Assembly: GCA_047495785.1 (NCBI GenBank)
Contig: JBLDXI010000015.1
Span: forward strand, 3,410,001 to 3,474,000
Direction: 5' to 3'
Source: Lepidodermella squamata
Taxonomy: Eukaryota > Animalia > Gastrotricha
Length of the DNA stretch: 64,000 nucleotides
A program made the translations under genes and the position numbers. This document shows, one piece after another, positions 1 through 64,000 of this stretch (within the stretch, counting starts at the first letter, position 1; every line of letters begins with the position of its first letter). The notes beneath the pieces were generated by a model, which did no database searches, had not been told where the DNA came from, and saw only the letters and a program-made list of their open reading frames with translations.

Positions 1-191
1 GCAAAATCATCGATATCTGGCTGGTGATTAACTATGGCAATTCGTTTTTTCAAGCGGCAATCACCCTCGCGCACACATTTTAATTATATTTTATATAAAA
101 ATGCATTGATTCGAATTGTGTCAAATTTTGATTTGAGTGAATTGTGAATTATAATAAAAAAATCCGCCTTAACAAAAGCACAACTTCTAAA

Positions 192-3100
192 ATGAAAAAA
201 ACCAGTAGGTATCGAAGAAAACTTGCTATGAATATTAGCGCCAAACTCATTGCGTGGACACGCATAAGTGAAGCCGAATTTTCAGGCTATAAATTTGTCG
301 CATCACCACCGGACCAAATCGAATTGAAAATAACAGCGGAATGGTCGTCGCGTGTTCTGCGTTATGCCATCGAAATTTCGCCTTCTTTTGGAAATCCTCG
401 CACATTTTATTTGAAGTTCGAGCCGCCTAATGGCTGCTTTGACGTCAATCAAAATGGTATTATCAGCGTTGAGCGGTGCTATCTGTTGCCGGATGAACCT
501 TCAAGGCAAGCGATGATAACTTCGTTGGTAATGAAGTTTCCCAACTTCGAAGACGCGCTGGCTACGTTACGCAGAGTGAAAGGATTCATAGGCTACCGAT
601 TTGAACAGCAGGACTGCTTTAAGAGACAGTTCACTGAAAACATAATTAACCGCCGTTTACATGATATCCAAGCTGATGATCATGAGAAAAATGCCGATTA
701 CTACAAAAGAGTATCATGGCATCACTACAAACCCCCGGCGATTTCTTTCGGCCTAATCAAGCCGTTCTTAATCCGAGACCACATGTTAAATTTCGATAGA
801 TTGCGCGAGGGAATAGGAAACCTGTATTGGGACCAGCTTATCGGACAGCCTAGGTCCTAGGTGTACCCGTCACCAGTCTACAACCGACCAACACGACGAT
901 GTAAGACTGATGGCTCGCTTCTCTTCATGGAACGATGCAGACATTTTGCGGGCTTGTCTTAGTGAAAACCCAATAAATGTCGCAACTGTTGCCCATCTGC
1001 TTGAATATCCTTTCAATGCACCTCACCCTTATAGTCAAGAGGGAATCGGCTTCAACGCAAGTGAAACTCTGGTAAAAGTATTGCGATGGAACCATTCGTC
1101 AAATGATACGTATAATCTACTGAAGAGGCTGCAAGAATTTCGCAAGGAGATGTTAAAGTTGCACCCGACTCGTCTTGTAACCCCTGGAGCAGCTCATCAG
1201 ATCAATTCAGGCCCTGTAGAAGCGGCGTTCTGCTTTGAAATACAAGTCCATGTTGGCAGTGTAGTTCAGATCCGTCCGTTCATTTCACTAATTCCGACCG
1301 AACTATTCTACGCTGACGGCCGCGTTTCAGTGTTCGAGACGCAGTGTGCAAGCTCGAGAGATGATAACGAAGAAATTTACCGAGTTTTTGCCGCATTCAC
1401 CGATGGTATGATTCACCGCATGGATGGTATCGGAGCAGCTCGCTGGATGAGAATGAGTAGGCTCGATAATACGTTATTACCCCAGACTAGGGTAAAATGG
1501 GTCCTAGCCACCTTTAGCCAACTACCGGTTAAAGGCGAAGATATGTTAAAGGGCGATGAAGAAATGAAATTTTGGCATTATTTCCTCGAAATCGGCAAGA
1601 CTCCAGAAAGCTATCTGTATGACATGGTAAGACTTTCACTTCAGCATTATTCAATATAGTTCCGATATGTAGGGATCAGCAACCGTCATAGCAACTTCTG
1701 ATGACGCAGTTTCATTCGAAATAATCAAACCCGAACGAGGAAAATCTCAAATTAAGATTAAGGACTTCAAAGTACACGCTTTTCCGGATTCGTCCATGAT
1801 ATTAGAATTCTCAAACGGAGAAGTCAGATTCTCTCTATTTTTGGGACATGATGATACTTCACGCCTGTATCTGTCCCGCACGCCGCAGCAAGAGCTTGTG
1901 CTCGTTGCTGAAGTTTGGCCACGCGGGCAAAAAAGCAAACCGCCTCATGCCCGATTTCATTTCCGATCACCAACAGCAGCTTTGCAGTTTTACCGAAAAG
2001 TGAAAGCATATATCGGGCGCCAAATCCCAAATACTATGGAATATTGCTTCCCTGATCTAGCAGCTCACTTTAAGAAAAATTTCAAAATTAAGCGGCGGCT
2101 CGATATCGAAGATGAAGCGAACAACTCAGCGGCTGTTGCGTATTTCAGCCGGCCAATTGAAACGATTGATTGGAGGCAGTTGGATCCGAATGACGATTTT
2201 CATGCCGTTCATGCGCCCTCGCAAAGTTGGGATATTTTCGGAAAGAGTTACAACCCGTTGACGGATTATGCGGAGAGAGAATTTCTGGACCATTACATGG
2301 CTGACAGAAGATGTGATTTGATGCATCATTTTATTAATCACGAAGAGTTGAATATATTTCCCTACCGCACTCTTTCCTTTACTGAGCATGACTACTCCGA
2401 GGACATTCGGGCTTTCTCAGCTCACAATGATAAAGATATATTGTTCGCGATGCAAAAGAATCGATTGGGTCAGCTGGACGAAATCGCACCAATGTTCGAA
2501 GCTCCATTCGACAAACCTCATCCTATTTTAAGTGATGATATGAAGTTTATTTACCTCAACCCCGGGCCCCGAGCTACGACGTTCAAGGTAATGAAGCGTG
2601 GTAATAATAATTATACTGAAGCACTTCTGGCCAGGATAACAACTCACGTTTTAGGACATCCAGTAGCTTTTTTCACAATAGCTCGCAAAGACGTGGAAAA
2701 ACATTACTGTTTTACGCAAAAGGTTCTCCGCCTCAAAGTTTGGGCAATGTTATGTCCTTGGAAAGCTTTCGCTAGTGACGGCGTTATTTCTATCTTCGAA
2801 ACATCGGCTTTTGATCTGTCTGCACCTAGAGATACCGCAGAAAAACGTGCTACTGTTATATTAACCAGCTCTAAATCAACTCCAGCATTATTCGCCAGTA
2901 GTACAGTTAACTACGCGCAGTTTACCTCTCGATGGGCTCGAGTTATATTTGACGATGACGAGACCTCAGTTACATGGGGCCTATTGATTTCGCACGCCGA
3001 TCGCTATGTAACTATTGTCAATCACGTTGTCGAACATCCCATTTATGACTTCGGAATCGAAATCTATCGGGAATTTAGCAAGGATGAAGAGTTTGCCCTT

Positions 3101-4291
3101 GCGACTTACAACAGCGTGAAACTGCCACAAGTTAAAGACAGTTGGAACAAGAATGCCGAATATTCGATTGAGATGCTGCTAAGAAGCAAAGAATCGTTGT
3201 CTGGGAAGATTCGTTGTACCTCAATCACCTACTGCTTTGAACTGGACCTTCCTTCTCACTGCAGAATCTGGCAGATTAATGAGCAGTTGCATTTCGGACC
3301 AGTCCTTTCAGGTGCTAGCATTTTGCAAAGTATAACAGTGGTATTTCCTACTGATATCCAAGCTAGGGCATTCTATCGGCGAGTGAAAGGATACATTGGA
3401 TATCGTGTTAGAACTGGTAGAAATCAACAGTGGCCTAACGCTTGGAAACGCAGGCTTAAGCCTGAGCCAAATAGTCATAATGGTTACTATGAAAGATCTA
3501 ATCAAACTGTTGCCGCAATCGGCACCGAAGAGCAAAGATTCATCATGGATTTTGATGACGAAATGAATACTTTCGCGTTTCAAAGCTATGAAGATATTTA
3601 TTGGTTGCTTGATGATTGGAGGGCTGTCGAGTACTACTCGCGCGCAAATGACCAGGATATTCTGCTATCGATCAGAAATGGCCTAATTGTCCCTGACAAT
3701 CCAGATGGCATGCACAATTCTAGCCCTCTGTTCGAATATCCATTCAACGCACCGCATCCGCTTCGATTTGGAAGGGCGATGGCTAGCCTCCACAGGACAG
3801 CGTGGACGTCCTTTCCATCCGATCACCACGAAAACGGGAAGATTAAATCTCATTTCGAAACAATTTCCGCACGGCCGCATGAAAAATCCCTGATTTGGTG
3901 TTTCTTAGGACCGGCATTTTTAGACGGTTCAAGCAACGCTGTACATGCGATTCCTTGTCTGGCTTATTTTCCATCCGCTGTAACCGATCGGCAGCCAGTA
4001 ATGGCTTTTCTCTCCGAGGCGTGGATTTTCTTGTTCAATGGCAGGGAACCTGTGAGAAAAATGTGCCTTTTCGTCATGACGGAATGCGAGACTGATTTGC
4101 GATGGTTTAGAATGATCGAGGTTTCAAACACCCAGACCGCTGATGGCAACCCAGTCTTGCACCCTATCGGAGGTGATTTGGCGGTTGTTCATTGGGGTGT
4201 TTTCGTTTTGTATAGAAAATACGAACCCCGAAAAAAACGAACAAAGCGCTCGTCTTCTCCTATATTATCAATTAATTCATTTCATCGATAA
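192..4291 (+). pseudogene. Orphan ~1,350-aa protein with three tandem ~450-aa repeats; frameshifted by a 7-bp duplication (pseudogene or null allele)
   Basis: ORFs 144-860, 910-1659 and 1796-4291 join into one frame after removing one CCTAGGT copy (849-855/856-862) and splicing a GT-AG intron 1627-1672. Motifs recur three times: RRVKGFIGYR/YRKVKAYIGR/RRVKGYIGYR, WNDADIL/HNDKDIL/ANDQDIL, EYPFNAPHP/EAPFDKPHP/EYPFNAPHP. Start ATG (192 or 228) uncertain. Confidence 0.7.
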
Positions 4292-4415
4292 AAACGCAAA
4301 AATAAAATGTGCAAATATACGAATTCCTCACGCACCCCTGCGGGATGTTGCGGGATAGCTGCGGAATGAGTGCGGGAGGTTAGTCTCGTGATTTTTACTA
4401 ATTGATCCTCCTTAT

Positions 4416-4434
4416 CCTAACCCTAACCCTAACC
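4416..4434. repeat. Short interstitial telomere-type repeat, about 3 x CCCTAA
   Basis: cctaaccctaaccctaacc read directly; preceded by a TGCGG(G)A micro-tandem at 4339-4377. Confidence 0.8.
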
Positions 4435-4515
4435 TTTGGAGTAGGTTTTGTGTCGCTTTCGGATTTATATTCCCGGCTTCGTAGCAGACAGTACAGTCCT
4501 TCAGACGATGAGAAA

Positions 4516-5582
4516 ATGAGATTCATTGAAAGTCTGAATGCAGTTACTCCCCTGTCTCCCTCACTCCAAGAGTTCATCCAGCGACATAAATCGCTTTATC
4601 GTCAGCTTGCAGGATGTGAAACATGGGACAAAGTTACTATCGACAACATTGTCAAACAAGCGCTTTCCATGATATCGACGTCGACTAATGAAAGTATCTA
4701 TAAGACTGTTGGTTACAGTTTTTATAAACTTCTTTCTGTCTCTCTGAAGCCAGGCTGCTCAGTCGGAATTTACAAAGTCACGAATCAGTATCAACCGCTA
4801 TCTGTTACCATTGATGGGATTAGGATGCCTCCTGCCTCCTAGAACATATTGTGCTAAAGTTGGTCCTTTGGAGAGTCTACAGAAGGAAAGAGAAGTTGCG
4901 AAAGTTGTGACAGGAAACTATGTCATGCCTATTTTGGACTCATTTGAGTTGGAAGGTTATGATGGAATGAAACGATTGGCAATTATCGCACCGGAAGAAA
5001 GAGCGGCAATTTTGATCTCTATCCGCCTGATACTTGCTCTATTTATAGGCTCTATTCTGGTTCAATGGCAGAAATTCTTTACAAAAATGAAGCTCCCGAA
5101 CAGATAGCTGCTATGTTGTTAAGCGACATGTCGGCTATTTATTCATTTTCGTCGAAAGGATACGGTCATCGCGACATCAAGCTGGAGAATCTTTTTAAAC
5201 TTGATAGCCATGAATGTGTTCTTGGAGATTTTGGCTCAGCTGTGCAGCTCAATCCTTCCGGTGAACACAAACTACGGCTAATATCAGCATGAACCAAAAG
5301 GGAATTACCATTGCTTACGATGTAACTTGTTTAGCTTCGGCAGTCGGCTACATGGTACTTAGACGACGACTCAAATTTGGTGAAAAGAGTCATTTGCTGC
5401 GGGAGGTTCAGGACTTTGTAAAGTATCCCGTCACTTTGGAAATGCTAAAGAGTCTCATCATAGATGAAACTATCGCAGACAGTACTGAATTGTGGAACAA
5501 CTGGAACAAACTTTCTTTGATTGCAGAACACCACATACTCAGTCTCTTCACTCGTTTTCCTAATTTGAAACCTGTATCATAG
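4516..5582 (+). pseudogene. Intronless Ser/Thr protein kinase pseudogene
   Basis: Kinase motifs spread over four ORFs in shifting frames: YCAKVG...E, HRDIKLEN, LGDFGSA, YDVTCL; no convincing introns at the frame changes. Confidence 0.7.
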
Positions 5583-5880
5583 TGAGTTTTTTATAGAAAT
5601 AAACAGAATAAATACAGCATGATAACCAATCAAGTGTTGTTGTTTAATGCCCGTCGGTGAAATTAGTAATTTGAAATTTGACTTGGAAGAAGTACCTGAG
5701 TGAGGCTAAGAAAGAGCTCAGGCGTGTTGGGTCAAAAACGGATTCCAAACATTTTCGGAAATTTCTAGAGCTCATTCGAAAACTGGGGGGCATCGAATAA
5801 CATTTGATTAGCCAAATATTTATTCTGAAAAAATAAATCAATCAATCGGAAAATGTTTACACAATATTTGCGGGATGTCC

Positions 5881-8001
5881 TCAACTGTTAAAACTGGTTG
5901 TCGACAAATCGATGGGTTCCGGCCGAAGTGCCGTAAAAAGGATAGCGGGCGTTAAACAAATGGCAGTCAAATACAGGAACATGTTAAATCGCTCCACAAC
6001 CTCAGCCATATATATCCACTGTTCTTTGATGTCATCTAGGTCCATCAGCATTTGAGCGGCTCGGTGGTTAGCCTCGTCTCTAGCTGACGTCTCCTCTGAT
6101 GTCTCGTAATCAATCGAGGTAAAAGTCGCCTCTGGAATGATGCTAGCAACCAAATGGTGGTGATTATTAATGCCTCGTGTTGTTCTTTCGTCTGCAAGTG
6201 ACTTTCTTCGCGGATTTTTGATAGCTCGTTTTGCCGCGTCCAAAATTGAATTGCTGTAGAATTTCGCCAGTTTAGCGCTGTTGTCATCGCCGCTGTCTTC
6301 CGATGATTTATGTTTATGAGACGCGAGGAAGGCTGATCGTGAATCGACGCAAAGAGCCCGGCCTATCATATGGGAACATCGATTTATCCACCTAGGTGGC
6401 GGTGTCTAAAATTTAAGAAAAGTACGGTACAAATCGAGTTTTTTCGGCGGTTTTTTACTTGAAATTCAGCCTTTCGAAGGATCAAGAAAACAACTCCTTC
6501 ACCCAGAAGAGCGATAATGCCAATATAGGCCATTTGCAGGTTGATGTAGAGCGTTAACAAAGGAACCTCCATGCTACTTTTCGGGAGATCTTCAATGACC
6601 ATTGACTAAAAATTACAGATTTCGGGATATTCAAACATTTCAACTCGAATCAAATTGGAAAAACCTGGAAAACTGAATAAGCGAGGAGGCAAGTAAATGA
6701 TATATGGACTTTGATAACTTCCGAAATCTGAAAAAAACCAAATTTACTATTATTAAGTTGGACCAAAAGTAACTGACCGGTAATACGAAAGTAACAATTT
6801 CCACGAATGCGATGATCAAACTTGGGATGATGACGTTGACGTAGTAAAACAAGCTTTTCCTACGTAGATGCAGAGTGAAAATTATCTAAAACAAATTGAA
6901 AAATGGCATGAAATTTGAACAAAATTTGGCTGATCCTTACGCTGTCATATTCGTATTCATCACCGTAATTGATTTGCCGCCGAATCGAGCGGTTCGCAAC
7001 TAGGTCCCATTGTTTATTTTCGGTCCAATAGTGCTCCTGCTTTGTGAAAGGATTTTTTGTGGTGAGATGTAGCCTTTGCGAGATATTAGGGTAATTCCAA
7101 CTCTCGACCCTTATGTGGCACACCTGAAAATACAAATAAAATTTGCATGTTGCTAACGATTTTTTTTATCGAATAAACTTGTTCGTCGAAAGGAAACATC
7201 GTCAAATCGAGGTCACACTTGACTGCTATTGCGCTGGTCGGATCCATGCTAACCGCTCCATTACTTCGAACGAAGGCTTTGATACCAGGAGACAAAAATA
7301 CCGTGTAGATGTTCCCCCTTAATCAAAGCTGCAATTGCAAAAATCGTCACTGCAAACGAGTGTGCATTCTTACGGAGACTATAAAAAAATTAATTTTATA
7401 TCTTCGATTTCGAATTTTTCAAAATTCAACTAACATTAATTATCGAAAGGTCAGGTTTCCAAACTTTCTCCACATTGACAACTATAAATTGGGAGCAGTT
7501 CAACGGATACGTGTTGTTCCATATCAGCGAATAGTCATGCCAATACTATGAATCCTTTTTAGTGTTAAGGAAAAATTGAAAATTGAAAAAATTCAACAAA
7601 CCGCGCTGAAATAGCCCTCCAAAATCAATGTGCTCTGACGTTCTATCTGAAATAGATAATATACTTAAGAAATTAATTCAAATTTATTAGGGCGGATAGT
7701 TTAGAAATGTAAGTTGGAAACTTGCGAAATCTGCTATGCCGAATAAGGTAAGGCTGAGTTCTACGTCGACCGGACTTTGGGCATCTGGGATCGGGCGGCT
7801 GACGTTGCTGTAATTTCGAAATACTGCCTCCATCACAACTTCCTCAGCTATTGCTAATGGAACACAATACTGCTTTTAAAAACTGTTTCAGCGGTTTTAA
7901 GGCTCAATGTTACTTTCACGAGAACAACTATTGGGATTTTGTCCTGCCAACGGTTTCGCAATCACCAGCTCTAATAGAATAATGAAGACGCAGGCTCTCA
8001 T
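5881..8001 (-). CDS. Cys-loop ligand-gated ion channel subunit 1 (nAChR/5-HT3-like, non-alpha), multi-exon
   Basis: Signal peptide MRACVFIILLELVIA, WKPDL, Cys-loop CDLDLTMFPFDEQVC, M1 YYVNVIIPS, M2 KVHISFTCLLAYSVF, M4 QWIYMAEVVERFNMFLY; no vicinal CC in loop C. Confidence 0.9.
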
Positions 8002-8931
8002 TGTGAATCGCTTTTCGAAATATTGATAAATCATGTGATATGATTCTGATCTGATAAAACTGCGAAAAATGCGACCAATCCGCTGAAGAAATCTCAAACT
8101 CGAATATAAATATTTGCCTCGATTATCGACGGCTTTACTCTCATAATTTTCTCAAATACCAACAGGTATATTTCCGCATGCATCTCAGCTATCGATTCAA
8201 TCTCATCATCGAAAGCAGAATTCACGTATTTTCTGTTTGCTGGTGTATTTTTAAACCCACTTGAAAGCCAGTCCAAAGTCTCGCTGCAGATAAAATTACG
8301 TCGCAGAATTCAGCATGCGAAAAAATGTCTGCAGCAAAATACTTCTGAGAATTCGGAATCCAGCTTCAAAAATAAAAATCGCCGAGATGATGAAATGCTG
8401 ATACAATACATCTGGCAGGTATAAAACACGTAACTTCCCGTGGTTCGGTATTTTGCGGGCGCCCGCTTATAATTAACTCGGCGGCATGAGAGCGCTCATT
8501 TGTTTTGGCGATTGCTATCCCGAACATGTGTTAGATACACATTATACCTTATATGAAAGAAGTATATAATTGTTTAAGCACACGAGTGGGAATTGCTATA
8601 CTTGATTTGTTGCCATTCAGTAGTTTTTTATTCATAGGTATAGAGCGCGATCAACTATTTTTTCTCGAGGTGCGCAGTGATCGCACTGATGAGACTGGTG
8701 ACAACCAGGAAATAGTATTATTCGATGCAGGTCACTCATATTTTAAATGTTTAGCAATAAAAATCTCGAGTGACCTAGATTAAATTAGCGGCGACCTGAA
8801 GGTGACGTTTTCTGAAAATTATTACTCATCTATAGCATCGACATTGTCAACATTATTACTATTATTCGCTCGCTTTTATCCTAATATAGAGAAAGCTATA
8901 AGTTGTCGGGAAATAAGAGGGCTTTTCGCTC

Positions 8932-11193
8932 ATGGCAGCCAAGGCCGATCTCGAAGAAGACATCGAAGCCGGAGATTACGAAGAGGTCCCCGGAGAAAAA
9001 AGGCGCCCTGAAAATAGCTGCTGCGTGCATCGCGCGGTTAAAATCCACGGATTTTTCAAGAATAATTACAAGCTAATCATGCTGTTCTTTTACCTGGCTT
9101 ATTTCGCATACGCAGTGTTACGATGCTTATGGATGAACTGCAGCCGCGATGATCGATGGACGCTGATCTTAATGACTTGCTTTTTGTCAGCCATCACGAT
9201 TTTCTACTACTTGTTTGTCAGGTAAAATTAATTGTTAAATTTTCATCAATTTTCACTCCTATCTCAGGCTTTGTTGGCCGGCGGTGAAAACGGTGATCGC
9301 TGAAGTATATTCTTGCTGTTTCCCGTGTTCGAAGCGATTCTGCAACGCATCTAAATGGTGAAAAATTACTACTATCTTGGGGTTTTCAATTCAAATTTTA
9401 ATTTAGGATTTTCTACGGGCTGCTGTTGATCAGCTACCTTGTTTTCGTCACAGTTGATGCTGCTTACATACGGCAAAGCCCCGAATCACTCATCTCGCTT
9501 GCCGGAGTCTCTACTATTCTACTGTTATGTGGCTTATCTTCAATAGGGTATCGCCGATCGTCCTCAGCAAAATTACAGCCCATAGTCATCGGCCTAACCC
9601 TCCATTTCCTCATCGCGATAGCCAGTCTTAGATGTCGGCTATGGCGACGATTTTTTACTTGGGCGGCCTACGTAACCGGCCGATTTCACGAATTCGCAAG
9701 CGAAGGACCTCGCTTTATTCTTTCAAATTTATTCAACATCACAGAGCTGGAGTATTCCCTCCTCCCTGCTATCCCTTTCATCGCGGCTTTTAGCGCGATC
9801 CTCGGCTATTCAGGATGGCTACATTCTGCCACAAAAGTTGTAACCTTATTCGCTGAAACTCTGCTAGGAACGACTGCTGCCGAAAGTATCACCTGTTTCA
9901 CGAATATTTTTGTTGGAATGGTTGGTTTTTTTTCTAAATTTCATAAAAAAAACGTGACCATTTCGCTTATCAGACCGGGTCGCCTTTTTTTGTTGGCAAA
10001 TTCCTGTCCTACATGACGTCGTCAGAGCTTCACGCTATGCTCACCTGCGGATTTGCGACTATATCGTTATCTATGTTGGCTTCGATTCAACCCGATCCGG
10101 ACGTCTACGTTTTAACCGCAGCGCTCATGGCTGGACCGGGCGCGATTGCACTGAGCAAACTTTCCTACCCAGAAACTGGCCAAACCAGCATGAGGCATCG
10201 CGATGTCGACCTCTATCAATCGCCTCGAAACAACACGTTAATTTCTGATTGTCTGTCACTTACTATTCAATTAATTTTTCGATTATTTAGAGCCGCAAAA
10301 TCGATTTTCGAAGCCGTATTGAAGGTTAGCAATAATTGCGATTGAAATTTTCCTTTATTTGAATTTTTGGATAATAGGGTGCTGAGTCGTCAATAAAAGT
10401 AATTGGTAGCATTTTGGTCATATCGATTGCTCTAATGTCATTGCGGGTTCTTGCTGATGGCGTATTTACCTGGTTTGCCGAAAGGGCCGGTATAACGATC
10501 TCGTTTGAGGTACGAAATTTTCTATTTTCCAGAATCCGGGAATCATTTTGTTTAACTAGATAATGGCAACTTGGATTTTCTGGCCATTTTCCTTCTTGAT
10601 CGGAGTTCCTTTCGAAGATTGCTGGGCAGTATCTAAACTGATTAGCCGGCGTTTCTTGGCTAACGATGTCTTCTCGCCCTTCAAGGAACTAAGTAAGCCA
10701 GTCGTGTTCGAATGCATTCATTGTCTAATACTTCAAAATTTAGCCGAAGTTTCGAAAAATCGATTGATTTATGACCGCTATTACTGCCAATACGTTGCTG
10801 CCGGAAGTTCCCACGACAAATTCAGCCCTGTTTTTCTGCCGAAAAATGAAATGTTTCTCCCAGCCATCAATTCAACTATAGGAAACCTTATTAAGGTGCG
10901 ATTGAGTGCCAACAAAAACAATTTATTTTCTATTCATTTTTCACTATCAGCGACGATCTGAAACTTTGGCCAAAGTGGCCTTAAGTGGGTACTCGAACTT
11001 TGCTGCTATCGGGATCCAGCTTGGAGTTGTCGGAACTCTGGCGCCAACGACGAAATCAACAATTGCGAAGCTGTCATTTCGAGCTTTATTTACTGCTTTA
11101 GCCGTGAATCTATTTAGCGCAGCTACTGTTGGATTGATTACGGCAAGTGACGAACCTTCTTCGTGGTCCGATATTTGCTCGAAAATTGGCTAA
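8932..11193 (+). CDS. SLC28A: Concentrative Na+/nucleoside cotransporter (SLC28/CNT family), multi-exon
   Basis: Motifs GTTAAES...NIFVGM, MTSSELHAMLTCGFATI, LMAGPGAIALSKLSYPET, PFSFLIGVPFEDC, LSGYSNFAAIGIQLG; short GT-AG introns. Confidence 0.9.
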
Positions 11194-11621
11194 AAACGAG
11201 ACTTTTCCTATATTTTTTATCCGGCAATTTTACAGAAATAAGCACGGACTTTGCCGTTTTCATTTCAATAAATAACGGTTAAAATTATAGAAGTTGCTTT
11301 CAGGCTGGGCGAATCGATTTCCAAAAATAATTGCATTACTCTTTACTCTACATCTCGGATAGTGACGCAAGAAACGAATCGTCCTTCGTCAATATGTATA
11401 AATTAAAGCTGAAACTGATGACATTAGCTGGATTGCAATTCTGCGGTATATTTGTCACTCGGTGAGACTGCTGACTTGTCTCTTAGCTCAGCTTAAATCT
11501 GTTGAAGAGTAATCGAGAAAAATAATCATTTTATTAATATTTTAAAACCAATTGCCTAACATCAATAATCTAAATTACAGACTAAAATACAGACGAAGAC
11601 GATTTTCGGATTGTATTTTTT

Positions 11622-13502
11622 CTAGTAGAGTAATTTATCGGCTGGCAAGTTTTGAAACATGATAACAGGAGTTAGAGTAAGAGCCGTAATGTAAAGCAGC
11701 ATATTCATCCGCTCAACGACTTCGGCAATGAATATCCACTGGTCATGGCTCTCGCGAAGCGCGCCTTCTGCAAAATGCTTCACCGAACGGCGTCGCAATG
11801 CTGCCACAGCCACTAAGGGGCTACCCTGGGGGAGGGTAAGCATTGACCGCCTCATAGGCCCGATCTCATCGACTAACGGAGTCCCGGTGACTGGTTCCAT
11901 CGCATTCCCCATAGAGAATCTATACTCGACAAAGACAATGCGACCAAGGAATTTTACAGTTGAAAAAATGCATTTAGGTGGATTGCTCTGTGGAAAAAAA
12001 TCAATGAATTATCGATTAATAATCTGGAGATGATTTCCTCATACTTTTTTCAAGTTGGCTTTGTTGATAAAGTAGAAAACAATGCCCTCGCCAAGAAGAG
12101 CTATTCCAGCGATATAAGCCATCTTAAAAATAGCAATGGATTCATTTGCCGATTTTTAAGGTAGCTGAACCTACCTGTAAATCGATGTAAAGACTGAGAA
12201 GAGGCACGACTTCGGATGAGCGGGGCATGTCAGCTAATATCATGCTCTGAAAACGCAACGATTCTTATCCAAAGCTGATTTAAACGAATATTTTACCTGA
12301 AATACTGAATAAGCCAGGAGACAGGTGAAAGATATGTGAACTCGAACGACCTCCTCAAGCTAAAAGAAAATTATTAAATTAATTAAATCAACGATAATTT
12401 AGAGCAGCGTACAGGTAAGACAAAGGTAATGATCTCTGCTGATGATATAATCATATTCGGAGCAATAATATTGATATAGTAGAAGTTAGGCCTTCGTTTC
12501 AGAAGCATTTGAAATTCCACCTGAAAAAAAGATTCGTGTGATAATCGTTATTTGGAGCCTGAATTTTACCCCATCATAGCTTTGGTTTCCCGATTTATAA
12601 ACGTAAATGATTGTCCTATTATCGACTAGTTCCCACTGCTTGTTCTCGGTCCAAGAATTTTCGAGCTTCACAAACGGCCGCTTGTTCAACGTGAAAAATT
12701 GCTGATATGTCGGGTAGCTCCAGCTCTCAATTCGCACCCCGCATATCTGAACAATGGGTGGCTTAAAAAAGAGGCGATCAATCTAAGCGGCATACCTGTT
12801 TATCGAAGGGAAACATTGTTAAATCAGGCTCGCATTTGACTGCTAATTGGTGAGCTGGGGTGAATTGAACTAGCCCGTTTTGCTGGACCCAGACCTTGCC
12901 GCCCGGAGACGTTATCAAGGTATAAACATCCTCCCTAAAAATTATGCGAAATATATTTTTTCTATACCTAATTTTCGAATATTTACGCGTTCAAAATCAG
13001 CAGATCTGGGGTCCATAAATTTTCACGTGGCAGGAGCAAGTAGTCTATACATTTGAATGGATGCCTCTTGCCCCAAACAAGGTAGTCATCGTCCCAATCC
13101 ATGTAGACGTAGCCATTTAGTATCAGCGTATTTTTCCTTTCATTCTATATAATATGGTACGGAATAAAAAAAGGGTCTGGAAAAATAAAATTCGGAGTGA
13201 AACAAACGAAATAAACTATGCTGCTGATTCTAAGGCCAATCGTTACGTTGACGGCTTTGTGAGCATTTATTCGCGGCCTCGACGTTTTTGAGTAGTTGGT
13301 AAAAATCAGGTTGATGATGTCTTTCTCAGAAACAACTTTCGATCATGCGACGAATTATTAAAAAATGTAGGATTTATTTATTCATTTTCTTACCAGTTGC
13401 ATTGCATGGAACATTTTGTTGGCCTTTAATAAGCTGAGCCAGGCTCAAAATTCCGAGAGGTAACATGAGTAATTTCCAGTCAACGAGGTACAATAAGCTC
13501 AT
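11622..13502 (-). CDS. Cys-loop ligand-gated ion channel subunit 2, paralog of subunit 1, multi-exon
   Basis: LWTPDL, Cys-loop CEPDLTMFPFDKQIC, ENSWTENKQWELV, M2 RVHISFTCLLAYSVF, M4 QWIFIAEVVERMNMLLY; largely shared intron positions with the 5881-8001 gene. Confidence 0.9.
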
Positions 13503-13830
13503 TTTTCAACCATGGTAATAATCATATCTGATGAGGACTCCTACTTTCTCGAGATTTTTACGGTAAAAGCCCCCTGAAAATCGAAAAATAATTCAAGTGC
13601 GAGGGACATAATGGAGCCAATGTAAACACACTCCATTACACCGCCAACTTCGCCGAAGTATATCACGGGTTATATGTGTAGAGATGATAATAATTCATGC
13701 GTTAAATTTTCCTTCCCTTTTTAACTCAATTATTAATGGCCTATTTTCATCAAAAAAATGCGAAACAAAATGAGCGCAAAATGACTGTTTTTATTTTAAT
13801 AATTCGCATCAAAATGTTAAGGAGACTCAG

Positions 13831-14973
13831 CTAATTGATTACAAAAACGTCACCGAAATCGGAGCCAGCAATAAGCGTGGGTCCGTTGTTATCCCGGCTG
13901 TTATCGACAGCCAAACAGTTGATAGGAACACCGGCAACGTTTAGGATGGGCTCAGCAGATGGCACGTCATTCGTTTGGCCATTCGCCCAGGCCCATTCCA
14001 GCAGCAGGCCATCACTGCCGGCCGAAAACAGCTGATCCGGTTCGGCGGGGTTGAACGACAACGCGTTGACGGTTAGCGTATGAGCCGCGAACCCGGTTTG
14101 ACCAGCGGCCGACGAGCTGGTCTCGCCGGAGACGAGGCGCAGATCAATCATAGAAATGGCGCCGTCCTCGCAGCCGAAAATCACAGTTTCACTAGAAAAC
14201 GGGTGAAGGCCGATGCAGGTGATCGGCCGAACCGACCCGGCCTTCGTGAAAATTGGCACGCCGACGTTGGATAGGCGAAGGTCGAAGAAATGAAGCCGGC
14301 CGGTTAAATCGCCGATAACCAGCATCGGCGAGCCGGCGGTTGAGGAGCATCGAACGGCACATGAGGTAGCTAGATTTCCGATTATCGGCGCGTAATTGAA
14401 GTCCTGAATCACTTCGACGCTGCTTTGTTGCTGAGATAACAGGCCGAGGACTGAAACACGGCCCGTGTAATTGCTATCAATCAACGCATAAGCGATTTCG
14501 CTGTTAGAAATTCCTGACAGTGGCGAGGAGAGGTTGAATGATATCTTCTCGGTTGGACTAGCTTCGAACGGTTGATTCGACGTGAATTTCGATAGAGATA
14601 ACCCGGCTTTAGTATCAGCAAGCCGCGTCTGGTAAACCGCAGCCTCCCCATTCGCATGGGCAATCAAAACTTTTCCATCGGGAAAAGCCTGTTTAAAATT
14701 AATTAAAATCGGAAAAATAGAGCCGCCTTAAATTGTTACCTTGGTCAGTAGAATACGGTTTTCCAACGCAACGGAATAACCGGTTCGAGTTGGCCCGTTA
14801 GCTGGGGGCATGTCTTCAGTGGCCGGGACAGACCACACATGAAAATCAGCGGAACCTTTCGAACAAGCTGCAACGAGTAAATTATTGCCGAACCTGCTCG
14901 ACGTAACGCTCCTCACCGGCTGTCCCGGTTTTGAGGTCAAAATCAGCGGCGATCGCGGGTTATCGATATTCAT
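13831..14973 (-). CDS. NUP43: WD40 protein, probable nucleoporin Nup43 (2 exons)
   Basis: WD40 blades GDLTGRLHFFDLR, HPFSSETVIFGCEDGAISMIDLR, AHTLTVNALSFNPAEPDQLFSAGSDGLLLEW and C-terminal LIAGSDFGDVF follow the Nup43 pattern; short intron ~14690-14739. Confidence 0.65.
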
Positions 14974-15582
14974 TATTTTTCTAGAGGGAAAACGCAACCA
15001 TATTCAATTTATCTTCAAAAATTTATTTGTTTTCTCATATATCGAAATTATTCACCCTTTTTTGTTAATAAGAATATCAAACACAACACGCGAAAGAGAA
15101 AGAATGTTACAATAGTTTACAACTGTGATACGCGGTCCGGAATGAATTGTTCCAATATAATAATAATCAGCGAGAGAAAAAATCAATTGCAAGGTTGGAA
15201 AAAATCACCGATCAAAGAGAAAGTAGAAATAATTATATGTATCCTCGAATCAAAATGATGTAGTCCTCCTTAATATTCAGCGCTAATTATTATTATAGCT
15301 ACCAGATTGTATTATGCGCGCTGAATACAAGAAAATATAGTTAATTAAATCGTTTGATCAAACATGGTCTCGGAATAAATAATCATAATATACTTTTTCG
15401 GCTATAACAAGAGAATTTTTCGCAAGTCTCCGCATAATACAAGAAATCATCGTCACGTGAAAATGAAAATTAAAACAGAGAATCAGCCGATTGGTCAAAA
15501 TCGGTCAAAATTGTTCGCGAAGCTAATAATAATTATGTTAATAAGCGATTATTAGTAGCAAACTTTAACAAAATGTCTCGCC

Positions 15583-18500
15583 TCACGTTGTTCTAACGCT
15601 GATCACAATTAGCCGCCCGTCGTCGAGCGCGACAAAAAGAGCACCGCAATTTTTAGCCAGGGTCAACGCCGTGGCGGGTCGGTCGAGCGTCAACTCACTC
15701 GTTGAATCCGTGGTCGATTTGGCGACCGGCGACAACTGCTGGAATTTGTACAACCGACGAATGGAAAGACGAGGCCGGGCATCGGCAAAAATGATCGCGT
15801 CATTCGCCAGCGCGAAATCGCAGACAGGCGAGCGAAGCGCTAACGACGCTAGATATCGGCCATTTGTCGAAAACGTGCAAAGCAGGAAGCGATTAGCCGG
15901 CGAGGCTGGGTTATGCGTCAACGGCGAGGTGGTTGATGCGTAGAACACGACTTCACTCATTTCCGGGCCAATTTTAACCGCCTCGATTTTTACCGAATTG
16001 ATGCCTGGCAGGTAGTCAACCAGTCGAATCGAGCGAACGTAACGGCCCTTTCGCACAGTATGAGCTAGAGCCAGGCCGTTTTCGCCGCAACTCCAGCACA
16101 AATCAAGGTCGCTGCACAGTGCTACGGCCGTGACTGGAGCGTCGTGGCCGAATAAAACGCAATGTGGGCTGGTCATTAAGGTGGTTTGGTGGTGGGAAGT
16201 TGGAATAAGGCGGAAGATTGCGACTGTTACGTCAGAAGACCCGGTTGCGATGAAGCGCTGGCACCTTGATAGCGAGACGCAGTTCACTGGTAACGCATGA
16301 TGCCGCACAGCTGCCACCAATTTGCCGGTTTTGGTCTGTAGAAATCAAAAGAAAATATACAATTTGGCGTTACATTTTTCGTTTGAAAAAATTGCTCTAA
16401 TTCAAGTCAAGTTAATTGCTATAACGTAAGAAATTGTTCACATCAGGTAAAAATAGAAAATTATAAAAATTTGCAGGACAATTAGGAATCAAATTGTCCA
16501 CGTTTCGTTCAAATTTTGGAATTTTTTTAGAAAAAACCGAAAAACATGATTACCCGAGTTACGGTGTATTTTCTATATGACCGTTAACAAGTAAAAAAGG
16601 GGTTAGGCAAAAATACCACCATCGTGAGATTTTGATACCACGTTCAAGATCATATAACGAGGAGCCGAACGATATCAAAAAGAGGTTGATAGTCATCAGG
16701 GTTACTGAGAAAATGGGCTTCAAAGTTTACGGGTGAAAATTGCTAATTTCGAAAAGTGCGCCTGAAAAATTTGAGTTTTTATTGCATCAATTAATAATCC
16801 CTCACGCAATGAATTCTAATTTTATTTTCTTCTGCGCTGTCGACATTTTTTAGGGTGTCTGAGGTGAAGAATTTTGCTACATATTCAAAATTTCTGGTGG
16901 AGTCAAGCTAATGTCTCCACAACAAACTTAATAGATAGGACTTCAGCGACGCCTTGGGGATCCTCATCATTTAAGGAGGATGGGAGCCTCCTAGAGGTCT
17001 AAAGTTTTAACATTTAAAACCATCAAGAAAAAATGAGTACGAACATCTTGGAATCCAAGAATCGCCCTTCTTCAAAAATAAATGCCGGAAAATACTAAAA
17101 ATTCGCCAAATCCCACTTTTCAAGTGTGAACAGTCATATTCCATTTATTTTCCCATCAAAAAAGGAATTATCGAAAATTAACTTACGCTTATAAGCCGCA
17201 ATGAATTGTCGTGATAGCCCACAACAGCTAGCGTTTGGCCATTATCAAGCACAGCAAAATTGCACGGTTTCGGTACAGCCGAGAGACGAACCGACGGTCT
17301 CGGGGTGGAGGTGACGCCCATATCGCCACCAGAGCCCTGAATCGTAATCATATCTGCTCGACTTCCAGATATGCTATACACCCGTATCGCCCCGCTTCTC
17401 GTCACAGCAATCAGCGCATCTGGGGTTGGGTGGAACATGAATGAAATCGGCTCGAAGGACAGCATTGATTGGACAGAAACGGCTTGCAACTGGAGGCTGA
17501 ATGACGAAATCAACAACGGAACCGTGTACTGCGTCGGCGAGGCTGCGACCTTCTTGAACAGATCTTCGATACCCAGACGACGAGGATGGGCCTCGGTGAA
17601 CAACTGCGACGGCGTTTGGCCAAAATGCGTCACCATCATTTCAATCGCTTTCCTCTTTTCCGGGTCAGTGATCGCGTCCAAGTCGATATTGTCCTCATAC
17701 GTACAAGCGTGGTAGACATTCAACGCATCTACAGCCGCATCACCGCGTTGTTTGAAGCCGAAAATCAGGTCAATCCATTGATGTAAATGATTCGAGACGT
17801 AGTCACTCTCCAACGCCTGGCGGTGTTTGTAGATGAAATCTTCAGGCGAATCGGCCCAGGGCGGTAAATGAACATTATCAACTCGTTCCTCGCTCAACTG
17901 AAGCCGTCCGAAGTCGAATTTATTCAAATTCACCAAAAACTCAGGCATGAAGAAGAACTCTGGTATCAACTCTTTCACGTCATTTCCGTCGTAGAGCGAC
18001 CGCCAAAGCCCCGGGATTGAGTTGAAAAGCCGGTCCGGTACGTCGAAATGGCCGGATTGAAGGTCAATGTGCAACGTGGCGAACGGCTCGATTCTCAGCA
18101 GGTAGTACATAACAGTCGCTGCGTTTGAATAGTGAGTGCCATAGTGAAACTTATGCATCAAAACACCGGTCGGATCTTCGAAATGGTCGTACTTATCACG
18201 AATTTCGTGCTCTCGTTTCGCGTTTTGCACACCCATTGGCTTGCTCAAATCACGAAAAGTCGCCGGGTTGTTCAAATCAAGATTTTTGCTCGCGTAGTCG
18301 GCGAGAATCCACGGAAACACCGGGTATTGGCTCAAATCGTTATAAGTTCGGCCCGCAAATGTGTTCAACGCCATGAGGTAATCAAAATTCGTAATTTCAC
18401 GATTTACCCATTTCTGCGTCACCCCAGACGCTTTCAACAACGATTTCGCGCTTTGCTGGGCGAAATTGAACAAAGCAGGCCGGCTTTTCATGTGAATCAG

Positions 18501-21500
18501 CCGGACGAATACCTTATTTCGCGACGGCTTGTCCGCAAAATTGAACATGTAATTCCGGCAGTCGGTTAGAAAAACTTCCAACGCGGTTTTTTGAAGATTG
18601 TACCGCCTTAAATAAATATCCCGTAGCTCGCCGAATGGGAATTGAACGGTCAGTTGGTCTGTATCGTCGTCAACAATCGGAGATGAGGCTGATGTCATAG
18701 GTTCAGAGGGTGTGAACGCGAATCTGTCAGCCGTTACTTCAAGGCGACCGGGGACAATACCAGCGATTGAAACCAGGTCACACATTTCGTTAATTATGGC
18801 TTTACTCGATGGGGCGGCTTCGGTGGCCACGTCAATCGAGCCCGGATTCGAGGGCGAATTTGGCAATGCGTCAATAGCAGAGACCGAGGTCCAATCTTCG
18901 TCTTCATTTCGCGATGACTCATCCAGCCTAATCGCCATTAAAAGACCCGAGAAATCGTTATTCTGCTGAAGGCTTGAATTGCCGTTTTGATTTATCGAAG
19001 CCGACAGATGTTGATGCTCAGGGTCAAGCGATGACGCGACGTGTTGGTCAAAATTGAAATTATGAACCATAGCCAATCGCATTCGTTTGTCGTTTTCAAG
19101 AGCGCCCAGTTTCCAGTAGATAGGTGGGTGTTTCTTGCGAGACCAAGGCCCACAATCGCCCAATTGGAACGCGGCAAGGTGTTGGAAAGCAGCTAGCCGA
19201 GTTTCACGTTCTGCGATCAAGTTGCGGGCGAAATCGGCGATTCTCGAATGTTCATGCCGAGTTCTAGCCATGAAAACGTGCAGAATTTTCTCTTGAAACG
19301 ACGCCCATGAACCTGAGACCAAGTTGCTAACGATTTCTTGCCGCGTCATAGCCTCAGATTGCCAAATCACGTAATCACTGGCGATTCGATCGCGCGGGCC
19401 AGTCAAATAATCCGCCGTAAATTTAGCCTTCCACGGCAGTGCCTGGTAATTGATGAACGAACTCCACTCACTCGAGCTGGAATACGATTGAAATGATTCA
19501 GAAAACGACCCATGGGCGAATTGAAGCGTAGGAAGTGGGAACCTCAGGTCGACAAGCTCTCGCATTCTAACTAGGGCAGTCTTCAAAACCGGCATCAAAG
19601 TGTAATACACATTTGAATCTGCAACCGAGGCTGCTTCGTAGATTTTCGTTATCAAATAACCAAATTGAACAGCGTCTTTTATGAAGCAAGAGGTTTGAAG
19701 CAGGGTTTGAAGTTGCTCAGCCGCCGATGTTGACAGGTCGAGATCAGGCTGGCAGCAAAATTGGAGTAGAATAGCGAGGCCGACCTGCCCGACAGAGTTC
19801 AGTTTATCGTCATCCCAGACATTAGCCGTCGACAAAAGTTGCGCTAGAATGTTCAACAAGTCAGGGGTGAAAAATTCGGCCGATCTATTGCTCAGGGCTG
19901 TCATGTTAGTGCACGAATCGTAGACGAGCTCGAAGAAACGAGCCAAGGCGTCGCGAGGAATTACTGACCGGGGTGGCGATTGCTGACTGCCCCGCCTGTC
20001 TAAATGTGACGGCGATCGAGTTCGGCCGTCTGGCGATGCGATAAACGCCAACATTTGCTGGGCCAGGAAGCAGAACAATCGGGCAGTGATCGAAGCGGCA
20101 GACTTGTAAATTGGTTTCGTTCCTTCATAATCGCGAAAGATCGCGGCTAAAATGCCGATTTCCTGCAAAAAATTATGATTAAAAAATCCACCTTAAAATA
20201 TTCGTTTTTTTATTTACCTTGATTTGCTCCTGGAAAGTGAACCGGGGAAAAGCGTTTTGCAGCAGCAATTGCAAGAAGTCCATTAAGGCGGCTAGAACAG
20301 CTCTTTCCGCCTCGGAAAGTGGCACAGACGACATTTCGTGGAGAACGCTTGTCGAATAAATGGTGCTGCCGCGATTTGAACCATTAACAGGTGAGGATGT
20401 TCGAAGTGTATTCCACGACTGGTTCAAAGGTTGAGTGACGTCCAACTTCGCCGGTGATGCTTCGGCGTAAAACACCGAGCTCGGCCGTTCTTCAATCTGC
20501 GGACTTTTGATCATCGACGCATCCTCAGTTGACAAATCGATTAAGGCGACGTCATCGTGGGCTAACGACGGCTTTTGCGGCGTGGGTGGGACTGAAGCGC
20601 CATTAACGCTGTTATCAGCTGTGCTAAAGCAGAGCTCGAGGCGGCCGGAAATCGCGAGATGCGAGTCATCCCCACCCCCGAACGATAAATTCGGCAGGAC
20701 ATCTGGCCGGGAGCTGAGTCGATTCGGCGAGCCAGGCGAGGTTGTCATCGATTTCGGCAGGCGAGGGATGTGTTGTCTGATAAAACAAGCGGCTAAAAGA
20801 GGCTGCCAGCGGCATTGTTGGGCCAACAAAAGTAAAATTCCCGTGTTTTGCCGGCAGTGGTTGATTAGCTTTCGTAATAAAACACGTTGAGCTTCGAGGC
20901 TGCAACGAGGCAGGAAGTAGAGCATGCTCGATAGACTGCTAACATTTTCCGGGGTGTAAAACATAGGCGAGAAAAGTAGGTCGAGAAGCGACTCGGACGC
21001 GGCAGACGGCGGCATTCGGTCGAGGAGCCCGTAGAAATCGATTGAATTCAACTGAAAGCAGCCTTTGTTGGTTTCGTAGACGCGACTGGTATTAAGCAGC
21101 AGATTAATGACTTGCAGCGCTTTTTCACGGACTTGAAATGAATGGTCTGTAACGAGGTAGCTGAACAGCAATTCCGCCGCTTGGGGTTCGTAGAGCAGTA
21201 AAACCAGTTGGTCAGGTTGCGGATCAACGTCGAGACACGCCTTGATCGTATCGAGACACTCGCAAATCAGCACATCGGACGACTCGGACAGAAATCCGAC
21301 CAAGGAATGGACATCGGTGTAGTTTGTATTTCGACTCAAATAAATTCGCACGATTTGCCAGATGAATTGCCTAGCGTTTTCCGTGTCATTGCCAAATGAC
21401 GTTAGACTAGCACTTTTCGGCAATTCTAGCACTTCAGCCGCGCTAGGCGTTGCCGGCATTTGAGCTGGAGCGAAATGAAGACGGACGATGTCCAGAAAGT

Positions 21501-24500
21501 AGTACAACGGGTATTGTTGGCGAAACCACGATCGAGAAGGTCTGATCAGCTGTTGAACGTATTGCAGATGACCCACCTTAATTAAATGGGAAAAAATCAG
21601 TCACTGGGTTCTAACAAATTAAAAAATTGAAATTGATAAAAAAGCAGCTATCAGAGTGCTTTAAAAGCATTTAATCTCTCATTCTTTTTCAGAGACTCTA
21701 GTCAAACATCATTTTTAAGGTATCCGTCCAAATTTTGAATAAAAATACTTGCCTGAACAACGTAATCAGCTTTCGCCCAAATATCGAAGTTGAATAGGAC
21801 ATGCTTGTAGAATTGCTGTAATAGCTGTTGCAAATTCGACGCGATCACCTCGTGCTGTTCGCCGATTTTCGCCGCAGCTCCAGGCGCACTAGCTTCCGCC
21901 TGTTGCGAGAACAGCCGATCGATGAGCGCTTGAATCGAAGTCAAAACGTCGACTGAAACCAGTTCAGGCGGAAGTTGCGACAACAAATGGCCGAGCATGG
22001 CACAGCCATCATTCGCCAACATCCAGTTAATCGCAGACACGGTCGATCGGCACGAAAAACCCGTGAATAACTCTGTCATACACGCGCAGCAACATGAAAC
22101 AACTGAATTCGAGTCGGAATGTGATTGCGACATTTTTCTAACCGGGGAAGGTAACGCACGTAGCGAATCGCCCACAGCCTTCATTTTCGCATAGGTAATA
22201 GCCGTGTAATGAATGAACGGAAACAGGACACCAGGGCCTCCGATGCAACAAAACATGTCTTTCACATCGAAAATGTTGAAGGTATTAATGTTGCATAGGG
22301 CGAAATAGCCGTTTCCACTCAAATCCTCCAACACCTGTGTGCTCGCGTCGTAACACCGGGCAGTGTAGTGCACAATTGGTTTCACTGTCATTTTCACGCT
22401 TTGCGATAGAAGACCCAGTTCAGAGTAAGGTACTCGGCTAATCAACGAAATCTGATCCTGCGCGATCGCTTGGTCAAAAATCAAAACATCGCCCATCAAC
22501 CAGGAGCCGTTATTTCGGTCTAAACCGACACCGCCGATGCGAAAATCTGACAGTAAGTCGGTTAAGCCGTTCCAAGACGCGGCTGGAAGTGAGGAACTAT
22601 CGGCTAGACCGAACAAAGGTTCCACCAATTGACGCCCATCTACGTAAACCATAACCCGGCCGGCGGCTAGAAATCTGACCGGGGTGAAAACAATGCATAG
22701 AGCGTGCCACTTCAATTCTGTCGTCAATACCGAGGCGTCTAATTTTGCGAGTAATTGCGAGCCTTTTGGATTCGACTGAGTGACTAAGAAAACGCCGTCG
22801 GACATTATTTCCGCCTCAACACAACTACCGTTTTTACAGGCCATCCGGAAAATTAACCGGCTAGCAGACATCGGCGTCAATCTCAACCATAAAAATATGC
22901 TAAATGTTGACCTGCTCGGTAATTTATGCATTTTTTGAACGTGAACTGCATGCCCGGTTGAATGGAAGGCGAAAATAGCACTAGGCCGCGGCTCAGTCGC
23001 CGGCCTCAGCATTAAACGAAGCGCTTGAAGTAAAGGCAGGGCGTGATGAGGCAGGTCTTCGTCATTTTCAGGCCGGCATAACGCAATCAACTGTTTCAAC
23101 TGACCCGCTGTAAGCGAAACTGCCCCGATTTTATGCAAAATATCCAGCAGTTTCAAAAACGCTGGGTCGTTCAGGCCTTCAGTGACTGAAACCTGAAGAA
23201 TAGTATCGACAATGCGGTGTTGCGAGCATGTCAGCAAGTCTAAATCTGAATTGTGATTATCGAATAAATAGTGGTAGATTCGATCGGCTAGAAACACCTG
23301 TTGTTCGCTTGATAAAAGCGGCAGCCATAGAATCATCTCTCGAGCAACTAGAGTATGCGGCGCGCCTGGGGTGAGATCGGCTGGGTGCGATAATTTAAGG
23401 CAGCTATCCAGCAATTTTTGCGTCGGATTCGAAATTTTCCTCACAACCGCGAACAAATCAGGCCAATCGACGATCAACTGACTACTTTTCTCCGGCTTCG
23501 AAAACCGGCAAAGCGAGCGTAAAACGCGGAATGTAGATATTGCCAGGTCGTTGGAACACGACGTCGGCAAACCGGATGCTATGCATAGATTAAGGTGGTT
23601 TGACAACAAGCTGACCAAGTGCAAATCGATCAAACACGACGAGGTATAGCCTCTAGTATCAGCGTTACAAATGTTGTTGAAAGCCTCAAGAATCAACTGA
23701 AGAAGTTGGACACCGATAGCTGAAGCTGGTTTCAGCTTCGAAAACGCCTCTAAACAATCAGCGACTACGACGGTGAAGTCCAGATTCGCATCGACGATTT
23801 GCGAACTCAATAAATAAACTAATAATGTCAAAGCTCGAAGGGCCAGTGTACGAATGGCTAATTCCGAGTCTGATATAGAAGCATTTGCAAGGTGAGCCAG
23901 TGAATCGTTTTGATCATCCAATTTTTCACTTGGTGTTTCGACCGTGTTCGAATAGGGCAACTGAGCGACAATAGTTAGAAGGCACCGAACGACGCGACTG
24001 TCGTGGAGAACGTAAGAGGCAGCGTCTCGAGATCCGGAAAGGGCACAGCCGAATACCATGAGTAGCATTTGCGTAATATCCAATCGCGCGCGGTGCTTTT
24101 CAAGCTGGTCAACGATAAATGAGGAAAATGCGGATAAAACTGGTTTAAGCGGCACACCGCCTTCTTGCTGCTTTGTTTGCGATTCCTCACCATAAGTCGG
24201 AAATCGCTGGCAATTGCTAGAAAATAAATTTTTAAGCATGGATCTCAAATACATTAATATCAATGTTTTACCTTGCCGCAAAATTGTGCCACGCTTTCTG
24301 TGGGTCGAGCGTACTCGTAATAAGGGTCCCACTGAACTTGAAAAGCGAATAAATATCCTCGTTCTGAGCATCTTGGGGCAAAGTTATGACCGGCTGGGGT
24401 AATCGTGCGACTAAATGAAGCGAATCCGTGAATAGCTCGATAAAAACGGTAAGAATGCCTCCGGAGGCTAATTGCACCACATTATCCGGATGGCGTGCGA

Positions 24501-24862
24501 TTACGCAGAAGACTTTTAGTAATTTCACGAATTTTTCGAGTTGGCGAGCCGATAACACAGACGGTAAGTCTTCGATTGGCTGTATACAAGCTTGTTTGAC
24601 TAGCTGATTAAGTCGAACCAACTCATGAACAAGAATCTGCAGCAGGCGAGATGGTAATTCTCGTAACAATGGCGCTTTATCATTATTTCTAAGAATTCAA
24701 GGTCAAGTTTTATCTCATTACGGCGTGACAAACAACTTACTTGTCTTCATTCAAGAAATGGCCGTATTTTCCGATGAAAGCAGTTAAAAAGGCCTCCAAA
24801 TAATGCGAATCATTCTTGCTGGTATATTGGATCCACAGCTGATAAAGAGATCCCTCGTCCAT
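15583..24862 (-). CDS. NBEAL: Neurobeachin-like BEACH-domain protein (NBEAL1/2)
   Basis: N-terminus MDEGSLYQLWIQYTSKND, ConA-like region, PH (RRYNLQKTALEVF), BEACH (WVNREITNFDYLMALNTFAGRTYNDLSQYPVFPW, HYGTHYS, DVKELIPEFF, FGQTPSQLF), C-terminal WD40; few introns, one of ~845 nt. Confidence 0.95.
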
Positions 24863-25076
24863 TCATCAAAATAATTTAAAAGATGTCACTAGAAAACCAG
24901 GTCAAATTTCAATTATCAAAGAAGAAAAACATTTATTCCCAGCAACCGTCGAGAAAATAATACCTATCAAATTAAACATTTGATGCTTCAATATTTCACA
25001 AATTTCGCTACCTGTGAAAAGACTATAGGTACGAAGGTAATTAATTAAATATTGTATCGCTTTTAAATGGCTGAAT

Positions 25077-26927
25077 TTACATGCCATCGTAGTTAGGGCC
25101 CTCGCCTCCTTGAGGCGTCACCCAGTTAATGTTTTGGCTCGGATCTTTGATATCACAAGTCTTGCAATGGATACAATTTTGAGCGTTGATTTGCAAGCGC
25201 TTGCCGCCTTCTTCGGCATCGACGTATTCATAAACGCCAGCCGGGCAGAATCGCTGCTCCGGCCCGTCATAGATCTTCAAATTTCGATTGACAGGGATCG
25301 CGTCGTTTTTCAACGTGAGATGCGGTGGTTGATCTTCTTCGTGATTAGTTCCAGTGAGCGATACTGAGGTCAAGAGGTCGAAACTGACTTTGCCATCAGG
25401 CTTTGGGTATTCGATTGGCTTGTATTCAGCTGCAGGCTTCAAACGAGAAGCATCAGAGCCTCCGTGTGAAAGAGTCCACGGCTCCTTGCTCTTCAACAAC
25501 CAAGTGAACAGACCAGTATATGCCATAGTCCCCAGCACACCTAGACGAGTTGAGTGAAATGCGGGTCTGATGTTGCGAACTGAATTCAGTTCTTCGTAAA
25601 TCCAGCTTTTACGGAAGCTCTCCTCGTAGGAAGCCATGTCGACTGGAGCTTTTGATTCGGCGTTCTTTGTCAATGCGTTGAACGCATCTTCGGCGGCCAT
25701 CATACCGGATTTCATCGCGGTATGCGTGCCTTTGATTTTCGGTACGTTCAAAAACCCAGCCCCGCAACCAACGAGGCAACCGCCTGGGAAGGTCAGCTTC
25801 GGCAAAGACTGAATTCCACCTTCGTTCAGAGCCCTAGCACCGTAAGAAATACGCTTGCTGTTTTTGAAGAAAGGCTCCATTGCTGGGTGGTGCTTGAATC
25901 GTTGAAATTCACGGTAGGGGTTGAGGTAAGGGTTTTCGTAATCTAAGCCAATCGCGAACCCAACTGAGATTAATGGAGTCTGACCGTCTTCTCCGCCCAA
26001 GAAGTGGTACATGAAGGAGCCTCCGTAAGTTTTGCGATCGAGTGGCCAACCAACCGAGTGAAGGATACGGCCGGGTTTGTGAACTTCTTTAGGGACTTCC
26101 CACAACTCCTTCAGGCCAATAGCGTATGTTTGAGGCTCACTATTCTTGCGAAGATCAAACTTGTTAATCATCATTTTGGTCAGATGACCATGGCAACCCT
26201 CTGCGAAAATTGTGCATCGAGCGCGAAGCTCGAGACCGCGTTGAAACGAAGATTTTGGCGATCCGTCCTTAGCAATGCCGACATCGTGAGTGGCAATACC
26301 CTGCACAGCTCCGTCCTTATCGTACAAAACTTCTGATGCAGCAGTGCCAGGAAATATTTCGACGCCCATTTCTTCGGCTTGTTGCCCAAGCCATTTGACA
26401 AAATGGCCCAATCGAACAATGTAATTCCCATGGTTATTCATTGGCAGACTCTTAAACCAATGAACAGGCACTGCGATTTTAGACTTTTTAGTCAAGTACC
26501 AAAAATCATCGGATGTCACGGGATTATTCAACGGTGCGCCTTTTTCTTTCCAATCCGGAAACAGTTCATCAAGAGCTCTCGGCTCAATGCAAGCACCGGA
26601 TAATGTATGGGCTCCAATATCAGAAGCTTTTTCAACGACAATGACCCTCAAGTCAGGCTTGTTGTGCTCTTTGCAAAGCTGTTTGAAGCGACAAGCAGCT
26701 GAAAGACCAGCCGGACCTCCGCCAACAATGACAACATCGGCTTCTTCGACCGCTCGTTCCATATTTATGTCTTTCCAGCGAGGATCTGTCTCACGAGGCA
26801 CAATTGTATAATGCGTTGTAATACGACGTGGCTCAGCAGCGGCACGATAAAGATTGGACGTTGACAATGAGCGATAATGCGCACATTGCAAACAACTTCG
26901 AGCGATAGACCTTCCAATCAATGCCAT
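25077..26927 (-). CDS. ETFDH: Electron transfer flavoprotein-ubiquinone oxidoreductase, intronless
   Basis: FAD motif [24 protein letters not shown], 4Fe-4S region RFCPAGVYE...[14 protein letters not shown]; [11 protein letters not shown] resembles a mitochondrial presequence. Confidence 0.97.
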
Positions 26928-27043
26928 AGTTCCAATATTAACAATTCTTGCCCTATTGAAACAGAACAGTCCGAATAAAATTACTGTTGCAACAAAACCT
27001 CCAAAACCACAGTGAACTCGGCCATATAAGGGCTGAAGGCCCA

Positions 27044-27652
27044 ATGACTAAGGACCCTTTCCGTAGGCTAAACAATCATGAACGTATTAGCTTCGCCACG
27101 ATGGGACCCGCCATTCCTATTCATAGGTCAATGGTCAATGAATTAAATCATGGAGATGATGAGTCAAGAAATGACATTCGGCCACTTTCAGAAGGTTTCA
27201 GAAGACCCGCAACCAACATGCAGATTTCGCAGGCCTTTAGGACTGTGAGCGATATGCCTCAAACACACAAAACCATCAACCATCGAGCTCGAGTCTCATT
27301 CGAGAAGAGAACACCTTTGAACTTTGAACCGACCCGCTCAAAATCTACCCATCTGAAGTTGGTACCCTCCAAACCTAAAGAAATACATTTTCCAGATTTA
27401 TCATAGAATTATACAAATGCATTAGTTAGATTAATTTCTGATAAATTACAATATGATGAAAAATTTTACACGTGAAATGCAAAAGGTGTCAATAAAGACA
27501 CCCCCATATCTATTTTTTCTGAACCAAAAGACAAGTCCGACAAATCACGTTCAAGTTCGAAGGTTGGAAGCCTGGATGAAGTTTTCAGCCCACCTCTGGT
27601 TCCGCAGCCCCTCTCTAGCCGTTTGTTGTCAAATCCGGAATGCAGAACTTAG
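27044..27652 (+). CDS. Possible small unknown gene head-to-head with ETFDH
   Basis: Open frame from ATG 27044 ([17 protein letters not shown]) and a possible GT-AG intron 27362-27395; no recognisable domain, exon structure unresolved. Confidence 0.25.
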
Positions 27653-27972
27653 GCAGAATTTTCCGCTATAGTTTTTTTGCTTTCCGTCGAAAATTCTACC
27701 TAAAGCAGAAAAAATCTAACCACGCCGTCGCGGATCGCTGCGATTGCCATGAAAAACCATCAAGAAATAATCTGTCCTTTTGATTCCTCTAGTTGAGATC
27801 TATGAGATCCACAAGCAATAACTAAAGCTTCTCGGGTTTTTTGTTAAATCGCTAATCGAGCTTAGATTCGTGATCCCTATCCTCTATCTACACATGTTTG
27901 CAATTTGCAAGTTCTTTTTCATCCTCTTATTTATCCTTTTGTGCCATTTATATTAGACCTGCGAGCATTAGA

Positions 27973-29340
27973 ATGTTGCTCAGGCTGTTGATTATAACAT
28001 TAATTTTCCATGAATGCTCGTCGAAAGGATTTTCAATTAGACTTCCTAAGCTCAAGATGCCTTCAATGAAGTTTCCATCGATGAAGGCTTCTGCACCTAA
28101 AATGCCAGTTGGGAAATTTTCAGGCTCATCATACCGGCGATTTCCGCCAACTTACCCTGCTCGGATATATAATGTCGTACCGCTTGTGCCAAGACAACGA
28201 CTCGTTCCGGTTGTGTATCCAAGAGTGCCATACATTTACCCTTACCCTATGATGTTTTACTCGCCTTTTTTCTATCATCATCACCACCACTATCAATCAG
28301 ATGCGCGAATATTCCGTTCTCCGCAGCGAACAATCAGTGAAGATCATTCGATCGATGACGTCAGTATCGAAACGGCTTATTTAGGCTGCTCATCTACCTC
28401 AGCTCAAACTTCGGATCAGTTTTGGTGCTCAGCTTTATTCAACGGATCCATGATATTTCCGAAGAAAGATGTGGAAACTTCCTTCTTGGGTGATGAAAAT
28501 GATTCGGATATCGATATCTTTCTGTTTACTCTCGCAGAGAACGGCGGAAACCAACTGCTGCTCTACGGCCTCACAGAGTCTGAGTATGCAGAAAAGCACT
28601 ATCCAGGAGAACAGTCGAAGCGCGGCACTTTGCTTTTAGATACAGACGCCGCGTGTTCCCCTTGGAATATGACGTCACCTTGCCCTATCCCGCTGTTAAA
28701 CAAATGGCGGCAATATGCTGCATTTGAGATAATGGCAAAAGGCTCAATGAATAACACCTGCTTGCAGAATTACTGGTTCCGAGTGACTTGGTTTACGGAC
28801 GATATTGTCAGCATATTCAATAACGTTACGTTTGACAACAGTACCCAACAGAAACTCAGCTGTCCAACTCCGGCGTTGGCCCTTTCAAATAGCTCCAGCT
28901 CATCCGACTCCGAGTTGCACATATGCATTTCGGAAATCACGAATTCGGTGAAAAACTCTTGCCCGCCGGTATATGTAGACCCGCTAACTCGTCGTCGCGT
29001 TTACTTCAATGCCGTCTCAGAAGAACCAGAGTCATCAGCTAGCTATGATTCTTACATGATCTTCATCGGAATTTTCGCGGCAGTTGTCATGGGAGCGCTT
29101 TACTGTAAATTTAAAGATGATCCCCAGCTGAGGAGTTGCCAATGCTGCAAGCGTCGAAATTCTAACGCCATAAATTATGACAGCAATCGCGGGTTACATC
29201 TATACCCTACTCAACCGCCTGCTTACGGCCAGCCACCGGTTGTAACACTCGCTCAGAATGATGCCAATGCTGCTGCTATTCCATTGCTTTCAACTGACAA
29301 ACCGCCTACCTACGAAGAAGCAACGAAACCGATTCGTTGA
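27973..29340 (+). CDS. Intronless single-pass type I membrane protein with PPxY motifs
   Basis: Signal peptide MLLRLLIITLIFHECSS, basic and Pro/Tyr-rich segment, His6 tract, Cys-containing ectodomain, TM YMIFIGIFAAVVMGALYC, CQCC, PPAY and PPTYEEA. Confidence 0.8.
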   Translation: MLLRLLIITLIFHECSSKGFSIRLPKLKMPSMKFPSMKASAPKMPVGKFSGSSYRRFPPTYPARIYNVVPLVPRQRLVPVVYPRVPYIYPYPMMFYSPFFYHHHHHYQSDARIFRSPQRTISEDHSIDDVSIETAYLGCSSTSAQTSDQFWCSALFNGSMIFPKKDVETSFLGDENDSDIDIFLFTLAENGGNQLLLYGLTESEYAEKHYPGEQSKRGTLLLDTDAACSPWNMTSPCPIPLLNKWRQYAAFEIMAKGSMNNTCLQNYWFRVTWFTDDIVSIFNNVTFDNSTQQKLSCPTPALALSNSSSSSDSELHICISEITNSVKNSCPPVYVDPLTRRRVYFNAVSEEPESSASYDSYMIFIGIFAAVVMGALYCKFKDDPQLRSCQCCKRRNSNAINYDSNRGLHLYPTQPPAYGQPPVVTLAQNDANAAAIPLLSTDKPPTYEEATKPIR

Positions 29341-29519
29341 CCAAACTCGTCATATTTTCTACTCCGGTCATTCTGCACAAATTATTTGTAGTGTCTTGTT
29401 TCCGTTTTTCAAAACGTATCTTTCGTTTGAGCAATAATAGCTACTCTATTTAACACTCCGAAACTTGTAATAAACGTTTTCATACAAAACAGTTTGAATT
29501 TTTAGAATTGTGAATTATA

Positions 29520-29916
29520 ATGTCGATGCCGTCTGCTGATCCTTCGGTCGAATCTGAAGATGCTAAGTGGTTGGGTATGAAAGTAGCTTGTAGTGGCCTT
29601 CGCAAAGAATTCAAAGAGTGTGTTATGAATTCTCCCTGTGTTTTGAAGGTATGAATTGCAACTCTGGGAAATTTTTTTGATTAACCGATTAATTTTAGTA
29701 CCATATGAAGCCAAGTGAGTGCTTTCACGACCCAAAATATCATAGTTACCTACCCGAAGAGTGCCACCAGTTGCGTGTGGCGTTAATGGAGTGCAGACGT
29801 GCTCAGGTAATTTATCATCAAAATTAACATCTGAATTTGTGTTTAGAGCTTTTTATAATTATTTGTTATTGCAGTTGGACAACCGCCAGCGATTTCGCGG
29901 CAAAACCGGCTACTGA
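29520..29916 (+). CDS. COA5: Cytochrome c oxidase assembly factor 5 (PET191 family), 3 exons; absent from the ORF track
   Basis: Exons 29520-29648, 29699-29806, 29875-29916 give ...ACSGLRKEFKECVMNSPCV...PSECF...LPEECHQLRVALMECRRAQLDNRQRFRGKTGY*. Confidence 0.92.
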
Positions 29917-29925
29917 GAATAAAAA

Positions 29926-30652
29926 ATGAGCGAGGCGGAAATAAAATTGAAAGTCGGCCCGTCTATTCTAGCTGCTGATTTGTCTATGCTAGCGAATGTG
30001 TGCCAGGATCTTATGGCGGCCGGTTCTGATTTTTTGCACCTAGACGTCATGGATGGCCACTTTGTCCCTAATTTAACGTTCGGCCACCCTGTTGTAAAAT
30101 GTTTACGCAGTCACGTTCCTAAGGCATTTTTTGATATGCATATGATGGTTGCCAATCCTGAAAAGTGGGTCGAACCAATGGCCGATGCTGGTGCTAATCA
30201 ATACGTGTTTCACATCGAAGCGACCGAAGACCCTAGTTCAATTATTCGTAAAATTAAGGAGACTGGAATGCGAGCTGGAATTGCTATCAAGCCAGGCACA
30301 CCAGCCCACGCCATCGTACCTTATGCCGAGTCGCTTGACTACATATTGATTATGACTGTTGAACCTGGTTTCGGGGGTCAGAAGTTTATGGCTGATATGA
30401 TGCCGAAAATTTCTGAGCTTCGGAAAGAATTTCCCAGAATCGATATAGGTATGAAATAATTAACTAATGAAATATCTGTATTAATTTATTTAATTAGGTG
30501 TCGATGGCGGAGTCGGACCGTCAAATGTCCAGCAATGCACATCGGTTGGGGCGAATTTCATTATTAGTGGAACGGCTGTAACTGGCGATAAAGACCCAGC
30601 CGCTGTGATTGCCAACTTGAAAAAGCTTGGTTCCCGCGATATTTGTCTTTAA
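29926..30652 (+). CDS. RPE: Ribulose-phosphate 3-epimerase (2 exons)
   Basis: [43 protein letters not shown]; intron 30449-30497, then VDGGVG. Confidence 0.97.
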
Positions 30653-30798
30653 GTTAACCCGTAACATTCATAATACTAGTTGATTAATGATGATTTGTTG
30701 TGATACGTTGGTATTTGCTCGGTCATTGATTCGGACTCATGAAGAATTAAAACTTGGATTTGGCATTTTTACTAGGTTTTTTATCGGCGAAAATAATA

Positions 30799-33700
30799 AT
30801 GGTATACAGCCAAGAGTTGTTGGCGGTGCTTGTTCAAATAAGCGGACCGGCTGGCGGCGGAACAAACACCGAAATGGTGAAACTAGCGGAGGAGAAGCTG
30901 ACCGAGTTGACGCAGAGATACAAAGATACAATTTACATGGACTTTTTGCACATCGTATTAGACCAGTCGATCGACGAATCGGCGCGGTGTTTAGCGGCTA
31001 TTCGGCTGAAATCATGCCTCGAAATTATTTGGCGAAAGCGGCTTCGAGAAGGCTCAAATCCCGAAGATTTTGCCCAGAGAAATTTGATCCGCTCTCATCT
31101 CCTTAATTTAGGTTAGTATCATCGTAAAAAATGGTGAATAAAAAAAATTAAATTTTATCGTAATTCATCAGCTTCATCGACCCAAAGCCGGTCTATTCTC
31201 AAGCAAGTTACGCAGACCGTCGCAAAATTGGCTCGTTATGACTGGCCGGAACAATGGCCTGAACTGTTTTCGACGCTGGGTTCACAAATAACCAGCCCAG
31301 ATATGACTATAAGCCGCAATTCTTTAGCGTGTTTACAACAAGTTGTGAAAGCACTAGCCAGTCGCAGACTGGCTGCTGATCGGAAAAGCTTTCAAGAAAT
31401 GGCTGAAAATGTGTTCCCGTCAGTGAACAGCCTACTCGTTTCCCTATGGGCGCCTACTTTCACCGGAGACAGCTCAGCAGCGGTAATTATATGATAATTG
31501 ACTAATTTATGAATAATAAAATTAATGACTTAATTTTCGGAAATTGGAGGAAAAAATATTAAGGTGGATTTTTCTTATTTTTTTCAGCCTGCCGATATTC
31601 AATTGCAAGCAGTTCTACTGCTCCTTAAAACCAATCACTATTTGCTGAATTTCGGCTACTGTCTCGATACTGTTGGCCGCGGTCACATCTATCACCAGTT
31701 CATTTCATTCTGCATCGATCAACTGGCTCATTTCATCCTTGGCACGTATATCGGTCGACTTCAGACCTCAGAATCGATGAATATTCGCGATTTATTCGGA
31801 AAAATAACTTATCGCGTCGCAAAATGCTTGGCGCAATTTCACGAAAATTTCCCTCTTCGTTTCGGCGAACACGTGCCTGATTTTATGGAAAAAGTCGTTG
31901 GATCTGTGTTCAAGTCGCCCTTCGATTTGTACTCACATCCTTACTCCAGTTGGACCCCAGAACATTTTTGCGTGAAACTGTTCAATTTTATGCGGCTTGT
32001 TATTCGTTGCCGAAATTACGAAATTGAATCAGATCAAGAGGACTCGAAATTGCCGAGACAAGCGATTTCTCAATATTGCAATCAGCAATTTTTGTCCTTG
32101 GTAATCGATCGAATGCTGTCGGTCTTAATGAGGCTGTCCCCGGATGATATGGAGAAATGGGAGATGGACCCTGAAGGTTTTGTAGTCCGAGAGCCACTCG
32201 AAGATTTCGAACACTGTTTCCGAATGGCCGTCGAGCTGTTTTTCATTGCGATTTTCGTCGAATTCGACGAAGCTGTACCTCAGTTGTTGCTGGCCCGGGT
32301 TTCTAAAGTTATGCAGATAGCCTCACCGGTTGAACTTGATTGCCTTTACAACGCGATTGGCCAAGTCGCCCTTCAATTCCCTCAGGTCGATTTTCTCAAT
32401 TTGTACGAACAGCTGTTGATACCTCAATTGAAATCACCCTCTGAATCCGTGCCAGAACTCATAAAATGGCGCGTTTTGTGGCTGATTTCGAAAATGCCGG
32501 ACCTGTCTGAGATGTCGGATGAATGGCGGTTGAAAATTCTTGAGGTTCTCGCGTATTCAATGTCGAATCAACAATTTCATCTATCCCTCAGGCTTCAAGC
32601 GATGATAACGCTGAAATCACTCGTCGAATCGATTAGTATGAAAGAAGAAATGGTAGTACAGCATTTAGGCTCGTTCATTTCAAGCCTCGCCGACCTACTC
32701 ATGCAAGTCTCAAGCGACGATTCACGGTTACTGATCATTAACAGCGTTTCAATGTTGATTAATTGCGCTGAAAAGCAAATTCGGCCGCATCTAGCGGGTG
32801 TTGAACAAATTTTCGGCATGGCGTGGAATTTGCAGACAAGTCACGAGTTGCTGCGAGGCGCCGTTCTGTCGTGTCTAACCCATCTAGTCAACAGTTTAGA
32901 GGCTGTTCAAGAGGACCAGGCTCTAATTTTACCAGCCGTTTTATCTGCCATCAACGTTTGCACTGAACGCACGACAACGCTGGCGGGTGGTTCTGCGAAA
33001 TTTTCGGTGTTGTTGGAAGATACCCTCGATCTATGGTTCGCGGCTTTGTCGAACTGCGAGTCAACTTCATCGTCTTGCGCTCAGTTATTTTCGCTATTGC
33101 CGCGCCTTTTTGTGATAATGAACTCATCGGCTGATAATCTGGCGTGTATTCTCGATATAATCGAGGCGTATTATCTGCTAGACCCTATGGCGTTCCTTCA
33201 AACCGGCGGTGAGCAGTTGCTAGCTGCGATGTTGGGGCTTCTCGGGACGATAAAATACGACCTGGCCATGTCGATTTTGCACCTTTTGGATTTGATTCTG
33301 GTGACGTCCCCGCAGGCAAGTGAGCTGTTCTTCCCGATTTTGGAAGTGATATTCTCCCGCGTGGTCAATAACGAGGATAGTGGTGCTATTATTGCAGGGT
33401 GAGTTGGAAAATTATCAACATGAGTTTATTATACGGTAAATTCACCGCTTGAAATAATTTCGTTTCCGCCAATTGGAGAAACTGTCTAAGGCTGCGTCGA
33501 GAAGTTTTGACGAGTTTTTACGGGTAGGATAAGGTCCATTACAATGGAGAAGAGTTTATTTCGAGACAATCACGTCGTCCGCGGGGCACTTGTGGTCCAA
33601 AACAGAATCCGTAGATTAATCTATTTGAACAGCATTAACTTCATCATTAAACAACCGAGATATGCGTTTCTTGGGATAGCATAATTTCTGTGCCCAAGCA

Positions 33701-36257
33701 AGTGGCGAGAAATAAATTGAATATTTGAAATTTCGGTTGAGCAGTGTTAACTGGCGAATGGCAACCACACCGCCTGGTATGAGCATAATTTCGAATAGAA
33801 CTCGGTATAACTGCGTATAATAATTCGCAGTAAAATGCTCGAAGATCACAACGGGCAGTCTCAGAAGCCGCCAGGTCTGCGTCCCCGACGACCAGTGCCG
33901 CGTTGTCGGTTGTCGGGCAGGTGCAAGGATAACCGGTAAACGGCGGGGTATTCACGATGTAACGAATAACCAAATATTCGCCAGCCTGCCTCAGAGGTAG
34001 AGATCAGTGTAGAAAGTAGGCCAAGCTCCTAGGTACGGATAGCATCATCTCATGACAAAAATACTAATGGAAATTTTTTTGTTTCAAGCAAATTTTGTTA
34101 ATGATGGTTTCGCGCCTTTATTTCCAATACTAGACTTTCAGCCACCTTGTTAAGCTCACGCAACGCTTTATTCGAGCGAGAATAATAGCTGTACAGATCA
34201 TTAACGAATGTCTTGAAAATTCGAACTGACAGCTCGCCGACCAGAGCATCGCACACGCCAAGCTCTAACCACTGAGCGAGACAATAAAAGACATGCTTCA
34301 AGTTTTTGAACCTTTTCTGCAGTAAAGCAGCTGAAATACAAATATTAGCTATTCATCTACTGAAGAGAGTTTCATTTACCAGCCCCTTTCAAAAAGCTCA
34401 TCGTAACTGACGCCCTATCACTGCCAACCCGATCCAATACTTCTTCAAGAAGTCCTCGGTTAGCCCAGCTTTTTTCAAGGAGTTGATCAAAGCGTCGCAA
34501 ATAGACTCAGCAGCGGTGTCATCCAACTCGACTAGATCAAAAAAAAGCATTGAATGGAACATCCCCGACCACAAATCGTAGGTGAATATCTAAACAGAAT
34601 TTTTTCGACTTGTTGGTTGACTCATCAATCGAAAGAAGCGAAAGAATGCACTAGTTGGGTACGGATTTTGGCTATCCGTACCTCGGATACCCAAGTCGGT
34701 CATCCTGGTTCTGATGGCGCCGCTGCATGGTACGGATGATCCGTACCCATCCATACCCTACTTTCTACACTGGTAGAGATGCAGAATCGTTTGATCTCGT
34801 CGAACACCTCTGGTCCTCATTCACGAATCTCAGGCTACATTAGAAGCGAATACTGGACTGCGTGGAGATTTTTGATGATATCCTGATTGTCGTAGTTGCT
34901 GGTTAGCTCTGCCAATCGTTTGTCAAGTCGCTCGTAGATGGCTTTCCTGGGACGTTGAATGGGCACGCCAAGTTATGGTACAATCTTCAAGCGCCGCTCA
35001 AATCTCTGCTTGTCATACGCCGGTTTGCCATGAGTTTCATGTCTCCACCTCCATTCTTTCTGTTCCGTCTCTTCCCACTTGCGGTTGCAGCTTATTTCTT
35101 GCGGGTCCATATCGGTTTCGCCGGTGTAATTTGACTATTCCTGTAGTATCCTGATCTGACTCGGTTGTTAATCACAAAACATTCATGATGAAATTGAAGT
35201 CAAGTTTCCGCCCTAACAAGGCTTAGAAAAGTACTGGTTGTTTTTGTCATAGCATTCAGTTTGAGATTGTTACGATTATCGGTTGCCATTTATCGTTTTC
35301 TGGTCCAATATCTTTGAAGTCGCATTACATGTATCTGCTTCACCTGATCTGGGATGGACTCTGGGAGTGCTGCGCACGTCATTCTCATCATTAGTTTGAG
35401 GAGCTTGTCTCAATTTCATAAAGTCGGCCTTCGGTTACACGGCCAGACTAGAGTTTATAGTTACGAGTTGTTGTAGAATGTACTTATTGAGGCATAGCGG
35501 TCTCGGTTAGAGCATACCCAATTGGTAATGTTGTAAGGAAAAAAACAGATTTTTCGAGCAAATGGCTAATTATTTTCTAATTTCATAAAATAATTATCAA
35601 TATCAGTTTAATTTCGAACCTTAGCTTAATTTATTCATATATTTTAGGTATATTGCGACATTCTCAAGATTTTCCGTCGCTTGTCCGAGCGCGTTTTCAA
35701 CTTTCATCAGCAAATACGCTCAATCCCGTCAAACCGACGTTTCCAGCCTCCTCGGGCAATTAGCCGATACGTGGACCGATCGCTTCCAATTCGCCGCGCC
35801 TCTCGACCGCAGGAAACTGATGGCAATGACTTTGATCAGCTTACTTCAAGTCCCAGCCGAGCCGATTTTCGTTCGATTTTCCGCGATTCTCAATATTGTA
35901 GTCGATGTGCTGCACGACTTGTCCGCGCACCCTGATTCGAACAAGCCCTTTGTCGACATGCTAGCGACGTCATTGCCCGACGTCGTCCCCCACACCGTGC
36001 TAACCGACTCCGCTCAATCTGAGGCTAACATTATGGCGGCGGTGGTGGAAACGCGGCCGCATATCAGGCGGAAAAAAATCGCTCAACGCCAGTCCGACCC
36101 GGTCTATGCGATACCGTTCGATCGCTTCGTCATGGAAAAAATCGCGTTGAGTCAGCAGGCATTGGGCGCGGAGCGTTTCGAGCAGCTGCTAGCGTCAACT
36201 GACGCTGACGTAGTGCATCAGCTCAAATTCCAACTCGAAGGCCGCAAAGGGACTTGA
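30799..36257 (+). CDS. IPO11: Importin-11 (importin-beta family)
   Basis: IBN_N domain (AEEKL...RCLAAIRLK...WR), ARYDWPEQWPELF, VKALASRRLAADRKSF, WEMDPEGF, C-terminal RRKK...DPVY; 2.25 kb intron ~33399-35647. Confidence 0.88.
33470..35120 (-). mobile_element. Degenerate Helitron Rep/helicase remnant in IPO11 intron, interrupted by a hAT insertion
   Basis: Removing the hAT and one TSD restores DEIKRFCISTSEAGWRIFGYSLHREYPAVYRLSLHLP, matching the Helitron RepHel DEI...SEA.WRIF...H...P.V.RL..HLP motif; later LLHCNGP. Boundaries approximate. Confidence 0.75.
34005..34772 (-). mobile_element. Internally deleted hAT DNA transposon, 768 bp
   Basis: Perfect 16-bp TIRs CAGTGTAGAAAGTAGG (34005-34020, 34757-34772); 8-bp TSD GTAGAGAT (33997-34004, 34773-34780); transposase fragment HVFYCLAQWLELGV resembling the CxxH motif of ZNF862-type hATs. 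Confidence 0.92.
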
Positions 36258-37367
36258 TGATGACAATTTTTGTGATATACACGCCAATATCGCTTTCAAA
36301 GATGTTTTCCTTTGTCTGATTCTAGTTTTCTCCGTATAATAAAGTAATAATCATGAGACGAAAAATATTGGTGCATTTATTTTGAAATTACGTCGTCGGC
36401 GGTGCGAATAAAGCAAAAATAAGCAGTGCGATTTTATGATTCTGAAAATTGTGCAGGTCGACTGAATACCTTTCTCAAGGCCCAGTCAAATCATAGGGGT
36501 GAAATCAAAGCAAATCTGTGCATGCAGGCTATATATAAGTGCAGTTTAAAGTGTTTAAAACACATGAATCGAACCCGAAAATGAAGTATATGCGAGAGTA
36601 TTTTTGTCAGAAATTAAGGCGGCAACACAGTTCCAAAAATAATGTTTGTTGGCTATTTCGCCCCATCTTGCTCGCCTCCTCAATCAACCACTGAAAAATA
36701 ATTATATCAAAATAATGAAAAATTTTAAGGAGAATTTTTTAAACCTACTTTTGACTTGTTTCGGGTAGAAATATCAGGTGAAAGGATATTTCAGCCGCAC
36801 AAAATTCGCGTGAATATTTTGACGCTTGGCAGAAAAGTGAAAATTGCTGGCGGAGTTGGCGCGCTTATATAGCCTGAGATATAGGTAGCCTTGGCCAAAC
36901 ACGCGCGACATGCGCGTAAACATGCGCGCGCTAAAACGCCTAAATTATGCACGAGGACGTGCGCTATTGCTGGCAAACACGTCGCGGCAATCGATGCCGC
37001 CGTCGAGCTTTGGCGTGGACGATAAGCAGGTTCCAGCCACAGGTCGCAAACATGTTATTTTCCATATCACCACGTCGCGCGGCGGATTTGAAATAACAAA
37101 ACCACAGCGTTTCACAAGATGTTATGCCTTTTATACGCTGTATCAAAGCTTTATCATCTTGAATTATTAAACACCTGCCAATATCCCGCTATAAATGCTC
37201 CGGCTTCATTCATTTCAGCCTCATACTATTCAAGAATTGATAATAAAATACGTCAATGATTCGGTTTTTATTCGAATTCCCGCGTTCCGGAATTGTTGAA
37301 AGCATAGTAAACAATTTCAAATTTCAAGTTTTATTTTAATTATACGGTGAAAATTTGGCGTGATTTT

Positions 37368-38739
37368 TCAGGTGCTGGTATTCATATAGCTGATGACTTC
37401 TTGCCACAGTAATGACTTCCAATGCTCTATTGTCGCTTCGTTTTCGGTTGAGCTGACGTCGTAGTCAAAAGCCTCGAGCTATAGAAAATTATAATTACCA
37501 TAAAAAATTTACGATTTTTATGAAGATTACTCACCATTCCGTTGACTTCCTCTGAATTATACCACAGGCTGACGTAGGGATGAGAGATCGCTTCTTCGGC
37601 GCTCGGTCTCAATTCTGGGTCGATGTTTAGCAATTTCGCCAGTAAATCTCGAGCCTGAGCTGAGTTCAAGAGGTCAGGGTGTTCCATAGAAGCTGGAAAA
37701 AATTAATCTTCATATCAATTTAAAGAAAGCTGGATTTAACTCACGATCGGGAAAACAGCTGTCTGGGAATTGAGTTTCGAAAGGAACTGGGGTCGAAAAC
37801 GGCGTTTTCCGGGTAATAAAGGTTCTAACCTCGGGCCTGAGGCGGGACATGAAAGCTTCGGTTGGCATACCGAATTTCGCGGCGATTTTCATCCACTGGT
37901 CGACATGGTCCTTACCGGGTAGGTAGATTTCACGTTTGATCATTTCAGCGAAAATGCACCCAACCGCCCAAATGTCAGCCTTAGTTGAGTAGGCACTCAT
38001 TTCGAGGATGACTTCCGGGGCACGGTACCACCTAGTGAAGACATAGGGCGACATTTGCGGGTTCTGGCAACGCGCAAGGCCGAAGTCGAGCAGTTTCAAC
38101 TCACAGCCCGAGTTCTTAACGACGATATTGCCAGGTTTGAGGTCGCGGTGGATAATACCCAGGCGGTGTAGGTGGTTTACGGAACACAGCAGCTGGTATA
38201 ACAAAAACGACAGTTGCTCGTGATGCACATCCACTCCGCCTTTACGAAAAGATGAAGACAGATCGAAGTCCATCAATTCCATGACGATATAACATGTGTC
38301 AAATTGATCATATCTAATAACAGCAAAAATTAGTTGATTTTTGAAAATTTAATCAAATGGGACTTACGAGTTGGCATTTGTGAAAGCATCCAGCATCTTG
38401 ATGATATTAGGATGAGAAGGTAGTCGTCGCATGAGGGCGAATTCTCGTAAAGCTCGCCTAGCGATGAGTTCAGTCTGAAAGGGTCTCAGTAACTTTTTTA
38501 TTGCAACATCTTCCCCGGTCATGAGGTCTCTGGACACTCTAAAAAATGATAAAAAAAAATTTAAATTTTTTAAAATAATTTGTATTAACTTACACAACAA
38601 CACCCTGAGCTCCGCTTCCTAGGACAGTTGTCGGGCGGCTGTAGCGTGGAGGTAGCTCGAAAATAACTTCACCGCCTTTCGTCGTGATCGTATGAGGTAC
38701 AAATGTCATGCGTCTCTGCGGGGCAACATTCGCCGCCAT
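37368..38739 (-). CDS. JNK-family MAP kinase A (activation loop SPY), 5 exons
   Basis: [81 protein letters not shown]. Confidence 0.9.
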
Positions 38740-39124
38740 TGCTTTGTGTTTAAATTTAAGCAAAAATTTACCTAACAACATGATAATTAAGGGCGTGTAA
38801 AGCAAACTACTTGTCAATAGAGCAATCGAATTTCGCACATCAGGGTGCTTATTTTTTATTGCTATTTTTTAATTATGTTGTAGTTGTGTCTCACAGCACG
38901 TGGCCAGGTCAGGGGAAAACGCATCCTGCCTATAACATAGGAGGCAGGCCATCTCTATTACACGCAGGTTTTAATGAATTATAAATTTAGGCGCGTGTGT
39001 GCATGTGTGGAACGAAAAATTCTACGCTGCGCACCAAAAATTATTGTTATACTAAAAACAACACAGAGGGCGCGCCGCGCTCAGGTGGAAAAATTTTGTG
39101 TCACTCAATAATATACGAAAAAAT

Positions 39125-40193
39125 TGAGTCAAAGCATATATAGCTTTTACTACTATATACCTATAGTAAGCGAGCGCACATTTTATCATTAAAAATGCGT
39201 GGCAGTTTTTTTACGCAAGCTAATAAATTGAATACGAAGTTTAATATTACAACAGAGGGGACAGCAGTTACGATGCGCACTCTGCAAGAAGCTTTTTGTG
39301 TTATATAATAGTCAGGTAATACACAATGTTTTATAAACCCTCTCTACGTTCTGCTCAATGAGCCTGCCTTTATTTCTGCTGAAGAAGAAGCATCCTATAG
39401 TACTTTGCAAGCTAGTATTTTATCAGGCTGCTCGTTTAATAATACAAGCTACATACGCAGAGATAAGGCTGTATTTAATGCCTGCTGTACGGGGCTATAG
39501 TAAAACCGAACCACTAGCGGTGAAAATATACTAGACGAGGAACGAACCAGGGGATGAGATGTAAAGCGTGTTTACTCCTAAAAGAAACGAGGCTAATTTA
39601 GGCTGATAAAAAAATATTATACCTTCTTCTGGTAATTGGCTGTCGACTTTTTGACCGAGAAGAACGATTCATACGTACGCCCGGCCAGTTTTGCTGTTGT
39701 AAAAACAAAAGTAACAAAAATACGGAACTTACCTCGCTATTTTTTCGTGGTGAAAAAATTGATTTTGAAGCGGACATTATTATTATTTTTTATAGCGCGG
39801 CTTTTCTTTCGGGATGCGTGAATCCGGCCTTTATCGCCCGTCGTGTTGCGGAAAAACCTACGTTCCCTGTAGAATACTTGTTGCAATGAAATCTTATAGT
39901 ATTATACGGTGAAGAAAACAATTATAAAGCGTGTGGTGATGCAATATTGAGTCAAAAGCGCTAAAAGCCACGCGTGATAGGTCATGCGGTAAAAAAGAAG
40001 ACGCCTGTCGGGTGAGGCTACGATTATTGCTTATTCCGCTTAACAAGAGTTTAATTTCTGTCGCGGTGCGTGATTTTTTTTAGCCATTTGAAGTGTCAGC
40101 GAGAGACATTCACACGTGATATATCCAGGTACTTGAACAATTTTCTATCTCGCTTCCGCTGCAGCAGAGCCTGGGAGTAGCGGCGATGAGTCA
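39125..40193. promoter_or_regulatory. Cluster of three AP-1 (TGAGTCA) sites upstream of JNK-A
   Basis: TGAGTCA at 39125-39131, 39948-39954 and 40187-40193. Confidence 0.45.
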
Positions 40194-40329
40194 CTATTTC
40201 AACTTCCGCGATTACTCATGCTATATATCATTAATAATTAATTGAAAAACCTGGAGTAAAATAATTGAACTCGATTATTGTTGCGGATACATTTTATTCA
40301 GATAGTCTGGGACTCATAAAAATTAAAAG

Positions 40330-43063
40330 CTACGGAACCATAACGTAATCATCTACAACCGACGGCTCATCTTCGGATTTTTCGGATAGAAATGCCTGAA
40401 ATTCGGCCCACATTAAATTTTTCCAAGCTTCGACATCAGGTCGTGCAGCACCTAGATATTGCTCCAAAACATCAAGCCCCAAAAACTGAAATAAAATAAT
40501 GTGAAAAATAGAAAATAACGATATAAGGGAAATCTAACTGCATCGATTGGGGCTTCGGTTTCCGAAGGTTCAGCCCAATAATTGACGTAAGGATGCTTTA
40601 GAGCATCGGCAGCTGAAAGACGTCGATCAGGATCAAGGACGAGTAATTTCGATAGCAAATCACGAGCTTCAGTAGTGCAGAGGGTGCTCAACTCCTCCGA
40701 GTCTGAAAAATCGGCGTAATACGATAATTAGTATCGGAATTATATTAACCTGGAGGGAAAAGCTCATCAGGGAATTGCTGATCGATAGGAATCGCTTGGC
40801 AAGTCGGAGTTCGTTCGACAATAAACTGCTTAACTGTCGGGCTGATCTTCTGCATCATCGTCTCGTCGGGCATGCCGAATTTAGCCGCAATTTTGAACCA
40901 CTGATCCATGTAATTGTCGCCTCGATGGTAGATGTCCCGTAAAAGTGTTTCGGCGAAAATACACCCGACCGCCCACATGTCGGATTTTGTTGTGTACTTC
41001 ATACTTAGAATCACCTCAGGAGCGCGGTACCATCGAGTGCAAACCTTCGGAATTATTTTTATTTTTAGAATTCAGGGTAAAAAATGCCGACTCACATATT
41101 CAGTCATTCTCGTACCGTCATCCCCACATCGGGCTAAACCAAAGTCGATCAATTTTATCGTACAGTTGCTGCAGCAAACGACCATGTTTTCAGGTTTAAG
41201 ATCTCGGTGAAGAATGCCGAGTCGGTGTAGATGATTAACAGCGCATAGAACTTGATACATGACGAAAGACATGACTTTGTGGCCCTGCGATTTCAGGCCA
41301 ACTCGGCGGAATTCTGAGAATGAGCAATCGAGAAGTTCAAGCACCAGGTACAGCGTGTCGAACTTCTCTAGGCTATCTGCTGTTGTGAAAGCGTCCAAGA
41401 GTTCGATGATATAGGGATGCTTCGGAATACGACGCATGAGAACAAATTCGCGATACGAACGCTTTGCCAAAATTTCATGCTGGAAGGGAGTGAGTAATTT
41501 TTTGATCGCGACTTCACGATTTTTCCAAGTATCTCGACATGCTCTAAAAGTCATTATATTTACAAAAATTTAGTACATTTTTTCGAATACAAATTACGCA
41601 TCTAAATTAAATTCACATTTGCCGTAACGCTGGTTACGTTTGGACGTGGTCATTTTGAGATCCCCTAATTCCCAGTCAACACAAATTGCTTTGCGGAAAA
41701 AATTTAATGACTTTTTTATGCAAAACACATTTATGCGCGTCTCAATAAAACTTTGCATATGCTAATGAGGCGTCCTAAGTTCAAACCCCGCCATCACCGC
41801 TATTCAGCTGTCTGGGGCAATCGGCGGCAGCGGATCCACACCAGCGAGCAGGCAACTGGTGACGATAGTTAGCAACGGAGCAGTTACTACGGCGAAAAAT
41901 AAGCTAGTCACCGCCAAAGACCTTTGACTCCAGGAATCATCGACAAGGGAGGTCATTATCGATGAGCTAAATCTCGAACAATGAACATGAATCACGACGG
42001 GAAAGCAAAGATGCCAAAATAACGGCGCAATCTGCCTAGTAGTTATCGATGACATTTCGCCCGATATTAAAAATGATGGCGACATGATCACGAAACTCGA
42101 TAGAACAATTGACGGTCAGAATTTCCAGACTGGTTGTTTTTGGCATGGGAGGAGCCCGAATCACCTTGGAAACCCCCGAAATGGCATCGGATGCTATGAC
42201 TGTTAAAGGCTGGGCGGACGAATGCCTTCGGAGGAGGCATTCTCGAGTTCACCGCATGGAGAAATATTACGAATACTTTCCAGATGAAGCCAAGACGAAC
42301 CAACGTAAAACATCGGTGGCCACCGATGCTCGTAACATGCGCCAATCGCAACGGCCTAAAATCGGCAAACTGGGGCGGCTGCACGCCGTCAAACGCGACG
42401 AGCGGGTCCTTTCCAAAATTGCGAAAATTTAAGGTAGAAAATACGCAGGAGCCCGTGCTGACGCCGCCGCTCCAACCGACATTCAAACCAGCCCCACCAA
42501 GTCCAGCCCAACGACAAACTAATGGAAGCGATTGCCACGAAAATTGCCAAAAGCGCCGCGAGGCGGAGGATTGATGATTGTTAAAATAAAATCTCGATAT
42601 TCCTAAGTTATTGCCCAAATTTACCCATACCTTCAACTAATTTGATAAAATCACTGTAAAATGTGAAAATTCCAGAATTTTCATAATATGAGAGGGTGCC
42701 GATTTCCGATGTCAGTAAAAAATTCTTTCTAATTTCCAATTTTCATAATTTCTTCCCTGATTTTTATAGACCCTAGAACTACCGTATGTCTTATTCCACT
42801 GACGTATCCGGAAGTCCTGAGAATTTTCTGACAAATTATTATAAATCCAGAAAAAAAGTTATAATGGCGTCAAATAGAGCATATAATTCGACTTACATAA
42901 CGGCTCCTTGAGCCCCGCTGCCGAGAACCCGGTAGTGTAAAGTGCCATCAGTCGGATGCGTAGTCATTATCGGCTCATACCGAGGCGGCAGTTCGAAAAT
43001 AACATCGCCTCCTTTCGTCGGCACGGTATGTGGGACGAACATTCGCCGGCTTTTCGCAGCCAT
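40330..43063 (-). CDS. JNK-family MAP kinase B (activation loop TEY), first intron ~1.35 kb
   Basis: Exon 1 [12 protein letters not shown]...LGSGAQGAV; HRDLKPEN; [17 protein letters not shown]|[10 protein letters not shown]; [14 protein letters not shown]; WKNLMWAEF. Confidence 0.9.
41760..42600 (+). mobile_element. Degraded coding-like insert in JNK-B intron 1, possibly a non-LTR retrotransposon ORF1 remnant
   Basis: GC-richer, stop-riddled frames with RRM-like [15 protein letters not shown], decayed Cys/His-knuckle-like bits and a Pro-rich tail; the homologous intron is ~50-70 nt in the three paralogs. Confidence 0.3.
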
Positions 43064-43531
43064 CTTCTTGAATAAATGAAATTGTAAGGTGAGCTGTTCT
43101 GTACTTCAAGCCTAGAATCTCATCTACATTAAAAAGAGCAGCTCATTCAGGTGGTAGATTTGATGCGCCAGACTTTCAGAGCTCTTAATACACACATTTG
43201 GAAGTGTTCCTGTAATATGAATAGTAAAGCGCTGTAAAAAAAAATAATGATAAAAAAAGCCTCAATAAAAAGTGTGACAGCATTGACCGAGTTCTGGCAC
43301 GAGTGAGTGCATTGTAAAAAGCGATAAAAAATCCATTGTTATCACGTAATCACTGCTGGGGCCAAGTGAAAATGCCAAATTGATTCATTTTAAGGCATTT
43401 TAAACGAAACACGAGCGTTCTCACGATTTTGGACTCTGTAATTTTGTCTTGAAAGCGGAAGTCACAAAATATGTTTATTTTTTATTAGTGAGACATGTCT
43501 AGATCTAAATACATTTTTTCTTGGATATATA

Positions 43532-44820
43532 TTAAATGCTGATTGGTTCACTGATTTGAGGTTTCGTCGCTAAGTAGTCAGTAAATTCTGCCCACATGAG
43601 TTTTTTCCAATATTCGATACTAGGCACCGTTGACGCTTGTTGGCTATCGATGACGCGATCGATTTCTTCTAACCGTTCGAACTCCGGGATCGGCGCCTCG
43701 ACCTCGGCTGGATTACTCCAAACACTGACGTAAGGATGCTTTAACGCATCCTCAGCCGACAGCCGCTTTTCCGGGTCTAACACCAACATTTTCGATAGCA
43801 AATCCCTCGCTTGCTCCATATTCAGAGTAGGATGCTCGGTTGAATCTTGAGGGAAAACGTAGACCGGGAACTGGCTGGTTAAAGATACAGCCTGGCAATT
43901 AGGAGTTCGGGTTGTCACAAAATTTTGAACATTTGGCGCGAGTTTATCCATAACGCTTTTTTCAGGTAACCCGAATTTCGCCGCAGTTTTAATCCACTGA
44001 TCGACATGGTCCTTACCGGGCAGGTAAATTTCGCGTTTGATCATTTCGGCGAAAATGCACCCGACCGCCCAAATATCAGCCTTTGTGGTGTATTCCATCA
44101 TTAGGATAACCTCAGGCGCTCGGTACCACCGGGTGTAGACGTAAGATGTCATTTTCGTGCCTTCGTCGCTGCAACGAGCTAGTCCGAAATCGATAAGCTT
44201 CAACTCACACCCGCTGTTCTTGACGACTAAATTTTCGGGTTTCAGATCGCGGTGAGCTATACCTAACCGGTGCAGGTGATTAACAGCGCATAACATTTGG
44301 TAGACGATAAACGAAAGCTGCTCGTGTTCTTCGCATTGCATGCCAGTTTTGCGGAAGGCGGATAGATCAAAGTCCAGGAGATCCATGACCAGGTAGAGCG
44401 TATCGACATTTTCTATGTTGTCTGAGGTTGTGAAGGCGTCGAGAAGGTTGACGATATTTGGGTGTTTAGGAATACGGCGCATTAGGACAAACTCGCGATA
44501 GGCGCGTTTCGCTGTCAGCTCTGTCCGAAATGGGGTCAACAGCTTCTTAACCGCAACTTTATTTCCGGTAATATTGTCATGGCACGCTCTGAAAAAAATA
44601 GTTCAAAATAATTTAAAAAATTTAAGGCGGAAATTGAAACTCACATCACAGCGCCTTGAGCTCCACTTCCAAGGACCTTGTACTGAGGGGTCAGGTCATC
44701 TCCGGTTTGGATGACCATAGGTGTGTACCGGACAGGTAGTTCGAAAACCACATTGCCTCCTTTCGATGTAGTAATCGTGTACTTCTTAATTCCAGGCTTT
44801 GCGGATGATGCACTACTCAT
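43532..44820 (-). CDS. JNK-family MAP kinase C (activation loop TSY), 2 exons
   Basis: [58 protein letters not shown]; alternative start at 44853. Confidence 0.92.
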
Positions 44821-45811
44821 TCCAGCCCGGCGTAAGATCGTAGTTAAAGTCATGATATGAGTGCGAAAATAATTGTTTATTTAAAAACTATTGGGGAAAA
44901 ATAGCGAAACAATGAATCAACTAACAATGGTGAAGGTCAAATTTACAGACTGTTATCGCGCCCTGTAAAATAATTCCAACGTGGCATAACCTGGGAAATA
45001 TAATAGCTAAGTGATGACAAGCTTCCACTGAAAGATGAATGTGCTGGAAAAGTCGATTATATATATAGTGGCTGCGAAAGTGGCGGTGTTTCACAGAGTG
45101 CGGGTGAAGTGACTAATCATCGAATGATTGCATCATAGCCTAGGCCTTTTAAAAAATTATTATTATCACTATAGGTATACATCCTCGTGCTGATACTAAA
45201 GCGTATATATAAAACATATAACCGTAAATTGTGTTTGCGCGCAAAAAAAATTGGCAGCGTGTTACTCATATAGAAGCACTGTAGTATGTGTATCTACAAT
45301 ATTTATATCAGCACGAGCAGTATGATGACTAATGCCTGCGCCTGCCTACCTATCTGCCCATACCTATAGTATGAAATTGCACGCATGAATCATCACGCTA
45401 GCGAGTCACGCGTCACGCGCCTATATAAAAACGGGTCAAAAATGCGCACGGCATCGGCTATTTTTCTGCATTGGCTATTGTCCGGTTTTTATACACGTAT
45501 TATGGCATAATTCCTTTTCCGATCTATTTCCTGCTTATACAAAAACTAAATATCGCATATTTTGTGATTCCAGTGTTAAAAATATTTGGGTAAGTTGCGC
45601 ATATTATCCTTTTATTAATCTTGAATTGAAGAGTGCTGTCGCTTTTACAATAAAAATTCTATAGAAAATAATTATTCCCCGATGAAATCAATTGATGATT
45701 CATTCCTCTAGACATCACCCGGCGCGTGTTGCCTTATTGGTTATGGATGATTCATTTCTAGTGACAATAACAAATATATCTTCTGGACAATAATTTTATT
45801 CCTGTGATTAT

Positions 45812-47176
<1,365 letters not shown>

Positions 47177-47957
47177 GTCAGACAATATTAATAAAATTTA
47201 TTTCCCGGAAATTAATTGTAATGTCGTTTTTTATGATTCAGAAGGCTGCATGAAGTTGATTTTTTTACAGCACCTCAACTCGAGTATGTCTTGTGGTTTG
47301 CAAAACACCTGCTGGAGTGTAAAGAAATCGTTGGAAAATATGGATTTTATACACTGCTGCAAAACATATCGATAAGCACGTGCGCCTCGGTATAAAGAAA
47401 ATCATGCATACATTATGAGGCGTTCGCATCGACTAAACCTTTTTATTAATTATATAAGCTGCTGGAAATGTTACTTTGGGACAACGATGGTTGCCAGTCC
47501 TAGTAAACATGTACTGTATTGAAATAAAAATAACGCGAAATAAAATTGCCGTTCAAGTAGCCCTGTCGCTAAAAGGGCTCGTCCCTAAAATAGTACCTGG
47601 CCCTAATTGGTGAGAGGTCAAGTCAGTTCAAAATCGCAAAAACGTTGTCAAAAATTAATGTTTGATTTTTTTTCAAATTGTAAGGTTGAAATGTTAGTAG
47701 CCCGGTATAGGAACAAATAAATACGGTTAAAGTATATGAGCTTGTCCCGTTTTCTGATATTATGAGCACGCGTCGTATGAAATTGCGGGAACAATTATGA
47801 TAGGGCACAGGTGATGACATATCAGGTTAAATCTTCTCCTTATGGCTCGTGCCGCGTCACATTTCAGCGCGCGACTCCAGGTACTAATAACTGGGAGAAA
47901 AACTAGGAACCAAGTCTTTCCTAACAAATTGTTGCTGTCTTACATTTTCCTGAACCC

Positions 47958-50480
47958 ATGTCCAAACTGTTCACTCTTTTTATATTGTTGGGCGCAAGCC
48001 TAAGCTGCGCTAGTGCTGCTGTTAAGACGCGGCGTTGCGGAGTTCCAATCGAACCGGCCAAGTTGACCGCAAAAGTCGGCATTGACGAGCTCGCGTCGAC
48101 CGAAAACTGGCCGTGGCAGGTAGAAAAAAAAATTATATCGACCGAACTTTATTAAAGAAGTATTTCTGACTAATCAGGTTAGCATCCACAACTTGGAAAA
48201 TGAAGCTTACCCGTGTGCTGGTGTTCTTATAAGTAACCGCCACGTCATCACTGGAGCATGTGAGATAGCAATATAATTTTGTAAAAAATATCAAAACTTT
48301 GTTGTTAATTATAGCCTGCTTCGCACAGCTCGACTCAACTAAAGAGTAAGAAATCAATTATAATTTTCGATTTTTTTCATTATTTTAATCTCTAGACTTA
48401 AGCTGAGCAACTATCGCATTCTGATCGGCCGAACGGATGCAAGTAACACCAAGCAGGGAATTCAGCGGAGTATCACAAGCAAAATCGATCATCCTGATTG
48501 TAAGTATCTTTCAGTCATATTTGATCTCGCCTATCCTAAGCTGCTGCATTTTATAGATAGACCAGAGACGGCTGGAGTCAAGTATGACTCAAACATCGCC
48601 TTGCTCACACTAAATTTCCCTGTTCCTGATAAATTTACACACATCTGCCTGCCTAGCGCCGATGAAGAACCTTTGACTGGTACTCAAATGGTCATGACAG
48701 CGTATGACTCGAAGGATTTCAAATCCCTCCATCTCCGGCACGTAAAATTGTATTCAATGGTGGACGAAGAGTGCGTCCTGAACAATAATAAACTTACGAA
48801 GATGGTCAGTCCCAACACGGTAAGTCAGCCATTTTCGAGCTTTACTGCAACTTATAACTTCAATGTTGATAGTTATGTGCCTTTGCCAACAAAGATGTCT
48901 GCTTCGGGGCGACAGGGTCGGCGGTCGTTGCCAAGCGGGAGGGTCAGAATTTTTATACTCTCTATGGTTTTTCATCTCACAGTGAGTTCCTGTTATAAGC
49001 GAAAATTCTTGCTCATACAATGAAATTTTACAGGTTTACACCGCTGTTTTAACACTTCAAGCAATCCGAATATTTGCACCAAGGTTAGCTGCTTTGTCGA
49101 TTGGCTCAGAAGTAAGATGGGTCAGAAACGATCCCCGGCGGCCGCTGCTGCGAGGAAGCCACGCAACTGTGGAGTTCCGACCGAGGCCGTCGAGATCAGT
49201 GGAGGCATCGGTGACGACGAGCTTGCGTCGACCAATAACTGGCCATGGCAGGTTTGTAGCAATATAATCTGGGTCATTGTTATAACGCATCTTCTGCCAT
49301 AAAATGTAGGTCAGCATTCGCTTTACCAGCGGCAATTTCCCGTGCCATGGTGTTCTCATTAGCAATCGCCACGTCATCTCAACTATTTCATGCTTTAAGA
49401 ACAGCACCACGAAGAAAAAGTAAGATGTCAAAATAAAAATTGGAGAAAAAAACATCTTTTGCTGGATTCCAAAATTTACGCCTTTTGTCAATAAACTCCG
49501 GGAAATTTCCAAATCGTGGGCAGAATAAATGTTTTGAGTCGGCATTTGAATTTAAGTTCTGAGCAGCTCACCTTCAAAAATGAGCTGTTGAAAACTAAGT
49601 TTCGTTGTGAAATCGGAGATCAAAGTTAATAATAAAGTCATTTTGAGTTGCGAAGAGCTAAAAGAATTCTATAAAGTGTCAATGCTCGAAATGTCTAATA
49701 ATGGATCCTATTTAACGACTGAAATTGAGTTACTTTTTTGCTTTTTAGTTACCCACTTAGCAGCTACCAAGTGTTGATCGGCTGGACAGATCCGAGCGCA
49801 ACCAAGGAGCGCGGAATCACACGCAACGTTGCGAGCAAAATTGATCACCCTGACTGTAAGACTTTAAATTCTATCGCATTTTCAAAAATACATGGTTGAC
49901 TCATAGATGGTACGACAATTCACGATTCGAACATCGCCTTGCTCACCCTGGATGAGCCCGTTCCGGCTGAATACACTCCCATCTGCCTACCACAGGTCGG
50001 TGAGGATGAGCTGGAGACCGGCACTGAAGTCATCATGACAGCATACGATTCTGCGGATTACGAATCGCAGCATCTTCGCCATGTGAAATTGAATGCAATG
50101 ACCAGTGAAGAATGCGAACAAATCAGCGATAAATTCGCCACGGTTGTCAGTCCCAACATGGTTAGTGACTTTTCGCAATGATCATGCTAATTTCATTGTT
50201 GTTCTCTCTTAGTTCTGTATAACTTCTGACAAAGATGTCTGCTTTGGTAATTCCGGGTCAGCGGTTTTTTCTAAGCAGAGTGGTGACGATTTCTACACTC
50301 TACATGGCTTCTCATCGCATGGTTTGTTTTTTGGTCGTGGCATCGAGTGTCTTGTAATAATTTGATTCAACAGGTTTCCACCACTGCTTCAGCGTTTCTG
50401 ACCCGACTGTTTGCACCAAAGTCAGCAACTTTATTCAGTGGATAAAAAGCGAAACTGATATACGGATCGGTGACGAATGA
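47958..50480 (+). CDS. Secreted serine protease homologue with two tandem, catalytically inactive trypsin domains
   Basis: Signal peptide; each domain has CG.P, WPWQVSI, C.GVLISNRHVI, DHPD, NIALLTL, ICLP and CTKV; catalytic His/Asp/Ser motifs replaced; repeated exon pattern. Confidence 0.85.
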
Positions 50481-51258
50481 CGAATTGAATTAGCGGCATA
50501 CTAATGAATGTGCGACCGAAGCACAAAATCTGCCTAACTTTTCCGCAATTTCGACTCTGAACCTTTTTACTTGTTACTATTGTTTTGTATTGAAGCTTGC
50601 CAAATGTTTGAATCACCAAGCTAAACTGCATAATGGGATCATAGACGGAAATAAACACATCAGCTTTTTCAAATTATTTGTTGAAATTAAGGATGTTTAA
50701 TCCCGTGATGTGAGGTAACTTGGCGGGAAAAGGTACCTCATCGCCGATTTTATATTAAAGTAAATTAATTTCTTAAAATTGTTTTCGGTAGGAACATTCG
50801 GTAGGCACCTTCGGTTACAAAGGCTCAGAGCCGGAGGTAAAAATAACATACGCCATATGTGTACTACAAAAAATTCCAAATCCTGGTTTCCAGCTGCTGT
50901 CTAATTTGCCTTGAGTCAATTAATCCGCGCCAATCTACAGCAAATTGCTCGAGCGTGGGAGGAAACGATATTGACAGCAAACACCTTCCAACCTCGCATT
51001 AGCAGACATCAAAACTAGAAAAACAGAAGCCATACTGCTTAAGTTTATGCCTATATACCTATCCTAATTTTTTATACATTATAGAATTGTGGCGCTCAAA
51101 TCCCCGTTCAATAGAACAAATACCTAAAATTAAATAAATGGGATACAAGTTCTCTCTAGTCCCTGAATTTGTGTTTCCCAAAGTAGACACACTTGCAATA
51201 AGTATTTTAAAAGGTAAAATCCCTTGCTTCAAGTTCTCCTCATCGAATAGACATAGGC

Positions 51259-52410
51259 ATGAAGCATATTCTAACGTTTTTCACCTCTCAGATTTTAATG
51301 AAGCTTGCGGCGTTAGACGAATTAGACGAAGAGTTGGTTCGGAGTTGTTCAAACATAAGACAGCATGTCTACTCGCCTAATTGCATCGAGGGCCGGTTAT
51401 CCGCTTGCAATGTTACCAAAATAAAGATTGACCTGGTGCCGCAACGATTTCACGATATCAACGATGCGGAAGAAACTCTAACCATTTCCGCGTATTTGAC
51501 TATAAGTTGGGACCTCACCTGCCAAAGCTTTCGTCCTGATCGAGAGATGGCCTTCTACATGGATGAATCAAAAACATGGCTACCGAAAATGCATCACAGA
51601 AATGCAGTGCGAGATTTTCGAATGAACGATGGGTTTACGAGCCGCTTGCTCTTCAGTTTTTATCCGTCTAATGAAAACCAAACGTACCAACCACCATTCT
51701 TTGCCTGGCAAAGGATCGGAGTTATGACGTCCCATTGCCCGATGGACTATATGTGGTTTCCTTTTGATAAGCAAAGCTGCAAAATCGCGTTAGTACTCCA
51801 AGAGAACACAGCATCTACAATCGCGTATCCTACGAATAGAAGAGTTAGAGGCGTCGATTTCATGACAGAGAGCGCCGGATCTGGTTGGAACTTTGTAAAA
51901 TGGCAGCAAAAAGCTGAGTTTGTTTATATAATCGGCAATCGAAGTGCAGTAGTATTTGAGATAACTTTCAAACGAAAACCGGAATACTACGTTTACAACC
52001 TCATGCTACCTGGCCTGTTGATTTCAAGCCTTCAACTCGTCGGTTTCGTCATTCCGCCCTCAGTTCCTGACCGCCCAATGTTTTGCATTACGATTTTGCT
52101 TGCACTGACCTTTATTCAGGGCCAAGTGTTAAGCAGGATTCCCCAGAAACCTCAGCGCATTTTTATCGGAAATTACAATGATTTATACTCGCTTTTTTCA
52201 TGGACGTGTACGGTTTATTCGCTTGTTATTCTGGCCATCTCTAGGACATATCGGGAGCGATTTAAAACCCAAACAGCAATTTGCTCGTTTTTATCAATTT
52301 CAATGGCCAGAATTAGTGATCTCGTTGGGGTTATAGCTGCGACAATGTTCTTTCTCAGCATTAATTTCTACGCCATCGACGTAGCATGGAAGAATGGCTA
52401 CTTTGCGTAA
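51259..52410 (+). CDS. Divergent Cys-loop ligand-gated ion channel subunit 3; body intronless, 5' end uncertain
   Basis: WLPKM, Cys-loop CPMDYMWFPFDKQSC, FKRKPEYYVYNLMLP, M2 PDRPMFCITILLALT, very short M3-M4 loop. Confidence 0.85.
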   Translation: MKHILTFFTSQILMKLAALDELDEELVRSCSNIRQHVYSPNCIEGRLSACNVTKIKIDLVPQRFHDINDAEETLTISAYLTISWDLTCQSFRPDREMAFYMDESKTWLPKMHHRNAVRDFRMNDGFTSRLLFSFYPSNENQTYQPPFFAWQRIGVMTSHCPMDYMWFPFDKQSCKIALVLQENTASTIAYPTNRRVRGVDFMTESAGSGWNFVKWQQKAEFVYIIGNRSAVVFEITFKRKPEYYVYNLMLPGLLISSLQLVGFVIPPSVPDRPMFCITILLALTFIQGQVLSRIPQKPQRIFIGNYNDLYSLFSWTCTVYSLVILAISRTYRERFKTQTAICSFLSISMARISDLVGVIAATMFFLSINFYAIDVAWKNGYFA

Positions 52411-53165
52411 AATGAGAACAAATAAAAAGCAAGTTTAGGTATATGCAAAGACTTATGTACTTTGGAGCTGGCACAAGCTGCTGGCATTTTTACTCATGAA
52501 CATTCCCGTTTTCTTCTTGCTGGAAAACCATGTTAGAAGAATAAAGGAAATTATTAAAATGTGCTCTTTTTCGCTTTGCCGTCGCACATCGTACATGATG
52601 TCCCAGAAGTTGCGCTACTAATATTTTTCAATTTTGTATGAACTTTTTGTAATGAAATTCAATAAGAAAAATTCAAATTAAAGCTACGAGAGAATATCCC
52701 AGCTTTTGTCCGAGATTTAGACCAAGAAATAATAAATTTACCGGAGAAAACCCGGAAAAACCCGATGGTAATGGTTCGGTAATTTTCGGTATTTTACCCG
52801 GTTGGACCAGATTTCTCCGGACTTTTTTAATCTCATTAACAAGTGACATACTGGATTACTATTTCGAATTTTTCTAAACATTTTCTGGCCATGAGATGTG
52901 TCTCTCATTTTAGAGTTTCTTAACCCTTTTCCGTGTATTTTCTTTGCTTGCGTTAATTGTGGGACACGCTGTAATCCTTTCTTGTCGAATCCAGGTATTT
53001 TTACTTTGGTGATTTAGCAGCAAAAATTGATCAGAAAAAGTCAGGTTTCCGAAGAAAGTTTATTGCTTTAGGAAACAATCAGAAATTCATTTTCATCACA
53101 AAGTTTCCAATAAATCAAGTTAATCAAGTTCTCATTAATTCCTGATTCGTTATCATTCACAGCAT

Positions 53166-53852
53166 TTAGATGGTCTTGGTGGCGATCTTGTAAACGGTCG
53201 GCTCGGCGCTGGTCATGAGGCTCTTGCCGGTGGTCGAGGCGGTGCGAGCTTCCTCAAGCGAGAGCTGAAAAAGCATTACAATATCAATCTGCCTAGGTCA
53301 ATTCTGTGGAAGTATTACCTTGGGAAGAGGAGCCTCGACGCAAAGGAGACCCTCGTTGGTGAGGAAAGACTTGACCTCGAGCTTCGACAGGTCAATCTTG
53401 AGGTCCTCAGGGACGTAGACCTTGCGCGAGTAGTGGCGCTTGATGTAGTGTTCCTTGTCCTTGACCTCATGGGTGGCCTCAACGTTGAGGGAGCGCTCCT
53501 TCGAGTTGAGGGTAACGCTGACCTCCTCCGGCTTGTACGAACGCATGTCGAAGTAGCAGTTGAGCGAGCGGTTGCCGTCAGCGTCGTAGCGGATCGGGTT
53601 AGCCAGCGAGTAGTGCTCGAGCATCGAAGCCGGGCGCGATGGCTGCAGGTTCAGCTCCGACGAGAAGGTGCGCTCGAGGTCCTTGAACATGCGGTTGAAT
53701 TGGCGGTCGAATTGACGATCGAACGGGGTGGTCCAGGTCGAGCGGGCATCGAACGGGGTCATCCAGCTGCTGGGGCCGCCGAAACCACCAACGCCGCCGT
53801 AGCCGCCGAAGGGAGAAGCAGCCCAGTTGTTGCCGAAAGGAGTCATAGCCAT
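53166..53852 (-). CDS. Small heat shock protein (HSP20/alpha-crystallin domain), 2 exons
   Basis: FDMRSYKPEEVSV...VEATHE...RHYSRKVYVPED...SFLTNEGLLCVEAP; intron ~53265-53319; strongly C/G-ending codons. Confidence 0.92.
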
Positions 53853-53948
53853 CTTGAAGGGTTGTTTTGAAAGAATTCGAAAAAGAATTGAAGCTTTTTT
53901 AATTGCTGGTTAGAGCGATTGATATCGATAACGATTCAGCCGCCTTAA

Positions 53949-54073
53949 TTTATACCGGAGCCATAGGTTGTTGCGCAATTTCATTGCGCACTGCTTAAAG
54001 CGTGTTCTAAGAAGTACTCTGGCACGTGCTTGGGCCTAACGAAAAGACGGCATGCGTCTAGAATTTTCCAGAA
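53949..54073 (-). promoter_or_regulatory. sHSP promoter: TATA box and heat shock element
   Basis: TATAAA on - strand at 53949-53954; GAAttTTCcaGAA (three alternating nGAAn units) at 54061-54073. Confidence 0.8.
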
Positions 54074-54156
54074 TTCCAAAAAGAGACTATCCCTATTCCA
54101 GACATTCATAGTTCGTATTTATTTATTTTATTCTAATAGAAAATTTAAAAAAATAA

Positions 54157-54652
54157 TCATGAATCCTTTTCCTCTACGGCTGTGGTGCTGCTCTCTGAGT
54201 GTGATTGCGTATCCAACTTGGCGAAATAATCGCTGACTGCATCGTTCAAGGCCATGAGCAGAGAGTTGAAAGCTTCGGCTACGTTGGTACCACTGTAAGC
54301 TGAAGCTTCAATAAACTCCATCGAGTAACCTTCAGCAAATTGTCGCCCTAAAAAAACAGAAATCCAGTCAATTTATGAGATTAAATTTTGTTAGGAATGT
54401 TTACCTTCTGCTGAGGAGACCCAGATTCGATCCTCGGTATCTTTCAACGCATCGAGTGACGATTGTGAGGCGCTTTTTTCGAAGGAATGAGGCGAACTGA
54501 GTTGAAGATCTTTCTTGTTGGCTAGCAACACACACATGGCCCCTGGCTCTGCGTATCTTCTAAATTTACGCACGTAACCTTCAATATTTTCGAACGAAGA
54601 CCGGTTCGCTACGTCGTAGACAAATATTGCACCCACACTACGCCGTAGAAAA
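54157..54652 (-). pseudogene. 3' half (exons 3-4) of an atypical Rab-like GTPase
   Basis: FLRRSVGAIFVYDVANRSSFENI...LLANKKDL...GRQFAEGYSMEFIEASAYSGTNVAEAF; no same-strand 5' exons; the matching 5' half is at 61265-61696 on +. Confidence 0.85.
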
Positions 54653-54800
54653 CTACAAAAATATCGATTGACCATCATTATAAGGATTATAAGGAGTAAA
54701 AGCACATTATTTTCAGGTATAATATAACATCAAAAGAAGCGCAGTTTTGCAGAGTTTTTGCAAATATTTTTCCCACCTGACATTTATAACTCGCGAAAAT

Positions 54801-55483
54801 ATGCAGCCGGACGACTACGACTACTTGTTTAAAATCATTTTGATCGGCGATTCTGGGGTTGGGAAGTCTAACCTTTTGTCGAGATTCACTCGCAACGAAT
54901 TTAATCTCGAAAGCAAAACAACGATTGGCGTCGAGTTTGCTGTGCGCACCCTGCAGGTCGAGGGGAAAAACGTCAAAGCTCAGATCTGGGACACCGCCGG
55001 GCAAGAGCGCTATCGTGCCATCACAAATGCCTACTATCGAAATGCAGTAGGAGCCCTCCTGCTGTACGATATCGCTAAGGCCAACTCGCTGCAGAAATGT
55101 GAAAACTGGCTTCGAGAACTTCGCACCTTCTCGAATTTAATCTCGAAAGCAAAACAACGATTGGCGTCGAGTTTGCTGTGCGCACCCTGCAGGTCGAGGG
55201 GAAAAACGTCAAAGCTCAGATCTGGGACACCGCCGGGCAAGAGCGCTATCGTGCCATCACAAATGCCTACTATCGAAATGCAGTAGGAGCCCTCCTGCTG
55301 TACGATATCGCTAAGGCCAACTCGCTGCAGAAATGTGAAAACTGGCTTCGAGAACTTCGCACCTTCGCAGATCCTAACATAGAGGTTATGCTTGTTGGAA
55401 ACAAGTCGGACTTGAAGCACCTCCGCTCTGTCCCCGTGGAGGCCGGGCAAAGATTTGCAAGTAAATTTGCCCGATCTCAATAG
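54801..55483 (+). pseudogene. Truncated, internally duplicated Rab11 copy 1
   Basis: Exon 1 with a frameshifting 236-bp duplication (junction 55130/55131); exons 2-3 absent. Confidence 0.85.
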
Positions 55484-56561
55484 ATATTTGAGATTTTTAG
55501 TATCATTATTTCTTAAACTATGCGCTGATTTATTTGCAACAAAAATTGCGTAAAAAAACAACATTGGTGTTCTAGTAAATTATTGCACGTACCAACCTGA
55601 TTTTCTGAGGCTCAAATCTCTAATAACACATGTGAGACGGTGTGTACAGAGAGATGAAAAAAATAATTGATACACAAACATACAAATTTATGCTACCCAG
55701 TTTGATCCAACGCTAATTATTATAATCATTATGGTGTGCCGATTGACATACTGAATTCACGCTAGACGACTACATCGTAAAAGTTGCTCCGTGGTTTTTG
55801 CAACCTGTAATAATGACTCTCGTATTAAGCAGGGATATATATAATTGATTTTTTGGCTGTGGAAATTTGAAACGAACTTGAACATAACATTATATTTAGG
55901 TATCACTATATTCTTCTTTGCACCAAAAGAGGCGCTGTTATAATTGGAATTTATATACTAGCTGATTATATTCTTAAAAATGTCTTTATTATAGAATAAA
56001 AATCGGATGAACTTTCTGTTTGCGTGTGCGCGATGCAGTTCGTCGAATGCTATATATATATCAATCGCTATATATTAACGGAAAAATTGTAATAAAAATA
56101 CCGCGATTTTCTCTCTTATTGTTGTTCAACAATGAGGTATGCATTACATACATATATGCGACGGAAAAATACAAATCGTAATAAAACGAAAGTTGGAAAT
56201 AAGCACCGGGTAAATACTTGTAAAAAAATCATATTTTGTCGAGGTGTTTTTTCCGCTCAGCAGGATCGCATGGCTGCATTTGCGGGCGATAAGGCGCGAC
56301 ACTGGGTGGATGCATAAAAAAGAGCGCGACTCGTGTGATTCATCACGCGCGCTTACCTGGCGTGAATAAGTGCTGTGTGGCCATGAGTCATCGCCTCATA
56401 TTGGCATTACTAATGAATGGCTGGCGCTTTTCTATACCTATGCGCCACACTTGCGAGTAAAAGCACATTATTTTCAGGTATAATATAACATCAAAAGAAG
56501 CGCAGTTTTGCAGAGTTTTTGCAAATATTTTTCCCACCTGACATTTATAACTCGCGAAAAT

Positions 56562-57244
56562 ATGCAGCCGGACGACTACGACTACTTGTTTAAAATCATT
56601 TTGATCGGCGATTCTGGGGTTGGGAAGTCTAACCTTTTGTCGAGATTCACTCGCAACGAATTTAATCTCGAAAGCAAAACAACGATTGGCGTCGAGTTTG
56701 CTGTGCGCACCCTGCAGGTCGAGGGGAAAAACGTCAAAGCTCAGATCTGGGACACCGCCGGGCAAGAGCGCTATCGTGCCATCACAAATGCCTACTATCG
56801 AAATGCAGTAGGAGCCCTCCTGCTGTACGATATCGCTAAGGCCAACTCGCTGCAGAAATGTGAAAACTGGCTTCGAGAACTTCGCACCTTCTCGAATTTA
56901 ATCTCGAAAGCAAAACAACGATTGGCGTCGAGTTTGCTGTGCGCACCCTGCAGGTCGAGGGGAAAAACGTCAAAGCTCAGATCTGGGACACCGCCGGGCA
57001 AGAGCGCTATCGTGCCATCACAAATGCCTACTATCGAAATGCAGTAGGAGCCCTCCTGCTGTACGATATCGCTAAGGCCAACTCGCTGCAGAAATGTGAA
57101 AACTGGCTTCGAGAACTTCGCACCTTCGCAGATCCTAACATAGAGGTTATGCTTGTTGGAAACAAGTCGGACTTGAAGCACCTCCGCTCTGTCCCCGTGG
57201 AGGCCGGGCAAAGATTTGCAAGTAAATTTGCCCGATCTCAATAG
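56562..57244 (+). pseudogene. Truncated, internally duplicated Rab11 copy 2
   Basis: Same structure as copy 1, offset 1761 bp. Confidence 0.85.
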
Positions 57245-58322
57245 ATATTTGAGATTTTTAGTATCATTATTTCTTAAACTATGCGCTGATTTATTTGCAA
57301 CAAAAATTGCGTAAAAAAACAACATTGGTGTTCTAGTAAATTATTGCACGTACCAACCTGATTTTCTGAGGCTCAAATCTCTAATAACACATGTGAGACG
57401 GTGTGTACAGAGAGATGAAAAAAATAATTGATACACAAACATACAAATTTATGCTACCCAGTTTGATCCAACGCTAATTATTATAATCATTATGGTGTGC
57501 CGATTGACATACTGAATTCACGCTAGACGACTACATCGTAAAAGTTGCTCCGTGGTTTTTGCAACCTGTAATAATGACTCTCGTATTAAGCAGGGATATA
57601 TATAATTGATTTTTTGGCTGTGGAAATTTGAAACGAACTTGAACATAACATTATATTTAGGTATCACTATATTCTTCTTTGCACCAAAAGAGGCGCTGTT
57701 ATAATTGGAATTTATATACTAGCTGATTATATTCTTAAAAATGTCTTTATTATAGAATAAAAATCGGATGAACTTTCTGTTTGCGTGTGCGCGATGCAGT
57801 TCGTCGAATGCTATATATATATCAATCGCTATATATTAACGGAAAAATTGTAATAAAAATACCGCGATTTTCTCTCTTATTGTTGTTCAACAATGAGGTA
57901 TGCATTACATACATATATGCGACGGAAAAATACAAATCGTAATAAAACGAAAGTTGGAAATAAGCACCGGGTAAATACTTGTAAAAAAATCATATTTTGT
58001 CGAGGTGTTTTTTCCGCTCAGCAGGATCGCATGGCTGCATTTGCGGGCGATAAGGCGCGACACTGGGTGGATGCATAAAAAAGAGCGCGACTCGTGTGAT
58101 TCATCACGCGCGCTTACCTGGCGTGAATAAGTGCTGTGTGGCCATGAGTCATCGCCTCATATTGGCATTACTAATGAATGGCTGGCGCTTTTCTATACCT
58201 ATGCGCCACACTTGCGAGTAAAAGCACATTATTTTCAGGTATAATATAACATCAAAAGAAGCGCAGTTTTGCAGAGTTTTTGCAAATATTTTTCCCACCT
58301 GACATTTATAACTCGCGAAAAT

Positions 58323-58769
58323 ATGCAGCCGGACGACTACGACTACTTGTTTAAAATCATTTTGATCGGCGATTCTGGGGTTGGGAAGTCTAACCTTTTG
58401 TCGAGATTCACTCGCAACGAATTTAATCTCGAAAGCAAAACAACGATTGGCGTCGAGTTTGCTGTGCGCACCCTGCAGGTCGAGGGGAAAAACGTCAAAG
58501 CTCAGATCTGGGACACCGCCGGGCAAGAGCGCTATCGTGCCATCACAAATGCCTACTATCGAAATGCAGTAGGAGCCCTCCTGCTGTACGATATCGCTAA
58601 GGCCAACTCGCTGCAGAAATGTGAAAACTGGCTTCGAGAACTTCGCACCTTCGCAGATCCTAACATAGAGGTTATGCTTGTTGGAAACAAGTCGGACTTG
58701 AAGCACCTCCGCTCTGTCCCCGTGGAGGCCGGGCAAAGATTTGCAAGTAAATTTGCCCGATCTCAATAG
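58323..58769 (+). pseudogene. Truncated Rab11 copy 3 (exon 1 only)
   Basis: Intact exon 1 reading into intron 1 (FASKFARSQ*); lacks G5 and the C-terminal CC. Confidence 0.85.
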
Positions 58770-59847
58770 ATATTTGAGATTTTTAGTATCATTATTTCTT
58801 AAACTATGCGCTGATTTATTTGCAACAAAAATTGCGTAAAAAAACAACATTGGTGTTCTAGTAAATTATTGCACGTACCAACCTGATTTTCTGAGGCTCA
58901 AATCTCTAATAACACATGTGAGACGGTGTGTACAGAGAGATGAAAAAAATAATTGATACACAAACATACAAATTTATGCTACCCAGTTTGATCCAACGCT
59001 AATTATTATAATCATTATGGTGTGCCGATTGACATACTGAATTCACGCTAGACGACTACATCGTAAAAGTTGCTCCGTGGTTTTTGCAACCTGTAATAAT
59101 GACTCTCGTATTAAGCAGGGATATATATAATTGATTTTTTGGCTGTGGAAATTTGAAACGAACTTGAACATAACATTATATTTAGGTATCACTATATTCT
59201 TCTTTGCACCAAAAGAGGCGCTGTTATAATTGGAATTTATATACTAGCTGATTATATTCTTAAAAATGTCTTTATTATAGAATAAAAATCGGATGAACTT
59301 TCTGTTTGCGTGTGCGCGATGCAGTTCGTCGAATGCTATATATATATCAATCGCTATATATTAACGGAAAAATTGTAATAAAAATACCGCGATTTTCTCT
59401 CTTATTGTTGTTCAACAATGAGGTATGCATTACATACATATATGCGACGGAAAAATACAAATCGTAATAAAACGAAAGTTGGAAATAAGCACCGGGTAAA
59501 TACTTGTAAAAAAATCATATTTTGTCGAGGTGTTTTTTCCGCTCAGCAGGATCGCATGGCTGCATTTGCGGGCGATAAGGCGCGACACTGGGTGGATGCA
59601 TAAAAAAGAGCGCGACTCGTGTGATTCATCACGCGCGCTTACCTGGCGTGAATAAGTGCTGTGTGGCCATGAGTCATCGCCTCATATTGGCATTACTAAT
59701 GAATGGCTGGCGCTTTTCTATACCTATGCGCCACACTTGCGAGTAAAAGCACATTATTTTCAGGTATAATATAACATCAAAAGAAGCGCAGTTTTGCAGA
59801 GTTTTTGCAAATATTTTTCCCACCTGACATTTATAACTCGCGAAAAT

Positions 59848-60585
59848 ATGCAGCCGGACGACTACGACTACTTGTTTAAAATCATTTTGATCGGCGATTC
59901 TGGGGTTGGGAAGTCTAACCTTTTGTCGAGATTCACTCGCAACGAATTTAATCTCGAAAGCAAAACAACGATTGGCGTCGAGTTTGCTGTGCGCACCCTG
60001 CAGGTCGAGGGGAAAAACGTCAAAGCTCAGATCTGGGACACCGCCGGGCAAGAGCGCTATCGTGCCATCACAAATGCCTACTATCGAAATGCAGTAGGAG
60101 CCCTCCTGCTGTACGATATCGCTAAGGCCAACTCGCTGCAGAAATGTGAAAACTGGCTTCGAGAACTTCGCACCTTCGCAGATCCTAACATAGAGGTTAT
60201 GCTTGTTGGAAACAAGTCGGACTTGAAGCACCTCCGCTCTGTCCCCGTGGAGGCCGGGCAAAGATTTGCAAGTAAATTTGCCCGATCTCAATAGATATTT
60301 GAGATTTTTAGTATCATTATTTTTTAAGGTGAAAACGGTCTTTCATTCATTGAAACTTCCGCATTGGACGGCACGAACGTCGAAAAAGCTTTCAGAAATC
60401 TTATAGCAGGTATGATATCGATTTATTAGCTATTCGTTGTTGTTATGTTAAACCCATTCTCAGATATTTTCCCGAAAGTTGCAAGGCGTTCCGGGGAAGA
60501 AGACGTGGCGAAATACGAAGTGGTAGCTTCGATTAACCCGGCAACTCCCATGACCAAAAAGCCGAGTACGATCAATTGCTGTTGA
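59848..60585 (+). CDS. RAB11: Rab11-family GTPase, intact, 3 exons
   Basis: [66 protein letters not shown], ends INCC*. Confidence 0.95.
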
Positions 60586-61264
60586 TTGCCAAGTCTGCCG
60601 CAAAGCGAAATCAGCGATTTCAAAATACTACATGTTTTTATTAATTATTTTGTCTTCTTCTCACGCTTTCTGCGCTGAAATGAAGCAAATTTATCATAAT
60701 AAAAATGCGGTTTTTCGATAAATCAATCTCTCATCAAGGGTTAAAATCCTGTAGAATAACACGATCCGCTCCACAGCTAAAAAAGGAAGATGAGAAAGTC
60801 ATTCGACTTCATTGAATTTGGAAAGCTATAAATAAAAAACACGTTATACGCCAAACAAAGAACGCCCTCTCATGCACGTAAAATAATGTGTGTTATTTTT
60901 TTTCTTCTTTCAAATTTCGTCCAGTTCGTGGTCTGGTGGCACAGGATTTATTACAACATGTGAAGTAATGAGCGTCAACCTCATACCTGAGATGCACGTA
61001 GTTTGAAACTATAGTTGTGAATAAATTATTAGAAAAAATAATAGCACACAATAATATAATGTAGACTCTCTCCTCAATTTTTCACATGCGAGTTATCAGA
61101 AATAAACTCTGAGAAAACAGTGAGCGATTTACGGCATGAGCGAACTAACGCGATAAGATAACGCCAAGTGTAGTCTGGAACTTATTCACCCTGCTGACAT
61201 AAATAATAATCACTATTTGAATTCTTTCAATGCCATAATCTGGCTGCAAATAACAAAAACAATA

Positions 61265-61696
61265 ATGTACTCGCCAAGAAAAATGGCATCACTAATGCCT
61301 ATCACTGCTAATACGTCTGAGATTCGAAATCGGCTCTACAATGGCGCGGTCAAGCTCGGCAATATGACTGGTCTCAATTTCTACAGTCAACACAAGGAGA
61401 CGAACCGACGCAGGATAAGAACAATTACCTTCAAAGGTTGGTATAATTAAAAATAAAATTAGTAAAAAATTGGCTTAATTTTTGATAATTTCAGTTGTTT
61501 TACTCGGCGATGCTGGCACTGGGAAAACGAGTCTGATAGCTCGATACCTTGAGAATCGGGACATCGAACTGAACCCGATGCCAACGCAATACGGCGAGTA
61601 TCACACTCGAAAATTGGTATTAGGCGACCGGAAAGTTGGTGTTCAAATTTGGGATGTACCAAGTCACGTGTTGGAAAGTGACATCAACGATGAATG
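61265..61696 (+). pseudogene. 5' half (exons 1-2) of the atypical Rab-like GTPase
   Basis: ITFK|VVLLGDAGTGKTSLIARY...KVGVQIWDVPSH...E; ends at a GT donor (61697) directly followed by an inversion junction; start ATG uncertain. Confidence 0.8.
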
Positions 61697-61708
61697 GTAA
61701 TTTTATAG

Positions 61709-62527
61709 GCGCTCTTTTTTATGCATCCACCCAGTGTCGCGCCTTATCGCCCGCAAATGCAGCCATGCGATCCTGCTGAGCGGAAAAAACACCTCGACAA
61801 AATATGATTTTTTTACAAGTATTTACCCGGTGCTTATTTCCAACTTTCGTTTTATTACGATTTGTATTTTTCCGTCGCATATATGTATGTAATGCATACC
61901 TCATTGTTGAACAACAATAAGAGAGAAAATCGCGGTATTTTTATTACAATTTTTCCGTTAATATATAGCGATTGATATATATATAGCATTCGACGAACTG
62001 CATCGCGCACACGCAAACAGAAAGTTCATCCGATTTTTATTCTATAATAAAGACATTTTTAAGAATATAATCAGCTAGTATATAAATTCCAATTATAACA
62101 GCGCCTCTTTTGGTGCAAAGAAGAATATAGTGATACCTAAATATAATGTTATGTTCAAGTTCGTTTCAAATTTCCACAGCCAAAAAATCAATTATATATA
62201 TCCCTGCTTAATACGAGAGTCATTATTACAGGTTGCAAAAACCACGGAGCAACTTTTACGATGTAGTCGTCTAGCGTGAATTCAGTATGTCAATCGGCAC
62301 ACCATAATGATTATAATAATTAGCGTTGGATCAAACTGGGTAGCATAAATTTGTATGTTTGTGTATCAATTATTTTTTTCATCTCTCTGTACACACCGTC
62401 TCACATGTGTTATTAGAGATTTGAGCCTCAGAAAATCAGGTTGGTACGTGCAATAATTTACTAGAACACCAATGTTGTTTTTTTACGCAATTTTTGTTGC
62501 AAATAAATCAGCGCATAGTTTAAGAAA
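61709..62527 (-). repeat. Inverted 819-bp copy of the Rab11 upstream region
   Basis: Reverse complement of 55509-56327 and the equivalent segments of units 2 and 3. Confidence 0.95.
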
Positions 62528-63310
62528 CACTCATAACGTAGCAGCGTTATTCCTTGTTCGATTATTCACGTTATTTGTTTTTACAATCAGCAAGATTAGT
62601 ATAATAATTAGTCAAAATAAAAAGACAGCATAGTGAATAATATTATATGAAGGACTGTAGTACAATTGTTGGTAGTTTTTCGCAATCAATCGATCGATCA
62701 AATCAGTAGTGATATAGCCGGGAAACTGCAAAGAAAAGCTCGCACTGGGCATCTTTCAAAAAGTGATTGCCACATTCAAGATTCTAAATAGTAATGACAA
62801 TAATAATAATAATAACCGTTTTCGGAATTTTTTAGCTAGCCGGACAAAAATTGGAATCATTTTTTTCAACTTTACAAACACACAACAGCGCGATCAACTT
62901 CGTCGTCGTCTCAAGAAAGCGAGTAGGTATAAACAAAATTGTATTGCAGCTTTGTTACGAGTTTTCTTCATCATGGTTATAGATATATAATTTTTTTTAG
63001 TAATTTCAACCCCACGAGTAGTAAGACAGCCCTGGTAGAGGAGGATAACCCCATTTTCTAAGATAGCAGCGAAATTCATTTTTACGATAAGAAACGCAGT
63101 TTGGACGGTAGAAATGAACAACGCCTACTATTATATAACGGAAACACGTAATTCTCTGATTGATAAATGTATAAGATATATAACGCATTTATTTATAACA
63201 ACGTCCAATCTCTAGCCAGAAGAATGCATGCAGCCAATTTGACGTGACACACGGACGAGAAATTAAGTTGAATTTTGTGTTGTAGAAGACAAGAAATCGC
63301 CACCACCTGT

Positions 63311-64000
63311 TCAGCAGCACTTCTTAGCCGGCTGCTGTTGCTCGGTCGGGGCGACGGGAATCGTGGGCAACTGCCGACTTTGGTCTTCTTCTCGGCCGTT
63401 AGCCACTTGCCTTTGACCCATGTGCCGGAAAATTTCTAAAAAAAATTAAAAAAAAAACTTTTAAAATACCGCCTTAATATAACGAAATATCTTTTAGCAG
63501 AGCCAAATTTAACGAGTTTGCACCGAACGAAAATTTTGGCAAATTTTTTCAATTCATTCTGGAAATGAATCCTGCAGATCGCGGAGATTTTACGGTCAAT
63601 AATTTCGATTTTTTCAATTTATCGTTAAATTCCAAAAATTATAAAAATTCATTGAAAAAAGAGCGAATTTGAGCCGGAATTGGGTTTCACTAAAGGCAAG
63701 ACGTGTAAAATAATTGTGAATAGTTTGCCTGTTAGAATATTGTGGAAAGCAGTTTCAACGTTTGTTGCATCGAGAGCGGACGTTTCGATGAATGAAAGGC
63801 CATTTTTCTCGGAGAATTGACGAGCCTCCTCGGTAGGAACGGCGCGCAGGTGCTTTAGATCAGATTTGTTGCCGACCAGCATGATGACGATGTTGGGATC
63901 GGCGTGGTCGCGCAACTCCCGCAGCCATCGCTCGCAGTTGTCGAAGGTGATGTGCTTAGCAATATCGTATACTAGGAGGGCGCCGACAGCACCACGGTAG
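63311..64000 (-). CDS. RAB11: Second Rab11-family GTPase; 3' part only, runs off the window
   Basis: [16 protein letters not shown]...[24 protein letters not shown]...[14 protein letters not shown]; intron ~63436-63729; ends KKCC*. Confidence 0.93.

Follow-up and report, generated by a model that had tools for sequence, protein, structure and literature searches.

A probable two-exon gene of the gastrotrich Lepidodermella squamata encoding three tandem modules, each pairing a predicted PH-like domain with a domain that has no recognisable relatives

The described systems closest to the modules reported here are the EVH1/WH1, Dcp1 and Ran-binding (RanBD) domains, whose PH-like superfold is also the predicted shape of the N-terminal domain of the module. 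The likeness is one of shape and is not accompanied by detectable sequence similarity, as no PH-like profile of Pfam (PF00169, PF00568, PF00638, PF06058 and others) matched any of more than 20 modules at E ≤ 1. Unlike those domains, the domain of the present family is always fused to the same second domain of about 250 residues, and the two recur together as one repeat unit. Rtt106, Pob3 and Spt16-M have tandem or double PH-like domains, but these scored far below significance, show no sequence relation to the family, and have no counterpart of the helical Cys/His segment that lies between its β domains.

The L. squamata genome, the first of its phylum, was obtained from multiple-displacement-amplified (MDA) DNA with HiFi reads (PMC11660948). 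The window, by which we mean the whole 64,000-nucleotide stretch that was analysed (C15:3410001-3474000), belongs to a eukaryotic assembly of 121.2 Mb in 151 contigs. On the + strand, the interval 192-4291 appears in the ORF list as three ORFs in three frames, each with an ATG of its own. We think it probable that this interval makes up a single gene with two exons and about 1,348 codons, composed of three tandem and very diverged modules of about 440 residues, and that the account of the gene, its domains and its family given here is right. The features are as follows.

192-857, + strand: first ORF (E1), frame 0, ATG at 192, closed by the stop at 858-860
192-855, + strand: first part of exon 1, the N-half of module 1, frame 0 (ORF list and profiles)
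849-855 and 856-862, + strand: perfect 7-bp tandem duplication, CCTAGGT twice (CCTAGGTCCTAGGT), passing from frame 0 to frame 1 (read from the sequence)
856-1626, + strand: second part of exon 1, the C-half of module 1 and the inter-module linker, frame 1 (HMM, alignment, AF2)
910-1626, + strand: second ORF (E2), frame 1, open from 817
1627-1672, + strand: predicted intron of 46 nt, GTAAGA...TGTAG, in frame, in the linker between modules 1 and 2
1673-4288, + strand: third ORF (E3), frame 2, 872 codons without a stop
1673-2989, + strand: module 2 (HMM, AF2 model, PH-like fold matches)
2990-4291, + strand: module 3, without the Cys/His set, with the basic tail PRKKRTKR and the stop TAA at 4289-4291 (HMM, column table)
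4301-4306, + strand: putative AATAAA polyadenylation-type signal, 10 nt 3' of the stop (read from the sequence)

Searches and folding were carried out on the exons and frames taken separately. The sequence-only reading had described ordered sets of motifs in three repeats, and a motif search recovered every one of them at its place. The motif R.VK..IG starts at 567 (LRRVKGFIG, 567-593, the terminal helix of the PH-like domain in the first part of exon 1), 1991 (YRKVKAYIG) and 3374 (YRRVKGYIG); ND.DIL starts at 931 (NDADIL), 2426 (NDKDIL) and 3647 (NDQDIL); E.PF..PHP starts at 1003 (EYPFNAPHP), 2498 (EAPFDKPHP) and 3734 (EYPFNAPHP); DG.xSxFET is found at 1315 (DGRVSVFET) and 2777 (DGVISIFET); and V.W is found at 1492 (VKWVL), 2969 (VTWGLL) and 4184 (VVHWGV). 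Module 1 also carries a conserved Cys (CF) at about 618-623 and the linker motifs RRL and YY.R in its N-half, and CTRH......HDD (862-900) and RWMR in its C-half, while the PH-like domain of module 2 occupies its first 115 or so codons. The self-alignment that such repeats should give was obtained by BLASTP between the ORF pieces, in which E2 matched one half of E3 at E 3e-10 and the other at E 4e-6, while E1 matched E3 at E 6e-5.

An independent HMM was built from 14 modules, none of them from the window (10 from paralogs in the same genome and four from metagenome proteins). It identified module 2 as residues 78-444 of E3 (i-E 5e-31), module 3 as residues 520-851 of E3 (i-E 1e-34), the C-half of module 1 in the frame-1 ORF from nt 856 (profile positions 202-432, i-E 2e-26) and the N-half of module 1 as residues 122-198 of E1 (profile positions 93-171, i-E 8e-9). 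Among the 758 ORFs of the 64-kb window, nothing matched beyond these four stretches, which therefore define exactly three colinear modules. The family profile extended the N-half of module 1, its positions 3-189 matching 222-758 of the window. The locus thus presents three colinear, significant, same-strand matches to one profile that can be joined in frame, and the earlier proposal that the three ORFs are one gene of three repeats is borne out by a profile that owes nothing to the window.

Modules 1 and 2 are connected by a 46-nt GT..AG stretch that joins frame 1 to frame 2 exactly, with frame 2 open precisely from the acceptor, at 1673. The junction lies 3' of the V.W motif of module 1, and the predicted PH-like domain of module 2 starts within a few residues of the exon start. 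The equivalent linker of a two-module paralog elsewhere on the contig, whose first module lies at C15:2945596-2946879, is interrupted by a GT..AG intron of 68 nt, and in the metagenome protein P0001 one uninterrupted ORF covers both modules. The intron proposed from the raw sequence to link the ORFs is thus in frame, lies between modules and has a comparable counterpart in a paralog; its placement is well supported by this anatomy, and the splice itself is predicted.

The other discontinuity, within module 1, is of a different kind. Frame 1 does not open before 817 and a stop at 860 closes frame 0, so the shift must lie between these positions. The 7-bp repair that had been postulated here corresponds to the perfect tandem duplication CCTAGGT at 849-862, and by our own arithmetic about 0.003 perfect 7-bp tandem repeats are expected by chance in a given interval of 44 nt. 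With a single copy of CCTAGGT, the reading frame runs to about 1,348 codons. From nt 856, frame 1 reads P-R-C-T-R-H-Q-S-T-T-D-Q-H-D-D, which aligns with the C-x2-H-x6-HD motif of the family just before ND.DIL, so that this stretch is coding and the shift falls just 5' of the conserved motif. Of 47 candidate introns, the best was a 52-nt GT-AG stretch at 854-905; it was rejected, as it would remove the motif at 862-900. The duplication could be a recent inactivating mutation, a variant of a single allele, or an error of amplification or assembly. Since the assembled sequence does contain this lesion, the window copy may be a recent pseudogene, and the full protein may not be made from it.

Two alternatives bear on how the gene is to be read. 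One could suppose that the gene is intact in the animal, that the protein of about 1,348 residues is made, and that the duplication is an artefact of amplification, HiFi consensus or assembly, or is carried by one allele only. We regard this as a serious possibility, though not the one we favour. The rest of the gene is open, including the 872 stop-free codons of exon 2, all three modules keep every residue that is invariant in the family, a second haplotype copy of the region is absent from the assembly, and the source DNA was multiple-displacement-amplified (PMC11660948). On the other hand, a clean duplication of 7+7 bp is typical of replication slippage in vivo, whereas the known artefacts of MDA are chimeras rather than short tandem duplications. 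Errors of HiFi consensus are mostly homopolymer indels, which counts against an artefact, and the window modules have the longest branches in the family tree, 2.0-2.7 changes per site against a median of 1.69. The other alternative, that each ORF is a gene of its own or that the open frames arose by chance, is very unlikely. It would account for the standard ORF list, in which each of the three has an ATG of its own, but the end of ORF 1 and the start of ORF 2 both fall in mid-module, a predicted PH-like domain would lose its first 41 residues if ORF 3 were initiated at its own ATG (1796), and relatives are known in which two modules share one ORF. One gene of three modules, broken in the assembled copy, is the reading that we carry forward.

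The strand-then-helix segments had been likened in the sequence-only reading to the end of a PH/EVH1-like fold, and the structure predictions agree with this. The AF2 model of module 2, from an alignment of 15 rows, had a pLDDT of 70 and a pTM of 0.75, and that of the C-half of module 1 (856-1626) had a pLDDT of 72 and a pTM of 0.72, the models resting on 15-17 sequences with pLDDT of 70-72. In module 2, β strands are predicted within residues 4-97, followed by a helix at residues 100-111 that coincides with the FYRKVKAYIG segment noted earlier; the modelled arrangement is an antiparallel β-sandwich with one end closed by a C-terminal α-helix, and it gave matches to PH-like folds. The C-half model has four helices followed by seven strands and found no convincing structural match in the Foldseek PDB or viral library. 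Its description as an unrecognised domain holds for Pfam, PDB sequence and Foldseek comparisons alike. A calponin-homology (CH) domain was also considered and set aside: it matched in neither sequence nor fold, and the ESM Atlas lead, with scores of 0.79 and 0.86 that are under the thresholds of the tool, was not borne out. We propose that each module would consist of three parts: an N-terminal PH-like β-sandwich shaped as in EVH1, Dcp1 and RanBD, which the F.R..K.YIG helix closes; a linker that is disordered in part; and a helical-plus-beta domain of about 250 residues without recognisable relatives, which would carry the invariant motifs N(D).DI., E.PF..PH, WC, P, T(E), RW.R and V.W.

Alignment of 26 module sequences to the family HMM showed that columns R116, G123, N231, P259, P263, P358 and R412 are invariant or nearly so, followed in conservation by E257, H264, T395, R409, W410 and W434. 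Pro, Gly, Trp and Arg stand out in this invariant set, which is kept in every module, degenerate ones included, and which looks more structural or interface-forming than catalytic. A second group of residues behaves differently. C208 is present in 21 of 22 modules, H211 in 19 of 21, H218 in 19 of 25, C334 in 20 of 25 and C133 in 14 of 24. The C208/H211/H218 set is found in about 20 modules, and five lack it as a whole (window module 3, PB, L014, L017 and module 2 of P0001). Each of these five closes a multi-module protein, and C133 is absent from all of them as well. Such joint presence and joint loss is as predicted for a shared metal site. The Cys/His set probably forms a zinc site, to which either C334 or C133 could supply the fourth ligand; in most modules, the Cys-x2-His-x6-His(Asp) motif and one or two further Cys would then staple the linker to the second domain. 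A weak likeness to a described short zinc-binding motif exists in PF25219 (Znf_Tenuivirus), which matched only one of the modules scanned (L015, 18.8 bits, E 0.0019, under the gathering cut-off of 27 bits); the family has the C-x2-H-x6-H(D) spacing and further conserved Cys. The literature on the tenuivirus zinc finger held nothing useful for the family.

The initial description of the protein as an orphan has to be amended. Profile searches of the same genome found at least 23 family matches on contigs C1, C15 and C54. These belong to no fewer than 13 genes, each with one to three modules, and the window gene has the highest module count among the members examined. Most of the matches lie in long open frames, and six contain one or two stops. 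None of the sampled module pairs is more than 34% identical, and synonymous sites between these paralogs are saturated. That copies of such age are still open argues for long-term selection on the family. In addition, contig C55 carries a DNA copy, 87-88% identical, of positions 144-664 of the window only, which is split by a 5.6-kb insert and has frame-breaking indels. Between the window copy and this dead fragment, dN/dS was 0.61, a value based on 45 differences and not significantly below 1, and it is consistent with constraint.

Outside the genome, relatives are very few. Against 1.84 billion representative proteins, the family profile found three matches only, all from ENA metagenome assemblies and none of them named: P0001 (797 aa, two modules, E 7e-78), P0002 (440 aa) and P0003 (593 aa), whose C-terminal segment is hydrophobic. 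Scans of JGI metagenomes found no relatives, and a word-index protein search with the 872-aa exon 2 gave no match. Pfam hmmscan at E ≤ 1, with the window pieces, 13 paralog modules and P0001-P0003 as queries, returned noise only, and PDB sequence profiles gave no match other than a chance MHC row at E 0.037. Together with Foldseek, these searches agree with the earlier statement that no family could be assigned, as they returned no characterised family for the module, and the 13 or more genes do make up an undescribed family. The further suggestion that the family is lineage-specific fared less well. Outside the genome, relatives were found only in the three metagenome clusters, and the claim is nevertheless weak as one about lineage: the phylum probably had no sequenced genome before this one, and a lack of relatives is what a first genome would lead one to expect.

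P0001 and the two-module paralog match colinearly, module by module, at 31-32% identity. In the tree, the first module of P0001 groups with PA (support 82) and the second with PB (support 97). This pairing indicates that the multi-module layout is older than the split between the two species, in keeping with the view that the module is old and retained, and multi-module genes would have arisen by old internal duplication. The monophyly test of the modules without the Cys/His set gave a p-AU of 0.18.

What, then, might these proteins do? If the C-terminal domain were a metal-dependent enzyme, such as a hydrolase or nuclease, the Cys/His/Asp set with E257 and H264 would be its working residues and the PH-like domain would serve to target it. 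The supply of conserved polar residues is ample for this (C208, H211, H218, D219, N231, D232, E257, H264, T395, R409 and R412), the invariant E257, H264, R409, R412 and T395 could equally form an active site, and the last modules lose the Cys/His set only, as degenerate copies of enzymes often do. Yet searches of Pfam, PDB sequences, Foldseek and VIA returned no catalytic fold or family. Pro, Gly or Trp fill many of the best-conserved columns, and E257, H264, R412 and T395 are kept even in modules without the Cys/His set; we consider an enzyme unlikely. Descent from a domesticated or endogenous viral or transposon gene is more improbable by far: its matches are all at noise level, the viral structure library gave none, and there was no sign of a partner transposase, reverse transcriptase or capsid protein. 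The copies, moreover, are few, old and each different, contain introns, and sit among ordinary animal genes.

We infer instead that the family proteins may be soluble, non-enzymatic, intracellular and possibly nuclear multivalent adaptors built on EVH1/RanBD-like modules, several of which would bind peptide or protein partners. The translations of the window protein gave no sign of a signal peptide or of a membrane segment, and its ends are basic (KKTSRYRRKL and PRKKRTKR). A more ambitious proposal, which we put forward tentatively and with some doubt, is that the second half of the module is a new fold, that its Cys/His zinc site is of a new type, that it is permanently joined to an EVH1-like PH domain, and that the combination is an invention at the level of the phylum, made in gastrotrichs and their nearest unsampled relatives. 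The first modules, with zinc, and the last modules, without it, would then do different jobs, for example partner binding as against regulation.

The family, with its clear module, invariant motifs and probable zinc site, is described in no database, and the layout with a last module devoid of the Cys/His set is common to a distant relative from an environmental sample. The profile is ready for use by annotators of gastrotrich and other meiofaunal genomes, and the compact domain without detectable relatives offers structural biology a target. It is also of some methodological interest that a reading of raw DNA without tools called both the PH-like fold and the frameshift correctly. The wider impact is limited, as the gene may be broken in this copy and a phylum whose genome is sequenced for the first time can be expected to yield orphan families.

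The neighbours of the gene are ordinary animal genes, namely those for BEACH/neurobeachin, ETF-QO, RPE, an importin-11-like protein and a Cys-loop receptor. The ETF-QO ORF is at most 70% identical to named animal proteins (Lingula) and 76% identical to a metagenome protein.

A DNA copy of part of the three-module gene is found on contig C55 of the same assembly (stretch G000:C55:1578000-1587999), where positions 257-679 and 6323-6421 of that stretch are 87-88% identical to window positions 144-664. The copy is limited to this region, which covers the gene's 5′ end together with the PH-like portion of module 1, and it is split in two by a 5.6-kb insert, none of whose ORFs is recognisable by Pfam. 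The copy also carries frame-breaking indels, and looks like a dead partial duplicate residing on a different contig from the window gene.

Among the relatives of the gene, the metagenome protein P0003 is a single-module family member, the C-terminal ~60 residues of which begin as a long tail of low complexity and then become hydrophobic (MLMMIGVAFTLMLMF). This ending, possibly a tail anchor, is absent from the other family members examined.

Directly 3′ of the three-module gene lies a series of ORFs on the same strand (window 4402-5582), probably the exons of a divergent kinase gene. The ORF at 5065-5289 matches the catalytic loop region of protein kinases, HRDIKLEN (Pfam Pkinase, E 3.5e-6). 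The first ORF of this region (4402-4842) contains a telomere-type repeat, (CCTAAC)3, at 4416-4433, ~125 nt past the stop codon of the three-module gene.

Further downstream, the window holds another gene:

25080-27044, minus strand, ETF-ubiquinone oxidoreductase, a single uninterrupted ORF of 655 codons

The closest named relative of this ORF, from Lingula, is only 70% identical, and an unnamed ENA metagenome protein shows 76% identity. Public metagenomes probably hold a related unsampled animal.

Repeated ORF pairs were seen in the ORF list at 54747-57325 and 58149-60294. One pair, 179 aa (plus strand) with 176 aa (minus strand), occurs twice at a spacing of ~1.76 kb, and a second pair of similar ORFs is spaced by ~1.5 kb. 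They appear to be units duplicated in tandem, with overlapping ORFs on both strands.
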